DNA of 64,000 nucleotides. Source: Octopus vulgaris. Taxonomy: Eukaryota. Below, piece by piece: positions 1-64,000 of this stretch. The DNA lies in NCBI GenBank assembly GCA_951406725.2, contig OX597814.1, positions 122,884,001 through 122,948,000 of the forward strand. The letters run 5' to 3'. The position numbers were made by a program, and so were the translations under genes. How positions within the stretch are numbered: the first letter of the stretch is position 1; the number at the start of each line of letters is the position of its first letter. The notes under the pieces are model-generated. The model made no database searches and was not told where the DNA came from. It saw only the letters and a list, made by a program, of their open reading frames with translations.

Positions 1-78
1 GGAAAGTGGGGGGAGAGACAGAGTCGTACCAAGTTTAAAGAAATGTGCACATATATATAAGAGAGAGGATACGTACGC

Positions 79-488
<410 letters not shown>

Positions 489-808
489 AAGATTAAAAAT
501 TCAAAGGGAAACGGAGAATACATACAAAAGAATTCAAAATGTTTAAGCTTTTCTCTCCTCTGTCGAAAGTGAAGGAAATATCCATAGCGACAACTGGAAT
601 TTCAGACGTGTAAAGTACTAATATTGAAGAAGAAGAACCAACCATAAACACTAGTACACACAATTTTCAAGGACACATGGAAACTTTCCAGTATCGTTAA
701 ACGATACTAGTGCAAAACTGGTGTACGCTTGGATAATATATGCCTAAGAAAGAACTTATTTCTATACCGACTTATATATACATATATATATATATATATG
801 TAGATATA

Positions 809-841
<33 letters not shown>

Positions 842-1339
842 GTAGATATATATATATATACACACATATATATATATATATATACACTTATATGCGCATG
901 TATGTGTGTATGTATCTGCATATGTATATATATATATATATACATATGCAGATACATACACACATACATGCGCATATAAGTGTACAAAAGTATTTTGTTT
1001 TCAAAGAACTTTATCTGAAAATGATATTGATTGATTGAGGGGACAATAGCTAAAATTCCATCAGCTACAGACAGCATCAAGCCGCTAGAGGAACCATCAG
1101 TCTCTATGACGTCATCATACCAATACAGATATGACCACACCACTACAAATACGACCACACAACTTGAAACACCACCATACCACCGCACAAATATTATCAA
1201 ATTACTACAGAATACCACCATGTCACTACGCAATTACGGTATCATTCAACAGCCGCACACCGTTCTTTTTAAGGACATCTACGACTGAATCATCTAATGT
1301 ATTTTTATCATTATTATTCAAGACTGTATGAAGACAGAA

Positions 1340-1433
1340 TCGTTAGCGCATCCGATCAAATGCTTAGTGATATCTCTTCCGTCTCTTTACGTTCTAACTT
1401 CAAAATCCGCCAAGGACAACGTTGCCTTTCATC
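1340..1433 (+). mobile_element. Degraded fragment of SINE group B (tRNA head + 'GCCTTTCATC' core)
   Basis: cgttagcgca...aaatgcttag...ttacgttctaacttcaaaatccgcc...gcctttcatc resembles the head of the copies at 16082 and 63474. Confidence 0.6.
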
Positions 1434-1850
1434 AAAGTGTATGATAATAGCCTTTTGATTTTTACCCTGATTATTGATTCACTCTTATGTTAACAGATTC
1501 CATTCAGGGAATCTAGAATTATCTGATTACTTGAAGGTAAAATACAAAAGTCAAGATCAGTGATCAATTAGGTGGGATTTTGCTTTTATTTTGTGGGGAG
1601 GTGTTTGATTTTTTTTTTTTTTTTTTGAAGAAATAAATGTAGGAATTTCATTGCCAACAATTTTATTTTATTTTATTTTATTCCATACTCGAAACAGTAC
1701 TCCATCTTCGTTCATCAATTTCTGGTATATGCATGTGTTATGTACGGAATCTATCTATGTGTGATTGAGTATGAATGTGTGTATGTGTTCATTTTCTCTT
1801 TTTAAATTAGATTTAGTTTCGACCGGTCATCAGCTTGGTGGCAAGGTTAT

Positions 1851-1851
1851 G

Positions 1852-1918
<67 letters not shown>
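1851..1918. repeat. (AAT)n microsatellite
   Basis: Direct trinucleotide run. Confidence 0.95.
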
Positions 1919-1920
<2 letters not shown>

Positions 1921-2474
1921 GCCCTGATGCAGTACCAGGAAGTGGCTCTCATGGCTTCTGATCTTAACTGATTGGAAGTGTTATCATGTACATTGTTTTG
2001 TCTTGGTATAAAAGATGGGCTACAGCAAATATTCTGCTCAATACCACAGATTTGCTTGTCAGTTGTTTGACCTTAACCAGTTGAGCATGTCCCTTAGTGG
2101 CTGACGATATGTGCATCTCTGATTACGAGCAGAAGTAGTGGGGGAGCATCATAGCCATGTGTTGAGAGGGATTCTTTGGGGTTTGAATAGTTCACCTCTG
2201 GAAACATGGGTGGTTCTTTCAACATCCTTAAACAACCCTTATTCAGGGACCTTTTGAGCGGGATGGGCTACTCAACCTGAAGAAAATTCTAACTGGGCCC
2301 CACCTGCAAGGTCATGTGCTGTTTATCTTGATATGAGATCACCATGTCGCGCACATATGGTTGTGATGCATGTGCCTGGTGTACCCTTATCAGACGGGTA
2401 GTCATGATGGGTATATTGGGCTTCGTATATTTTACCCCAGTGTCACGTTGATGGCATGCACTGCTCTCTCACTC
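1919..2474. mobile_element. Unclassified ~555 bp element embedded in (TAA)n
   Basis: Balanced-GC block with sharp edges and (AAT)n arrays on both sides; no recognisable ORF. Confidence 0.45.
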
Positions 2475-2554
<80 letters not shown>

Positions 2555-2568
2555 TGATGATGATGATG

Positions 2569-2608
<40 letters not shown>

Positions 2609-2633
2609 TAATAATAACAACAACAACAACAAC

Positions 2634-2675
<42 letters not shown>

Positions 2676-2712
2676 TACAATAACAATAACAATAACAATG
2701 ACAATAATAATA
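2475..2712. repeat. (AAT)n/(GAT)n/(AAC)n compound microsatellite
   Basis: Direct trinucleotide runs. Confidence 0.95.
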
Positions 2713-3597
2713 AAGGGCCATGAAGAAGAATTACGCAAGAAAGGACTACAAAATCAACTCCATGCAGCCTCAACAGAATCTGCCGGAAAAAATAGGTGAT
2801 ATTGACTGATTAAAGGAGCACTAAAAAAAGAGACCGAGAGCACTATGCTGGCAGCGCAAGACCAAGATTTGGCCATGAACTGGGGGTGGGGTCAACCTAA
2901 GGAATGAGCAAGTGTCTCCGCTGTGATGCATCTGCAATAGAGTGCATGAAACCATTGCCCATATCACGAACGAATGCCCAAGACTTGCCCAAAACCACTA
3001 CAAGTTGTGGCGACGCGATCAGGTAGTGAAAGTACTGTATTGGAAACTGAGCAAAAAGTGGGGCTAGAGTAAGGGAAGACGTGGTATGAGCACAAACCGC
3101 AGAGAGTGACGACGTCGGAAACTAGCAAAATCCTCCGGGATTTCCCAATCCAAGCAGATCAGGTCCTAGAGCATAACGGACCTGGCCTAGTGGTGGTGGT
3201 CAAGGTGCACGACATATGTTATATAGTTGTTGCATACCGCTTTCACCACGAATAGTCAAGAAGGAAGGCGAAAAGATAGTTAAATACAACCCTCTTAAGT
3301 ACGAAATAACGCGGCTATGGCAAATGAAGAAGCTGAAGATAGTGTGCGTGCCAATTATTGCTGGGTCCTTGGGAACACTATTAGAAGGTATCAAGGGAAA
3401 TATACAGGAAATTGGAATAGAGTACCCAGTAGAACTGTTACAGAAGGTTTGCCTCCTTGGCATGGCCAGAATAATCAGGAAAGTATTAGATAGCTGAAAA
3501 TAACGGATAGCATGGTACCATAGGCTGCAGGGAGCAAACCCGCTACGCATGCAAGACTCCGGGAGCTCCAATAAAACCTGTGATAAAGAGAATTAAT
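2713..3597 (+). mobile_element. R4/Dong-like non-LTR retrotransposon, 5'-truncated 3' end (zinc knuckle + RLE), degraded
   Basis: Frameshifted translation gives ETIAHITNECP, WYEHKP, DFPIQAD..LEHN, then KEGEKIVKYNPLKYEITRLW..VPIIAGSLG..LLQKVCLLGMARIIRKVL*, typical of R4-clade restriction-like endonuclease; starts in (TAA)n and ends at taataat. Confidence 0.85.
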
Positions 3598-6362
3598 AAT
3601 GATAGGTACAAATCTAAAACTGTATATTGAGTACTGAATTTGCAAATTTCTTATCATTGGTCCATAGAAGTGTTATTTCTCCCTTATTTTTCTGACCACG
3701 TCAGTGTTCATCGGGTGGCCGACTTCCACAACACAGCATTTTATACTACAGTTACACATGTATGTATATCAGGTCTGTTGTGCTTATATTTTATTGAGGT
3801 CTTCACTGGTACATTCTACCAGTATTTTTTTTTTATTATGAGTGGCTATGGCTTCTACCATATTGTGAGTTCATAGTATCCTATCTGCGTCATGTCTCAT
3901 CGGTAGATAATACTGTGATGACATTTTTAGACAACTGCTTATGATATGCGTGATATCTTCAGTGTAAAGCTATCACGCCTTTGCTGCATTTCTATCCCTT
4001 TTGTGCATCAGGTATTTGGTTGATATTTCCTGTTCCTGGATTGCAAACGCATACCCTTCAAAGTGGGAGGTAGTAATCTGGCTATTGGTCCATGATAAAC
4101 TGCTTTGATGATCGATGTTACCATCATCACGGAGCTTTCTACTAACATATCCATGCCTAGTCTTCTGCTCATACAGGCTCATCCGTTCATCTGGTGATAT
4201 GTTGCGGTAGAGTCGTGCAACTTCTTTGAGCATGTATTCTAGGTTATCAGACAATGAGTGTTGCTCAAAGAGCTGCCTTCTAAGTCTTATGATGTTATCA
4301 ACCTCATGTATGCAGACTTGGTCAAGGGATCTACTTCGACACTTGGTGGTTAAAAGATGTTGCCGGGGGGGATATGATGCGATATTCAAAAGCATTTTAG
4401 ATCGATGTTAAGCCTCTACCGCCTTGTTTTCGTTTTAGGTAGAGGCGGTGTACACCACTGTTTATGCGGAAATTATGTGTGCTTGTTAGTATTTTTCGGT
4501 TTTTCACATCAATGGCTCGGATCTCATCAAGCGTCCAATCAAGCATCCCTAATGTTGGTATAGGTACTGGCACTGAAAACACATTGTTGGTCACTGTTTT
4601 ATTGAATGCAGGGAGTTCTAAGGTCCAAATTTTATTTATTCAACTGTTATATTCTTTAGTGATAGTGTTTTGTTACAGGCACCATTATAAGATATATTTT
4701 CATCCACCCCTAGATACCTGTAATATTCTTCGTCAGATACAGGGCAAACAGTCAAATGATTGATGGAGATGTTGCTAGTTTGGTTTATAGTCTTCCCCCT
4801 TTTCACAATCATATAACATTTATCTTGACCAAACTCCAACCCTACATCCTTTGAAAATGTTGTAATTAGGTCAAGGCTCTTTTTCATCTCATGCATATTC
4901 TTCGCATAAAGATTTAAGTCATCCACAAAGAAACAGTGTGTAATTTTAGTATTTCTGTTACCTTGTGAACCAGTGAGATACCTTCAGACCGCCTTAACAA
5001 AGGGTTTACAGAAAGTATACACAACATCACAGAGAGGCTGTCTTCTTGGAATATGCCTTTGCGATATTGTATTCTATCGGTGATAATACAGTCACTCTTT
5101 GCGTTTAATTTCAAGATGGTGGCCCACGATGAAGTCAGGTCAGGTATGGCTTTGACTATTCTCACTAGAACTTTAGCAAACTGAAGGGCTTCTAGCATCC
5201 ATGAGTGAGGAACAGATTCAAAGGCCTTCTTGCAGTCTAGCCACATTGAAACTAGGTTGTTCCTATGCTCTCGCACCTCAGACAACACAGTTTTGTAGAT
5301 TAACAATTGCTCGGTACATCCTTCTTCCCAGCCGCTTGTTTTGCTGTGATAATGTTATTGGTTTAACAATGGTCGTAGAGAAAGAGGTTTAAACACTCTG
5401 TATATATTTTGTACATTAAGTTCTGGCATGCAATTAGCCGGTAGCTTTTTTGCCATGTGGGTGGTTCTGCATTTGGGGATCAATTTTGTCTCTGCCAGAG
5501 CTAGCCGGTGTGGTATGCTACTGTTCCCAATGAAAGCTTGCCGGTACAGATTGATAAGATATGGTCGGTAGAATGTTTGCTTCTTGTACCAATATCCAAC
5601 AATCAAGTCTCTTCTAGGAGCTTTTCCATTTTGGAGTTTCTGGATCAGAGTTTGCAGGAGTTTCACCATCAATGTTGTATGTCTTGGATGTAACGCAGAA
5701 GTAATAACTTTTTCGGGTTTCTTCCAGCCACAGAGCATCTTGGTTAAATTCCTCCTCTTCACTCCAGATTTTCCTCCAGAAGGAGTCTATGTCTTCTTGT
5801 GAAGAAGCTTCCATAATGTTTACTACTCCTCCTCTCATGTCTCTATCTTCTGATGTCGAAGTTTTTCACTGACAGCTTTTAGCTCCTGCTCGAGGGTAAT
5901 CAGTTTGAAAGTGAGTGTCTTCTTTTTGATGTCTCCAAACATCACATCTATCTCCTTCTTCACTTTCTGTTGGTGGGACGTATAATGATTTGCTTGTTTG
6001 CATGCAATAAGCATCATTACATGACTGATGGTCTTCCGTAAGACAGATATCTTTTTCTCTGTCTTCAAAACCCATGATGTTACTTTCCTTATTTCGGTTT
6101 TGCTTACTTTTTGAATATCATTCATGTACTGTTTTACAGGTGTAGCCAGCGCATATAGACAGGCGTTAATCTGCCAGTATGTGAGTTCATCATACTGTTG
6201 TAAATATTCATCACCAATTTCGTTAACAGCTTTTATTACCGTATCTGGTGGTATTTATACTTACTTTGCTAGAGAATACTTTCTCCTCGACAAAGTCCTT
6301 CAAAGCCAAAGTTCTTTTTCTCGGGAAATTTCAGTAAGGGTACATTTCACCGGCATATAATA
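3598..6362 (-). mobile_element. R4-clade non-LTR retrotransposon, degraded (RT + zinc knuckle + partial RLE)
   Basis: Consecutive minus-strand ORF pieces: WLDCKKAFESVPHSWMLEAL, KGIFQEDSLS, (F)VDDLNLYAK, FGQDKC, YRYLGV, RLYLKRKQGGRGL, FAIQEQEISTK, ending FRFVPIII; many frameshifts. Confidence 0.9.
4636..5306 (-). pseudogene. Reverse transcriptase core of the R4-like element (disrupted)
   Basis: RT motifs D..KAF.SV.H, GIFQ.D.LS and xDD split across ORFs 4914-5306 and 4636-4926. Confidence 0.88.
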
Positions 6363-6385
6363 TTGACTACCACTACTACTACAAT

Positions 6386-6417
<32 letters not shown>

Positions 6418-6423
6418 TGTATG

Positions 6424-6454
<31 letters not shown>

Positions 6455-7096
6455 GCGTATGAGTGAATGTCTGCGTTAAATCTACCAACCACTGTTATGT
6501 TCAGATCGTTACATACACACTTTCGTTTGTTCAGCCATCAAAGTTAAGACTATACTGGAACATCATTTTCAAAATAATATCAGTCATTATAAGTTTCTTA
6601 AGACATTGTATCGTGCGACACAATGCATTTTGTCTGCCTTAAAAAAATCTTAGCTATAAGGTGTTTTGCCTATTGTGTGGTGACACGCCAGAAAAGTTAA
6701 ACAATAACATAATTACTGTTAAATGTAAAAGAAATTTCGTGCCAAAAGTCTATAAAAGTCAACACATGAAAGAGGTTTTGTTTTGCTTTGTTTTTTTTTT
6801 AAAGAGCCGAAGATAAAATGATATATAATTTCATCTCGTTAATATAAACTAAATTCAAAAACCTTTGGCAAAGAAAGATGTCGAACAAGCTCTTCAAATG
6901 TGTTGTGATTGGCGAAATAGTGAGTTAGAGGTATTGTCTGTATTTATGTTATATGCCTGATGACATGACGGTCTCACATTGGAAGAGTTACTTTGCGAGA
7001 TGGGGGTATCGAGACCGGAAGCAAATAAGACGAATCGTTCTGTACATTGTTAAAACTGAAAGGTGCAGTGAGAGAAGCGAGATGAAGAGAGAAGCA

Positions 7097-7207
<111 letters not shown>

Positions 7208-7208
7208 T

Positions 7209-8528
7209 ATTTCTTTATTGGCCACACAGGGCTGAACACAAAGGAGACAAAATACAAAATAGGGCTTTTCTTTTTGGGAAGGAAAAAAAAGGGTGGGGTA
7301 GAATTTCGATCAGAAAGGATCGTGGAACAAAATGGGTGGAATCCGATCAATAGGGATCGTGTATCACAGAAATGTCATGGTGTAAAATGGGAAACAGATT
7401 AGGTTTCTCTGTGGAAAGAAAAGCCTACAGAAAAGACCACGGTAACCTCAGGCAATAATGTCATGCAAAAAACATATTATAGTAAGTGACTCTCTTTTTT
7501 TTTTTTTTTTTTCTTGTTCATAGGATCATGCTCAAGGTGGCTCCGTCATTCCCTCGTGCCATCCTTGCTACATTCACTCATATTTTTTTGAAACATTAAC
7601 TAAACAAAACTTCCATATCTGCTCTCACCTTCCCCTTCAAGCGATACTTGAAGAAGTTGATGAGAGATTCACCTGAGAGGAAAGTGTTTGTCTCTAGAAC
7701 TTTCAGACACATCCACCATACACATTCTTTCACCATAGCCACAAGCACGATGAAAATGGCTCTTCCTTCCCATTTCAGGGAAGCGCGACAATATTCATGA
7801 TAGACTCAGTTGATAAACTGACTCATCCCATACTCGATAGCAGTCGTTCGACATAAGCTCACAGGTCGGAAATGGTTGAACACTGTTCGAGTGCGTGCAG
7901 AACGGTTTTGTCGCTCTGAACGCATCTCGGGTAGGTCGGCCCCGTGTTTCTCGAGCCATGCTTATAGAGCTTATCCCGAACGGGTGGCGCTTCTCGAGAG
8001 CACTGCCAGGCCAGGGATTTCTGGAAGTTGTCCATAGGTCCCGTCCCGAAATTCGTCTTGAACAGGCGGGTCAGGTATTCCTCATCGACGCCCAGGTTCA
8101 CTCCGAGATCTTTGTCGTATCTCGCCCCCACTAATCCCCAATAGAATGCTTTGGTTGTGTTGCAGTCGCCGAAGGTCGACCCGGGACGGCAGACTTGGTC
8201 GAGAGCAGCGCGACACACGCGGTGCCATTCGTCCTTTTTCGGCCTCATTTTGATCCACAACTGCAGTTTGGTCATGGAGACGAGTTGTGGGAAAGTGCTT
8301 CTGACAAACGGCGACCACATCTATTCGCCGTCGTCTATGTAGAGCCGGAGATGTCGCAGTCTCAGCGCGTGTCTGCGCATCATCAGCCACGGCATGTCCA
8401 GCCCTCCTTTTAACGGGTATTGGCAGCAAACGGATCACCTGACCATTGGAAATCATCCTTTCCACAAAAAGCGGAAGAGAATGCGTTCTAGGTTGGTGAT
8501 GGTCGGGTCGGGACAAGGCACGACGGTC
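7209..8528 (-). mobile_element. Tx1/L1-clade LINE, 5'-truncated (ORF2 C-terminus + 3' UTR)
   Basis: ORF 7859-8320 reads TTKAFYWGL...LAWQCSREAPPVRDKL..PT(Y)PRCVQSDKTVLHALEQC, an L1/Tx1-type C-terminal CCHC remnant. Minus-strand 3' UTR ends gccctgtgtggccAATAAAgaaat followed by (ATCT)n. Confidence 0.78.
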
Positions 8529-9100
<572 letters not shown>

Positions 9101-9108
9101 TTTTCTTA

Positions 9109-9203
<95 letters not shown>

Positions 9204-9816
9204 CGTATGTAATGCATGCATGTATGTATGTATGTATGCATTTACGTATGTATGCATGTATGTATGTATGTATGTATGCATGCATGCATAACCATACGAC
9301 ATTCTCGACGGTAATCGTCATCTCAATTTATCTGTCTAACACTAATAGTGAAAATAGCTTCTCACCTCCTTTCCCGCCTAACCGTGTATAGCCGGCCGCC
9401 ATATCATAGTCATTTGTTTGTTTTGTAATGAATGTTTTACCCCCTCACAGTAACCCTACTAGTAATTCGAAGAGAGAAAAGATATTTCATAGCTCTCATT
9501 CATCAAATATATTTCCTCCGGGGTTTTTATACTGTTTACGTTTCCCAGATATTTACAAGTCTATTTAGATTTCGATGAAAACAAAACTGTAATAAGATAG
9601 AGGATAGGGCGGAGGCTGAAGGGGAGTTATAAACTTGATTGAGAAAAGAAAGGCAGACAGACATACAGCGATCAGCGTAGAGTCGGGTACGGAGAGAGAG
9701 AGACGTTCAGTGTGTGTGTATGTGTTTGTGTGTGTGTGTGCGTGTGTGCGTGTGCGTGTGAGTGTGCTTGTGTCTGCGCGTATATATATAAAAATATGTG
9801 AGTGTATCTGTGTGAG

Positions 9817-9885
<69 letters not shown>

Positions 9886-10027
9886 GTATGTATGTATATA
9901 TATATATGTGTGTATATATATATATATGAACGTATGTGTGTGCGTGTGTGTGCACGCGTGTGTGTGCACGCGTGTGTGTGAGTGTGTCTGCGGGTATACA
10001 TATAAAAATATGCGTATATGTGTGTTA

Positions 10028-10067
<40 letters not shown>

Positions 10068-10100
10068 GAGCGTATCTATATATCGATGTTTGCCTCTCTC

Positions 10101-10163
<63 letters not shown>

Positions 10164-11269
10164 CTCTGTTTTATAGGAAATAAAGATTGATTGATTGATT
10201 CTGAAGACAAATTAAATATGTCAGCTCCTTTCTAAATTTAATCGGAATGGCGAACCGAAAGTAAGCAGACAGCGGTGGCAGGACGAACGGTAGGAGATGA
10301 AACTTGTGTGACACATAGGTGGAGCTGCAGTATTTAATTACATATTGCTTCTCCTATTACTTTCATTACCAAGGAACTTGTTCCGGTGGGGGAAAGTTAA
10401 CTTTCAACAGTTAAAAACATTTTCGTGTCATTTTACTAAAGAACAACACCGAAAATCTTATGGATTGCTCTAAGATAAAACCGTACTTAATGTTTTTAAT
10501 AAGCGTTTCATTGGCGCCGACTAAATTTTATTTAAGAAATGTTTGGTTTTCTTATTCGGTTTTGTTTCGGTTGTTTTCCTGTTATTTGTGTCTTTCATTT
10601 TTTCAGATATTTTATTATTCAACGGGAATATATTTCTGTCTTATTTTTCCTTTGTCCTTTTTTTTTTCATCTCTCTGATTGTTTATTTTTCTATGATGCC
10701 GGAATAACTGCCACGCTGATGTTTTGATGGTGCTCTCATTGCCGAATTCAGTGTACTTATACTGCGGTGCTTTTCAAGTAATTTTAAGCATGCCCTATCT
10801 ATCATTCCTAGAGTGTAAATTATGTTAATTTATTCCAAAGACAACCATAGAAACCATTTATAAACGACCAATTGAGAGGGAGATGATGAGAAAACTCCGC
10901 CTAAAATGTTCTCCGAATGGGCGTAGTTCACAAACTCGTAAAAAATAATATTTTTCAATCCGTTGCTAAGGATATCATTCATTCCATTAATGGATCAAAC
11001 AGCTAATTTGAGAGAGTAAACATTTATCTGAATGTATATATTTGTGTGTGTGTGAGAGAGAGTGTGTGCGTGTGAGTGTGTGTGCGTGCGTGTGTATGTG
11101 TGTGTGTATTTGCATTCCTTTATATATGGGAAAACACCGGTTGGAGAACAGAAGTTACGGTGTCCTACCTTCTACATCAATAGAATACCATTGTGTGTGG
11201 AGTAGCTTAGCTTATCAATATATATGTCTGTGTGTGCATATATGTACACACACACACATACACACACAT

Positions 11270-11341
<72 letters not shown>

Positions 11342-12029
11342 CATTGCATGTATGTTCAGATTTGTAAGCATAAATACATACACACAGACAGACATACATA
11401 TATCTACATGTGAGAGTGTTGTATGCATATGTATTAGTCTATATATTTCTATGTGTGTGTGAATATATGACTGTATGTGTATGTTTGTATACTTATATAC
11501 ATATATGTGTATGTATTTATGTATTATGTTTGTATGTCTGTGTGTATGTATGTATGTATGTATGTATGTATGTATGTATGTATGTATGTATGTATGTATG
11601 TATGTATGCATGCATATACACAAGCTTATGTAATATAGACATACATATTTGATGTATTTGTATTTGTGTGGAGATTGATTGATGGAGGGAGATAAATCCA
11701 AAAATTTATAGACAGACAGACAGACAGACTGAAAGACAGATAGATAGAGAGAGAGAGAGATACATACACAATTACAGCAACATTTATAAATATATGCGTA
11801 TGTATACATATATAGTGATACCCATATGTTTATCATTTATGTAAATAGTCTTGCTCAGTGGTAAAACTTAATGGCTGTCAGTCAGGTCATACCGATAAAT
11901 TTCTTCTTTCACATGGTAAGCATCGACTCACTATCGAAAATTTCTGTCGTATGCGCTTCCTTCTTTCCCTTTTATATCTAGCACCACTTTGTCATGAGCT
12001 CTAATGATGAATAAAGTACATACCAATGT

Positions 12030-12505
12030 AAAGGGTAAAGGGTAAAGAGTGAAGACCCCCTTCGGTTATGAATGACCATAGGATTGCACCTAGAAAGCTC
12101 CCCTCCGAGGTATAAGTCCGGACAACGTTGTTTATCGAAGACCAGCAGTCACCCATGCTTACCAGCCTCTTCTCCCGCACGCTACCAATGTTATCTAGGA
12201 GAAAATCAAAAGCTCTCCTCCGAGGTATAAGTCCGGACAACGTTGTTTATCGAAGACCAGCAGTCACCCATGCTTACCAGCCTCTTCTCCCGCACGCTAC
12301 CAATGTTATCAAGGAGAAAATTAAAAAAACACCGGTACAGCTTGGCACCTGTGAAGTCGCAACTCATTTATACAGCTGAGTGAACTGGAGCAACCTGAAA
12401 TAAAGTATTTTGCTCAAGAACACAACACACAGCCCGATCCAGGAATCGAATTCAGTACTTCGTGGTTCAGAGCCCGACGGTCTAACCACTGAGTCATGCG
12501 CCTTC
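12030..12505 (-). mobile_element. tRNA/CORE-like SINE with (TTTACCC)n tail and internal ~118 bp duplication
   Basis: Minus strand has A box tgactcagtggttaga, B box ttcgattcc, gtgttcttgagcaaaata core; 12096-12200 is duplicated at ~12214-12320; tail tttaccctttaccc. Confidence 0.75.
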
Positions 12506-12579
12506 ACTGTCACACCCATGTGGAAAGACGGGCGATAAAAACATACATGCATACATGCATACAGAGATGATAATAACAT

Positions 12580-13420
12580 TGATCACCAAAGCAGTCTATC
12601 ATGGACCAACGACCAGATTACAACCTTTCTCTCTACAATCCAGGAACAGGAAATATCAGCCAAATACCTGATGCACAAAAGGGAGAGACGTGTAAGAAGA
12701 GCAGTAAAATGTGACAACCGATGCAGACTTTGTGGAGTTAACACCGAGGATATTACCCACATCATAAGCATTTGTCCGAAAAAGGCATCACAGTATATCT
12801 GCTGATGCGACATGACGTTGTAGGTAGGACGCTGTATAATGAGGTCCGTCGAAAGGATAACTCCGAGGACAAAGAAATAAGAACCCACTGTATGGTAGAA
12901 GCCATAGCCACTCATAATAAAAAGGAGTACTGGTGGAATGTCCCAGTGAAGACCTCAATAAAATGTAAACACAGTAGACCTGATATAGTGATTTGTGATA
13001 GAGAAGAGAAACTGTGCATAGTCGTGGAAAGTAGTTGCCCAGCGGATATTAACATAAAGCTCAAGATCAGTGAAAAGGAGAAAACCTACGCTGAATTATT
13101 GAGAGATGTGTAGTTTCTCTATCCAGATTACAAGTTCAGGTTTATACCTGTAATTATCGGGACACTGCCATATGTAATACACTGCCTAAATACCAATCTT
13201 GAAAAATTAGGCTTCTCAAAACCAGAAGGGAGAAAGCTAATTCGAAAACTACAAATCCAAGCCGTCACTGGAATGGTAAAACCTGTAAAACTTTCCAGAA
13301 GCTTATCATTTAAGTATATAGAAGCATGTCTAGTTATGCTAGTATATGAACGAGAATACAAGAATACATACATGATACTAAGCATACAAATCTGCACATA
13401 TGCATAAATACCCTGTTACT
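12580..13420 (+). mobile_element. R4-clade LINE 3' fragment (same family as 3598-6362)
   Basis: DHQSSLSWTN..IQEQEISAKYLMHKR..CDNRCRLCGVNTEDITHIISICP..RHDVVGRTLY..RPDIVICD..VESSCPAD..EKEKTYAEL..FIPVIIG; 3' UTR appears to resume at ~13768-13873. Confidence 0.9.
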
Positions 13421-13560
13421 ATATTATTTACATTCGACGGATATTTGTCCTGATCCTGTTTATTGTTAACACAACGTTTCGGCTGATATACGCCCCAGCC
13501 TTCTCCAGGTGTCTTTGTGAAATTTCGAACCTGAGTTCTCATTCCTAAGGTATTTTTCGA

Positions 13561-13597
<37 letters not shown>

Positions 13598-13767
13598 CAG
13601 GTCACTGCTTGGAATCAAACTGGGAATTTCCCCAAGACACCTGAAGAAGGCCGGAGAGTATATCAGTTGAAATGTGTTAACAACAAAGAAGATGAGGACA
13701 AATATTCGTCGAATATAAATAATGTAAAAAATGTACATAATTCCTCATCTCTTAAATATAGAACTGT
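13421..13767. mobile_element. PLE-like inverted-repeat insertion with two hammerhead motifs and central (TTG)n
   Basis: ~13423-13526 is the reverse complement of ~13624-13723; flanks aataccctgttac / aatatcctgttgc look like a target-site duplication in the R4 3' UTR. Confidence 0.7.
13468..13513 (-). ncRNA. Minimal type I hammerhead ribozyme motif (A6G lesion)
   Basis: gacac-CTGGAGA-a-ggctg[gggcgtatat]cagcc-GAAA-CG-TT-gtgtt; the plus-strand twin at 13636-13678 keeps CTGAAGA but is damaged in stems II and III. Confidence 0.65.
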
Positions 13768-13885
13768 AATATCCTGTTGCCGATATTGAAATTCCAGTGA
13801 AGTAGCCTTGAATTTAGGTGAGAAACCGGCCCTTTCTCTATTGGCAAGAAATCTTGTAATAGAACTGAACAATTACATACATACA

Positions 13886-14610
13886 TATCCGGATTACAAA
13901 TTTACATTTATACCAATAATAATTGACGCATTTGGTTTTGTAAGTAAATGGCTAACAGTCAGACTGGATAAGTTTAGATTTTCAGAAAAAGAAATCAATC
14001 GATTCGCACATTACAAATACAATCTGTAAGCGGAAGAGTAAAAATATGCAAGACTTTTCTTAGATTTAAAATGCGACATTATTTTGTTATCTATATTCCA
14101 AAGATGGAGTGTTGTATCTTTGTTACAAACCAGCTCCTTTAGAGGAAGAATTTAAATGATTATATACAGATATGTAACACACTGCCTAAATACCAGTCTT
14201 GAGAAATTAGGCTTCTCAAAATCAGAAAGGAGAAAGCTAATTCGAAGGCTACAGATCCAATCTATATCTGGAACTGTAAAAATCTATAAAACTTTTCCAA
14301 AAATCAAAGAGAAACGTGGTTAACTACAGACAACGACTTCGAAGCATTCACCTTGTGTATCCAGATTATAAATTCGTATTTATACAAATAATATTTTTTG
14401 CTCTTGGTTTTGTTATCTATTGTTTTCAGAAAAAAGAAATCTAGAAACTAACATGCATATTATGAATGCAACCAGTAAGTGGAACAGTAAATATATTCAA
14501 GACTTTTTCAAGTTCAAAATGTTAACTTGTTTTGTTATCTGCATTCCAACGATGGAGCTTTGTATCTTTGTTAGATACTAGCTCTTTTTTACAGGAATAC
14601 TTTAAATAAT
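13886..14610 (+). mobile_element. Three further short R4-like 3'-end fragments
   Basis: Repeats of YPDYKF.FI.II..GFV / LEKLGFSK.E..LI..LQIQS..GTVKI.KTF at ~13886-14075, ~14170-14298 and ~14357-14523; two share a similar 3' UTR. Confidence 0.72.
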
Positions 14611-14634
14611 TGCAAATAAAAGAGAACATACATA

Positions 14635-14732
<98 letters not shown>

Positions 14733-16081
14733 CATAATACATACATACATACAATGGAGGGGCTTTGTTTCTGAGTTAGAAACCATCCATTTCTCCTGTT
14801 AGAAATTCGATAAACGTAACCAAAACATCCATCCGGCCAGTCAGCTGTTCAAGAATTTGGACCTGGAGATCACCATTTCGAGCGACTTCGAGACCCATCT
14901 CCCAGTGTTGTCAGGCGTCAACGAAGAGCCCTCGACTACAACAAGACGACCAAAGTTTTTTTTTCCAAAGTCTGGGGTCTCCACCCCTAAGCCCTAGACC
15001 ATCACCTAATCACCCTTACCCGTCTTGTTACTAAACAACAACAACAACAAAATCCGGCCAGCCAGTCATGCAGACAGAAATACGTGCATAAATGCATACA
15101 TACATATATACACTCATAAAAATATACATACATGCTCTGATACACTTCCACAGTATAAAAGGGAAGTGTGACAGAAGTTTAAATTCAAGAAATCAGAGCA
15201 CGGGATAAATATATCTAATTTTCTTCGTGTTCTTTCATCACATGAACTATGAAGATCTAGAAATTTCTTTTTACTGAAAAATCTTAACTAGATTTTGTTA
15301 CAGTTCAACAATTTTGTGATTCGATGAACAAATGTATAAAATACAAGCCAAAACTTTTGTTAAGGAATCAGCAGGTTCATTTTATGTCTAAAATGGTTTT
15401 ATTTATTTTATTTCTTCTTGTATTTATTTTGGTTTTATTTTATTTGTTTAGTGTTACTTTGTGTTTTGTTGTGTTCTTTTAGAAACATCATCCTATAAAA
15501 CAATTAGTACATGTTATTAACATTTTCCTGATTGATATTTGTTGGGGCTTTTTTTACTTCCTTTGATCCGGATATTAGGCGAGTGTTGTTTCTTTTTTAT
15601 CTGACATTCACGTGCTGTGATATTTACTGATTAACGGTGACTGTAAAAAAAAATATAAACCAATTTGTCATCGAAATTTTTACTTTAATTTCGTTTATTT
15701 ACTTATTAATTCATTTATTTATTTATACATTTTTCGAGTGATATCAGTCACGCAAACCTAGTTTATGCTTTGTTGTACTAAAATGTTTCATTCTTATATT
15801 TTTATGAAGAACGTAGTGTATTGATAGAGAAAAGGAAAGAGAAGATGTACTGTACGCTTACATATATAATACAGTCAAACATACACTTAAGGAATAGTTC
15901 GAGTGAAAAACTCTTGATCAGTGATGTTTCGAAACCTACCTGCTTTTTTACTTCTAGAAAAAAAATAAAAGTAATTTGGTGCAGTTTATACATAAAGTTA
16001 GAAGGATATCTAAGACAGACACACTGTATAGATGTTGTTTAAACAGATAGGCAGTGTGTATAGGTTTCGACAGAAACTAGA

Positions 16082-16494
16082 CGGCGAGCTAGCAGAAACG
16101 GTAGCACGCCGGGCGAAATGCTAAGCGGTATTTAGTCTGCCGCTACGTTCTGAGTTCCAATTCCGCCGAGGTCAACTTTGCCTTTCATCCTTTCGGGGTC
16201 GATAAATTAAGTACCAGTTACGCACTGGGGTCGATGTAATTGACTTAATCCGTTTGTCTGTCCTTGTTCGTCCCCTCTGTGTTTAGCCCCTTGTGGGTAG
16301 TAAAGAAATAGGTATTTCGTCTGCCGCTACGTTCTGAGTTCAAATTCCGCCGAGGTCGACTTTGCCTTTCATCCTTTCGGGGTCGATTAAATAAGTACCA
16401 GTTACGCACTGGGGTCGATATAATCGACTTAATCTGTTTGTCTGTCTTTGTTTGTCCCCTCTGTGTGTAGTCCCTTGTGGGCAGTAAAGAAATA
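16082..16494 (+). mobile_element. SINE group B dimer with 10 bp TSD
   Basis: AGAAACTAGA at 16072-16081 and 16495-16504; internal junction aaagaaata|ggtatttcg at 16310/16311. Confidence 0.9.
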
Positions 16495-16504
16495 AGAAAC
16501 TAGA

Positions 16505-17420
16505 GAAATACACAATGTGCAGATGTTAGCCGGATGGATAGCAAGTGTTTGCATTTTGAGTAGGTAGACAAACACAGCGAATGGCTGTTAACTGGGTAGA
16601 TAGATATAATGTGAGGATGTTTGTTGAATAGACACAATCTGGATGTTGGATGGATAAATAGACTCTATGTGTAGATGTTGACTGGATAGAGAGACTTATT
16701 GTAATGTTGTGAACCTAATAGACTGAGCAATTTATACATTTTTAATGTAGTCATAGACGCAGCGCATAAATGTTGAGTGGATAAAGGTTGTGTGTAGATA
16801 TTGATTTCAAATTTTGGCACAAGGCCAGTAATTTCGGGTGGGGGGAGTAAATCGATTATATTGAACCCAGGGCTCAACTGGTACTTATTTTATCGTCCCT
16901 GATAGGATGAAAGGCACAGTCGGCCTCGGTGACATTTGAACTCGGAATGTAAAGACGGATGAAATGCCGCTATGCATTTCGGCCGGCGTGCTAATGATTC
17001 CCGCCAGCTTGATGCCTTAGACAGTGTCTACATATTGAATATATACACACATAGCCAATATGTGAATAGGACAGAGAGGAAAGTAACTAGATGCTGATCG
17101 GATAGAGGGACACGTGTTGATATTCATTATTTAGATAGTGCGTATATGTTGACTGGACAGACACTGTGTGTATATCTTCACTGGATTTATAGACTCAGTG
17201 TGTGTGTATATGAAGACAGGATAGATAGACACATAATGTATATGTTAATTGGAAACGTAGACACATTTTATAGATGCTGACAGTATAGTAAGACGTGTGT
17301 AGATATAGACTTAGTAGTAATTGGATATGTAGACGGGCTTTGAACAAACAGATATAATGTCCAAATAACTATTGGATTTATAGTTAGATCGATAAATATT
17401 GTGTACAGATGGCCAGTGGA
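16505..17420. repeat. Degenerate ~30 bp minisatellite (gtgtagatgttgactggatagatagacac-like)
   Basis: Recurrent tgtagatgttgactggata / gatagacac motifs, interrupted by a SINE at 16803-17018. Confidence 0.6.
16803..17018 (-). mobile_element. SINE group B monomer with alternative tail (ggccttgtgccaaaatttgaaa)
   Basis: Same head and core as the dimers but a different 3' end. Confidence 0.8.
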
Positions 17421-17450
17421 TAGCCTCGGGATTTACATGTAGACCTAAGA

Positions 17451-17518
<68 letters not shown>

Positions 17519-17519
17519 G

Positions 17520-18420
<901 letters not shown>

Positions 18421-18854
18421 ACATAAAGTGTCCAGACCATTTATCACATTGTATTTACGCTGATGTAAATATTAAAGCATTTAGCATAAAGTTAATTGTC
18501 TGCGAAATATTAATCGTATTAACAATAACTCCTCTCAGACAACTGGACGTTTTACTGTTTGTTAAATTGATTTTGTTTGATTTGTTTTTAATCGTGAGAT
18601 TTACGACCGGACATTAATCATTAGTTTGTTGTGTCATTAGTCCGTTGAATCAGTAGGGTATTTTGATGGTAACACGTGTCATTAGAGCCCCTTGTCATTA
18701 GAGAGGTGTTTGTTAGTTCAACGTGTGTAACTTGTCTATATTGCGATTTGATTGTTCTGCTGTAACACTGCCGGTTCGTTAGAGTTTTAGCTGTATAATA
18801 GAACGATGCGGTTGAAGTCAGGTTTGAAGAGTTGTGGCTTAATACTTGCGAGTA

Positions 18855-19421
18855 TTGGCTTGTCCGGAAAGTTCGTACCGATTTTTTAAGGCAAGTAAAA
18901 GGTCACTAAATACATGTCATTACATTTTCAATCAACCAAATAGGAAACATTTTGTTGCACAATGCGTGCCCATCTTTCCTTTAACTTGAAAATACCTTCT
19001 TCCCAGAATTGAGGTGGCTTCAGGGCAAAGAACTCATCAAGGTATGTTTTTTACATCATCCAAGGAATTGAAATTTTTACCATTAAGACTATTCTGCAGA
19101 GACCTGAATAAGTGGAAATCCGAAGGAGCAATATCTGGTGAATACGGAGGGTGGGGTAACACATCCCAGCCGAGCTGCAACAATTTTTGTCTGGTTCCCA
19201 AAGCATCAAGTGCCAAAAATGAACTTTCTTATCTTCCATTTTAAAGGGTTACAGAATTAACACAGGTTATAGGAACATAAACATTCTTTCACGAAAAGAT
19301 AGCTTAAACTGTGCTTTAAATGGAGGTGTAGTCAAATCCTATTTTATGGACTCAACCATGTTCTAAAATAAGTCGAAAGGTAAGCTGCTATAAATCGGCA
19401 CGAACTTTCCGGACAACCCAA
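18855..19421 (-). mobile_element. Internally deleted mariner (MITE-like), TA TSD
   Basis: TIRs ttggcttgtccggaaagttcgtaccgattt / aaatcggcacgaactttccggacaacccaa, each flanked by TA; minus strand keeps MEDKKVHF.. fused to GWDVLPHPPYSPDIAPSDFHLFRSLQN. Confidence 0.92.
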
Positions 19422-19799
19422 TAAAGTGTGGACTGAAAGGATTTCTAAGGGATTGTAATTTTGGAAGCGAAGAACTGGGTAAATGTCTTTACGTGAGTGA
19501 GACTTAGTGACTGTAACAAGACAAGAAAAAATTAGGCATGGTGGCCTTGGTGGTGGGATAAGACAAGCTGAGATAATCAGAGATCGTGGAAATATAGACA
19601 GATTATGGAGAGAAGAAACAGGAGTAAATAATAGCCTTTTGTATAGCATTTTGGACGTGATCCAGACTGTTTGTGTGGCAGCAGTATCACTGTTCGATAC
19701 ACAGTAATTCAGTACCAGCATCACCACATCATATACGTGAGCATCATTTCAATTTTACAATTCAATAATTACTGAATGGTACTTCAGTGTGAGTACTAT

Positions 19800-19950
19800 C
19801 TGTGTGGTAAGTAGCTTGCTTACCAACCACATCGTTCCGGGTTCAGTCCCACTGCGTGACACCTTGGACAAGTGTCTTCTGCTATAGCCTCGGGCCGACC
19901 AAAGCCTTGTGAGTGGATTTGGTACACGGAAACTGAAAGAAGCCCGTCGC
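19800..19950 (+). mobile_element. SINE group A 5' part (tRNA head + CORE-like)
   Basis: tgtgtggtaagtagcttgcttaccaaccac..ccttggacaagtgtcttct..ggaaactgaaagaagcccgtcg. Confidence 0.85.
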
Positions 19951-19995
19951 ATTTATGTATATATATATATGTATATATATATGTGTGTATATATA

Positions 19996-20377
19996 TACTC
20001 TTTTACTCTTTTACTCTTTTACTCTTTTACTTGTTTCAGTCATTTGACTGCGGCCATGCTGGAGCACCACCTTTTAGTACTTATTCTATCGGTCTCTTTT
20101 TGCCGAACCGCTAAGTGACGGGGACGTGAACACACCAGCATCGGTTGTCAAGCAATGCTAGGGGGACAAACACAGACACACAAACACACACACATATACA
20201 TATATATACATATATACGACAGGCTTCTTTCAGTTTCCGTCTACCAAATCCACTCACAAGGCATTGGTCGGCCCGGGGCTATAGCAGAAGACACTTGCCC
20301 AAGATGCCACGCAGTGGGACTGAACCCGCAACCGGTTGGTTGGTTAGCAAGCTACTTACCACACAGCCACTCCTGCG

Positions 20378-20379
<2 letters not shown>
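19996..20379 (-). mobile_element. SINE group A (tRNA/CORE-like, CR1-like tail)
   Basis: Near-complete copy ending in (GAGTAAAA)n on the minus strand; inverted relative to 19800-19950. Confidence 0.88.
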
Positions 20380-20437
<58 letters not shown>

Positions 20438-20441
20438 CATA

Positions 20442-20535
<94 letters not shown>

Positions 20536-20929
20536 CTAGCAGTATCGCCCGGCGTTGCTCGGGTTTGTAAGGGAAATAATTATATAAGCATTTTTAGAGA
20601 TGTAAAGTATTATAGCCATCTCAATATGGCTAACCACAAAGGGGGAGGGGTGTTACTGTAGCTTTTTACGTTCTGAGATTTAATAATAAATTTTAGAGAG
20701 TTACTTCCCTTATATATGTCAAAAATGGATTAAAAATGGGAAAAATTGATGGTAAATTTTTTTTAAATCGTAGACTCATCGTAGACGCGCGCTAATACCC
20801 AGACGGTCTCGATATGAATCACGACTATAAGATACCCGGTTTTGGTTAAACTGCACCGCAAAATGTGGGAGTACTTAGGAATCTAAATCGTAGGAGACAG
20901 ACACACAACCTCACTTTTATATATAAAGA
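20536..20929 (-). mobile_element. Non-autonomous Helitron
   Basis: Minus strand: A|TCtttatatataaaagtgagg ... hairpin cccgagcaacgccggg ... CTAG|T. Confidence 0.85.
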
Positions 20930-21025
20930 TTTCCTCTATTTACATAATATTGAGGTCTCTTTCTTTCTTTTGTTATCTTACTGTTTTTACCAATATACAT
21001 ATATATATATATATAAATATATATA

Positions 21026-21350
21026 TAGTTACAGAGATGTACTTGCATAGCAAGTGACTTGATCTGAGATCGTGTGCTGGAATGAAAACAGTTGCAGCGT
21101 TGAAGGTGTTTATAAGCCATTTAAGAAACACACAAAAACCGTTAGATTCACTTCAACATTTAAATTTAATTTGTCAAAATATTCTCATCGCTTTGAGACC
21201 GCGACCTGTTAGCACGATATTTTTGTCAGTGAACAGGTCGCGGTCTCAAAGCGACGAAAATATTTTGGCAAATTAAATTTAAATGTTGAAGTGAATGCAA
21301 CGGTTTTTGTGTGTTTCTTAAATGGCTTACAAACACTTTCCACGCTGCAA
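21026..21350. mobile_element. (TA)n-flanked PLE-like fold-back element
   Basis: 21092-21210 is a close reverse complement of 21232-21350 (about ten mismatches) with a 21 nt loop. Confidence 0.75.
21222..21272 (+). ncRNA. Minimal hammerhead ribozyme motif, G3:C8 core variant
   Basis: tttgtca-GTGAACA-g-gtcgc[ggtctcaaa]gcgac-GAAA-ATAT-TT-tggcaaa: 7 bp stem I, 5 bp stem II, palindromic AATATT stem III. Confidence 0.6.
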
Positions 21351-21424
21351 TATATATGTACACATATATATATATATGTATGTATGTATGTATGTGTGTA
21401 TATGTGTATGCATGTATGTGTGTG

Positions 21425-21645
21425 TGTGTGCGTGTCTGTGCTTGTGATTGTCCTCCACCACTGCTTGACAACGAATGTTGGTTTGTTTACATCCCTGTCA
21501 CCTAGTGGTTTGACAAAGGAAACAGATAGAATAAGTACAATGCTTACAAAAATAAAACGAGTTGATTCATTAAACTACAATTCTTCAAGGCATTGCCCCA
21601 GCATGGCCACAGACCAATGGCTGGAAAAAGCAGAAGAATAAAAGA
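21425..21645 (+). mobile_element. SINE group A 3' fragment
   Basis: gcttgacaacgaatgttgg..gatagaataagtac..ccagcatggccacag tail. Confidence 0.65.
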
Positions 21646-21713
21646 ATACATTCTCTGCTTTGGTCTTATGTTCAAGGCATGAGAAAGCTTGAGTTTACAT
21701 GAGAAGGCCTAAC

Positions 21714-22193
21714 AGACCTGGTAGAAACAGCAGCCAAATCTCCCTCAAATCACACCTTACTGTCTTATGTATGTATATATATATGAGCCAATGAGGGGGA
21801 CCTCTACATGGTAGCTAGACCTGGTAGAAATAGCAGCCAAATTTCCCCCAAATCACACCTTACTGTCTTATCTATGTATATATGTATGTATGAGCCTATG
21901 AGGGAGACCCCTACATGGCAGCTAGACCTGGTAGAAATAGCAGCCAAATTTCCCCCAAATCACACCTTACTGTCTTATCTATGTATATATGTATGTATGA
22001 GCCTATGAGGGAGACCCCTACATGGCAGCTAGACCTGGTAGAAATAGCAGCCAAATTTCCCCCAAATCACACCTTACTGTCTTATCTATGTATATATGTA
22101 TGTATGAGCCTATGAGGGAGACCCCTACATGGCAGCTAGACATGGTAGAAATAGAAGCCAAATCTCCCTCAAATCACACCTTACTGTCTTATC
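21714..22193. repeat. 107 bp tandem repeat, ~4.5 copies
   Basis: Unit starts agacctggtagaaa at 21714, 21817, 21924, 22031 and 22138; central copies identical. Confidence 0.95.
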
Positions 22194-22739
22194 TTTCTGC
22201 TACTTGGATATAGGTGTTATATTCGTAGTAAAAACTTTCCTGTCACACACTCACGCACACGCACACACACACACACACACCCTCACACACACACACACGC
22301 GCACACCCACACACACCCACTCACACACACCCACTCACACACACGCACGTTAGCTTACAATTTTATTTATATATTTGCGTGTCTGTGTGGAAAGAGGAAG
22401 TGGGAGGCAGAGTGAAAGAATCACTCACTACAGTAAGTCAATTACTTTCATTTTATTCGTTGCCCACTGTGTGTGTGCGTTTGCGTGTGCTGTAAACCAG
22501 ACTAAGAAAAGCATTTGACACACACACCAGAATGTGAGTTTTCTGTAAATTTTGCTTAATTGGAGTTTAAATTTTAAAAACTGGACCTGGCATGACGCGA
22601 TGCATTGTACTCTTAAAAATGCAAGGTAAATTGTAATTAAAGAAATCCTATATTGTAGATTTGTATAACTCCCAAAGGGAGGCAGATAAAATCTGCCTTT
22701 TATAATAAGAGATATATATATATATGTATATATATATGT

Positions 22740-22885
22740 ATGTATGTGTGTGTGCGTGTGTGTGTGTGGATGTTTGTGTGTCTGCGTTTGTCCCCCAACA
22801 TCGCTTGATAACCGATGCTGGTGTGTTTACGTCCCCGTAACTTAGTGGTTCGGCAAAAAAAACCGATAGAATTAGTACTAGGCTT
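22740..22885 (+). mobile_element. SINE group A 3' fragment
   Basis: tttgtcccccaacatcgcttgataaccgatgctgg..gttcggcaaa..gatagaa. Confidence 0.7.
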
Positions 22886-22987
22886 ATATATATATACACA
22901 CATACATATATATAGTGGCTGTGTTGTAAGTAGCTTGCTTACCAACCACATGGTCAAGTGTCTTCGGCAGCTGATCCGTGGGTCGTT

Positions 22988-23395
22988 CGTGTGCCGTGTC
23001 GCTAATGTCATATTATAAGGGTATTTTATTGCTAGTGCGTTGTGTTATCATTGCACTGGTTCGTTCGTGCGCTATGCCATCAATGAGCCGTATAGTTCGT
23101 GTTAGCACTTCCGTGTTATTAGCGTGTCGTTCATTAGCGCAGCATGCATTTAATGTGCCATGCCATTAGTGTGCTGAGTGACTTGTATGCTATGTTCTTT
23201 GTGTTCCGTATTATTAGTACATTGTGTCATTAAGATGCCGTGTTATTAGGGTTCTTTGATGTGGAGGTACTGAACATTTAAAGCAACGTTTCACTGAGCT
23301 AAAAGCATCATTATGGTGCCGTGTCGATAGTGTACAGCGCCATTATGCTGCCAAGGTATTAAAGTGGATGTATTATTAGACTGAATTAGTGTTAT
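22988..23395. repeat. Degenerate ~15-16 bp minisatellite (gtgccgtgtcattag-like)
   Basis: Recurrent ccgtgttattag / gtgtcatta / gccattag units. Confidence 0.55.
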
Positions 23396-23439
23396 TAAAC
23401 CACTCTCTATGCACTACAATTTACAGTTAATATTAATAT

Positions 23440-23778
23440 TGGTTTCAAATTTTGGCCCAAGGCCAGCAATTTCCTGGGAGGGAGTTAGTCGATCATATCA
23501 TGCCCATTGCTCATCTGGTACTTATTTTATCGATGCCGAAAGAATGAAAGGCAAAGTCGACCTCAGCATAATTTGAACTCAGAATGTAAAGGCGGACGAA
23601 ATACCTATTTCTTTATTGCCCACAAGGGGCTACACATAGAGGGGACAAACAAGGACAGACAAACGGATTAAGTCGATTACATCGACTCAGTGCATAACCG
23701 GTACTTAATTTATCGATCCCGAAAGGATGTAAGGCAAAGTAGACCTCGGTGGAATTTGAGCTCAGAACGTAGCGACAG
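23440..23778 (-). mobile_element. SINE group B heterodimer (Tx1-like-tail unit followed by alternative-tail unit)
   Basis: Junction gaaatacc|tatttcttt at ~23605; downstream unit ends ggccttgggccaaaatttgaaacc. Confidence 0.82.
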
Positions 23779-24389
23779 ACGAAATACCGTTAAGCATTTT
23801 GCTTGGGATGCTAACCACTCTACCACCTTGCCGCCTTACCACTACTTTTAATATTGTTACCTAAACTAAAGTACCAGTTAAGTATGGGAATAATTTAATC
23901 GACAATACCCTCCCTGAAAATGTGTGGCCTTGTGCCAATGTTGAAAATCAATTTCATTATCTAAAATACACCAACGGCGTACTAAACAATTTCTCTCGGA
24001 GTTATGAACGAAATCAATCAATCAGTCTACTGCGCATGTGCTGTACACCGATTACCAAAACCTTCTCTTTCAGACATTGGTATATAAATAGAAAGTATGA
24101 AACTACAGATATAATTCTGTAGATATAAACTATAGATATAATTCTATTACATAAGTTTACGGTCAGCGCTTCTCTCATAATTAAATTATCAATTAATCAT
24201 ATTCCCCGGCATAACTCAATGTTTTTCACGAACATTTCCATACAGTAAGATTAGCTACAACAGGGCGAGCGAGTAATCGCGAAGATTATATTTCTACTGT
24301 CAAAATATAACTTTAGCTATACTTCTGAGAATCTAGAAAATATCCAGAGTTGTCTTTCTTGTTTGTTCTACCAAACAATAGTAAACCAA

Positions 24390-24780
24390 TCTATATATAT
24401 AAAGCTGAAGTTGTCTGTGTGTGGCAGGTTTGGTAGCCTTCAACTAACACAATCTCCTCAGACAGCCGGCGGTGCAAGTTGACCAAAATTGAGAGTATGG
24501 TAGAAGAAGGCTTGCTCTTCCTTCCGTAGAAGATAAAATTCAAATCGGACCGTGTTAAGACCAAAAATTATTTACATAAGAAGGGAGCTTTTTTTTTCTA
24601 TGAAAACCCCTATTTTTTACGATTTTTTGACTGTTGTGTCACCATTTTTCGGTGTATTACAACCAGAAAAATGTTCACTTAAAGAGAATAACAAGCTACA
24701 AAATGCAAAATTTTTACTTTTCAAAAATTCCAATTCTAACGGGTGGAACAAACCCGAGCAACGCCGGGCGATACTGCTAG
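24390..24780 (+). mobile_element. Non-autonomous Helitron
   Basis: A|TCtatatatataaagctgaag ... cccgagcaacgccggg hairpin ... CTAG|T. Confidence 0.88.
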
Positions 24781-25040
24781 TTTCTGATATTCTTTAAAGA
24801 TCTCTGTGATTATGAAATCACTGTAGATACTGTGATTATTTCTGGTGTTAAAAACATTGGAATTAATATCAGATATGAATGTTATTACTTAATTAATTTT
24901 AATGGTTTATTTAATCAAAATAATCAAAATAGTTTATCAAAATATTTGTGTGTGAAAAACAATAACTTCCATAGTAACTACTAAAGGTTGTCCAGGCTTT
25001 TCAAATGAAGAACTCTAATATAGGGTGGAAGTAGAACACA

Positions 25041-25458
25041 TATTTCTTTACTGCCCACAAGGGGCTACACACAGAGGGGAGAAACAAAGACAGATAAACG
25101 GATTAAGTCGATTACATCGACCCCAGTGCGTAACAGGTACTTATTTAATCGACCCCGAAAGGCTGAAAGGCAAAGTTGACCTCAGCGGAATTTGAACTGA
25201 GAACGTAGCGGCAGACGAAAATACCTATTTCTTTACTACCCACAAGGGGCTAAACACAGAGAGGACAAACAAGGACTGACAAACAGATTAAATCGATTAT
25301 ATCGACTCCAGTGCGTAACTGGTATTTAATTTATCGATCCCGAAAGGATGAAAGGCAAAGTCAACCTCGGCGGAATTTGAACTCACAACGTAGTGCCAGA
25401 CGAAATACAGCTACGCATTTCGCCCGACGTGCTAATGTTTCTGCCAGATCGCCGCCTT
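25041..25458 (-). mobile_element. SINE group B dimer
   Basis: Two units, junction near 25225; imperfect TSD tggaagtagaacaca / tggtagtagaataca. Confidence 0.87.
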
Positions 25459-25987
25459 ACATGGTAGTAGAATACAACCCTTTGCTGTCTTGTTTTGAGG
25501 CTCCCGCCTAAAAAGAATCATGTTGAGTCTCTGTGTCGTCGATAGATCAGCTTGTAGCAACTGCTAAATCTCTTTCAAAACGTGTACTGGCGTTCTTTAA
25601 AAAAAGCGAAGGATACACTCCCAAAATGTAAACCTGGATATTTAGATTATGTGATGATCAAGGCTGAATGTCTTTAATCATATGGCTACTCGATTGAAAC
25701 TGACTGTTAACAACAATAGCATCAACATCAATGGCAATATTTGAAACAAGCACCAGTGCCTTAAATTATTTTTAAAGCTGAACGAGCTGACACCGCAACA
25801 AATGCCAAATTGTTTTCCTAGTGTCTCAAACTTAAAGTTCGCCATTAGCTTGACACGTGTGCCTTTATCCTGACAGGCACTGACTATTACATAAGCGTTC
25901 AGTGCCGCCTACAGAATTACCATTCTCAGAGCGTGCAATCGAATTCCAATAGCTTTTATGATTCTACTAAGGTCAGGACTAAAATGT

Positions 25988-26200
25988 TGGTTTCAGGTGT
26001 TGGTACAAGGCCAGCAATTTCCTGGAAGGGTTAAGTTGATTATATCCACCCCCAGTGCTGAACTAATATTTACTTTATCGACCACGAATGGATGAAAGGC
26101 AAAGATGACTTCGGCGAAATTTGAACTCAGAACGTAAAGGCGGACGAATTGCAGCTAAGCTAACGTTTCTGTCCGGCGTGCTAACGTTTCTGCCAGCTCG
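25988..26200 (-). mobile_element. SINE group B monomer, alternative tail
   Basis: ggatgaaaggcaaag..tttgaactcagaacgta..ctaacgtttctgccagctcg. Confidence 0.78.
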
Positions 26201-26423
26201 TTGTTTTTAATAACTTAAATATCACAACCAACGACGTGGTCCTCCTGACAAAATATTTTTTTCACACTCTACAATATGTAGCAAAAGGATACACACGAGC
26301 TTCAAATGGTTATCATTCATTTTTTCTTCTTTTAATCTTGCTTACTTCTTTTCCTTTTCCTTTTTTTCGGCGTACAATTCACTGTTCAAATCATTTATTT
26401 CTTTGTGTGTGTGTGTGTGTGTG

Positions 26424-26869
26424 TACTCTTTACTCTTTTACTCTCTTACTTGTTTCAGTCATCTGACTGCGGCCATGCTGGAGCACCGCCTTTAGTCGAG
26501 CAAATCGACCGCAGGACTTATTCTTTGTAAGCCTAGTACTTATTCTATCGGTGTGTTTTGCCAAACCACTAAGTTACGGATAAATAAACACGCCAGCATC
26601 GGTTGTCAAGCGATGTTGGGGGGGACAATCACACACACACACATATATACACACGCATGCATGCATATATATATATATATACATATATACGACGGGCTTC
26701 TTTCAGTTTCCGTCTACCAAATCCACTCACAAGGCTTTGGTCGGCCCGAGCCTTTGGCCGGCCCGAGACTTTAGTAGAAGACACTTGCCCGAGGTGCCAC
26801 GCAGTGGGACTGAACCCGGAACCATGTGGTTGGTAAGCAAGCTACTTACCACACAGTCACTCCTACGCC
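26424..26869 (-). mobile_element. SINE group A, full length
   Basis: Head, CORE-like block, internal microsatellite and tail present; small internal duplication at ~26735-26768. Confidence 0.88.
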
Positions 26870-27657
26870 TATGTGCCTACATTTTGTCCATCACTTTTCG
26901 AATTTCCATCTATTTGTTATAACTTCTCACGTTGTCCATCTGTCTGTCTCTTATTCCCTCGTTCCATTTATGCTATTCCATTTATCATTTTTCATATTAT
27001 ATTATATTGTTTTTTTCCTTTCATTAGAGAGAATATGACGGATGGTAAAAATGAAAGGAAGTGATAGTGGGTAATCATTTTATATCAAATAATCTCAAAG
27101 TCTAGCAATTGAATATCATTTGATATTGCTTATGAAATTATTATTCCACTGGTATTTTATTCCGACTAAATCTGATACGAAAATAGTAAACCACAACCTG
27201 AGATAAAGTAACAGAAGAAATATTGGTGATTAATATATGGTAGTGTACACTGATGAAAATCGCTTTAGTGTTTAGTTATTAGAGATTGAACAGTAGCTTG
27301 GTGATTGGTCCGTTTCTTGTGACCATTACTGCTCTGTGTCTATGAGAGAGATATTCAATTCATATCAACGACACTGTCCATACAATGTAAATAGAAAGAG
27401 ACGTCTGAAATTATGTGAGAGAACTGGTGCTCTGGTTTTTGTTTTGTTTTTGTTTTTTAATTTTTGTTGTTTTTTTTGTGGTTGTTAGCCTCGGGCAGGA
27501 GTAGATCTATCGAATTCATTCCTTTTGTAACCGTTCCAGCTTTCTTTTTTCTCATTCAGACATATCAATTGCGAATCTAGAACAAGATCCAATATGTTCT
27601 TTATTTTACAACTGCACAGTATGGTATGAGGATGATTTGGCAGCTATTTTCTTGTGA

Positions 27658-27998
<341 letters not shown>

Positions 27999-28200
27999 TT
28001 ATGCCCATGTTAGTTTCTGATCCAGTACACCTATAGACAAAGATATCCCAACAGTGATTAGTTCGTCTATATTATTCAGGCAGAGAGTATATAGAGCTAA
28101 AAGAACCTTCCTGTCCTTGATGGAATTTAAAATTGATTTTGGTTGCTATACCTAGCTGCCTATGCGAGCATTTAGAGCTTACCTCATCTTTAATCTTGGC

Positions 28201-28895
28201 CAGTTATTCTCAAATGGTGCACCGCAGATTTTTAAAACAGTATGATTCAAAAAAACATTAGAAAATCTCTATTAATGTTTGAGTGCATTCAAAAAATATG
28301 TCATACATTATTTTGTTATGTACAAGCCTGATAAATAAAAAATACTAAGCATTACTCTTTTACTCTTTCACTTGTTTCAGTCATGTGACAGTGGCCCTAC
28401 TGGAGCACTGCTTTTAGTCAAGCAAATAGACCCCAGGACTTATTCTTTGTAATCCTAGTACTTATTCTATCGGTCTCTTTTGCCGAACCGCTAAGTTACG
28501 GTGATGTAAACACATCAATATCGGTTGCCAAGTGATGTTGGGGTGACATACACACACACACACACACACACACACGACGGACTTCTTTCAGTTTCCGTCT
28601 ACCAAATTCACTAGCGTGGCTTTCGCTGGCCCGAAGCTATAATGGAAGACAATTGCCCAAGGATCCACGCAGTGGGACTGAACCCGGAACTATGTGGTTC
28701 GTAAGCAAGTGACTTACCACACAGCCACTCCTACGCCTCTTTAGTTAACAATATCTGCATCTAAATATCTAAAAAATGTTAAACCTTGTGTACGTCTATA
28801 TGAGTACTCCTTAAGTTTTCCATACAAAGTGCTCCAGTATTTTCTTTTATTTGATCTCCAATATAATATCGAAGTCAAAGACTGAGAACCACTTG
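28201..28895. mobile_element. Possible old hAT-like MITE interrupted by a SINE
   Basis: Ends cagttattctca / tgagaaccact resemble CAGTGGTTCTCA-type TIRs; no 8 bp TSD visible. Confidence 0.3.
28353..28737 (-). mobile_element. SINE group A
   Basis: Same head, core and tail as other copies. Confidence 0.85.
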
Positions 28896-30142
28896 TACAA
28901 TGTTTTGTTATTTAAGATGGTGGCCATGTTTAACTATGATCCACTGAAATTAGGAAATAGGGATTAATCAAGGAAATTGAGTATATAACTTTGAAAAGAA
29001 TTTTATTTATAGTGTGGATTCAGCGATCGCCTGCATCTCCCATCCATTTTTATCTACTGTTTCTTCTCCCAACGCTACTCTCATAACTGTTATTAGATCC
29101 CTTCTCTTATATTCTTTAAAAAATGGTTTATCATTTATTTCCACGTATTACATTCCTGACCATCTGCTGACCTTCATCTCTTCCACTTAATCTTTTCATA
29201 TCTCTGTCTCTCCCTTCTTCCTCTACATTTTCTATAGCCTTTCTTTCACATCTTTTCTTTAACTATTTTCTTCTGCTCTGTTCTTCTCTTTTCTTCATCT
29301 CACTTTTTACTTTCTCCTAACTTCACCACGGTTATCACGAATTCTTCCTTTCTTTCTCGTTATTGTTATGTTTATTATTTTTATATTTTTATTTTTAATC
29401 CTTTTTATTTCACTTTTTATTTTGTATTTATTTCTATCCAACCAATTTGTCTCTTTATGTTCTAACCCTGACCACTTCCTGTGCTTCAATCCCTTCACCT
29501 TATCTCAACCTTTTCTTCTTTCATATTGTTGTCGACATGTTAGCCATCCTTTTCTAACTTCCCTTTCTTTCTTTGATATCGATTATTCTCTCTGTACATA
29601 TCAGTTTTGACCATTTTCTGACCCTTTATTCATTCCCTCCAGTCGGCTTTTCTTCTCATTTCACTAGCCCCTTGCTTTCCCCTTACCCATTTCCTCCCTC
29701 CAATTTTAATTCTTCTGTCCCTCCTCTTTCTATTGCCCCTAATGTATTTCCTTCCACTGTATTACTTCGCTAAACAAACCATTTCCTCTTATTCTCCAAA
29801 GAAAAACTCTGCCTAAAACGCTGCAATCCACTCCATTTCATGCTACACTAATATTATTTGCTTTTGTTTATTATAACAGACTTTTGCCGATCCAAAGTAG
29901 TACTGTTTTCAGAGAATTCTGCTACAATTCATTTATTCTTTTATTGGCTTCAGTCACTGAAATGCGGCCATGCTGGAGCACTGCTTTCAATGGTTTTCAT
30001 TGATCATATCTAACCCGATGTAAAGAATTCGAACGACATTCATTTCAAGTCACTCCAACCAATCTGAAATCGATTTTACATTACCTCCAAAGATATCCTG
30101 AATTTGATGTCATATTCGTATCAGCACGATCCGTATTACCTC

Positions 30143-30214
<72 letters not shown>

Positions 30215-30665
30215 AACTAAAATGACAAATTCTTATTTTGACAATCCGTGATACGATTATTGCACAAAATACATGAAACAACACTAAAAGGTAGTCTTAA
30301 AATCTGAAGAAATTAAAATGTCACAAAAAACGTTTAATGGTATTAAAAAACATTCTTGCTTTCGTTTCAATTGCATTTAAATTAAGTCTGATTGTAATAT
30401 AATTTATGATACAATTGCTTAAAGCAAAAAAGAGTGCGAATTATTATCGCTATGATTGTTGTTGTTAGTAGTAGTAGTAGTAGTAGTGTGAGTATTATCT
30501 ATACAAACATAAATAGAGCTGTTTTGAGTTATCTGAAGTCGTAGACCCGTAAGATGAAATTATCATCTGTCACCTACTCTTTTACTCATAGCTGTCTGTA
30601 AGTTATATAATAGAAATCTATTTACGAAATGGCTAAGTTACTTTTTCGACCAAAAGACACTTTGT

Positions 30666-31084
30666 TACTCTCTTTTACTCTTTTACTTGTTTCAGTTATT
30701 TGATTGTGGCCCTGCTGTAGCACCGCCTTTAGTCGGGAAAATCGACCCCAGGACTTATTCTTTGTAAGTCTAGTACTTACTCTATCGGTCTCTTTTGCCT
30801 AACCGCTAATTTACGGAGACGTAAATACATCAGCATCGGTAGTCAAGCGACGTTGGGGGTACAAACACAGACACACACACATACACACACACATACGCAC
30901 ACACACATATATACATATATACGACGGGCTTCTTTCAGTTACCGTCTACCAAATCCACTCACAAGGCTTTCGTCGGCCCGAGGCTATAGTAGAAAACACT
31001 TGCCCAAGGTGCCACGCAATGAGACTGAACCCGGAACCATGTGGTTCGTAAGCAAGCTACTTACCACACAGCCGCTCCTACGCC
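30666..31084 (-). mobile_element. SINE group A
   Basis: Same head, core and tail as other copies. Confidence 0.86.
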
Positions 31085-31344
31085 TTGTTATATACAAAGA
31101 TGTACGAGCGCGCGCGCAACGTGCTTCTACATAGTTTAGTTTACCAAATTCCACTGATAAGATTAACCCGAGATAAGAATAAGAGACATTTGCTGCTCAC
31201 ATAGGATCGAACTTGGCATATCTTATCTACGCCTATAAATTTCCTGCTATGCTTTAACAAGTCTTCAGAAATAACCACATTTCGCGTATTTGATCCCATA
31301 TCTTGACTTCTAACTAATTTGTATAGCTTATACATGTACATTGC

Positions 31345-31845
31345 GGAGGCGCGTGGCTTAGTGGTTAGGGTGTCAGCATCATGATCGTAAGATTGTGGTT
31401 TCGATTCCTGGACCGGGCGACGCGTTGTGTTCTTGAGCAAAACACTTCATTTCACGTTGGTCCAGTCCACTCAGCTGGCGAAAATGACTAACGCTGCGAT
31501 GGACTGGCGTCCCATCCAGCTGGGGAACACACACGCCATTGAAACCGGGAAAACGGGCCCATGAGCCTGGCTAGACATTAAAAGGGCGCATTTAGTGGAA
31601 ACGCGAGGCCTAGTGGTTAGGGTGTCAACATCATGATCGTAAGGTTGCGGTTTCGATTCCTAGATGGGGTGACGCGTTGTGTTCTTGAGCAAAACACTTC
31701 ATTTCCCGTTGCTCCAGTCCACTCAGCTGGCAAAAATGAGTAACGCTGCAATGGACTGGCGTCCCATTCAGCTGGGAAACACATACGGCATTGAAACCTG
31801 GAAACCGGGGCCATGAGCCTGGCTAGACTTTAAAAGGGCGCATTT
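31345..31845 (+). mobile_element. Two head-to-tail tRNA/CORE-like SINEs (group C)
   Basis: Each ~250 bp unit has A box tggcttagtggttag, B box gtttcgattcc, gtgttcttgagcaaaacactt core, gc(g/a)atggactggcgtccc block and taaaagggcgcattta end. Confidence 0.85.
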
Positions 31846-32100
31846 ATTTTTTATTTATATTTACTATTATCTTTCCAACAGATAGCATATTGCGAATGAG
31901 GATCTTCTCGAGCCGATCTTAAAATAAAAGGCATTTCAACCATATCCATCAGTATCTATTAGGACCTTATTTATTTTTTATTTATATTTACTATTATCTT
32001 TCTAACAGATAGCATATTGCCAATGAGGATCTTCTCGAGCCGATCTTAAAATAAAAGGCATTTCAACCATATCCATCAGTATCTATTAGGACCTTATTTA
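31846..32100. repeat. 127 bp tandem duplication
   Basis: ttactattatcttt... starts at 31861 and 31988; the two copies are nearly identical. Confidence 0.9.
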
Positions 32101-34855
32101 ATGTGGCCATTTTTCAGGATTTGAGTGAGATTTCAGGAAATATGATAGTGTGATATTTTATTTATTTTAATAATTTAGTCAGAAAAGAAGGAACAACGTC
32201 TGCAGCCCTTTTCAAAATTCCCGTGACCTGTAAAAGAAAGTTATCCACCGACTGAGACCAGCTAAGCAGGATTATTACAAAAGTATATACTCCTTTAAAG
32301 GCAGCCAAATTCCCAGGTACTAGTGTAAAAGAAGAACGGGATAGATCTCTCTGACGAACTTTTACATATTTTCCTTCCCTTAAACTTCACGCCAAAGGCT
32401 TTCATCAGTCAGATACCATCTTAGAAGACACTGATCCTCGGTATCATTTTGTTGGAATGAACATGAAACAACGTGGTTGCGAAGCAAACATCTTAATTAC
32501 AAACTCAGGTCTCTGCTCAAAGTACATAATCAAGATAAGTGAATTGATCTTGAGTCAAATAAGAATTACCAATAAGCTTTTACTCACTGTTTCTTGTGCA
32601 TATGTATTCACGAGTAGACCCTGCAGAACATCGAAGCTGCTGAGAAAGAGAAGAAGAGAGAAAAAAGGAGGGAGAGAGAGAGAGATGCACAGCACTCGAC
32701 TGGCTGAGTAGACTGGATCTGCTGATAATCGCAAGGACAGAGTGTTGCATCGTGTGTTTTGTGAAGGCACTTCATTTCCCGTTGTTCTAGTCCAGTCAAC
32801 GCTGAGACGTGCCTTCTCAAAGCCACAATGCACAGCTCGGTCTCGGTATCAGACCCAAGAGCTTAGGATCATGAGCAGGTCACCCTGACCACGAAACAAC
32901 TCACCTCCATCCAGGATATTTATTTAAAATCTGTAGCACACAATAATTTACCACACAGTGAAGATAGATGAGTTTAGATGATTCGCGCTAGGCCCTTATT
33001 CTATAAAGTCTGCTTTTGTCCGCATTGAAGGTAGAGAGCTATTTTAGACTTGTAGCTAGTCGAATGACCACATACAGACAACCTCATTGCAAAATAAAGT
33101 TAATCGATGATTTTCTGCAAGAAAAAATTCGAAATAGGACGTTGGTATTTCTCAGTAAGACTAGGATTGCAGCATTCAGATACTCCCGAATGAAGATGAG
33201 GTTTATACTTCGTGCGGTCAGAACATATCGAATTGATTATCAGTGTTTTTAGGGAGAGATTTACATCACGTGGAAAGAGTATCTTTCTTGACCTGAATGG
33301 CAGGTTATTTGTCTTGGACAACTCTGGCTACCATTGTGTTCTAACCATCATATTCTAGTTAGAATAAAATGCTTATCATAGTTGTATTTGAGTTTTTTTC
33401 TATTACTTTCTTGCTTTTCTATTTGTTTCCAGTATGGGTTTAATGGTTTTGTTGTCGTCGTTGTTGTTGCTGCTACTGTCGTTGCTGCTGCTACTGCTGT
33501 TGTGGCTGCTATAGTTGTTGTGGCTGTATATTCCCTAGCTGGCCCTGATAGAGCAGACCTTTAGTCGTCAGTGTAGATCTTTAGTAGTCAATGCTGTACT
33601 CCGACACTGATTGCCAATTATTTTCTGACATTGGTGTCAGGAACAGAATTCTTCTGGCGACAGAGGACGTTCCTGACATCTCAATAATTAGTGCTTCTGA
33701 GGACTAGAATGGCATCTTATCTGCACACTGGGATTGTGTAGGTATAATAGATAAGCGAGAGAGTAAACTTCCTTTAAATTTCGTCAGACAATTTCAGTTG
33801 TTTGGAAGCTGTCGAATTTATCTCTTGAATGCACCTTTATGTGTTTAAACAAATTGCAGCGAATCGTTCGATTCAAACGTTGAAAGCGTTAGCGGATAGA
33901 AATTGCGTAAGGCGTTTCAGATTTTCGATGGCTATCTTTAAAAACAGCATGTTTATGACAAGTAAAGTGAACTTAGATAAGATTTATAGGTATTGATTTG
34001 ATTACTTGAAGCTGAACGTGTCCTTTCCGGCAGAGCAATTCCGAGTAGTTAATTAGTTAATTGGGAATTGACGAGTTATATTATAAATAATAAATGTTGA
34101 ATGAGGTTAAAAAGAAAAATTGGATTAGAATCGCCGAGGTTCACTAATTAATTACGGATAGAAAACAATATTTCAGAGAGGGAGTTAGTCGTTAGCCAAG
34201 AAGAGGCTTCTAGGAAAGACATCGTGACCGAAATGAAATTAACAAGAATAGCCTTTGACCATTACTTCTACGCTAAACACGAACGTTATATTGTTCATTC
34301 TAAGATGCCAGCGCAAAGACACTGTTGTAAGAAATATGCTCAATGGGATTGGATGTTAGAAAAGTGACGCATTACATTGTGTACAATACGTGCGTTGTAT
34401 CCAAAAATGTGCGATCTTTCAGCAGCCTCTTCTGAACTGTTTGGCTGGAGAGGGGTTAAAAACAGTGTTCTTTAAATGTACAGGCATACAGTCATATCGA
34501 CTTGTTTACCAAATATACATTTAGCTTTACTGTAAAAAGCATCGAGATGTAGAATTTCAGAATAAACAACCCTACACACACCAAAACATTTTTTTTTTAA
34601 GAAAATGTTTTCAGTGTTCTCTGTTTTAAACACAACTGTAATTACTCTGCAAAAGTAATTATAAACATAATCAACGAAATATAAATAAATAAATATAAAT
34701 TGTTGTTTCTAAAGTTCGCAGTTAGTTAAAAAGTTTGTCTTTAAATTAGATTAACTCAACAAAAATATATTCCAAAAGAAGGAATTTTTGTCAAACGTTC
34801 TACTTCTTTCAGATAACTACATTTCGTATTTTTGAAAGCCATATGTGGCTTTGTG

Positions 34856-35150
34856 GAGGCACATGGCTTAGTGGTTAGAGCAGCGGACTCGCGGTCGAGG
34901 GATCGTGGGTTCGAATCTCATACCGGGTGATACATGTGTTTATGAGCGAAACATCTAAGCTCCACGCAGCTCCGGCAGAAGGTTATGGTGAACTTCTGCT
35001 GACTCTTTCGCCACAACTTTCTCTCACTCTTTCCTTCTGCATCTTGCAGCTGACTTGCGACGGACCGGCGTCCCGTCTAGGTGGGGAACCTATACGCCAA
35101 GGAAACCGGGAAACCGTCCCTATGAGCCAAGCATGGCTCGAGAAGGAACA
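34856..35150 (+). mobile_element. tRNA-derived SINE (group C variant)
   Basis: ggaggcacatggcttagtggttagagcagcggactcgcggtcgagggatcgtgggttcgaatc head; ggaaaccgggaaaccg..atgagcc tail. Confidence 0.8.
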
Positions 35151-35429
35151 AACAAAAATCTGCGGCTTTAACGTAGCAGTTTCTCGGTCTCTGATGAACA
35201 TATTCTTTATATGACCCAGCTCATAAAATTATAAACAGCGGGAACACTGAAAATTTGATGATTGTTTTGTCACGTCGCAGTGCTGAGTTCAAGCCTTATC
35301 GTTAATATCTACTGAAGAGAGCCGCCCACTTCTCAACTCCTTTTTTCTAGATATTCCTCTTATGAAGAGACGTATTCATTTGTGGCGATCCCAGTAGGTT
35401 ATGGATCATTACTTGAATTAAAAGGTGAA

Positions 35430-35780
35430 GACTATGTGATAAAAAGCTTGCTTCCCAATCACATGGTTCCAGGTTCAGTTCTACAGCGTGGCACCTTAAT
35501 CAAGTGACTTCTACTGCAGCCTCGGTCCAACCAAAGCCTTGTGAGTATATCTGGTAGAGGGAAACTGAAAGAAGCTCGTTGTTGATATACATATGTGTGT
35601 CTGTCTTTGTCTCCCACCATCACTTGATAACCGATGTTGGTGCGTTTACGTCTCAGTAACTTGGAGGTTCGGTAAAGAGTCCAATAGAATTAGTACCAGG
35701 CTTTAAAAAATAAGTACTGGGGTCGATCCATTCGACAAAAATACATTCAAGGCAGTGCCCCAGCATGGCCACAGTTTAAT
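35430..35780 (+). mobile_element. SINE group A, diverged
   Basis: gcttgcttcccaatcacatggttcc..ccaaagccttgtgag..ccagcatggccacag. Confidence 0.75.
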
Positions 35781-36300
35781 TGATTTTTGTAATTCATTCC
35801 TATGTAAGCATCGTTCGGGCATACCAGCAATTGGATTTTCAACCATTTTACATTTAGTCATGGGCGGGCATTTCAGTGCAACTCCGGTACGGTTCAGGTA
35901 TTTGATGTTTGTAAGCCACAAAAATGGTGAAACATTGATATCCATTGCTCCTGAATGAGTCTTGGGTTAGCTATCTCGTCTGTCTATGACTATAAATTTG
36001 AGAGAGTCATCTTTGAGGGAGTTATCTCTTTGAGTGAGTCATCTCAGCCGACCGGTGAACAAGCAAAGCACATATATCGTGCATGTATGTTCGATAATGT
36101 TTACAACATACGTGCTGCTTCTAATTCATATTTTTAATTCTTTTCTCGGTGGATTTCATATTCGTTTCTCTTTTTCCATCTGTAACTTTATTTTTTATCT
36201 TCTATATAAATGAAGATATTTCATCCGTCAGGCTGCTTTTCTTTCAACAAAACGAGAAGTTACATTGCAGAGCTATTATTTTAACGAATTGTATTTATTT

Positions 36301-36406
36301 ATCACCCGAAGAGACACATCTGCACCGAAGGATGCTCCTGAACCAGGTGTTGAGTGTCCCACCCATGAGAGATCGATGCTAGACATTTCGAAACAATTGT
36401 TGTGAT
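36301..36406 (+). ncRNA. Hammerhead-like motif with long stem II, followed by AATAAA
   Basis: atcac-CCGAAGA-...-tttc-GAAA-CAATTG-TT-gtgat: 5 bp stem I, palindromic stem III; stem II pairing uncertain. Confidence 0.42.
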
Positions 36407-36467
36407 TAATAAATTCTCGTATATTCCATCTTCCATCTTTCATTGGCCATATATATATATATATATA

Positions 36468-36871
36468 TTACTCTTTAATCTTACTCTTTTACTTGGTTCA
36501 GTCATTTGGCTTCGGTCATGCTGGAGCACCACCTTTAGTCGAATAAAATTGACCCCAGGACTTATTCTTTGTAAGCCTAGTACTTATTCTATCGGTCTCT
36601 TTTTGCCGAACTGCTAAGTTACGGGGACGTAGACACACCAGCATCGGTTGTCAAGCAATGGTGGGGGAACAGACACAGACAACAAACACATACATACATA
36701 TATATATACATATAGATATATATACGACGGGCTTCTTTCAGTTTCCGTCTACCAAATCCACTCACAAGGCTTTGGTCGGTCCGAGGGTATAGCAGAAGAC
36801 ACTTGCCCAAGGTGCTACGCAGCGGGACTGGTTGGTAATCAAGATACTTACCACACAACCAGTCCTGCGCC
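36468..36871 (-). mobile_element. SINE group A
   Basis: Same family; short deletion in the head. Confidence 0.82.
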
Positions 36872-39224
36872 TACTGGTGTCGATTTGTTCCATTAAATCC
36901 CTTCTAGGTGGGGGAGCTCGGCATGGCCGCAGTCCAGTAATTGCAGTAAGTAAAAGAAAAACAAAAGATTACCCGCTCACAAAGATTCTTTTAAATTTGT
37001 ACAGTCATCAGTATTCATAAACTAAAATCCAATACATCCTCTCTAAATCTCCGCTGGTAGGAGGTAAAACTATGATTCACCGATGAGGTTTAATAAGACT
37101 GGAACCTGACTGGAGTTACCATATTACTGCCAAAGATTAAACTCACGTCTCACTGCAATCTATTGTTAATTCATTTTAATTAATTTAATTACTCTGACTT
37201 GAATGCTATTATTAATCAAGTTATTTTCTTATTATCATGAATGTAAGTCTACTTAAAATGTCTTGCTTGTCTACATTGAGTGAATTAACTACCATTTTAC
37301 TAATATTCTATCCATTAGGATGTTACTGTTCACTAAAACATCACATCGATATGATTATTTGGAGAGATTTATGAAGAGTGTTTATTCAAATATCTGTGAG
37401 ATGCGATACTGACACATCACCGATATTACAAAAGTAGATGCAATGGTCACACCATTTATTTGTAAGTATGTGCATGCAAAAATACCACAAGTACATACCA
37501 CGCATACAATACATACACACACACACACACACATACACACACACACACAATACACAAACACAAATACGTACACAGAGGCTCACATACACACTCACACGTG
37601 AACACAACCTTCCAAACAGAAATTTAATAGCCACGTTTTATCGACAGAGATAAAGTTAATAGCCACACTAAATATATATCTGTACACACAAATTTCTAAC
37701 TAAACAATTATCTATCATATAATATCTCTCCCTCTCCCCCTCCTTCCTCCTTTCTCACCTCTTTCTTCCCCACCCCTCTCTCTATCTATCTATCTATCTG
37801 TCGATCTACCTGTCTGCTTGTCTCTTTCTATCTCTATCTCTTTCTATAAACATACCTACACACATCGCTTCAGAAGCAGTAGGTATATGCGTATGATTCT
37901 ATCTGTGCGTTCGTCCTAGCATCTGTGTACGGCTGTGTACACAGTGACTTCATCGGAATTAACACCGTATCAATAGCATTACTGACATCTAATCAATAGA
38001 TGAAAAGTCAGTCACCCATGGCTCATCATAAGTCTATCGAAATGAGAATCTAGAATCAATCCACATATCAAATTCCCATCGAATTTCGACCGATTTGAAA
38101 CGCTTGTCGGCTGATTTCCATTAATTTGTTCAGTGTCTCTACGGAAAAGCTAATCCTAGTGTACTGTTGGATGCACACATCTAACAAACTGTTAATACCG
38201 ACCTGTCTGTGTGAGTATGTTTAATGATCCCTGATGTTAACACTGCGATAATGCTCTCATTTGACATCACGAGGTACAATCGTTTCCCTGTGTAAAGAGA
38301 AAGTTACAGTATTTTCACAATACGTTGGAGAGGGGGCATTTTGTTTGAACATTTTCAGATTTATTCAGTATTTTATACTGTTTTGCGTACGTTTGGTTTG
38401 TAGATAAGGTTTTTGATAAGAGGAGGTAAGGTTTGTGCTTGATTATTTTGTTGTGGTTTCTTTTATTTGATGGGGTATGGGGATCAATCAAAGGCAAAAC
38501 ATTGACCATTGAGGGAAAAGGATTTAGACGAAATGGCTGAGAAAAAAATTAAATGAAATTTGTAGCATTTATAGGCAACGATTGAAATATGTTTTCTACG
38601 GCTTGAAGGGTATATTTTACAATAAATGGTTATTCATAATGATGTACTGATTGTAGATAGCATGATGGATAGTTGAGAAGGAGATGAATGGCGAGAAAGT
38701 GGGAGCGAGAAAGAGTGTTGTGTGTGTGAGAGAGAGAGACAGGAACATATACATTGTATACAGATACACAATTTCATGATTCATCTCATGGATGCACTAC
38801 AATGCATCATCAGTTATGTCTCGGGAGGCTTAGTGTAGTTCAGATCTTTCAAATCAGAGAACTCGCTTAGTTGACACAGATGGAGACCATAAAGTTCTAA
38901 TTTTCAGGCCCGTATTCTCTGCAACTTTAGCAATGGAAATTTCTCAATGAAAATTTCACAAGACAGTCAGTCGCCCGCTGACACTCGTTGACGCTACATC
39001 GAAGAGGCCAGGGAACAGAAGAAAGAAGAAGAAAGAAGACATGCATCCAACACCAGAGCTGAAGACACCTCCAAAAGAAGGGGCGTCAAAACGGTAGAGG
39101 AGTAGGGGCCGAAACCGGACGTGGTTCCTCCTGATGATGTCTTGAGCTAACTGGATCATATAAAGGAGCTGCTGTGGTAACAGACCACGAAACACGGTTG
39201 AAATTCCTATGGCCACTCCTTACT

Positions 39225-39470
39225 GTACCAATAACTTTAAGTCCAGTCTCCGCTTTGCAAAGTAAACCCCTCATAAAACCCTGTCAGCATGCCTCAATGG
39301 TTTGGCAACCCACAAGCCAGCATTGGTGTTTACATTGCTCTAACAACCCTTTGTATTTGGAAAACTTTCTCTCATGGGCCCCACCCTGTATTCCTCCAAG
39401 GCACAGTCAGTTCCTAACATGGTTATATGTTTGGAGGGATAACTATGTCTGGGTAGAGTATCGTTAGCAA
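39225..39470 (-). mobile_element. Hero/R2-type RLE LINE fragment
   Basis: Minus strand reads LYPDIVI..ELTVPW / AHERKFSKYKGLLEQCK..CW..IEAC*QGF, matching the PD..ELTVPWE..AHERK..KY..EVGCRGF RLE pattern. Confidence 0.7.
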
Positions 39471-39639
39471 AGTTCAAGTGCATAATATTTCCATAAGGAA
39501 ATCCATTACATTTGGTTGCAAAGGTTTAATGAATTTAGTGATTTTAATTAGATCAGATATGACATAGCACTCCAATATTCTCCAGCGAGTAAACTATAAT
39601 GTGTGTAACAAATATACATCACTAATATAAAGTATGTTC

Positions 39640-39846
39640 TTTTATTCGCTTATTGGTTTCGGTCATTTTACTGCGGTCACACTGAAGCACCGCCTTTAGT
39701 CCAACAAATCGACCCCAGGATTTACACTTTGTAAGCCTAGTACTTATTCTATTGGTCTCTTTTGCTGAACCGTTAAGTTATGGGGATGTAAACACACCAA
39801 CATCTGTTGTCAAGCGATAGTGGGGGAGACAAACATAGACACACAA

Positions 39847-39877
<31 letters not shown>

Positions 39878-40495
39878 CCTCGTTATGTTATATATCGCTG
39901 TTTTCGTCCGCCACTATAAAGGCTTTTTCCATTGCGCCAGAGAAAAAATTTGTTTGCTTGTTATCAGTCGTAAGACACTGTTGTTTTCACCGTTAATGCT
40001 TCTGTATTTCATGTTTCTGTATTCCTTTATTGTTTTTTGTTTTTTTATATCTGTCCCTTTTGCTGTCCTGGTGTTCGTATGCATTCGATCCTTCTTCCAG
40101 GAAATCTACGCTTCCAGCTTAGTTTTTCTAATGCTCGTTGCTTGGTTTTTCTTGGAGGGCTGGCCGTGATCTAGTAATCTCAAGATTAATCAGCCGAAAT
40201 TACTACGATGATCCGGTTCTTGACTGAAGACTGAGGGTTTCGAATGTCCTGTCCGTGTTTATTGTGTCGTCTTCTAAGAGTTATACGTTCTTGTCCATGT
40301 TGTATTTTTCTACATACCTTAATATATATATATATATATATACGAAGAGCTTCTTTCAGTTTCCGTCTACCAAATGCACTCACAAGGCTTTGGTTGGCCC
40401 GAGGCTACCGTAGAAGGCATTTGCCGAAGGTATTACGTAGTGAGACTGAACACGGAACCATGTGTTTGAGAAGCAAGCTTCTTAACACGCTGCCA
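39640..40495 (-). mobile_element. SINE group A with a ~440 bp unclassified insertion (~39878-40321) in its internal (TA)n
   Basis: Tail at 39640-39850 and head at 40340-40495 are separated by a TA-flanked block of different composition. Confidence 0.75.
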
Positions 40496-40997
40496 TCTTG
40501 TGTCGTACTTCAAGAACAACAAAGTGTACTGAAAAAAATAGTACTAAAATTCCTGGAACCTACCGTGATACCATGCTACAGAAGTGGTTGCAGATATTAA
40601 ATATACACACACATATAAAAAATGTACGCGCACACATACACATACACATGAGAATGCTGTAAGGTGATGCACAGGAACACAGATCTCAGTGTGCTGCACC
40701 TTATTGAAGAAACAGCCGTAGGTTAATGAAGTTGTTTACATAATTTCAGTTCCCATGTCATATATTTAATTTCATGCTGCGCTCTATACTCGTCAGACCC
40801 TTTATTCTGAAGCTTTATTCTGGGTTCTAATACCAGATTATTAGTGTCGCTGTGTCTAATTGATATCTTAAAATGCGTGTGTATGTGTGTGTGTACGATA
40901 AAATTTGGTGCACGATGACGACAAAGGAGCACATGGAAAACACAAAAGAAGTACGTCCATCCTTCATTAATTATCGACCATAAATCGTCATAATTTC

Positions 40998-41074
<77 letters not shown>

Positions 41075-41077
41075 AGT

Positions 41078-41206
<129 letters not shown>

Positions 41207-41817
41207 TTAAGAACCACACAAAGTGATTTAATAAAGCAGTTTTATTGCTTGCTCACTTTATTTTTATTTTTGCTCTGTTTTTGTATTTTGTCTCTTAAAT
41301 TTTCGAGTTCAGAGAACTCTTTTCAGAAGTGAATTTAACAGAACATGAATGACTAAAAGAAAGAAAACATATAATGAAGTAGACAGACATCTCGTCTGTC
41401 GAAGGCCGGAGAGCAACTGACATACTCAAAGTAGAAGCAGCATGTCGAAACTTCCCACTAATCAGACGAACTGTCAGATGAACGGCAAAGTTTGCTTTCT
41501 CGGAGATGGCAAAGGAAATCGGTCGATCAAAGAGAAATACAAAGGATTGCCTCGAATTCATCTTGTTGGGTGTGATTGCTATATGATGGTGTCGTTCCAA
41601 GTTAATTTGATACATTGTATCAAGTGAAACATTAACAGATATGAAAGTTAATGTGACGTAATGCAACATAGTTTTATAGTTATATATATGCGTCTCAAAT
41701 CTTGCTATATATATATACATATATATACTATCTGTATTTCTCTTTCTCTCTCCCTCTCCTTCTCTCCCTCTCCCTCTCTCCCTCTCTCCCTCTCTCCCTC
41801 TCTCCCTCTCCCCCTCT

Positions 41818-41965
41818 AATCCAAACATGAACAAAGAGAAAACAAAACAACGCGAGGACGTGGAACAAGTATAGTATTATTGGACGGTCAGGAAATGAAA
41901 GAAAGGAGGATTTAACGTTTTGAGCGGAGCTCTTCGTCAGAAATAGAGAAAGAAAATCGCCAAGA
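41818..41965 (-). mobile_element. Short hammerhead-bearing repeat (same family as 46881-47095)
   Basis: Minus 41910-41944: attt-CTGACGA-a-gagc[tcc]gctc-AAAA-CG-TT-aaat (G12 replaced by A). Confidence 0.62.
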
Positions 41966-42020
<55 letters not shown>

Positions 42021-42156
42021 CATATATCATATACCATTTAAATCTGCTTATGGTAACGTTCACAATATGCCGATAGAGCTCCTATTCCGTAACGCCGTCT
42101 ACCGCCTAATTACACTGACTAGCGATTCAGTTTTACGGTGTTGCATCAAGTTATAC

Positions 42157-42233
<77 letters not shown>

Positions 42234-42583
42234 ACATAGGATGTGTGTATGTTTGTGCGTTTGTCATGACGTTAAAACTCAACATCCGCCAATTTTACAC
42301 ACACATTACATAAGATCTGTGGAGTGGCATGGGCCAAAAATTTTCAGCTTCTTGCCTGATCTGGACCCAAAGGCAAATAAGCTGCATTTTTAAGCATTTT
42401 CGCAGCGTTAAGGACCGTAACTTGAAGAGTATCTAGTCGCTTTCCTCCAAATTTGCAACAAACATTAATCAGGCTCCTCCAATTGCTGTTGATTAAAAAA
42501 AAATTCCGACGCCGACTATGGGTCCCACCAAAATGAAGATTAATCAGATTTTAGTATACTAGCCCATTTTCCGACGATAAAAT

Positions 42584-43010
42584 ATTCTTTTCTACTCTAG
42601 GCACAAGGCCTGAAATATTTGGGGAGGAAGACAGTCGATTAGATCGACCCCAGTACGCAACTGCTACTTAATTTATCGACCCCGAAAGGATGAAAGGCAA
42701 AGTCGACCTCAGCAAAATTTGAATTCGGAACGTAAAAACAGACGAAATATCACTAAGCATTTCGCCCGACATGCTAACGTTTCTTATTTCTTTATTGCGC
42801 ACAAGGGGCTAAACATAGAGGGGACAAACAAGGACAAACAAAGGGATTAAGTCGTTTACATCGACCCCAGTGCGTAACTGGTACTTAATTTATCGACCCC
42901 GAAAGGATGAAAGGCAAAGTCGACCTCAGCGGAATTTGAACTCAGAACGTAACGGCAGACGAAATCCCGCTAAGTATTTCGCCTGGTGTGCTAATGCTTC
43001 TGCCAGCTCG
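42584..43010 (-). mobile_element. SINE group B heterodimer
   Basis: Tx1-like-tail unit joined at aaagaaata|agaaacgttagc (~42785) to an alternative-tail unit. Confidence 0.83.
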
Positions 43011-43654
43011 ACGAAAAAATATTGACACTACTTATACATTATAAGTAGCGTAGGAAGAGGAAACGAGAAGAACATTAAACTTTTGTCGGCGCCCAGTTGG
43101 TGCTTCATGTTACCATCCCGCGCACCACCGAGCCATGTGTGCGGCCGGGTAAAGGCACAACAAACCCATTCATCCATTCTCCAGAAGTGCCCTGTTGATG
43201 TTTCACGTTTCCAATCCTGTGCAACGCAGCATGGCTCGGCAGCATGTCTGCTTTCTATGTCTGAACTATATAATTCAGAATGTTCATACCAAAAGACAAA
43301 CTACTGTTGTGACTCACAGCCATTTGAATTTGACCGCGTGACCACTTCCGGAAGCTACGCTCGCCACCTGCGATTTGTCCTCTTCCTGTGTTCCTTCCCC
43401 CGTTTAGTCGGACGAGTAAATACAGGGTATCCCAGAATTAATGATGATTTCAGTGAAATCAGTTGCATTTTTTAAAACTCACTTTTATGTTTATCATGTT
43501 TCATATGTGTTAAAAGGGTATCAATTTTGAATTTTGTCTATAATTTTATTTTCATTCCTGTTGGACCCCTCTTATTTGTCCATGACAGCTTCTTTACAAT
43601 TTGGCAGCAATCATTTTCTTTACCTCCATCCCCACGATGGAGCAATCGTTTAGC

Positions 43655-43811
43655 TGAGCTTTTAGTCGAACGAATTGATCCTAATACTTATTTTTTAAAA
43701 CCTGGTACTTATTCTATCGGTCTTTTTGCGAACCGCTACGTAACGAGAAATTAAACAACCAACACCGGATATTCAGCCGAGGTGGGGGACAAACACAAGC
43801 ACAATGACATA

Positions 43812-43847
<36 letters not shown>

Positions 43848-44259
43848 CACAGGAGTGGCTGTGTGGTAAGACGCTTGCTCCCCAACCACATGGTTCTGGG
43901 TTCAAAACTTCTAGTATAGCCTCAGGCCCACAAGAGCCTTGTAAGTAAATATGATAGACGGAAACGAAAAGAAGCCCGTCGTATACATATATGTATATAT
44001 ATATATATATATGTATTTGTTATTTGCGTCTGTGTTTGTTTCCTCTCCATCGTTTGACAACGAATGTTGGTGTGTCCCCGGCACTTAGCGGTTCGGCAAA
44101 AAGAGACCGCTAGAATAAGTACTAGGCTTACAATGAATAAGCCCTGGGGTCGGTTTGTTCGACTAAATGTGGTGCTCCAGCATGGAGGCAGTCAAATGAC
44201 TGAAACAAGTATATGTAAAAAAAAGAAAGTATATGTAAACGTATACATATAAATATACA

Positions 44260-44295
<36 letters not shown>

Positions 44296-44415
44296 CAACG
44301 TAGTTCCGGGTTCAGTCCCATTGCGTGGCACCTTGGGAAAGAGTTTTCTACTATAGCCGCGGCCGACCTTGTGACTGGATTTACTAGAGGGAAATTGAAA
44401 GGAGACTGTCGTATT
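43655..44415. mobile_element. Cluster of SINE group A pieces in both orientations
   Basis: Minus tail 43655-43810, plus copy 43846-44220, plus fragment 44297-44415. Confidence 0.72.
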
Positions 44416-45507
44416 TATATATCTAACAAATAAGTAACAAGGATGTCCAAGTATTAGTAAATTACGGCTCTGTTTCAAGCGGCTCCATTTAATCGATCAA
44501 TGCAAGCATTACATCAACCTGAAATAACTCGCTTTCCTCGGATGCATTAGACCATATAGGTTTTCAACATACAGGACACTGAATTATAATTTTTTTAGCA
44601 AATTTCTCATCGGAACTAGAGAATAAAAGAATAACATGCTTATTGCTATTACTGTAGCTGAATGAACTTTGAGAGAGAATACATAAAGCCTTCTGTAATT
44701 TGGAGTGACAGAAGCGAATAACAATGGGGATCAAGAAATTGTAATGTAGCCACATTCATCTTTCTCTTTATCACAATCAAAGGATTCAATGCAGCTAGTA
44801 TTCTACATCCACTTAGAATTAATGCCACTGGAGAGTGACAGTTAAGTTCTTGCTGCTGGTGATAAATTAATTAACGTCAGACGCTCTTCCCTATAAATTC
44901 ACCATGACTACATAAAAGAACATGCCTCAGAAGATGTCAGCAAGGTAATGGTATACATCCAGAAAGAGGAAGGTCAGGGGTGCTTTACACTATATTATGA
45001 TTATCAATTAAAAAGGGTCTAAAATAGAAAACAAAGGAGGTCACAATGAGATCTAAGTTAGGGTAGAGGAGAAAGATATCTAAAGTTAGCAAAATTTATA
45101 TACTATTACATTTTGTATATTAGATAGTAAAATTTGGAAAGGGTTTTAAGGACCAAGTAAGAGAAGAAGGGCAGATAAACCAATCCAAGCCTCCAAAAAT
45201 GGGGTACAATTATATAAAATAGAAACCTCATAATGTTTCATCCTAGCATATTGTTAAGGAGGTCATGATAAAATTATTCAACAGTGAACCTATTATTAAA
45301 TTCAGATTTCATCCGAGAAAGCGTACACATTTTCTATTGACTGAAAACCAAAGATTAAGGGCAAAACAATACGATAATCAATTCTATAACAGATACACCT
45401 TTTTAAAAACCTTGAAAAAATTTAATTATATAAAAAGTTTTCAACATTATGAAAATGCCTTAAAGGATATAAAAAGATATAAAAATACTACACACACACA
45501 CACACAC

Positions 45508-45542
<35 letters not shown>

Positions 45543-45546
<4 letters not shown>

Positions 45547-46358
45547 CAACAATTGAGGGTAAAATTAATTAATTATTAATCAATTTCACCAAGTGTTCAG
45601 TATGCAAAGGGACCATTTAAGGCGAATTCAAATTATTACATTATATAAAGGGCTTAGTAAAATAAATTACTTCGCCGCATACTGAACTCATTAGAAATAG
45701 CAGCTAAAAAGCTTTTTAAAACTATTTCTAATACTTAAGAAAATCTCTCATATAAAGTTTTTAGCTGCTATTTCTAATGAGTTCAGTATGCGGCGAAGTA
45801 ATTTATTTTACTAAGCCCTTTTATATAATGTAATAATTTATTCGCCTTAAATGGTCCCTTTGCATACTGAACACTGTGAAATTGATTAATAATTAATTAA
45901 TTTTACCCTCAATTGTTGAAATTATAATTAATCTCCCTCTAATTAATGCTTCGATTTTACCGAAAAAAGCATAGCGTTTGATGATTTTAACCCACGCTGG
46001 TGGAAAGGGGGACAGAAATTCTTCACTTGCTTATTTTGGGTTTGTTGGCACTGTTAGTAACGAGCGAATCTTCGAAAGGGTATGTTCTTACTTTCAGTGT
46101 TTCCAAATCCAAACCAAGGAATTTCTGAGCTGAAGATAGAAGTGTTGTTTTGACTAATCTTGAAACGTACGTACTCAAATAACCTTAGCATTTGATTTTT
46201 AATGTCCTTACCCCCAAACTTTTGTGAGTTGAATTAGGCAAACGCTATATATGAGAGAGATTTTCTTTAAGTATTAGAAATAGTTTTAAAAAGTTTTTTA
46301 GCTGCTATTTCTAATGAGTTCAGTATGCGGCGAAGTAATTTATTTTACTAAGCCCTTT

Positions 46359-46366
<8 letters not shown>
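45543..46366. mobile_element. (TA)n-flanked PLE-like element: inverted segment plus partial tandem repeat
   Basis: 45543-45712 is the reverse complement of 45755-45922; 46249-46366 is the reverse complement of ~45641-45754 and directly repeats 45755-45829. Confidence 0.8.
46126..46177 (+). ncRNA. Type I hammerhead ribozyme motif
   Basis: tgag-CTGAAGA-taga..tctt-GAAA-CGTACG-TA-ctca: canonical core, palindromic stem III, GUA cleavage triplet; stem II base imperfect. Confidence 0.68.
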
Positions 46367-46390
<24 letters not shown>

Positions 46391-46395
<5 letters not shown>

Positions 46396-46835
46396 TCCTA
46401 GGGCTATACAACGGTGGTGTACCCCCTACTGTCACGTTCTTGTTAGATTGACAGTATACAACCATTCTATCGCCCCACCACCGTACATGTCTCTACGAGA
46501 GATTTAGAAATTCAATATTTCTTATTTTGATAATCAGTGAATAAACTTCACTGAGTATACATATATACAATTATGAAGTCGAGGCAAATATCACCAGCCG
46601 GCCGGTGTCTGCTACTCTAGACCGATGAAGGACAATGATCCTGAAACACGGTGTCCCTAGATGCAGTTCCGGCGGCCGGGGGTGTTTGTCTCCCCTTCGT
46701 ATAAGTATATAAGGACACAGGGAAAGAAATGTGTCGAAGCTATCAGGAGGCGTTCGATGCCTCCTAGGGCTATACAACGGTGGTGTACCCCCTACTGTCA
46801 CGTTCTTGTTAGATTGACAGTATACAACCATTCTA
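46391..46835 (+). mobile_element. 367 bp monomer with ~79 bp terminal direct repeats (PLE pLTR / retrozyme-like)
   Basis: 46391-46469 is repeated at ~46758-46836; (TA)n on both sides. Confidence 0.78.
46616..46661 (+). ncRNA. Type I hammerhead ribozyme motif (U4C)
   Basis: tctaga-CCGATGA-agga[caatga]tcct-GAAA-CAC-g-GTG-TC-cctaga; GUC triplet; stem I extendable through ctgc/gcag and GC-rich ccgg arms. Confidence 0.7.
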
Positions 46836-46847
46836 TATATATATATT

Positions 46848-46880
<33 letters not shown>

Positions 46881-46881
<1 letters not shown>

Positions 46882-47090
46882 ACCTCGTGAGTACCGTTGG
46901 CGATTTTTTTTCCTCTGTCTTCCCTTCTCGGGATCTTTCCTTCTCCTATGTTTCCGACGAAGAGCTCCGCTCAAAACGTTAAACCTTCCTTCTTCCCTTC
47001 TTTCCTGAGCGTCCAACAATACTATATTTGTTCCACGTCCTCGCGTTGTTGTGTTTTTTTGTTTTTTTTTGTGTGTTTTCTTGTTTGGAT

Positions 47091-47095
<5 letters not shown>
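46881..47095 (+). mobile_element. Short hammerhead-bearing repeat
   Basis: 46950-46984: gttt-CCGACGA-a-gagc[tcc]gctc-AAAA-CG-TT-aaac; homologous to 41818-41965. Confidence 0.62.
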
Positions 47096-47159
<64 letters not shown>

Positions 47160-47482
47160 TTTTTTTTACTGTCTATATTTTTGTACTGTCGTTACTGTCT
47201 CGTTTTTTTACCATTTTTTACCCCTCTGCGAAAAGATCTCAGAAATTGATTTGCTTTTCGCAGGAAGGAAAGTTTCTTGTCGAAGATACGTCTCGCTTTT
47301 ATCCTTCGAAACGTAGAGTAGATGAAACCTTAGCGACTGAAGAAGGGGTTTTTTCGTTGTTTTGTTGTTTTTAAAAAAATGTCCTGTTCCTTTGGTTTGT
47401 GTCTATGTTTTCGTTTCTCTATGTGTTCGACGTCCCTTTGGTGTCCTGTACTCATATATACGCATATGTTTTATTTCTTTTA

Positions 47483-47485
<3 letters not shown>
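47160..47485 (+). mobile_element. (TA)n-flanked T-rich element with hammerhead-like remnants
   Basis: Hairpin ctgcgaaaag/cttttcgcag, gaagga..tccttc-GAAA-CGTA, downstream CTGAAGA; topology not cleanly resolved. Confidence 0.35.
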
Positions 47486-47519
<34 letters not shown>

Positions 47520-47698
47520 GCATACGTACAGACATAAATACATACATACATGTATACATACATACATGCATGCATACATACATATATACATACATGCCTA
47601 CATTCATACATACATATATACATATATGCATACATACATGCATACATACATACATATATACATGTATGCATGCATACATACATACATACATACATACA

Positions 47699-47732
<34 letters not shown>

Positions 47733-48265
47733 CATAGATGCGTACATGCATACATACATATATACATACATATATACATACATGCAAGCATACACACATA
47801 CATGCATACATGCATGCTTACACTTATGCATACATACATATATTCATACATACATGCATACATACATACATATATACATACATACGTGCATACAAACATA
47901 CATATATACATACATGCATATATATACATACATGCATACATACATATATATATATATACATACATACATATATATATATACATACATACATACATACATA
48001 CATAACATACGTAGATACATACATACATAATCATGGTTTCTATGCAATTGCATATGTGCCTATATGCACATATTTTCAGTTTCGAGTATGGAGTCTTCTT
48101 ACTCGTGCTTACGAAACAAAAACAAAATCCCTATACACAAATAAAGCCACACATACATACATACATACATACATACATACATACATACATACATACATAC
48201 ATACATACATACATACATACATACATGTATAAATGTATTTGTACATGTATATATGTATGTATGCA
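47486..48265. repeat. Long degenerate (CATA)n/(TA)n array
   Basis: Direct runs; source of many HTYI/MYVC ORFs. Confidence 0.92.
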
Positions 48266-48884
48266 CGCTTGTATGAAAGCGAGTGAGAGAAAGGGAGAGA
48301 ATGCGAGAAGGGCATATATACATATATACGTTCTTAAATATATCGGTAAAGACTATATCGTTGGATATTGCCATACGCGAGTGTAGGACAATAAACCACG
48401 TACAAACAACAAGTCTTGTAATAATTGCTGGTGTAAGTTAATAACATGACTGAAAAATCCAATAATCTCCACTGAACAATCCATTAGCGAGATGGATGGT
48501 AATCATTTTTTTTACGTCACGTGTCTATGATCCGCATGATAAAAATGTTACACATCGCTTCCTGTTTTTTTACGTGTGATTAAATAAGTTATATTACTAT
48601 CTGAACGAACAATGTGGTTTGGTGACGATCAGTTCCTCGGAGCGTGTCCCTAAAAAAAATATGTTCGTCTCAATAGACAGACACACGCACGCATTCACAC
48701 ACACGCGCGCACACACGCACACATACACAAAAAAGCATACATACACTCACGAACGCTCACACTCAGAATTTGATATGTTGTATTACAACTAAATTTATAT
48801 ATATACACATGACTAGTATAAATACTTATATATGTGTGTGTGTATGTCTGTATGTATGTATGTACGTACGTATACATATTTGGT

Positions 48885-48973
<89 letters not shown>

Positions 48974-49012
48974 TGCCATGCGTAAGTATTTGTGTGGTAT
49001 GTGTGTGTATAA

Positions 49013-49060
<48 letters not shown>

Positions 49061-49149
49061 GTGTGTGTGTATATACATTCATCGTTTGTAATGTAGAGAA
49101 ACATGTTGCCGAATCGATAGTTTTACTCCTGAGAACAAACTAACTATTG

Positions 49150-49800
49150 ATAACATTTTCCGCCAGAGGCGCTACGTTCTGTCTACAGAAGTACTCGACT
49201 CTCAAATCTTCCGAATCACCTTACGTTTAAAGTTTGTCTGAAACTCACCGTGCTATAAATAGGAGACAATACGAAATGCTGCGGATTGTTTATGGATTAA
49301 ATTGAGTAAGCCGAACATCTATTTTTTCGCAATCACAAAAAGCCAGGCAAACTAAGGCCGCCGGGATGCTCAAAATGGTCCCCTTTTTTCTACAGCAAGG
49401 GCACCATCTACACCCACTGGGCTGTCTCTTGCTAGATGGTCAACAAAGAGTAATTTGTGGAAGTTTTGAAGAAGAGATTTCGTCTGAAAAGGCCAGTGCA
49501 CCTGTACCAGGGCAATACCCCAGTTCACAAATTCATCTGGTAACCACTAGTCAGAAATGGACATCAAACCACTCCACGGTTCAGACCTTGTTCTCTGTGA
49601 CTTTTGCTTTTGCCCCAAGTTGAAAATGAAAAGAAAGGAGGCCGAGATGAGGTTCCTGGACCCCTTTTCTTTCAAGGACTTCCACGAAGCCTTCACAAAG
49701 TAACTGGAACGCTACAAGTACATTGAAGTCAGAGGATCCTACTTTAAAGTAGATTAAAGTTCTGTACTTATCCGAAAATAATAAACATCTCTCCTAAAAA
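49150..49800 (+). mobile_element. Highly degraded mariner remnant
   Basis: KKARQ-like segment, PLHGSDLVLCDFCFCPKLK (from HPPYSPDLAPCDF..PKLK) and DFHEAFTK*LERY..IEVRGSYFKVD*. Confidence 0.65.
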
Positions 49801-49889
49801 AGCCTTCTAAAATGCAATTTGTAGCTTCTCATTACAATGAAGTTTATACATTAGTTGCTAGTTATACACAAAAAAACCCACAAACGTGA

Positions 49890-50189
49890 CCCTTTTCAAG
49901 CCTAGCCAGGATCATGGGCCCGGTTTCCCGGTTTCTGTGGCTTATGTGTTCCCCCCAGCTGGACGGGACTCCAGTCCCTCGCAGCGTTACTCAAGAAACA
50001 GGAAAAGAGATTGAGAGAAAGTTGTGGCGAAAGAGTACAACAGGGGTCGCCACTACTCCCTGCCGGAGCCTCGTGGAGCTTTATAGGTGTTTTCGCTCAA
50101 TAAACACACACAATGCCCGGTCTGGGAATCGAAACTGCGATCCTCCGACCGCGAGTCCGCTGGCCTAACCACTGGGCCATTGCGCCTCC
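49890..50189 (-). mobile_element. tRNA-derived SINE (group C variant)
   Basis: Reverse complement of the family at 34856. Confidence 0.8.
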
Positions 50190-50750
50190 ACAATTATGCA
50201 CCTAGTTTGATTCAATTAAGCAAAAACTGAAATGAATATTAAAAAACACCAGTCTCCATTTTTTTACTGGTAGCAAAAGGTTTTTGCTTTTCAAGTATCT
50301 TGACGCTCTAATGTCAAAGCTATCCTTTCTACAATGAGTAACAATGTAGAAAAGTAGTGAATTCTCAACACAGCTCTGATTTTTCGAAAATAGTTCTTGA
50401 ACAATACTCCATGTCAAACTCGCTTTATCTAGAATACAAGTTTCAATTCTAGGATATACAAAAATACAGGAAACTCCTACTCTACACAGCAAATATAAAT
50501 TTGAAATAACTCTATTATTCATTTACATTTCTGTTGTTTTAGCATCTTTTTACATGAAGTGTCTTCCGGTGTCATTAAAGCTCTTCATAAACCGAAACCA
50601 TAACGAAGGTTAAGTATGTTTTCATATTTCTTGTAGTGTGTAAATGTAGAGTTGTTATAGCATAAGTGGTCACTAGTATACGGTGTTATTAGTTGTCATA
50701 CACCTGCTCAGTAGAGTCTACAAAATCTACTGTATAACGACGGTTTATAT

Positions 50751-51155
50751 TACTCTCTTACTCTTTTACTTGTTTCAGTCGTTTGACTGAGGCCATGCTG
50801 GAGCACCGCCTGTAGTCGAGCAAATCGACCCCAGGACTTATTCTTTGTAAGCCTAGTACTTATTCTATCAGTCTCTTTTGCCGACCCGCTATGTTACGGC
50901 GACGTAAACACACCAGCATCGGTTGTCAAGCGATGTTGGGGGGAACAAACACAGCCACAGACACACACACAAATATATATATTACATATATACGACGGGC
51001 TTCTTTTAGTTTCCGTCTACCAAATCCACTCACAAGGCTTTGGTCGGCCTGAGGCTAAAGTAGCAGACACTTGCCCAAGGTGCCACGCAGTGGGACTGAA
51101 CCCGGAACCATGTGGTTGGTAAGCAAGCTACTTACCACACAGCCACTCCAGCGCC
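50751..51155 (-). mobile_element. SINE group A, full length
   Basis: Complete head, core and tail. Confidence 0.9.
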
Positions 51156-52871
51156 TGATACATTAAATATTTCAAAGTTAATTATTTCGTACACATGTAT
51201 GTAACACATCGCTGCTTCATATCACTTTCTCTTTATCCTAAAGGAAACCCAAGTTTTATAGTTCCTATTTTTCGTTAAGGATAGATGTACTAAACCAGGT
51301 TTTACTCGATTGGATTGGATGGCTTACGATAGTAATTTGGATCGTTAGATATATTCCAAAGGTTAGAGATATTCACACAGAAGATATCGCCAGAATACTC
51401 ACATTCACGAAACGCTATTAATTTAAATTCGGTTTGTCAATAACCATAAATCTCGCTGCCAAATTACTAGTCTTGCATAGATTATATATCTCCAAACGAG
51501 CAAACTCAACATTCTTCAATTTACATTGAAACACAGATTTATAAAATAACAATCACAACTAATATTTATATCAAACATGGGCATAGCATACGGATAAAGA
51601 GAAGACAACTCTTAATAAAAGGGAGTGTAACTGTGATGTATTGTCGTCAAAGTTTCTCTCCCTCCTGGATTTGTTGTCTTTGTTATTAAATCTTTGGAAA
51701 TATTTTGCGTTTCAACCACACCTTCCCTTGATCAATCATCGATTGTTTTATTTCTCTTTGACACTGGGCATCAATTCCCATATGGTTTATCAACCAGTTG
51801 CAACCGTAAAACATCCGAAATGTAAGTGAAATGGTCACGCAAATATAACATGGATATTAGCAGGAATGGAATGAGATCCGTTGGCTCTAATCATTAACAC
51901 TTCAAACACCTCTCTTTAATAAACGGTCGATAATTGCTGTTTCCGTGACAAAGGATCGCAGAGGAAACTTACACATACAAAACAACAACGGACGTTAGTT
52001 TCACACATTATTTTTAATGATTCATCACATACAAGGCTCAGCGATCGATAATAAATTCTTGACTAGATTATACCAATAATTTGCTTCTCCGATACCACTG
52101 AATTACCGGTCTTCAGAGAATCCGGATAAATGCTGAATGTTGTTGCCTCCATAACTATGGACGAATATTTTGGCTTCTGTTTTCGATAGTTATTTTTCTT
52201 ATTATTTCTGTTCGATGGAAAATTGCAGCCAGACATGTTTTGCCATGAATAATAGATGTTTTCAACCAATTTATAAATAAAGTATTTTGTTGTCGCTAAA
52301 TAACAAGGTTTTTCAACAAACGTGTGAACAGAAAAGTTAGAAGTTGTCACTTTAAAGCTCCGTTTTGTTTTTATACCCAAATTACTAGCGTTGCCAAAAT
52401 TACAAGAAATTCGATAATGTTTTCATGAGATATTGGTGGAATTGCTGCAATTAATATATTATAAGACTGTAGCTAAATGTTTATTCTTGCTGTTTTATTT
52501 TCCCGAACATTTTCACTCATAATATATCTTAATTAAGTGTCTGTTTGTTTGGAGTACAAACCTTCATTTTAGACTGTTAAGTTTCTGACTTAGGTTGAAA
52601 TAAAATAAACCTCTCGAAGACCTCAAACTGAGAACTGTCCAGGAAAAAAATAAAGATTCGGTAATACATATGTATATAAATATACAAGACTATCCTGGAT
52701 GTCTACACTTTCTTTCATTACAGATCTTTAAATGAATACAATTCGCTGCCTATATATTTGCACTATCAACCTGTCTGTGTGTATATATACATACATAAAT
52801 ACATATAAATATATACATATATATGTGTGTTTTGGAATGTATGTATAAATATATATGTGTGTATGTATATA

Positions 52872-53146
52872 TCACGTGACCACGTGATCACGTGACCGAC
52901 CAGACCATCAGATGTTGTTACACATCGCTGGTCACAATGCATTCGCATTGTTTTAGCCTTCGAGCAGGCCAACAGAAGAAAGAGTGGGAGAAAGAGTACA
53001 GCAGGGATCACCAACCCCTGCTGGAGCGTCGTGGCGGTTTTAGTTGTTTTTGCTCAATAAACACTCACAACGACCGGTCTGGGAATCGAAACCGCGATCC
53101 TACGACCGCGAGTCCGCTGCCCTAACCACTAAGCCATTGCGCTTCC
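52872..53146 (-). mobile_element. tRNA-derived SINE (group C head, different tail)
   Basis: Head ggaagcgcaatggcttagtggttagggcagcggactcgcgg; tail ends in repeated cacgtga. Confidence 0.75.
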
Positions 53147-53147
53147 A

Positions 53148-53291
<144 letters not shown>

Positions 53292-53299
53292 CAGTATAT

Positions 53300-53560
53300 A
53301 AGCAGTATATAGGCCATACAAAAAATAGCTTACGTAACAGGATGGCGGTGCATAAATCACAAATTAGAAACCCTGATTACCGCAAAATACCGGTCAGCGG
53401 ACACATAGATAGATGTGCTGGAAATGTAAATCCGAAATTTACAACTAACCCGCTCTATAAATTCAGTGACAACGCAACCTTCACACAACGCCAAAATAAA
53501 GAACTATATTTCATAAAAAAATTTAGACCAAGTTTAAACACCCTGGGCCAGGAATACTAA
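53300..53560 (+). pseudogene. PLE GIY-YIG endonuclease fragment
   Basis: In frame: [44 protein letters not shown], with the YIG, R, H, E and LN landmarks. Confidence 0.87.
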
Positions 53561-53729
53561 AACAAAAGATAAGTCCTCCGAAAAGGAGAAGCAAAATTCC
53601 ACCACGGCCGCTACTTTAAACAGACACTCGCTCTGACGGAAATATGCCTTAGTAAAAAAGGAAAAAAATTCTTTCGTGCAAATCTGACCCTGATACATAC
53701 GATACAGCCAAGGGTCAGACCCGATTCTG

Positions 53730-54175
53730 ATTGGTCAACAAGTTGATGACGTCTAGCTCTGCTAGAATGGACAGGACACAAACAGGGGACAGTCATTAGT
53801 CAGAATATTGATGACGTCCTTTTCTGCTTGACTAGTTACCTAACAAGTACAGACAGGGGGCAGATCTAATGTAGCTATAAGTCGTGATTGGGCAGAATCT
53901 GGATGACGTCCCGTTCCGCTTGACTAACGAAGCGACTGGTCAAAACAGGAAACAAACAAGAGGCAGTTATAATGCAGCGATTGGTCAAAATGATGATGAC
54001 GTCCCGTTCTGCTTGAATAAAGCCACCTAACGAAACGATTGGTCAAAACGTTGATGACGTCACGCTACGCTAGATTGACCACCTAACAGGCATTATAAAA
54101 CCGAGCACTTCACAAAACCCACTAGATCCACCCAGCGAACATCCACCATGGGTCATCACAATTGCTTAAGGTAAA
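53730..54175 (+). promoter_or_regulatory. Promoter-like array: five CCAAT(rev)-N9-CRE modules, TATA box, Kozak ATG, splice donor
   Basis: ATTGG/ATTAG at 53730, 53795, 53887, 53980 and 54038, each 14 nt before (T/G)GATGACGTC; TATAAAA 54094; ccaccATGg 54148; aag|GTAAAA 54171. Confidence 0.68.
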
Positions 54176-54538
54176 AATGAATTCCTCGCTCTTTCGGAAA
54201 CATCAATCTTCTGTATTGACCGCTTTCCACCACTTTGATCTGTTTTTTGTATTGAATACGTATCACCACCGTGGGCCACTGCATCGAACACTTTGAACAT
54301 ATACTTCAAACTATATATCCATTATACATGAACTATATATCAACTATACATGAACTCTAAGATGTCTGACTCCGTTGTGTATTATAAATGAATTTCTTGT
54401 GTTTGACGGCATGAGCTGTCTTTTTTTATATATAACTTTTTTTGGTAAGGTTCATTTCAGGAACTGAAACATGTTATAATGTATATATAAAAATTAAAAA
54501 ATTGTATAATACAGCAGCATTTTCGAACTTCATTTTTT

Positions 54539-54601
<63 letters not shown>

Positions 54602-54669
54602 GTGTATGTATGTATGTATGTATACATATATACATACACACACACATACACACACACACTCATATATAT

Positions 54670-55395
54670 ATATTCTTTTCTTCGTTTCAGCCTTGCAGCT
54701 GTGGTCATGCTGGAGCACCACCATGGTCTTCCTATTTTCCTCATGCTGAATGGGTTTCACATCACCACTCCTGTATGCACCTTTGACCCAGTTGTTGGCC
54801 CATTTGGTGTGAGAGGAAGTCTGATTCTGCTGCCCTCTTCTGTACCTCATGTAGAGCCGCTGGTTCATCCGGTATTATGAAAAGGAGGATGTCTAGTTCC
54901 TTTTTGAAGACATCTACGTCCACATTATGTAGATTTCTTAGTTTTTGCCGCAGGATATTGAAGATCAGTGGGCCTTTGAACCCTAAATATTGCAGTACCT
55001 GGTCTTGAATTTAGATGGAGTGAAAGGTGTCTTTGGTACAATACAATGGTATCTAGTCCTAGCGTTTGTATAAAATTCGATGCCGAAATTGGGTACTAGC
55101 CCTTGTAGAGTTAATAATATATAGACTATTACATAACTGTCACGCCTTCTCTTCAGGGACTAAAGTCGCTGTTTTTTCGGCCTATCCCTGTAGCCCATCC
55201 TCTGCACTGTTTCGATCTCTTTAATGTAGTGGAATTGAACTGCTTCAAGCTCCGCTGTTAGTTTGACTCTATGTGGTGACCATAGCTGAGAGCAGTAGTC
55301 CAGGCAACTGAGAACAAAGGTCTTCCACAGGGTCAATAAAACTTCTTGGCTGCTTGTCTTAAAGGACCTGACTATCCACCCTGCCAGTTATCTGC
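54670..55395 (-). mobile_element. CR1-group LINE 3' fragment
   Basis: Minus strand: LDYCSQLWSPH..ELEAVQ..SLKRRRD..GLVPN..GPLIFNIL..LRNL..VDVFKKELD..IPDEP; 3' UTR ends ggtgctccagcatgaccacagc..ctgaaac. Confidence 0.82.
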
Positions 55396-55475
55396 ACTTG
55401 CTCCTATATTGGTATACAAATATGTATGTATGTATATATATCAATACACACACACACAGACACACACACATACAC

Positions 55476-55530
<55 letters not shown>

Positions 55531-55548
55531 CATATACACACATACATA

Positions 55549-56793
55549 CAGGGGTTGGACAAAATAATAATGGAAACACCTAGCATTATAGCATCATAAT
55601 TTTGAAATATCTATAAAACCGTCAAAACCTTGTTTATTTTTATGTTTTTTTTTTATTTATTAGTAGTGTTGTTTAATATGTTTTGCGAAAATTGCTGTTT
55701 CTTTGTAATTAAAATTCAATAAAATGACAGATCTATCGAACTTTCAAAGAGAGCAAATTGTTGGTGCTCATATGGCAGGCACTAGCATAATGAAAACAGC
55801 CAAAATATCTGGTGTATCAAGAAGTACTGTCTTGAAAGTAATGACAGCCTTTGAGAAAGAGGGAAAAACATCCTCGTCGAAACAAAACTCTCGAAGAAAA
55901 CCAAAACTTTCAGATAAGGATCGTCAGACTCGTATACGAATTGTTAGAAAGGATCACAAAAGTACAGCTCCCAGAGTTACTGCCGAGCTTAATGACCACC
56001 TCGAGAACCAAGTTTCCATAAAAACTGTTCGCCGGGAGCTGCACAAATGCGGATTTCACGGGAGCTGCACAAATCCGGATTTCACGGGAGGGCTGCAATC
56101 AGAAAACCACTACTTTCAAAAACAAACGTTGCAAAGCGTTTAGAGTGGAGTAAAAGCTTACAGAATTGGTACCTAGAGCAATGAAAGAATATTATTTTCT
56201 CGGACGAGTCCTCCTTTACCTTATTTCTGACCACCGGCCGAGTATACATGTGGAGACAGCCAAAAGAAGCATTTGACCCAGACTGCTTTCTTCCAACTGT
56301 TAAACATGGAGAAGGATCTGTAATGATCTGGAGGGCTCTATCTTGGAAATCCGCCAGCCCAATGTTTTCTCTTCATGTCAGAATTAAGACTTTTTAAGCA
56401 TTTTATCTGATGAAATACACTCTATGGTTGCGGGACTGTTTCCGGAGGGAAACGCAATCTTTCATCTTGATAATGCACCAATTCAAACAGCTAAAGTTGT
56501 TACTGAATGGCACGAAGAACATTCTAGTGAAGATCAGTGCACAGTTCTCAATATTATTGAACATTTATGGTGCATTTTTGAAAACCAAGTAAGGAATCGA
56601 TATTCTCCACCATCAGTACTAGAAGAACTGGAGACTGTTTTATTTTAAGAATGGGGAAAAATTCCTTTGGAAACAATTAAAACTTTGTATGAGTCCATAC
56701 CTCCAAGTTGTAATTACTGCCGAAGACGGTCCTATCTCATATTAAAATAATTTTGTTTGAAATTTTAATGTTTCCATTATTTTGTCCAACCCC

Positions 56794-56795
<2 letters not shown>
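55549..56795 (+). mobile_element. Tc1-like transposon with both TIRs and TA TSD
   Basis: TA|caggggttggacaaaataat(aat)ggaaaca ... tgtttccattattttgtccaacccctg|TA. Confidence 0.95.
55724..56745 (+). pseudogene. Tc1 transposase, disrupted
   Basis: HTH N-terminus (MTDLSNFQREQIVG..), IIFSDES, TVKHGEGSVMIW, DNAPI, LNIIEHLW; frameshifted by a 26 bp tandem duplication near 56034-56085 plus stops and deletions. Confidence 0.9.
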
Positions 56796-56871
<76 letters not shown>

Positions 56872-56931
56872 TGTATGTATGTATGTATGTATGTATGTAT
56901 GTATGTATGTATGTGTGTATGTATATACATA

Positions 56932-56962
<31 letters not shown>

Positions 56963-57014
56963 GTATATATATGTATGTATATGTGTATGTTTGTATATAT
57001 ATGTATATATATAT

Positions 57015-57080
<66 letters not shown>

Positions 57081-57104
57081 TGTATGTGTGTATGTATATA
57101 CATA

Positions 57105-57135
<31 letters not shown>

Positions 57136-57182
57136 GTATATATATGTATGTATATGTGTATGTTTGTATATATATGTATATA

Positions 57183-57260
<78 letters not shown>

Positions 57261-57262
<2 letters not shown>

Positions 57263-57670
57263 GGTGTGGCTGTGTGGTAACTAAATTGCTTCACAATCTC
57301 ATGGTTCCGGGTTCATCCCCACTGCACGATACCTTGGGTAAGTGTCTTCTACTATAACCCGGGGCTGACTAGAGCTTTGTCAGTGGATTAGGTAGACGGA
57401 AAGTGAAGGAAGCTCCTTGTATATATATTTTTTACTCTTTTACTTGTTTCAGTCTTTTGACTGCGGCCATGCTTGAGCACAATATATATATATATATATC
57501 TGTGGTCGGGAGTGTCATTCTTTTTATGGTTCCTCCCACCAACAATTTACAACCGGTGTTGGTTTGCTTACCGACCTGTAAGTTAGCGATTCGACAAAAA
57601 AGACTGATAGAATAAGTAACAGGTTATTAAAAAATAATTTCTGGAGTTATTATGTTCGACTAAAATCAAG
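57261..57670 (+). mobile_element. SINE group A, diverged, with an inverted tail fragment inside
   Basis: Head 57261-57420, minus-strand tail piece 57432-57480, tail to ~57670. Confidence 0.7.
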
Positions 57671-57919
57671 AAAGAGCGAAAAATAAAGATTAAGGAAGTC
57701 AGATGAAAAATCACCGATTCAAATGCACTCATGAAGTAAGCTATAACACCCAGCAACAAAGTTCATTCCAGACCACACACCATATATAGGGTAAACTATC
57801 TGTCTTTCTATCTAACAATCGAACTAGATACGTGTCTATTCATCTGTCTGTCTGTCTGCTTCTCTATCTGCCTATCTATTTATCGATCAATTCGTCCGTT
57901 TATCTATCTCTCTTTTCTC

Positions 57920-58421
<502 letters not shown>

Positions 58422-58734
58422 CTATGTATCTGTCTATCTGACTGCCTGGCAGACAACTTATCTATCTTTATGTCTCCTTCCATATCCATAAACCACTTAT
58501 ATATCCTTCAACTTTTATATCTCTGAACATTTAAACTATAATATCCCAAGACTTATTACAAGAAATTAGACTAATATCTCTTTGTACTGAACTACCTTTT
58601 ATTGCAATTTCATTTGTTTTGTTCTACCCTCCTTTAACTTTCCTTATTTCTCCTACTGAGGGTATTATTCTGTTATACTATACTCTTACCAAGTTGCCTG
58701 AGATACACCAACACATTATATATATATATATATA

Positions 58735-59240
58735 AAAAACATATCGAATGTATAACATATCGAATGGTAGTTTTTTTTAAAATTTGAAGTAATATCATAA
58801 AATGATGTTTGTTTGAAATAAAAATTAAGAACTTAAAATTACTGCTTTTGATGAGAGTCTTCCTTGTTAGTCTTCTGTAATAATCCATAATATTCAGATG
58901 TAAAATCCGTTATATTATCTTGTATTCCAAATATAGTTCATATACTTAGATAATATAGAATAATGGAATCCTGTATTGCTGAGCATTTATAAATAACCCT
59001 TCTTCTCTTCAGTAATATCAAATGTAAAATTTGTATAATTTTACGTATGGTAGTTTTTTTTTTTAAAGCAGTAATTTTTAATTTTTAATTTATATTTCAA
59101 ACAAACACCATTTTACAGTATTACTTCAACATTTTTTAAAACTATCATTCGAAATGTTATACAAAATTCAAATTATATATATCTGAAGAGCAGAAGAGTT
59201 GTCTATAAATGCTTATCAATATAGGATTTCATTATAGAGA
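58735..59240. repeat. Old inverted/partial-tandem repeat (PLE-like architecture)
   Basis: 58752-58848 pairs with 59065-59161 and 58960-59064 pairs with 59138-59235; contains ttcGAAAtgtt..CTGAAGA. Confidence 0.55.
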
Positions 59241-59469
59241 CAGCACTTCTGTGAAACGATCGCATGATGCTTTAAATACTTAATTCAAAACTTTTAAACT
59301 GTCATATACATTATATATTTATACTTATACATATTTACATATGTTTTAATACATATTTATATTTTTAATACAACAATTATTTTACACACTTATATATCTT
59401 TCTGAAGTAATTTCTAATATTGATTCCTGGTATTAATAATAATATATTATAATATATATATATATACAT

Positions 59470-60622
59470 ACATATGTGGGAAGTTCTGTCTGTGAGTGTG
59501 TTTGTTTGTGACATTGTTAGTTAACTCCTCCTACATCGTTTTATTGATTTTGATGAAACTTGACACGTGATTAGCACTCATGTCTGGAAACCTCGTGACA
59601 TACTTAGATTGTTGGAAAAATCGATAATACGGCCCATTGAAGGGACCTTAATATCTACCTCATATAACTAATTTTTTTAAACACCCGAGGGAAAAAAGTC
59701 AAAACACCTGCACAATATTTTTTTAAACACTCAAGGGAAATAACCCATTTCATTGTTTATGTTCGATTACTTTGAATATTGATTTTTGGTGTGTTCTATT
59801 TCTAATTTTTGCAGACAATATCACTTTTACACTTTATTTGACACATGTCTAGAAACCTCGTAAGATACTTAGATTGTTGAAACATTCGATAAGAGGGCCC
59901 CTCAAATGGATCCTTCTATCTACTACATATTACTAATATTTTATCTAAACAATCCAATGGAAATAACCCATACCACCTGCAGTTTTTAGCGAAATGATCA
60001 ATATTTGATTCTCACGATCAGCCGACCTAATTCTCCATTTCACTACTCACAGCTTTGAACTGCTAAACATTATTCTTGAACTTCCTTAATTTGGATTTTA
60101 AACCTTAAAGACTTCATTCATACATTTCTATACATACATACTTTTTTTGAATGCCCATTACTCCGATAATTCTGCATTTTTACAGTTACACTTTTTCCAT
60201 GACAGTAGATTAAATTTATAATTCCACAACGTATTTCTAGTGGCATCATGCAGGCATACCGTGGATTCGATCCTCAATTGCCAGATTTCACTTAACACTT
60301 CAACAGTGATTTTCTCACGGTAAAGCAATAGTTTTTCTGTGAATGACAGAAGTTATACATTTCCCAGATGCATTCGCGAAGCAGAATAATGTCTTTGCCT
60401 CTCGCCAACCTCCGACAATCTTTTTCGTCAACCTCCGAAAACTACTCTCGCTAACCTCCAACAATCTCTCTCTCTCCTCCAGCTGACAGTTTTTTTGTAC
60501 TTTTCCGTGACGGAAAATGCGCATTTTGTGGTAGTTATAACGAAATTGCTTTCTTATATCATAGTAATAAGGCGTTTCAACAGAACATCTTTACCTCCGG
60601 AATTGCCGGATACACCAACTAG
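59470..60622 (+). mobile_element. Non-autonomous Helitron (5' end indistinct) with internal ~265 bp diverged duplication
   Basis: 3' hairpin tccggaattgccgga followed by CTAG|T at 60619-60623; 59578-59720 resembles 59844-59980. Confidence 0.62.
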
Positions 60623-60631
60623 TATATACGT

Positions 60632-61046
<415 letters not shown>

Positions 61047-62214
61047 TCTGAACTAATTGTAGTTTCTGATTTACAGGTGTTTGAACTGAGTCAAGTGTGA
61101 AATGGAGCCTGTTGAGTGTCGAGCAGTGATCCGGTTTTTGTATTTGAAAGGACGCACACCACGGGAGACTTTTGATGAAATGAAAGTAACTTATGGTGAT
61201 GATGCCCCATCATATGACCTTGTAAAACGCTGGCATCGTGAATTCAAACATGGTCGGAACTCTGTGGAAACAGCTCCCAGATCTGGTCGCCCCCTTCTGC
61301 TATTGATGAGGCAACTGTCCGTCAAGTTGAGGCTGCCATTTTGGAAGATCGACGCATAACTATTCGCCAAATAGCCCATGAGATCAAGATTAGTACCGGG
61401 TCTGTGGAAACTATCATTCATGACCATTTGCATATGCAAAAGGTGTCTGCTAGATGGATTCCCAGGTTGCTCACACCTTTCCAGAAGCAAGAACGCGTCG
61501 AGTGCTCGAGGATGAATTTGGAGATGTGCCAAGAAGATGAGTCAAAATTTTTCAAAAGACTGATTACACAGGATGAAACCTGGGTCCATCACGATGATCC
61601 AGAGACCAAAGCCCAGTCAATGCAGTGGAAGCACCATGACTCACCTCCTCTAAAGAAGGCAAAGGTGCAGCCCTCCGCTGGCAAGGTCATGCTCACAGTC
61701 TTCTGGGACCAGGACGGAGTAGTGATGACAGATTTCCTGGCAAAGGGTACCACAATTACAGGAGCCTATTATGCTTCACTTTTGAGGAAATTAAGAGAAG
61801 CTATCAAAATCAAGAGGCAGGGCAAGATCAGCAAAGACATCGACAACGCTCCGGTCCACAACTCGCGTGTCGCCAGATCGGAAGCACAGGCGTGCGGCTA
61901 TGAACTCCTCCCCCATCCCCCCTACTCTCCTGACCTTGCACCCTCTGATTTTCTCCTCTTTCCAGCCATGAAGTTGTTTTTGAAAGTAAAGCATTTCCCA
62001 GATGATGCAGCCTTGATTTCTGAAGTCACGTCGTGGTTGGAGGACCAAGCTGGGGTCTTCTACAAAAACGGTCTCCAGAGCTGCATCAAATGATGGGAGA
62101 AATGCGTACCTCTTGGTGGTTCCTATGTAGAAAAAGACTAATAACTGTGCCAAGTTTCGTTGCTCTACCTGGTATGGGAAGTGGGTCAGGGGCATTACTT
62201 ATTGAACGCCCCTC

Positions 62215-62215
<1 letters not shown>
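61047..62215 (+). mobile_element. Mariner element lacking the left TIR
   Basis: Right end ttacttattgaacgcccctcg|TA; left side runs into (TA)n with no matching TIR. Confidence 0.9.
61102..62141 (+). pseudogene. Mariner DD34D transposase, disrupted
   Basis: RSGRP, WIPRLL, ITQDETW, DNAPVH-x-HPPYSPDLAPSD (34 residues between D2 and D3); frameshift near 61292, short deletion before D2, premature TGA at 62091. Confidence 0.93.
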
Positions 62216-62267
<52 letters not shown>

Positions 62268-62271
62268 TTGT

Positions 62272-62486
62272 GTGAATGTGTCTTTAAAACAAAACTGGAT
62301 CTCTTCCTGTCAAGGGTTCCAGACGCGCCTACCTCACGACAGGAGACACGGATGAGGCAGCAACAGCAAACTCCCTCATTGACCATATCAGACGAGGTTT
62401 CAAATAATGGTGTAGCACAGTCAACGGTGGTACTCCGGCACGACAGTAGCTTTCAAGCTGAAGCATTTTTAAAGATTTAAAGATTT
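62272..62486 (+). mobile_element. CR1-group LINE extreme 3' fragment
   Basis: VFKTKLDLFLSRVPDAP matches the C-terminus at 54860-54915; similar 3' UTR ending in (aaagattt)2. Confidence 0.65.
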
Positions 62487-62652
62487 ATGTATGTGTGTGT
62501 GTATAATATATATATATTATGTGTATATATATATATATATATATACATGTATATATCGATTATACATATCCATCTGCTCAACTTCGTTTCCCTCTTCCAA
62601 TTTCTCTCTCATTCTCTTCACATCTCTCTCTTCAATGTTCTCTGCCTCTATG

Positions 62653-62725
<73 letters not shown>

Positions 62726-63380
62726 TTCTTTGTTATCTCTCCTTTTTTTACGCTACATTCATTTACCAACTGACTTTCTCTTTCTCTCACTTTCTGCCCC
62801 TCCTTTCTCTCTTCCTCTTTCTCTCTCTCACTCCATCTATCTTTCTCTGTCTCTCGCTCGCTTCTTTCCTGACACCCCTTCCTTTATCCTCTCACTAACT
62901 ATCTCCTCATCCGCAATCATTCTATTTCCCCTTTGTTTCTCTCCTTTTCTTTCACATTTTATCCGCTCCCTAACTCCCTCCCTCCTTTACTGTTTCAGTT
63001 AATCTATGACGCGAATTTCCTTCCAATCATTTATTATGACACACCTCCATATCTCTACCTCCTCTCAAACGACCAATCAAATTACCTACAATTATCCATT
63101 AATATTTCCCTGACACTTTTTATAAACTCCTCCTCCTTGTGCGTTTTTTTTCCCTCTGAATATACAAACGTGTTTATATATTAGAGACGTTAATACAGGA
63201 ATGGGAACAGTAGAGCTGTACTTGGTGAGATAAACATGTGCCTCCTGTATACTACGTCACTTGAAACGTCTATAGTCCTTCCCTACAGGTGTCAATGCTT
63301 AACACCAATTTTTTCTCTCTCCCTAATTATCTAGCTAGCTATCACTATCTCTCTTTCCCCCTCCCTCCCTCTCTCTCTCC

Positions 63381-63428
<48 letters not shown>

Positions 63429-63473
63429 ATATCTGCTCTGTGTTATGGCTGGTGTAATATTAGGAAATCATAA

Positions 63474-63672
63474 AGGCAGCGAGCTGGCAGAATCGTTAAC
63501 ACGCCCGGCAAAATACTTAGCAATGCTTCGTCCGTCTTTACGTTCTTAGTTCAAATTCCTTCGATGTCCACTTTACTTTTCATAAAATAAGTACCAGTTG
63601 GGCACTGGGAACAATGTAACCGGCTTGATCTGTCCCACCAAATTTGCTGGCCTTGTGCCAACATTTGAAACG
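63474..63672 (+). mobile_element. SINE group B monomer, alternative tail
   Basis: ggcagcgagctggcagaatcgttaacacgcc..aagtaccagt..ggccttgtgccaacatttgaaac. Confidence 0.78.
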
Positions 63673-63676
63673 AATA

Positions 63677-64000
63677 CAGTGATCCCTGGTTTATCGCGAT
63701 AGATTGGTTCCGAGACCGGCCGCAATAAGTGAATTTCCGCGAAGTAGGGACACCATGGACTTTTAAAACCCTCCCTGTACTGTTAACAACCCACCCATTA
63801 CAGTAGTCTATTAATAACAAGGACAACTATTAAGTAATAACACTTTTGATTTTAAAAAAATAAAGATTGTTACTATACTCAACACGAAAGAAGTTGAAGT
63901 AAAATTTGAATGATGATGGTAATGAATTTACTGCGCTGTAGAAATGATGATGTTGAAGGTGCAACCGTAGTAAGAACTGGCTCTTTTTTGCGAAGCTGCA
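63677..64000. mobile_element. pogo/Tigger-like DNA transposon end (runs off window)
   Basis: TA|cagtgatccctggtttatcgcg...ccgcaataagtgaatttccgcgaagtagg resembles Tigger-type termini; partner TIR not in window. Confidence 0.55.

Follow-up and report, generated by a model that had tools for sequence, protein, structure and literature searches.

Four blocks of sequence with TA/TG runs between them follow one another in a 64,000-nucleotide stretch of Octopus vulgaris DNA (the window; contig OX597814.1). What are these blocks, and do they belong together? A preliminary description called them mutually unrelated, and in this it was right: the blocks and the runs are present, and the best similarity between blocks reaches only E=0.037. 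Our search of the genome (2.8 Gb in 227 contigs, dense in microsatellites) showed that they belong to four unrelated high-copy, non-coding families that end in (TA)n and have the architecture of Penelope-like elements (PLEs) (Table 1). We consider it probable that the train arose by four independent (TA)n insertions of such repeats, likely trans-mobilised by an autonomous PLE RT/GIY-YIG protein, and that the fourth insertion carries a type-SGC hammerhead fold, by which the element RNA is likely cut after position 47292.

Table 1. Features of the four-block train, with positions in the window
Feature	Position	Strand	Remarks
(TA)n target run left of the train	45511..45544	.	further runs 46359-46392, 46834-46864, 47095-47159, and from 47486
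Family 1 inverted arm	45543..45757	-	ends at start site B (unit position about 169-173) against (TA)17
Family 1 direct arm	45758..46369	+	one 546-bp unit and about 75 nt; ends at start site A against (TA)n
Family 1 minimal type I hammerhead	46126..46177	+	core 46130-46136, GAAA 46162-46165, palindromic stem III, predicted cut after 46173, weak stem II
Family 2 element	46394..46836	+	one 365-bp unit and about 77 nt (80-nt direct repeat); ends at start site A
Family 2 minimal type I hammerhead	46616..46661	+	U4C core, one-base stem III loop (a dimer would be needed), predicted cut after 46655
Family 3 element	46878..47094	+	about 215 bp, monomeric, fixed 3' end at (TA)n
Family 3 minimal type I hammerhead	46950..46984	+	U4C, predicted cut after 46980; G12A in this copy, predicted dead
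Family 4 copy	47167..47484	+	3' part of 765-941-bp tandem-forming unit, ends at start site A; about 60 nt of tail deleted at 47462
Block S	47287..47297	+	stem III strand 47287-47291 (pairs with 47311-47315), H17 = C47292, predicted cut after 47292, stem I strand 47293-47297 (pairs with 47332-47336)
Block G	47304..47315	+	stem II strand 47304-47307 (pairs with 47345-47348), GAA 47308-47310, stem III strand 47311-47315
Block C	47332..47348	+	stem I strand 47332-47336, CUGAAGA 47337-47343, one extra A, stem II strand 47345-47348

A first look at the genome returned 1,622 to 2,780 candidates per family. Exact motif matches, which are lower bounds, number 343, 1,586, 10,247, and 6,491 for families 1 to 4, with none in the controls. 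Families 1 and 2 (units of 546 and 365 bp) form head-to-tail arrays, often with an inverted 5' arm, and among the matches listed the family 1 arrays reach at least 13 units. The family 4 unit measures 765 to 941 bp in 13 tandem loci, and most copies of this family are monomeric. Partial tandems and inverted 5' copies are present in families 1, 2, and 4, which also have two fixed 3' ends (a tail); family 3 has one such end, and no tandem or inverted copies were seen among its sampled copies. The 3' end adjoins a TA run in 34/38 family 1 arms, 54/80 family 2 arms (internal fragments included), and 24/29 family 3 copies against a background of 5.4%, and family 4 ends adjoin (TA)n as well. The preliminary description had proposed (TA)n-targeting, ribozyme-bearing families of non-autonomous retroelements and had suggested (TA)n flank enrichment as a check. 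The enrichment is far above background, and there are several such families, all of PLE type; their tandem and inverted architecture had been overlooked. An older fragment of family 3 (85%), with the canonical U4 but G12A, lies at 41839-41955 on the minus strand.

The train is a rare pile-up of four separate insertions, the extreme of a mild clustering, and not a unit. Of 130 sampled loci, 4 (two of which coincide) have a neighbor from another of the four families within 300 nt, in either orientation, and in the same sample such a neighbor was found once at 700-1000 nt. The order of the train is repeated at none of the 120 best-hit loci except the window's own. These counts give no support to the train as a recurring or functional unit.

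How, then, do such insertions form? Copies of families 1 and 2 terminate at either of two start sites, A or B, and the arms pair A with B in 39 of 46 inverted pairs (15/16 in family 1 and 24/30 in family 2, best-hit samples included). None of the 46 is A/A or B/B, the other 7 involving internal fragments; two-armed insertions hence have opposite start sites in 39/39 classifiable cases. Judged by eye, four of five inverted pairs of family 4 follow the same rule. Our literature search found no published count for a rule of one start site per arm, and Frangieh et al. (2024, PMC11167929) report, in the accessible text, no strand difference in vitro, whereas the rule is counted here. The families share partial tandems, an inverted 5' copy, a (TA)n bias, and a tail with the Neptune and Naiad PLEs as portrayed in the accessible text of Craig et al. 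(2021, PMC8557442), where the tail is often at one end only. They share two RT start sites with the PAc PLE, for which the same part of Frangieh et al. gives a predicted protein dimer extending both strands. Unlike these PLEs, they have no ORF, and their tails are longer (about 55, 97, and 50 nt versus 30-40 nt).

We hypothesize that a dimeric PLE protein would nick both (TA)n strands and prime one cDNA at site A and another at site B, with a multimeric or circular RNA as the template for both. The cDNAs would run across unit borders and yield tandem and inverted arms, and the TA runs left flanking each insertion would attract further ones. The genome does contain PLEs with open 781-codon RT and GIY-YIG frames, and these likewise terminate in (TA)n. 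Out of 6,136 candidates, 40 PLE loci were compared, and no autonomous PLE among them shares sequence with families 1 to 4, the matches found being neighboring insertions.

One 5'-truncated autonomous PLE lies in the window itself, between (TA)70 and (TA)25 (53290-54542, plus strand). Its last 86 codons are 98.8% identical to the 781-codon RT/GIY-YIG frame of locus L145, which has the CxxxxCxxC linker typical of Neptune. The 3' repeat of the truncated copy holds, by eye, a candidate minimal type I hammerhead (54437-54479, plus strand) with U3/A8 in place of the C3-G8 pair of other copies and with further changes. Other PLE RT lineages (L469, L470, L009, L235, and L519; 27-62% identity to L145) occur near sampled copies and are candidate partners of the families only. 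Elsewhere in the window are frames that we take to be mariner and Tc1 transposase fragments (61242-62093 and 55709-56143, plus strand) and broken frames presumably of non-LTR retrotransposon type (3973-5786, minus strand, and 12742-13113, plus strand). Two-copy tandems of SINE-like units of 184-252 bp lie at 8687-9053, 16127-16494, 25041-25405, and 31350-31846.

Blocks 1 to 3 had been reported to contain three clear type I hammerheads. All three lie where they had been placed, but "clear" overstates the case, since each is imperfect. Stem II of block 1 has a U.U at its base in 28/33 monomers and is a clean 4-bp stem in 3/33, and its strand can alternatively pair with the core. In block 2, all 33 readable monomers carry C4, a natural change known to lower activity and still to allow viroid infectivity (Perreault et al. 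2011, accessible text); the closing pair of stem I, kept in 31/33 monomers, is mutated in the window copy. Block 3 in the window has AAAA in place of the GAAA of 24/28 readable copies, and the core reads CCGACGA in 20 and CTGACGA in 6 of 30 position-ordered copies. Sampled copies of these families are 94-98% alike. Because the copies of blocks 2 and 3 carry damaging changes, the proposed cutting of read-through RNA into monomers is unlikely at this locus. A loose type I descriptor finds 11 window positions with at most one core mismatch, a count made without a shuffle control, and Rfam gave no match at gathering score. Among 150 of 210 Rfam rows, the only matches are to miRNAs and arise by chance in microsatellites; a near-perfect palindrome of microsatellite sequence at 882-985 is the origin of these false matches.

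Families 1 and 2 fit the non-LTR retrozymes, which are non-coding tandem repeats with one type I hammerhead per unit and are thought to depend on PLEs (Cervera and de la Pena 2020, PMC7229834; Li et al. 2026, 10.64898/2026.07.22.740005; both from the accessible text, the latter with type I hammerhead models only). As that class is defined there by type I hammerheads, families 3 and 4 differ from it, family 3 being monomeric and family 4 having a type SGC ribozyme and 765-941-bp units. Expression as linear and circular monomer RNA is a feature of the class in these sources. The earlier picture of TA arrays and hammerheads is of an already known kind; what is new, and well supported, is the setting of a rare RNA topology in block 4, for whose activity the evidence is indirect.

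Block 4 had been credited with mere hammerhead remnants, and its permuted ribozyme had gone unnoticed. Read by its letters and predicted pairing, it is a complete hammerhead at 47287-47348 with the strand order S-G-C, a non-circular permutation that is knotted. Diverged relatives have GAAA at a fixed spacing upstream of CUGANGA; the cleavage block lies still further upstream, and the order is therefore S-G-C. The core (CUGANGA, GAAA, and UH with H not G) is intact in the window copy, which is the single S-G-C match in the window, against none in 30 shuffled windows. Type II or III registers were also considered and, by eye, offer no stem I. Stem II is the weak element, with four pairs that include two G.U and have about 0 kcal/mol as a duplex.

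Could the pairing be no more than a by-product of kinship among the copies and of the pattern's degeneracy, with no ribozyme behind it? The kinship of the copies makes shuffle controls overstate significance, and, because the copies are related, the shuffle numbers are not probabilities. Moreover, the patterns themselves imposed the core letters CUGANGA and GAAA on the genome-wide samples. The full pattern nevertheless gave 4,699 genome matches versus 2 in the control and the G-C half pattern 5,377 versus 1, and in 56 of the 92 genomic G-C matches block S, which the half pattern does not impose, supplies the missing strands of stems I and III; most of the others are truncated at block S. Pattern matches in metagenomes and viruses, which are due to chance, do so in 0/116 and 0/22 cases. 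We aligned the window copy with 61 of the 92 G-C matches, chosen regardless of pairing, leaving out duplicates and copies whose homology stops short of block S. In this alignment of 62 copies, 92.9% of 912 cells pair, against 38-57% in slid-partner controls, and 8 of the 15 pairs (8 of the 11 in stems I and III) change on both sides, along different splits. Within 42 copies preselected for pairing, the two-sided changes fall, by eye, on several different branches of the flank tree, two of them via G.U intermediates, and H17 is A, C, or U in all 42 and never G. Stem II is 96.3% paired in the 62 copies, with one strand imposed by the pattern, an invariant C-G closing pair, and no two-sided change. 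The window copy and its 30 best matches are, besides, recovered without the pattern. All this strongly contradicts the by-product reading, to which we give hardly any credence. A second SGC family (6 loci) has flanks unrelated to family 4, the same order, and another stem III. Its loci (L553-L558) have AT-rich flanks, end in (TA)n, and have a stem II of only 2-3 pairs.

PLE hammerheads commonly act as dimers, and Lunse et al. in 2017 reportedly found them working in this way. The active species could then be an intermolecular or tandem-dimer hammerhead of ordinary topology, with S, G, and C contributed by different units or RNAs and no pseudoknot in cis, and the stem III strands of subfamily A are indeed self-complementary around ACGT. 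In other subfamilies and in the second family, however, these strands are not palindromic, most copies are monomeric, and the linkers between the stem I and stem II strands measure 2-6 nt, as in validated cis SGC ribozymes, which makes a dimer very unlikely in our estimate. A "frozen tandem dimer" as the origin of the permutation is an appealing idea yet unsupported, the deeper subfamilies having no palindrome.

Does the permuted fold cut? We took a census of family 4 5' ends, anchored on a 3' motif, at every one of the 93 places within the first 38 Mb of contig 1. With arms treated as independent, 23 of 66 arms at risk end at 0..+19 of the predicted cut versus 1 of 43 at -20..-1 (Fisher p=3e-5), and the background elsewhere is 4.7% per 20 nt. 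Few of these ends coincide with the cut; most lie between +5 and +11, where a pyrimidine-rich stretch gives way to the first TA-like bases. This pile-up just downstream is likely a footprint of cleavage in vivo, and about 4,700 genomic SGC copies likely cut their own RNA. According to our proposal, about a third of the family 4 templates that reach the ribozyme would have cleaved themselves already, because of which copying would stop there, and the stopped cDNA would be joined to the target through the last TA-like microhomology, which lies 5-11 nt inside the cut. The ends of family 1 and family 2 are not gathered at their predicted cuts (1/35 within 0..+19 and 0/80 within 0..+17, respectively).

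A different origin of the pile-up deserves weight, though we rate it as rather unlikely: the S-G-C fold would be real and ancestral but now inactive or only protein-binding, and RT would stall at an upstream GAAGG/CCUUC helix. GAAGG, complementary to the stem II strand, is conserved in 39/42 family 4 copies (window 47262-47269) and could block the S-G-C fold or stall RT, and stem II is weak. The position of most ends downstream of the cut, rather than on it, also suits stalling. Family 2 ends cluster 18-26 nt downstream of the predicted cut, inside a long stem, and therefore structure alone can truncate these elements. In addition, Frangieh et al. (2024, PMC11167929) state in the accessible text that hammerhead cleavage is not needed for PLE insertion in vitro, and no RNA-seq ends were seen there at the cut. 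Against stalling, a stronger hairpin 30-65 nt upstream (-12.1 versus -9.1 kcal/mol) has no such pile-up, and the ends lie beyond the CCUUC strand, where the GAAGG/CCUUC helix has already been copied. The loss falls to 0/43 right past the cut, and stems I and III are still paired through many subfamily changes. An anti-stem-II strand with different letters is found upstream of block S in the second SGC family too, a possible anti-ribozyme switch. No RNA holder of block 4 is on record; contigs of four runs cover it, a kind of sequence that cannot show RNA ends or expression, and neither finding counts here as evidence.

In the accessible text of Eckert et al. (2023, PMC10085705), type-SGC hammerheads (HRIMA-1 and a variant) are reported from metatranscriptome contigs only and from none of the known organisms in RefSeq 85. 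The fold in block 4 resembles these in its S-G-C order, intact core, 5-bp stems I and III, short linker from stem I to stem II, and one extra base after A9. It differs in its weak stem II and in having no clear fourth helix, whereas in the published ribozymes stem II is GC-rich with 5 bp and the stem I-II helix, required for SGC-3, is clear. A helix joining the flanks of stems I and II scores 11.2 for cognate partners versus 10.7+/-0.19, a small excess over swapped partners (1 of 300) with no common register. In contrast to the metatranscriptome cases, thousands of copies are found here in animal chromosomal DNA within PLE-type repeats, and Octopus, Mollusca, Metazoa, and Eukaryota are absent from the supplement text of that study. 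Our literature search found no SGC hammerhead in an animal genome or retroelement and type-SGC only in Eckert et al. 2023, prior notice being possible in subscription journals, Repbase, and Dfam, which lay outside its scope. The truncation pile-up at a ribozyme also sets family 4 apart from known PLEs as described in the accessible sources.

We lean, if only slightly, toward a broader reading, in which this would be the first ribozyme with a non-circular permutation from a cellular genome: an SGC hammerhead that is active, arose in or entered animal PLE-type elements, has diversified into two or more families with many subfamilies, is held back by the conserved upstream anti-stem-II strand, and has its cleavage recorded as a truncation footprint. 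The strict rule of one start site per strand would show by what route a dimeric PLE enzyme makes inverted insertions out of a single RNA.

Since 2023, a non-circular RNA permutation has been known from unassigned metatranscriptomes, without host or function. The high-copy animal case gives it a host and supplies compensatory changes that can be placed on a phylogeny, as well as material for structural studies. Surveys of hammerheads in eukaryotes have a blind spot for permuted forms because they use type I-III descriptors. For the PLEs, the pile-up of family 4 5' ends is likely genomic evidence that one of their hammerheads cuts the retrotransposition template, and the rule of one start site per arm opens the origin of PLE tails and inverted ends to direct testing.

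Follow-up and report, generated by a model that had tools for sequence, protein, structure and literature searches.

A truncated Penelope-like element between two (TA)n tracts

The locus lies in a 64-kb window, by which we mean the whole stretch of octopus DNA that was analysed, and holds a 5'-truncated copy of a Penelope-like element (PLE) that keeps the end of its endonuclease (EN) and its pseudo-LTR between two (TA)n microsatellites (Table 1). The copy opens within a GIY-YIG domain (Pfam PF01541, E=5.6e-5, above the cut-off) in which the YIG, both CCHH His and the R/E/N residues are present, the Cys pair lying 5' of the truncation. A phmmer search with this fragment against 1.84 billion proteins gave 447 matches, the best of them, 73% identical, coming from Octopus bimaculoides; a word-index protein search for longer relatives returned no matches, and it was phmmer that recovered them. 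The long matches are proteins of 700-770 residues that combine a reverse transcriptase (RT) with a C-terminal EN and carry DKG and a CX2-5CxxC linker. Among six full-length relatives scanned with Pfam, RVT_1 was recognised in four and GIY-YIG in five, with RT motifs visible in all six. The EN is C-terminal here too, as a stop codon follows it and the best long matches align at their own C-termini. The PLE context that the preliminary description had proposed is therefore borne out, both by the Pfam match and by the C-terminal EN of these RT-EN relatives.

DKG and the CX2-5CxxC linker, along with a C-terminal GIY-YIG EN, are given as marks of Neptune/Nematis PLEs in the excerpts of PMC8557442 consulted here, and the relatives are probably of this type. 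The window copy resembles such elements in its C-terminal GIY-YIG with the CCHH His residues, its (TA)n target, its 5' truncation and a hammerhead close to the 3' end, here a decayed candidate (PMC8557442, in part); the (TA)n bias is shared by Naiads and hence is non-diagnostic for Neptune/Nematis. It differs from them in having neither RT nor linker and in the 881 nt that separate its EN stop from the hammerhead, an interval that contains the CCAAT-CRE array described below. No RT of the element was found in the truncated copy, in the sequence downstream or elsewhere in the window, and blastn and tblastn detected neither a further copy nor a tandem pseudo-LTR partner in the window, leaving a single unit.

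Towards its 3' end the element harbors a type-I hammerhead-like motif, the sole match (at 54442) of a core-plus-helix-II scan of the element. It comprises a U3-A8 core variant with one core mismatch (54442-54448), a 5-bp helix II, GAAA at 54466, a palindromic helix III and a 12-bp outer stem, and folds with z=-2.98. Of its sequence, 18 of 19 nt are identical to the intact U3-A8 hammerhead of a relative, L006 (E=0.002, searched against eight 3' regions), and the U3-A8 variant has been described for PLE ribozymes (PMC4209133, in excerpt). The motif does not pass a stricter helix-I filter. Rfam gave no hammerhead match in the window, nor in nine related loci; since the clear motifs of the relatives were missed too, Rfam is uninformative for minimal hammerheads. 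We read the window motif as a decayed ribozyme. Sited between the EN stop codon and this motif, the array can be assigned to the pseudo-LTR, in agreement with its earlier placement. A repeat-like segment left of the (TA)n tract opens with three CACGTG E-boxes in an 8-nt period (52873-52894).

Table 1. Features of the element and its flanks (positions within the 64-kb window)
Feature	Position	Strand	Basis
(TA)n microsatellite, left flank, likely insertion target	53150..53289	.	
5'-truncated PLE copy, 1.25 kb: EN end and pseudo-LTR	53290..54542	+	
C-terminal 89 aa of GIY-YIG endonuclease; stop 53558-53560	53291..53560	+	Pfam, phmmer
9-bp inverted repeat directly 5' of array	53683..53719	.	sequence
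Unit 1: ATTGG, 9 nt, TGATGACGTC, GCTWGA box	53730..53767	+	pattern scan, unit alignment
Unit 2, CCAAT box broken (ATTAG)	53795..53832	+	pattern scan, unit alignment
Unit 3	53887..53924	+	pattern scan, unit alignment
Partial sixth unit: ACTGG and spacer start, without CRE; overlooked in the preliminary description	53935..53946	+	
Unit 4	53980..54017	+	pattern scan, unit alignment
Unit 5, sole full palindromic CRE at 54055-54062	54038..54075	+	pattern scan
TATA box candidate TATAAAA, 51 nt after last ATTGG	54094..54100	+	
Predicted start of transcription: pyrimidine-A steps at distances of 27 and 30 nt from TATA	54121..54126	+	spacing
ATG in Kozak-like context CCACCATGG	54148..54150	+	
Candidate splice donor, GT at 54171, ~47 nt after predicted start	54168..54176	+	
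Decayed type-I hammerhead-like motif	54421..54493	+	core-plus-helix-II scan, L006 similarity
Candidate splice acceptors ending 54449 and 54460, within hammerhead-like motif	54447..54460	+	
(TA)n microsatellite, right flank	54543..54590	.	

Five CCAAT-CRE units arisen by tandem duplication

A scan of the 64-kb window with the pattern ATT.G-N9-.GATGACGTC finds units 1 to 5 of Table 1, whose starts lie 65, 92, 93 and 58 nt apart and whose common form is ATT(G/A)G-N9-KGATGACGTC (n=5). All five plus-strand occurrences of GATGACGTC in the 64 kb fall within these units, and when the element was dinucleotide-shuffled 2000 times, the CCAAT-CRE module never arose. A complete TGACGTCA is present in the last unit only, the other four matching 7 of 8 bases for want of the last palindrome base, and one CCAAT box is broken. 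The scan thus recovers what had been described at first sight: five ATTGG or ATTAG boxes followed after 9 nt by a CRE-like site at those distances, a full CRE confined to the last module, and TATAAAA, a Kozak-like ATG and an AAG/GTAAAA donor 3' of the units (54094, 54148 and 54171). A third conserved box, GCTWGA, lies 7 nt 3' of the CRE in all five units (53761-53766 in unit 1); we know of no motif that it fits. Apart from unit 5, a full TGACGTCA occurs just once in the window, with a CCAAT 5 nt downstream (1107-1124), and we rejected this pair, CRE at 1107 and CCAAT at 1120, as a further module, its spacing being different and homology to the array being absent.

The spacers, which had been described as varying, turn out to be related. 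Distances between units do vary; pairwise identity among the five units, however, reaches 64% for the spacer and 66% for the 14 nt 3' of the CRE, against 26% for random sequence, and the unit alignment holds 38 columns in gap-free register, 14 of them beyond the CRE. The five units are paralogous tandem duplicates, and their identical 9-nt spacing was thus inherited by duplication rather than acquired in five independent events. The fixed gap is what duplication yields; the 14 columns to which no role in spacing is ascribed are just as free of gaps. Indels in the unit tails account for the variable distances between units. The exact phasing of the preliminary description consequently finds no support as independent evidence. 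Helical phasing between the units is not evident either, the spacings corresponding to 6.2, 8.8, 8.9 and 5.5 turns.

An alternative is that the array expanded neutrally, by tandem duplication within the 3' UTR, its ancestral unit having happened to hold ATTGG and TGACGTC and the motifs having been picked out afterwards. The clear paralogy, the register that runs gap-free past the CRE and a conserved box of no known identity all agree with this, as do run tests that are borderline (longest-run permutation, p=0.053; 9-column run, p=0.036 at the all-column rate). The motif columns have nevertheless been kept better than their homologous flanks, being invariant at 13 of 14 positions versus 9 of 23 (Fisher p=0.0013, post hoc); the a priori CCAAT and TGACGTCA columns are invariant at 11 of 13 versus 11 of 25 others (p=0.018), and a neutral star-tree simulation gives p=0.014 with the rate taken from all columns and p=0.0003 with that of the flanks, where all such tests draw on five non-independent, paralogous units of one copy and the conservative ones range over p ~0.014-0.05. 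Furthermore, the CpG of the CRE is retained in all five units, other CpG columns being kept in three, two and one of the five. Adding the TATA box at its published distance and the fact that distant PLEs are enriched in CRE half-sites (both below), we judge neutral expansion unlikely, and hold with moderate confidence, from these column comparisons, that the motifs have been selected over their flanks. The promoter-like CCAAT/CRE/TATA arrangement of the preliminary description stands on this footing.

The extended CCAAT context, RRCCAAT(C/G)(A/G), is present in three units and in 9 of all 102 CCAAT occurrences in the window. The TATA box can be aligned at 13 of 15 positions with TATA-like bases in earlier units, 10% of shuffles doing equally well, and its being a paralogue of these bases is suggestive only.

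Predicted start and candidate donor and acceptors downstream of the array

The signals 3' of the array are individually weak: the plus strand of the window holds 19 TATAAAA, two CCACCATGG and two AAGGTAAAA. Combined into one loose TATA-ATG-donor pattern, which was drawn up with the site already in view, the three match nowhere else on either strand. The candidate donor is without the +5 G. The 189 nt 3' of it are free of AG, against 6.8 AG expected, with comparable runs existing elsewhere in the window. With splicing to the acceptor at 54449, the frame of the ATG would stay open as far as the end of the element, which is a weak signal (p=0.048 given the frame, 0.14 for any), and the stronger-looking acceptor at 54460 would give a frame of 9 codons, so the ATG may start either ORF1 or a uORF depending on which of the two is used. 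The first outcome accords with Anolis Poseidon, where the ORF begins at the hammerhead and copies end ~110 nt into it (PMC11167929, in excerpt); the full-length relatives, being predicted from internal starts, give no view of the N-terminus. On the strength of these sites, splicing from the candidate donor at 54171 is plausible. The putative intron also contains an 11/22-nt tandem repeat (54309-54356) and a 6-bp hairpin (54406-54421).

A more specific reading, which follows the preliminary description, is that the promoter responds to cAMP or ER stress and supplies a host gene nearby with its first exon. The full CRE at 54055, with four further sites at 7/8, could be taken in its favour, as could the pyrimidine-rich AG that lies outside the element at 54690, and Penelope can in principle drive downstream transcription (PMC2377424, as excerpted). 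What surrounds the element argues otherwise. Of the reading frames in the window, 149 were scanned with Pfam (the 148 longest of 218 passing a complexity filter and one added, so that small host exons may be missed); ten gave matches, nine to transposon domains and one, of low score and below threshold, to 'New_glue', with no convincing host gene or host-gene domain among the 149. Acceptors inside the element are nearer, and the one at 54690 leads into the antisense of a broken frame that resembles the C-terminus of a LINE RT (54690-55400, minus strand). This stretch, including 55163-55387, had no Pfam match and fell in the Atlas only into unnamed, mostly eukaryotic clusters. Stress elements are absent from the array as well: ERSE, ERSE-II (ATTGG-N-CCACG), UPRE (TGACGTGG/A) and the XBP1 core GATGACGTG, defined as in the excerpts of PMC8910952, have 0 matches on both strands of 53561-54170. 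Nothing in the sequence specifically favours inducibility of the array, and we consider an inducible exon donor improbable.

Elsewhere in the window are remnants of Tc1/mariner-type transposases (55709-56645 and 61090-62090, both plus strand; Pfam HTH_Tnp_Tc3_2, DDE_3, HTH_48, Transposase_1) and fragments of LINE-type reverse transcriptase and zf-RVT (4639-5354, minus strand; 12539-12802, plus strand).

Geometry of the array and of known promoters

Read on the CCAAT strand, the edge of the CRE lies 12 nt 5' of CCAAT (~18 nt centre-to-centre), and the last CCAAT box is separated from TATA by 51 nt and from the predicted start by ~84 nt. In human NF-Y sites, as far as excerpts of PMC3730095 and PMC7793273 report, partners upstream of CCAAT are AP-1 at 10-11 bp (in LTRs only) and E-boxes at 11-12 bp, TATA is found at +50 and CCAAT stands ~80 bp from the start. 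A bZIP site 12 nt 5' of CCAAT falls in the published 10-12 bp, a fit that depends on the measuring convention. Endogenous retroviral (ERV) LTRs, furthermore, typically carry tandem CCAAT repeats (PMC3730095, in part), and human ERV-9/LTR12 likewise joins such repeats in a retroelement promoter to a bZIP site ~12 nt 5' (PMC3730095, PMC7793273, both in part), with TATA in human ERV LTRs again ~50 nt from CCAAT (PMC3730095). Here, by contrast, the element is a PLE of an invertebrate and the partner is a CRE-type site; the analogy is a functional one, and homology is not claimed.

The parallel with ERSE that had been drawn at first does not hold. ERSE, CCAAT-N9-CCACG in the excerpts of PMC8910952, likewise has CCAAT near a bZIP-type site, and the gap is 9 nt if the partner here is taken as KGATGACGTC; in the array, however, the partner is on the other side of CCAAT, its sequence differs and the CRE octamer stands 12 nt away. 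With 0 ERSE-type matches in 53561-54170, we discarded the ERSE/UPRE reading.

Penelope itself offers a closer comparison in one respect and a more distant one in another. Its regulatory region, too, lies in the 3' UTR/pseudo-LTR (PMC2377424; PMC4209133), and its intron begins 46 nt after the start (PMC2377424) and ends at the hammerhead (PMC4209133), which can be set beside a predicted first exon of ~47 nt and a candidate intron end at the hammerhead here. According to the same partial sources, however, the Penelope promoter of Drosophila virilis lies internally, lacks a TATA and has RGACGTGY as its downstream element (PMC2377424), and Penelope and Chlamys-3 both have internal promoters overlapping the intron (PMC2377424; PMC8557442), whereas the motifs of the window copy lie 5' of the predicted start and include CCAAT boxes and TATA. 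A Penelope-like TATA-less internal promoter was rejected, RGACGTGY having 0 matches in 53561-54170 and TATA being present.

CRE half-sites in distant relatives

One scan of bacterial genome contigs yielded 47 PLE loci (486 kb), of which 11 had their 3' ends inspected; six of these carry a hammerhead as well as an EN stop, five as found by scan and L007 by eye. Where matched, their EN is 35-42% identical to that of the window copy. The interval from stop to hammerhead is 146-386 nt in these six, versus 881 nt here; CCAAT occurs between the two in none of the six, ATTGG-N10-14-TGACG occurs in none of the 47 loci (486 kb), and four of the six have no donor-like site. With an EN only 35-42% identical, the relatives are too distant to test the CCAAT-CRE array itself; their lack of CCAAT, their shorter interval and the scarcity of donor-like sites weigh against the promoter reading taken below.

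On the CRE, the relatives are more telling. TGACGT/ACGTCA has six matches between stop and hammerhead, in three of the six relatives, against 0.30 expected (0/2000 shuffles; the six matches are five sites, one palindrome being counted twice), and the enrichment stays significant family-wise over all hexamers (1 of 1500); in the ORFs of the six relatives, 3 matches compare with ~2.9 expected. The sites have the form ACGTCA(C/T) and lie at L001:3583-3616, L002:1803-1825 and L005:2499-2504, each of these three loci having one half-site 49-53 nt before the ribozyme core. They could be CRE half-sites or initiator-like. Most are opposite in orientation to those of the window, and occurrence in either orientation fits a DNA-binding site. 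Distant relatives thus lend support, at the level of sequence, to a CRE-like signal in PLE pseudo-LTRs. In the supplement of PMC8557442, as far as consulted, GATGACGTC and ATTGGTCAAAA occur once each, both in unrelated contexts.

Discussion

Taken together, these results lead us to regard the array as probably the PLE family's own upstream NF-Y/bZIP/TATA promoter, U3-like in design and built from tandem duplicates in the 3' UTR. NF-Y would occupy the ATTGG boxes and CREB/ATF-type bZIPs the adjoining TGACGT sites; TBP would bind the TATA box, and the RNA would start near 54124. Being located in the 3' UTR, like the U3 of an LTR, the cassette would be copied with each RNA and, in a partial-tandem insertion, could drive the next copy. 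A short first exon would follow, and then an intron ending near the hammerhead, as in Penelope. With its RT missing and its hammerhead damaged, the window copy is therefore a solo promoter remnant amid transposon fragments.

We infer that the cassette belongs to the family by origin, and a foreign source deserves weighing: a solo-LTR-like or host fragment of ~500-700 nt may have been inserted into, or captured by, the 3' UTR of the PLE. The interval is indeed 500-700 nt longer than in the six relatives, none of which has a CCAAT there, and CCAAT repeats in tandem characterise ERV LTRs (PMC3730095, in part). Length differences are, however, to be expected among elements whose EN is only 35-42% identical; read by eye, the sequence presents no obvious LTR-type ends or target duplication; and the order start, exon, donor, hammerhead fits PLE architecture. 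We think capture of a foreign promoter quite unlikely. The repeats might instead act at the level of RNA, for instance as binding or packaging sites for a PLE protein, given that they lie in a transcribed 3' UTR and that PLE RNA ends carry functional structures (PMC11167929, in excerpt). Against this, the columns that are conserved match two DNA motifs whose spacing is known, CRE half-sites are found in both orientations across PLEs and no Rfam family reaches its gathering score, and we accord an RNA-level role very little probability.

The family's own promoter, if such it is, would give a PLE an LTR-like design with named candidate factors, in a group of which very few elements have had their promoters examined; that LTR-like promoter design may have arisen later is a suggestion of the Penelope paper (PMC2377424, as excerpted). 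Retroelement enhancer repeats, NF-Y spacing rules and pseudo-LTR promoters are already known, and only their combination appears new: the literature searched, which included few subscription journals, described no CCAAT-CRE array for a PLE, and the family may be on record in repeat databases already. Since most PLE copies are reduced to their 3' end, a family of this kind could disperse promoters. Pressed further, a scenario that we regard as unlikely would have a cephalopod PLE lineage converging on a retroviral U3-type design, with amplified NF-Y/CREB repeats and TATA, grown from a CRE-like site common to distant PLE pseudo-LTRs; throughout the octopus genome, each 5'-truncated insertion would leave a promoter that resembles a solo LTR, responds to signals and comes with a splice donor, and certain of these would serve host genes as first exons.

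A lead of its own is that the pseudo-LTRs of distant PLEs are enriched in CRE half-sites. The relatives concerned (L001-L047, with proteins P0203, P0233, P0242 and P0267) are filed under bacterial assemblies, symbiont and other MAGs, and the contigs are likely to be contamination from animal hosts rather than bacterial retroelements. One of them, L012:1-4168, is a seemingly complete, circularly assembled two-ORF PLE, in which RT-EN is followed by a TATA-like box 38 nt before the hammerhead (2768) and then by an ORF1 of 385 codons.
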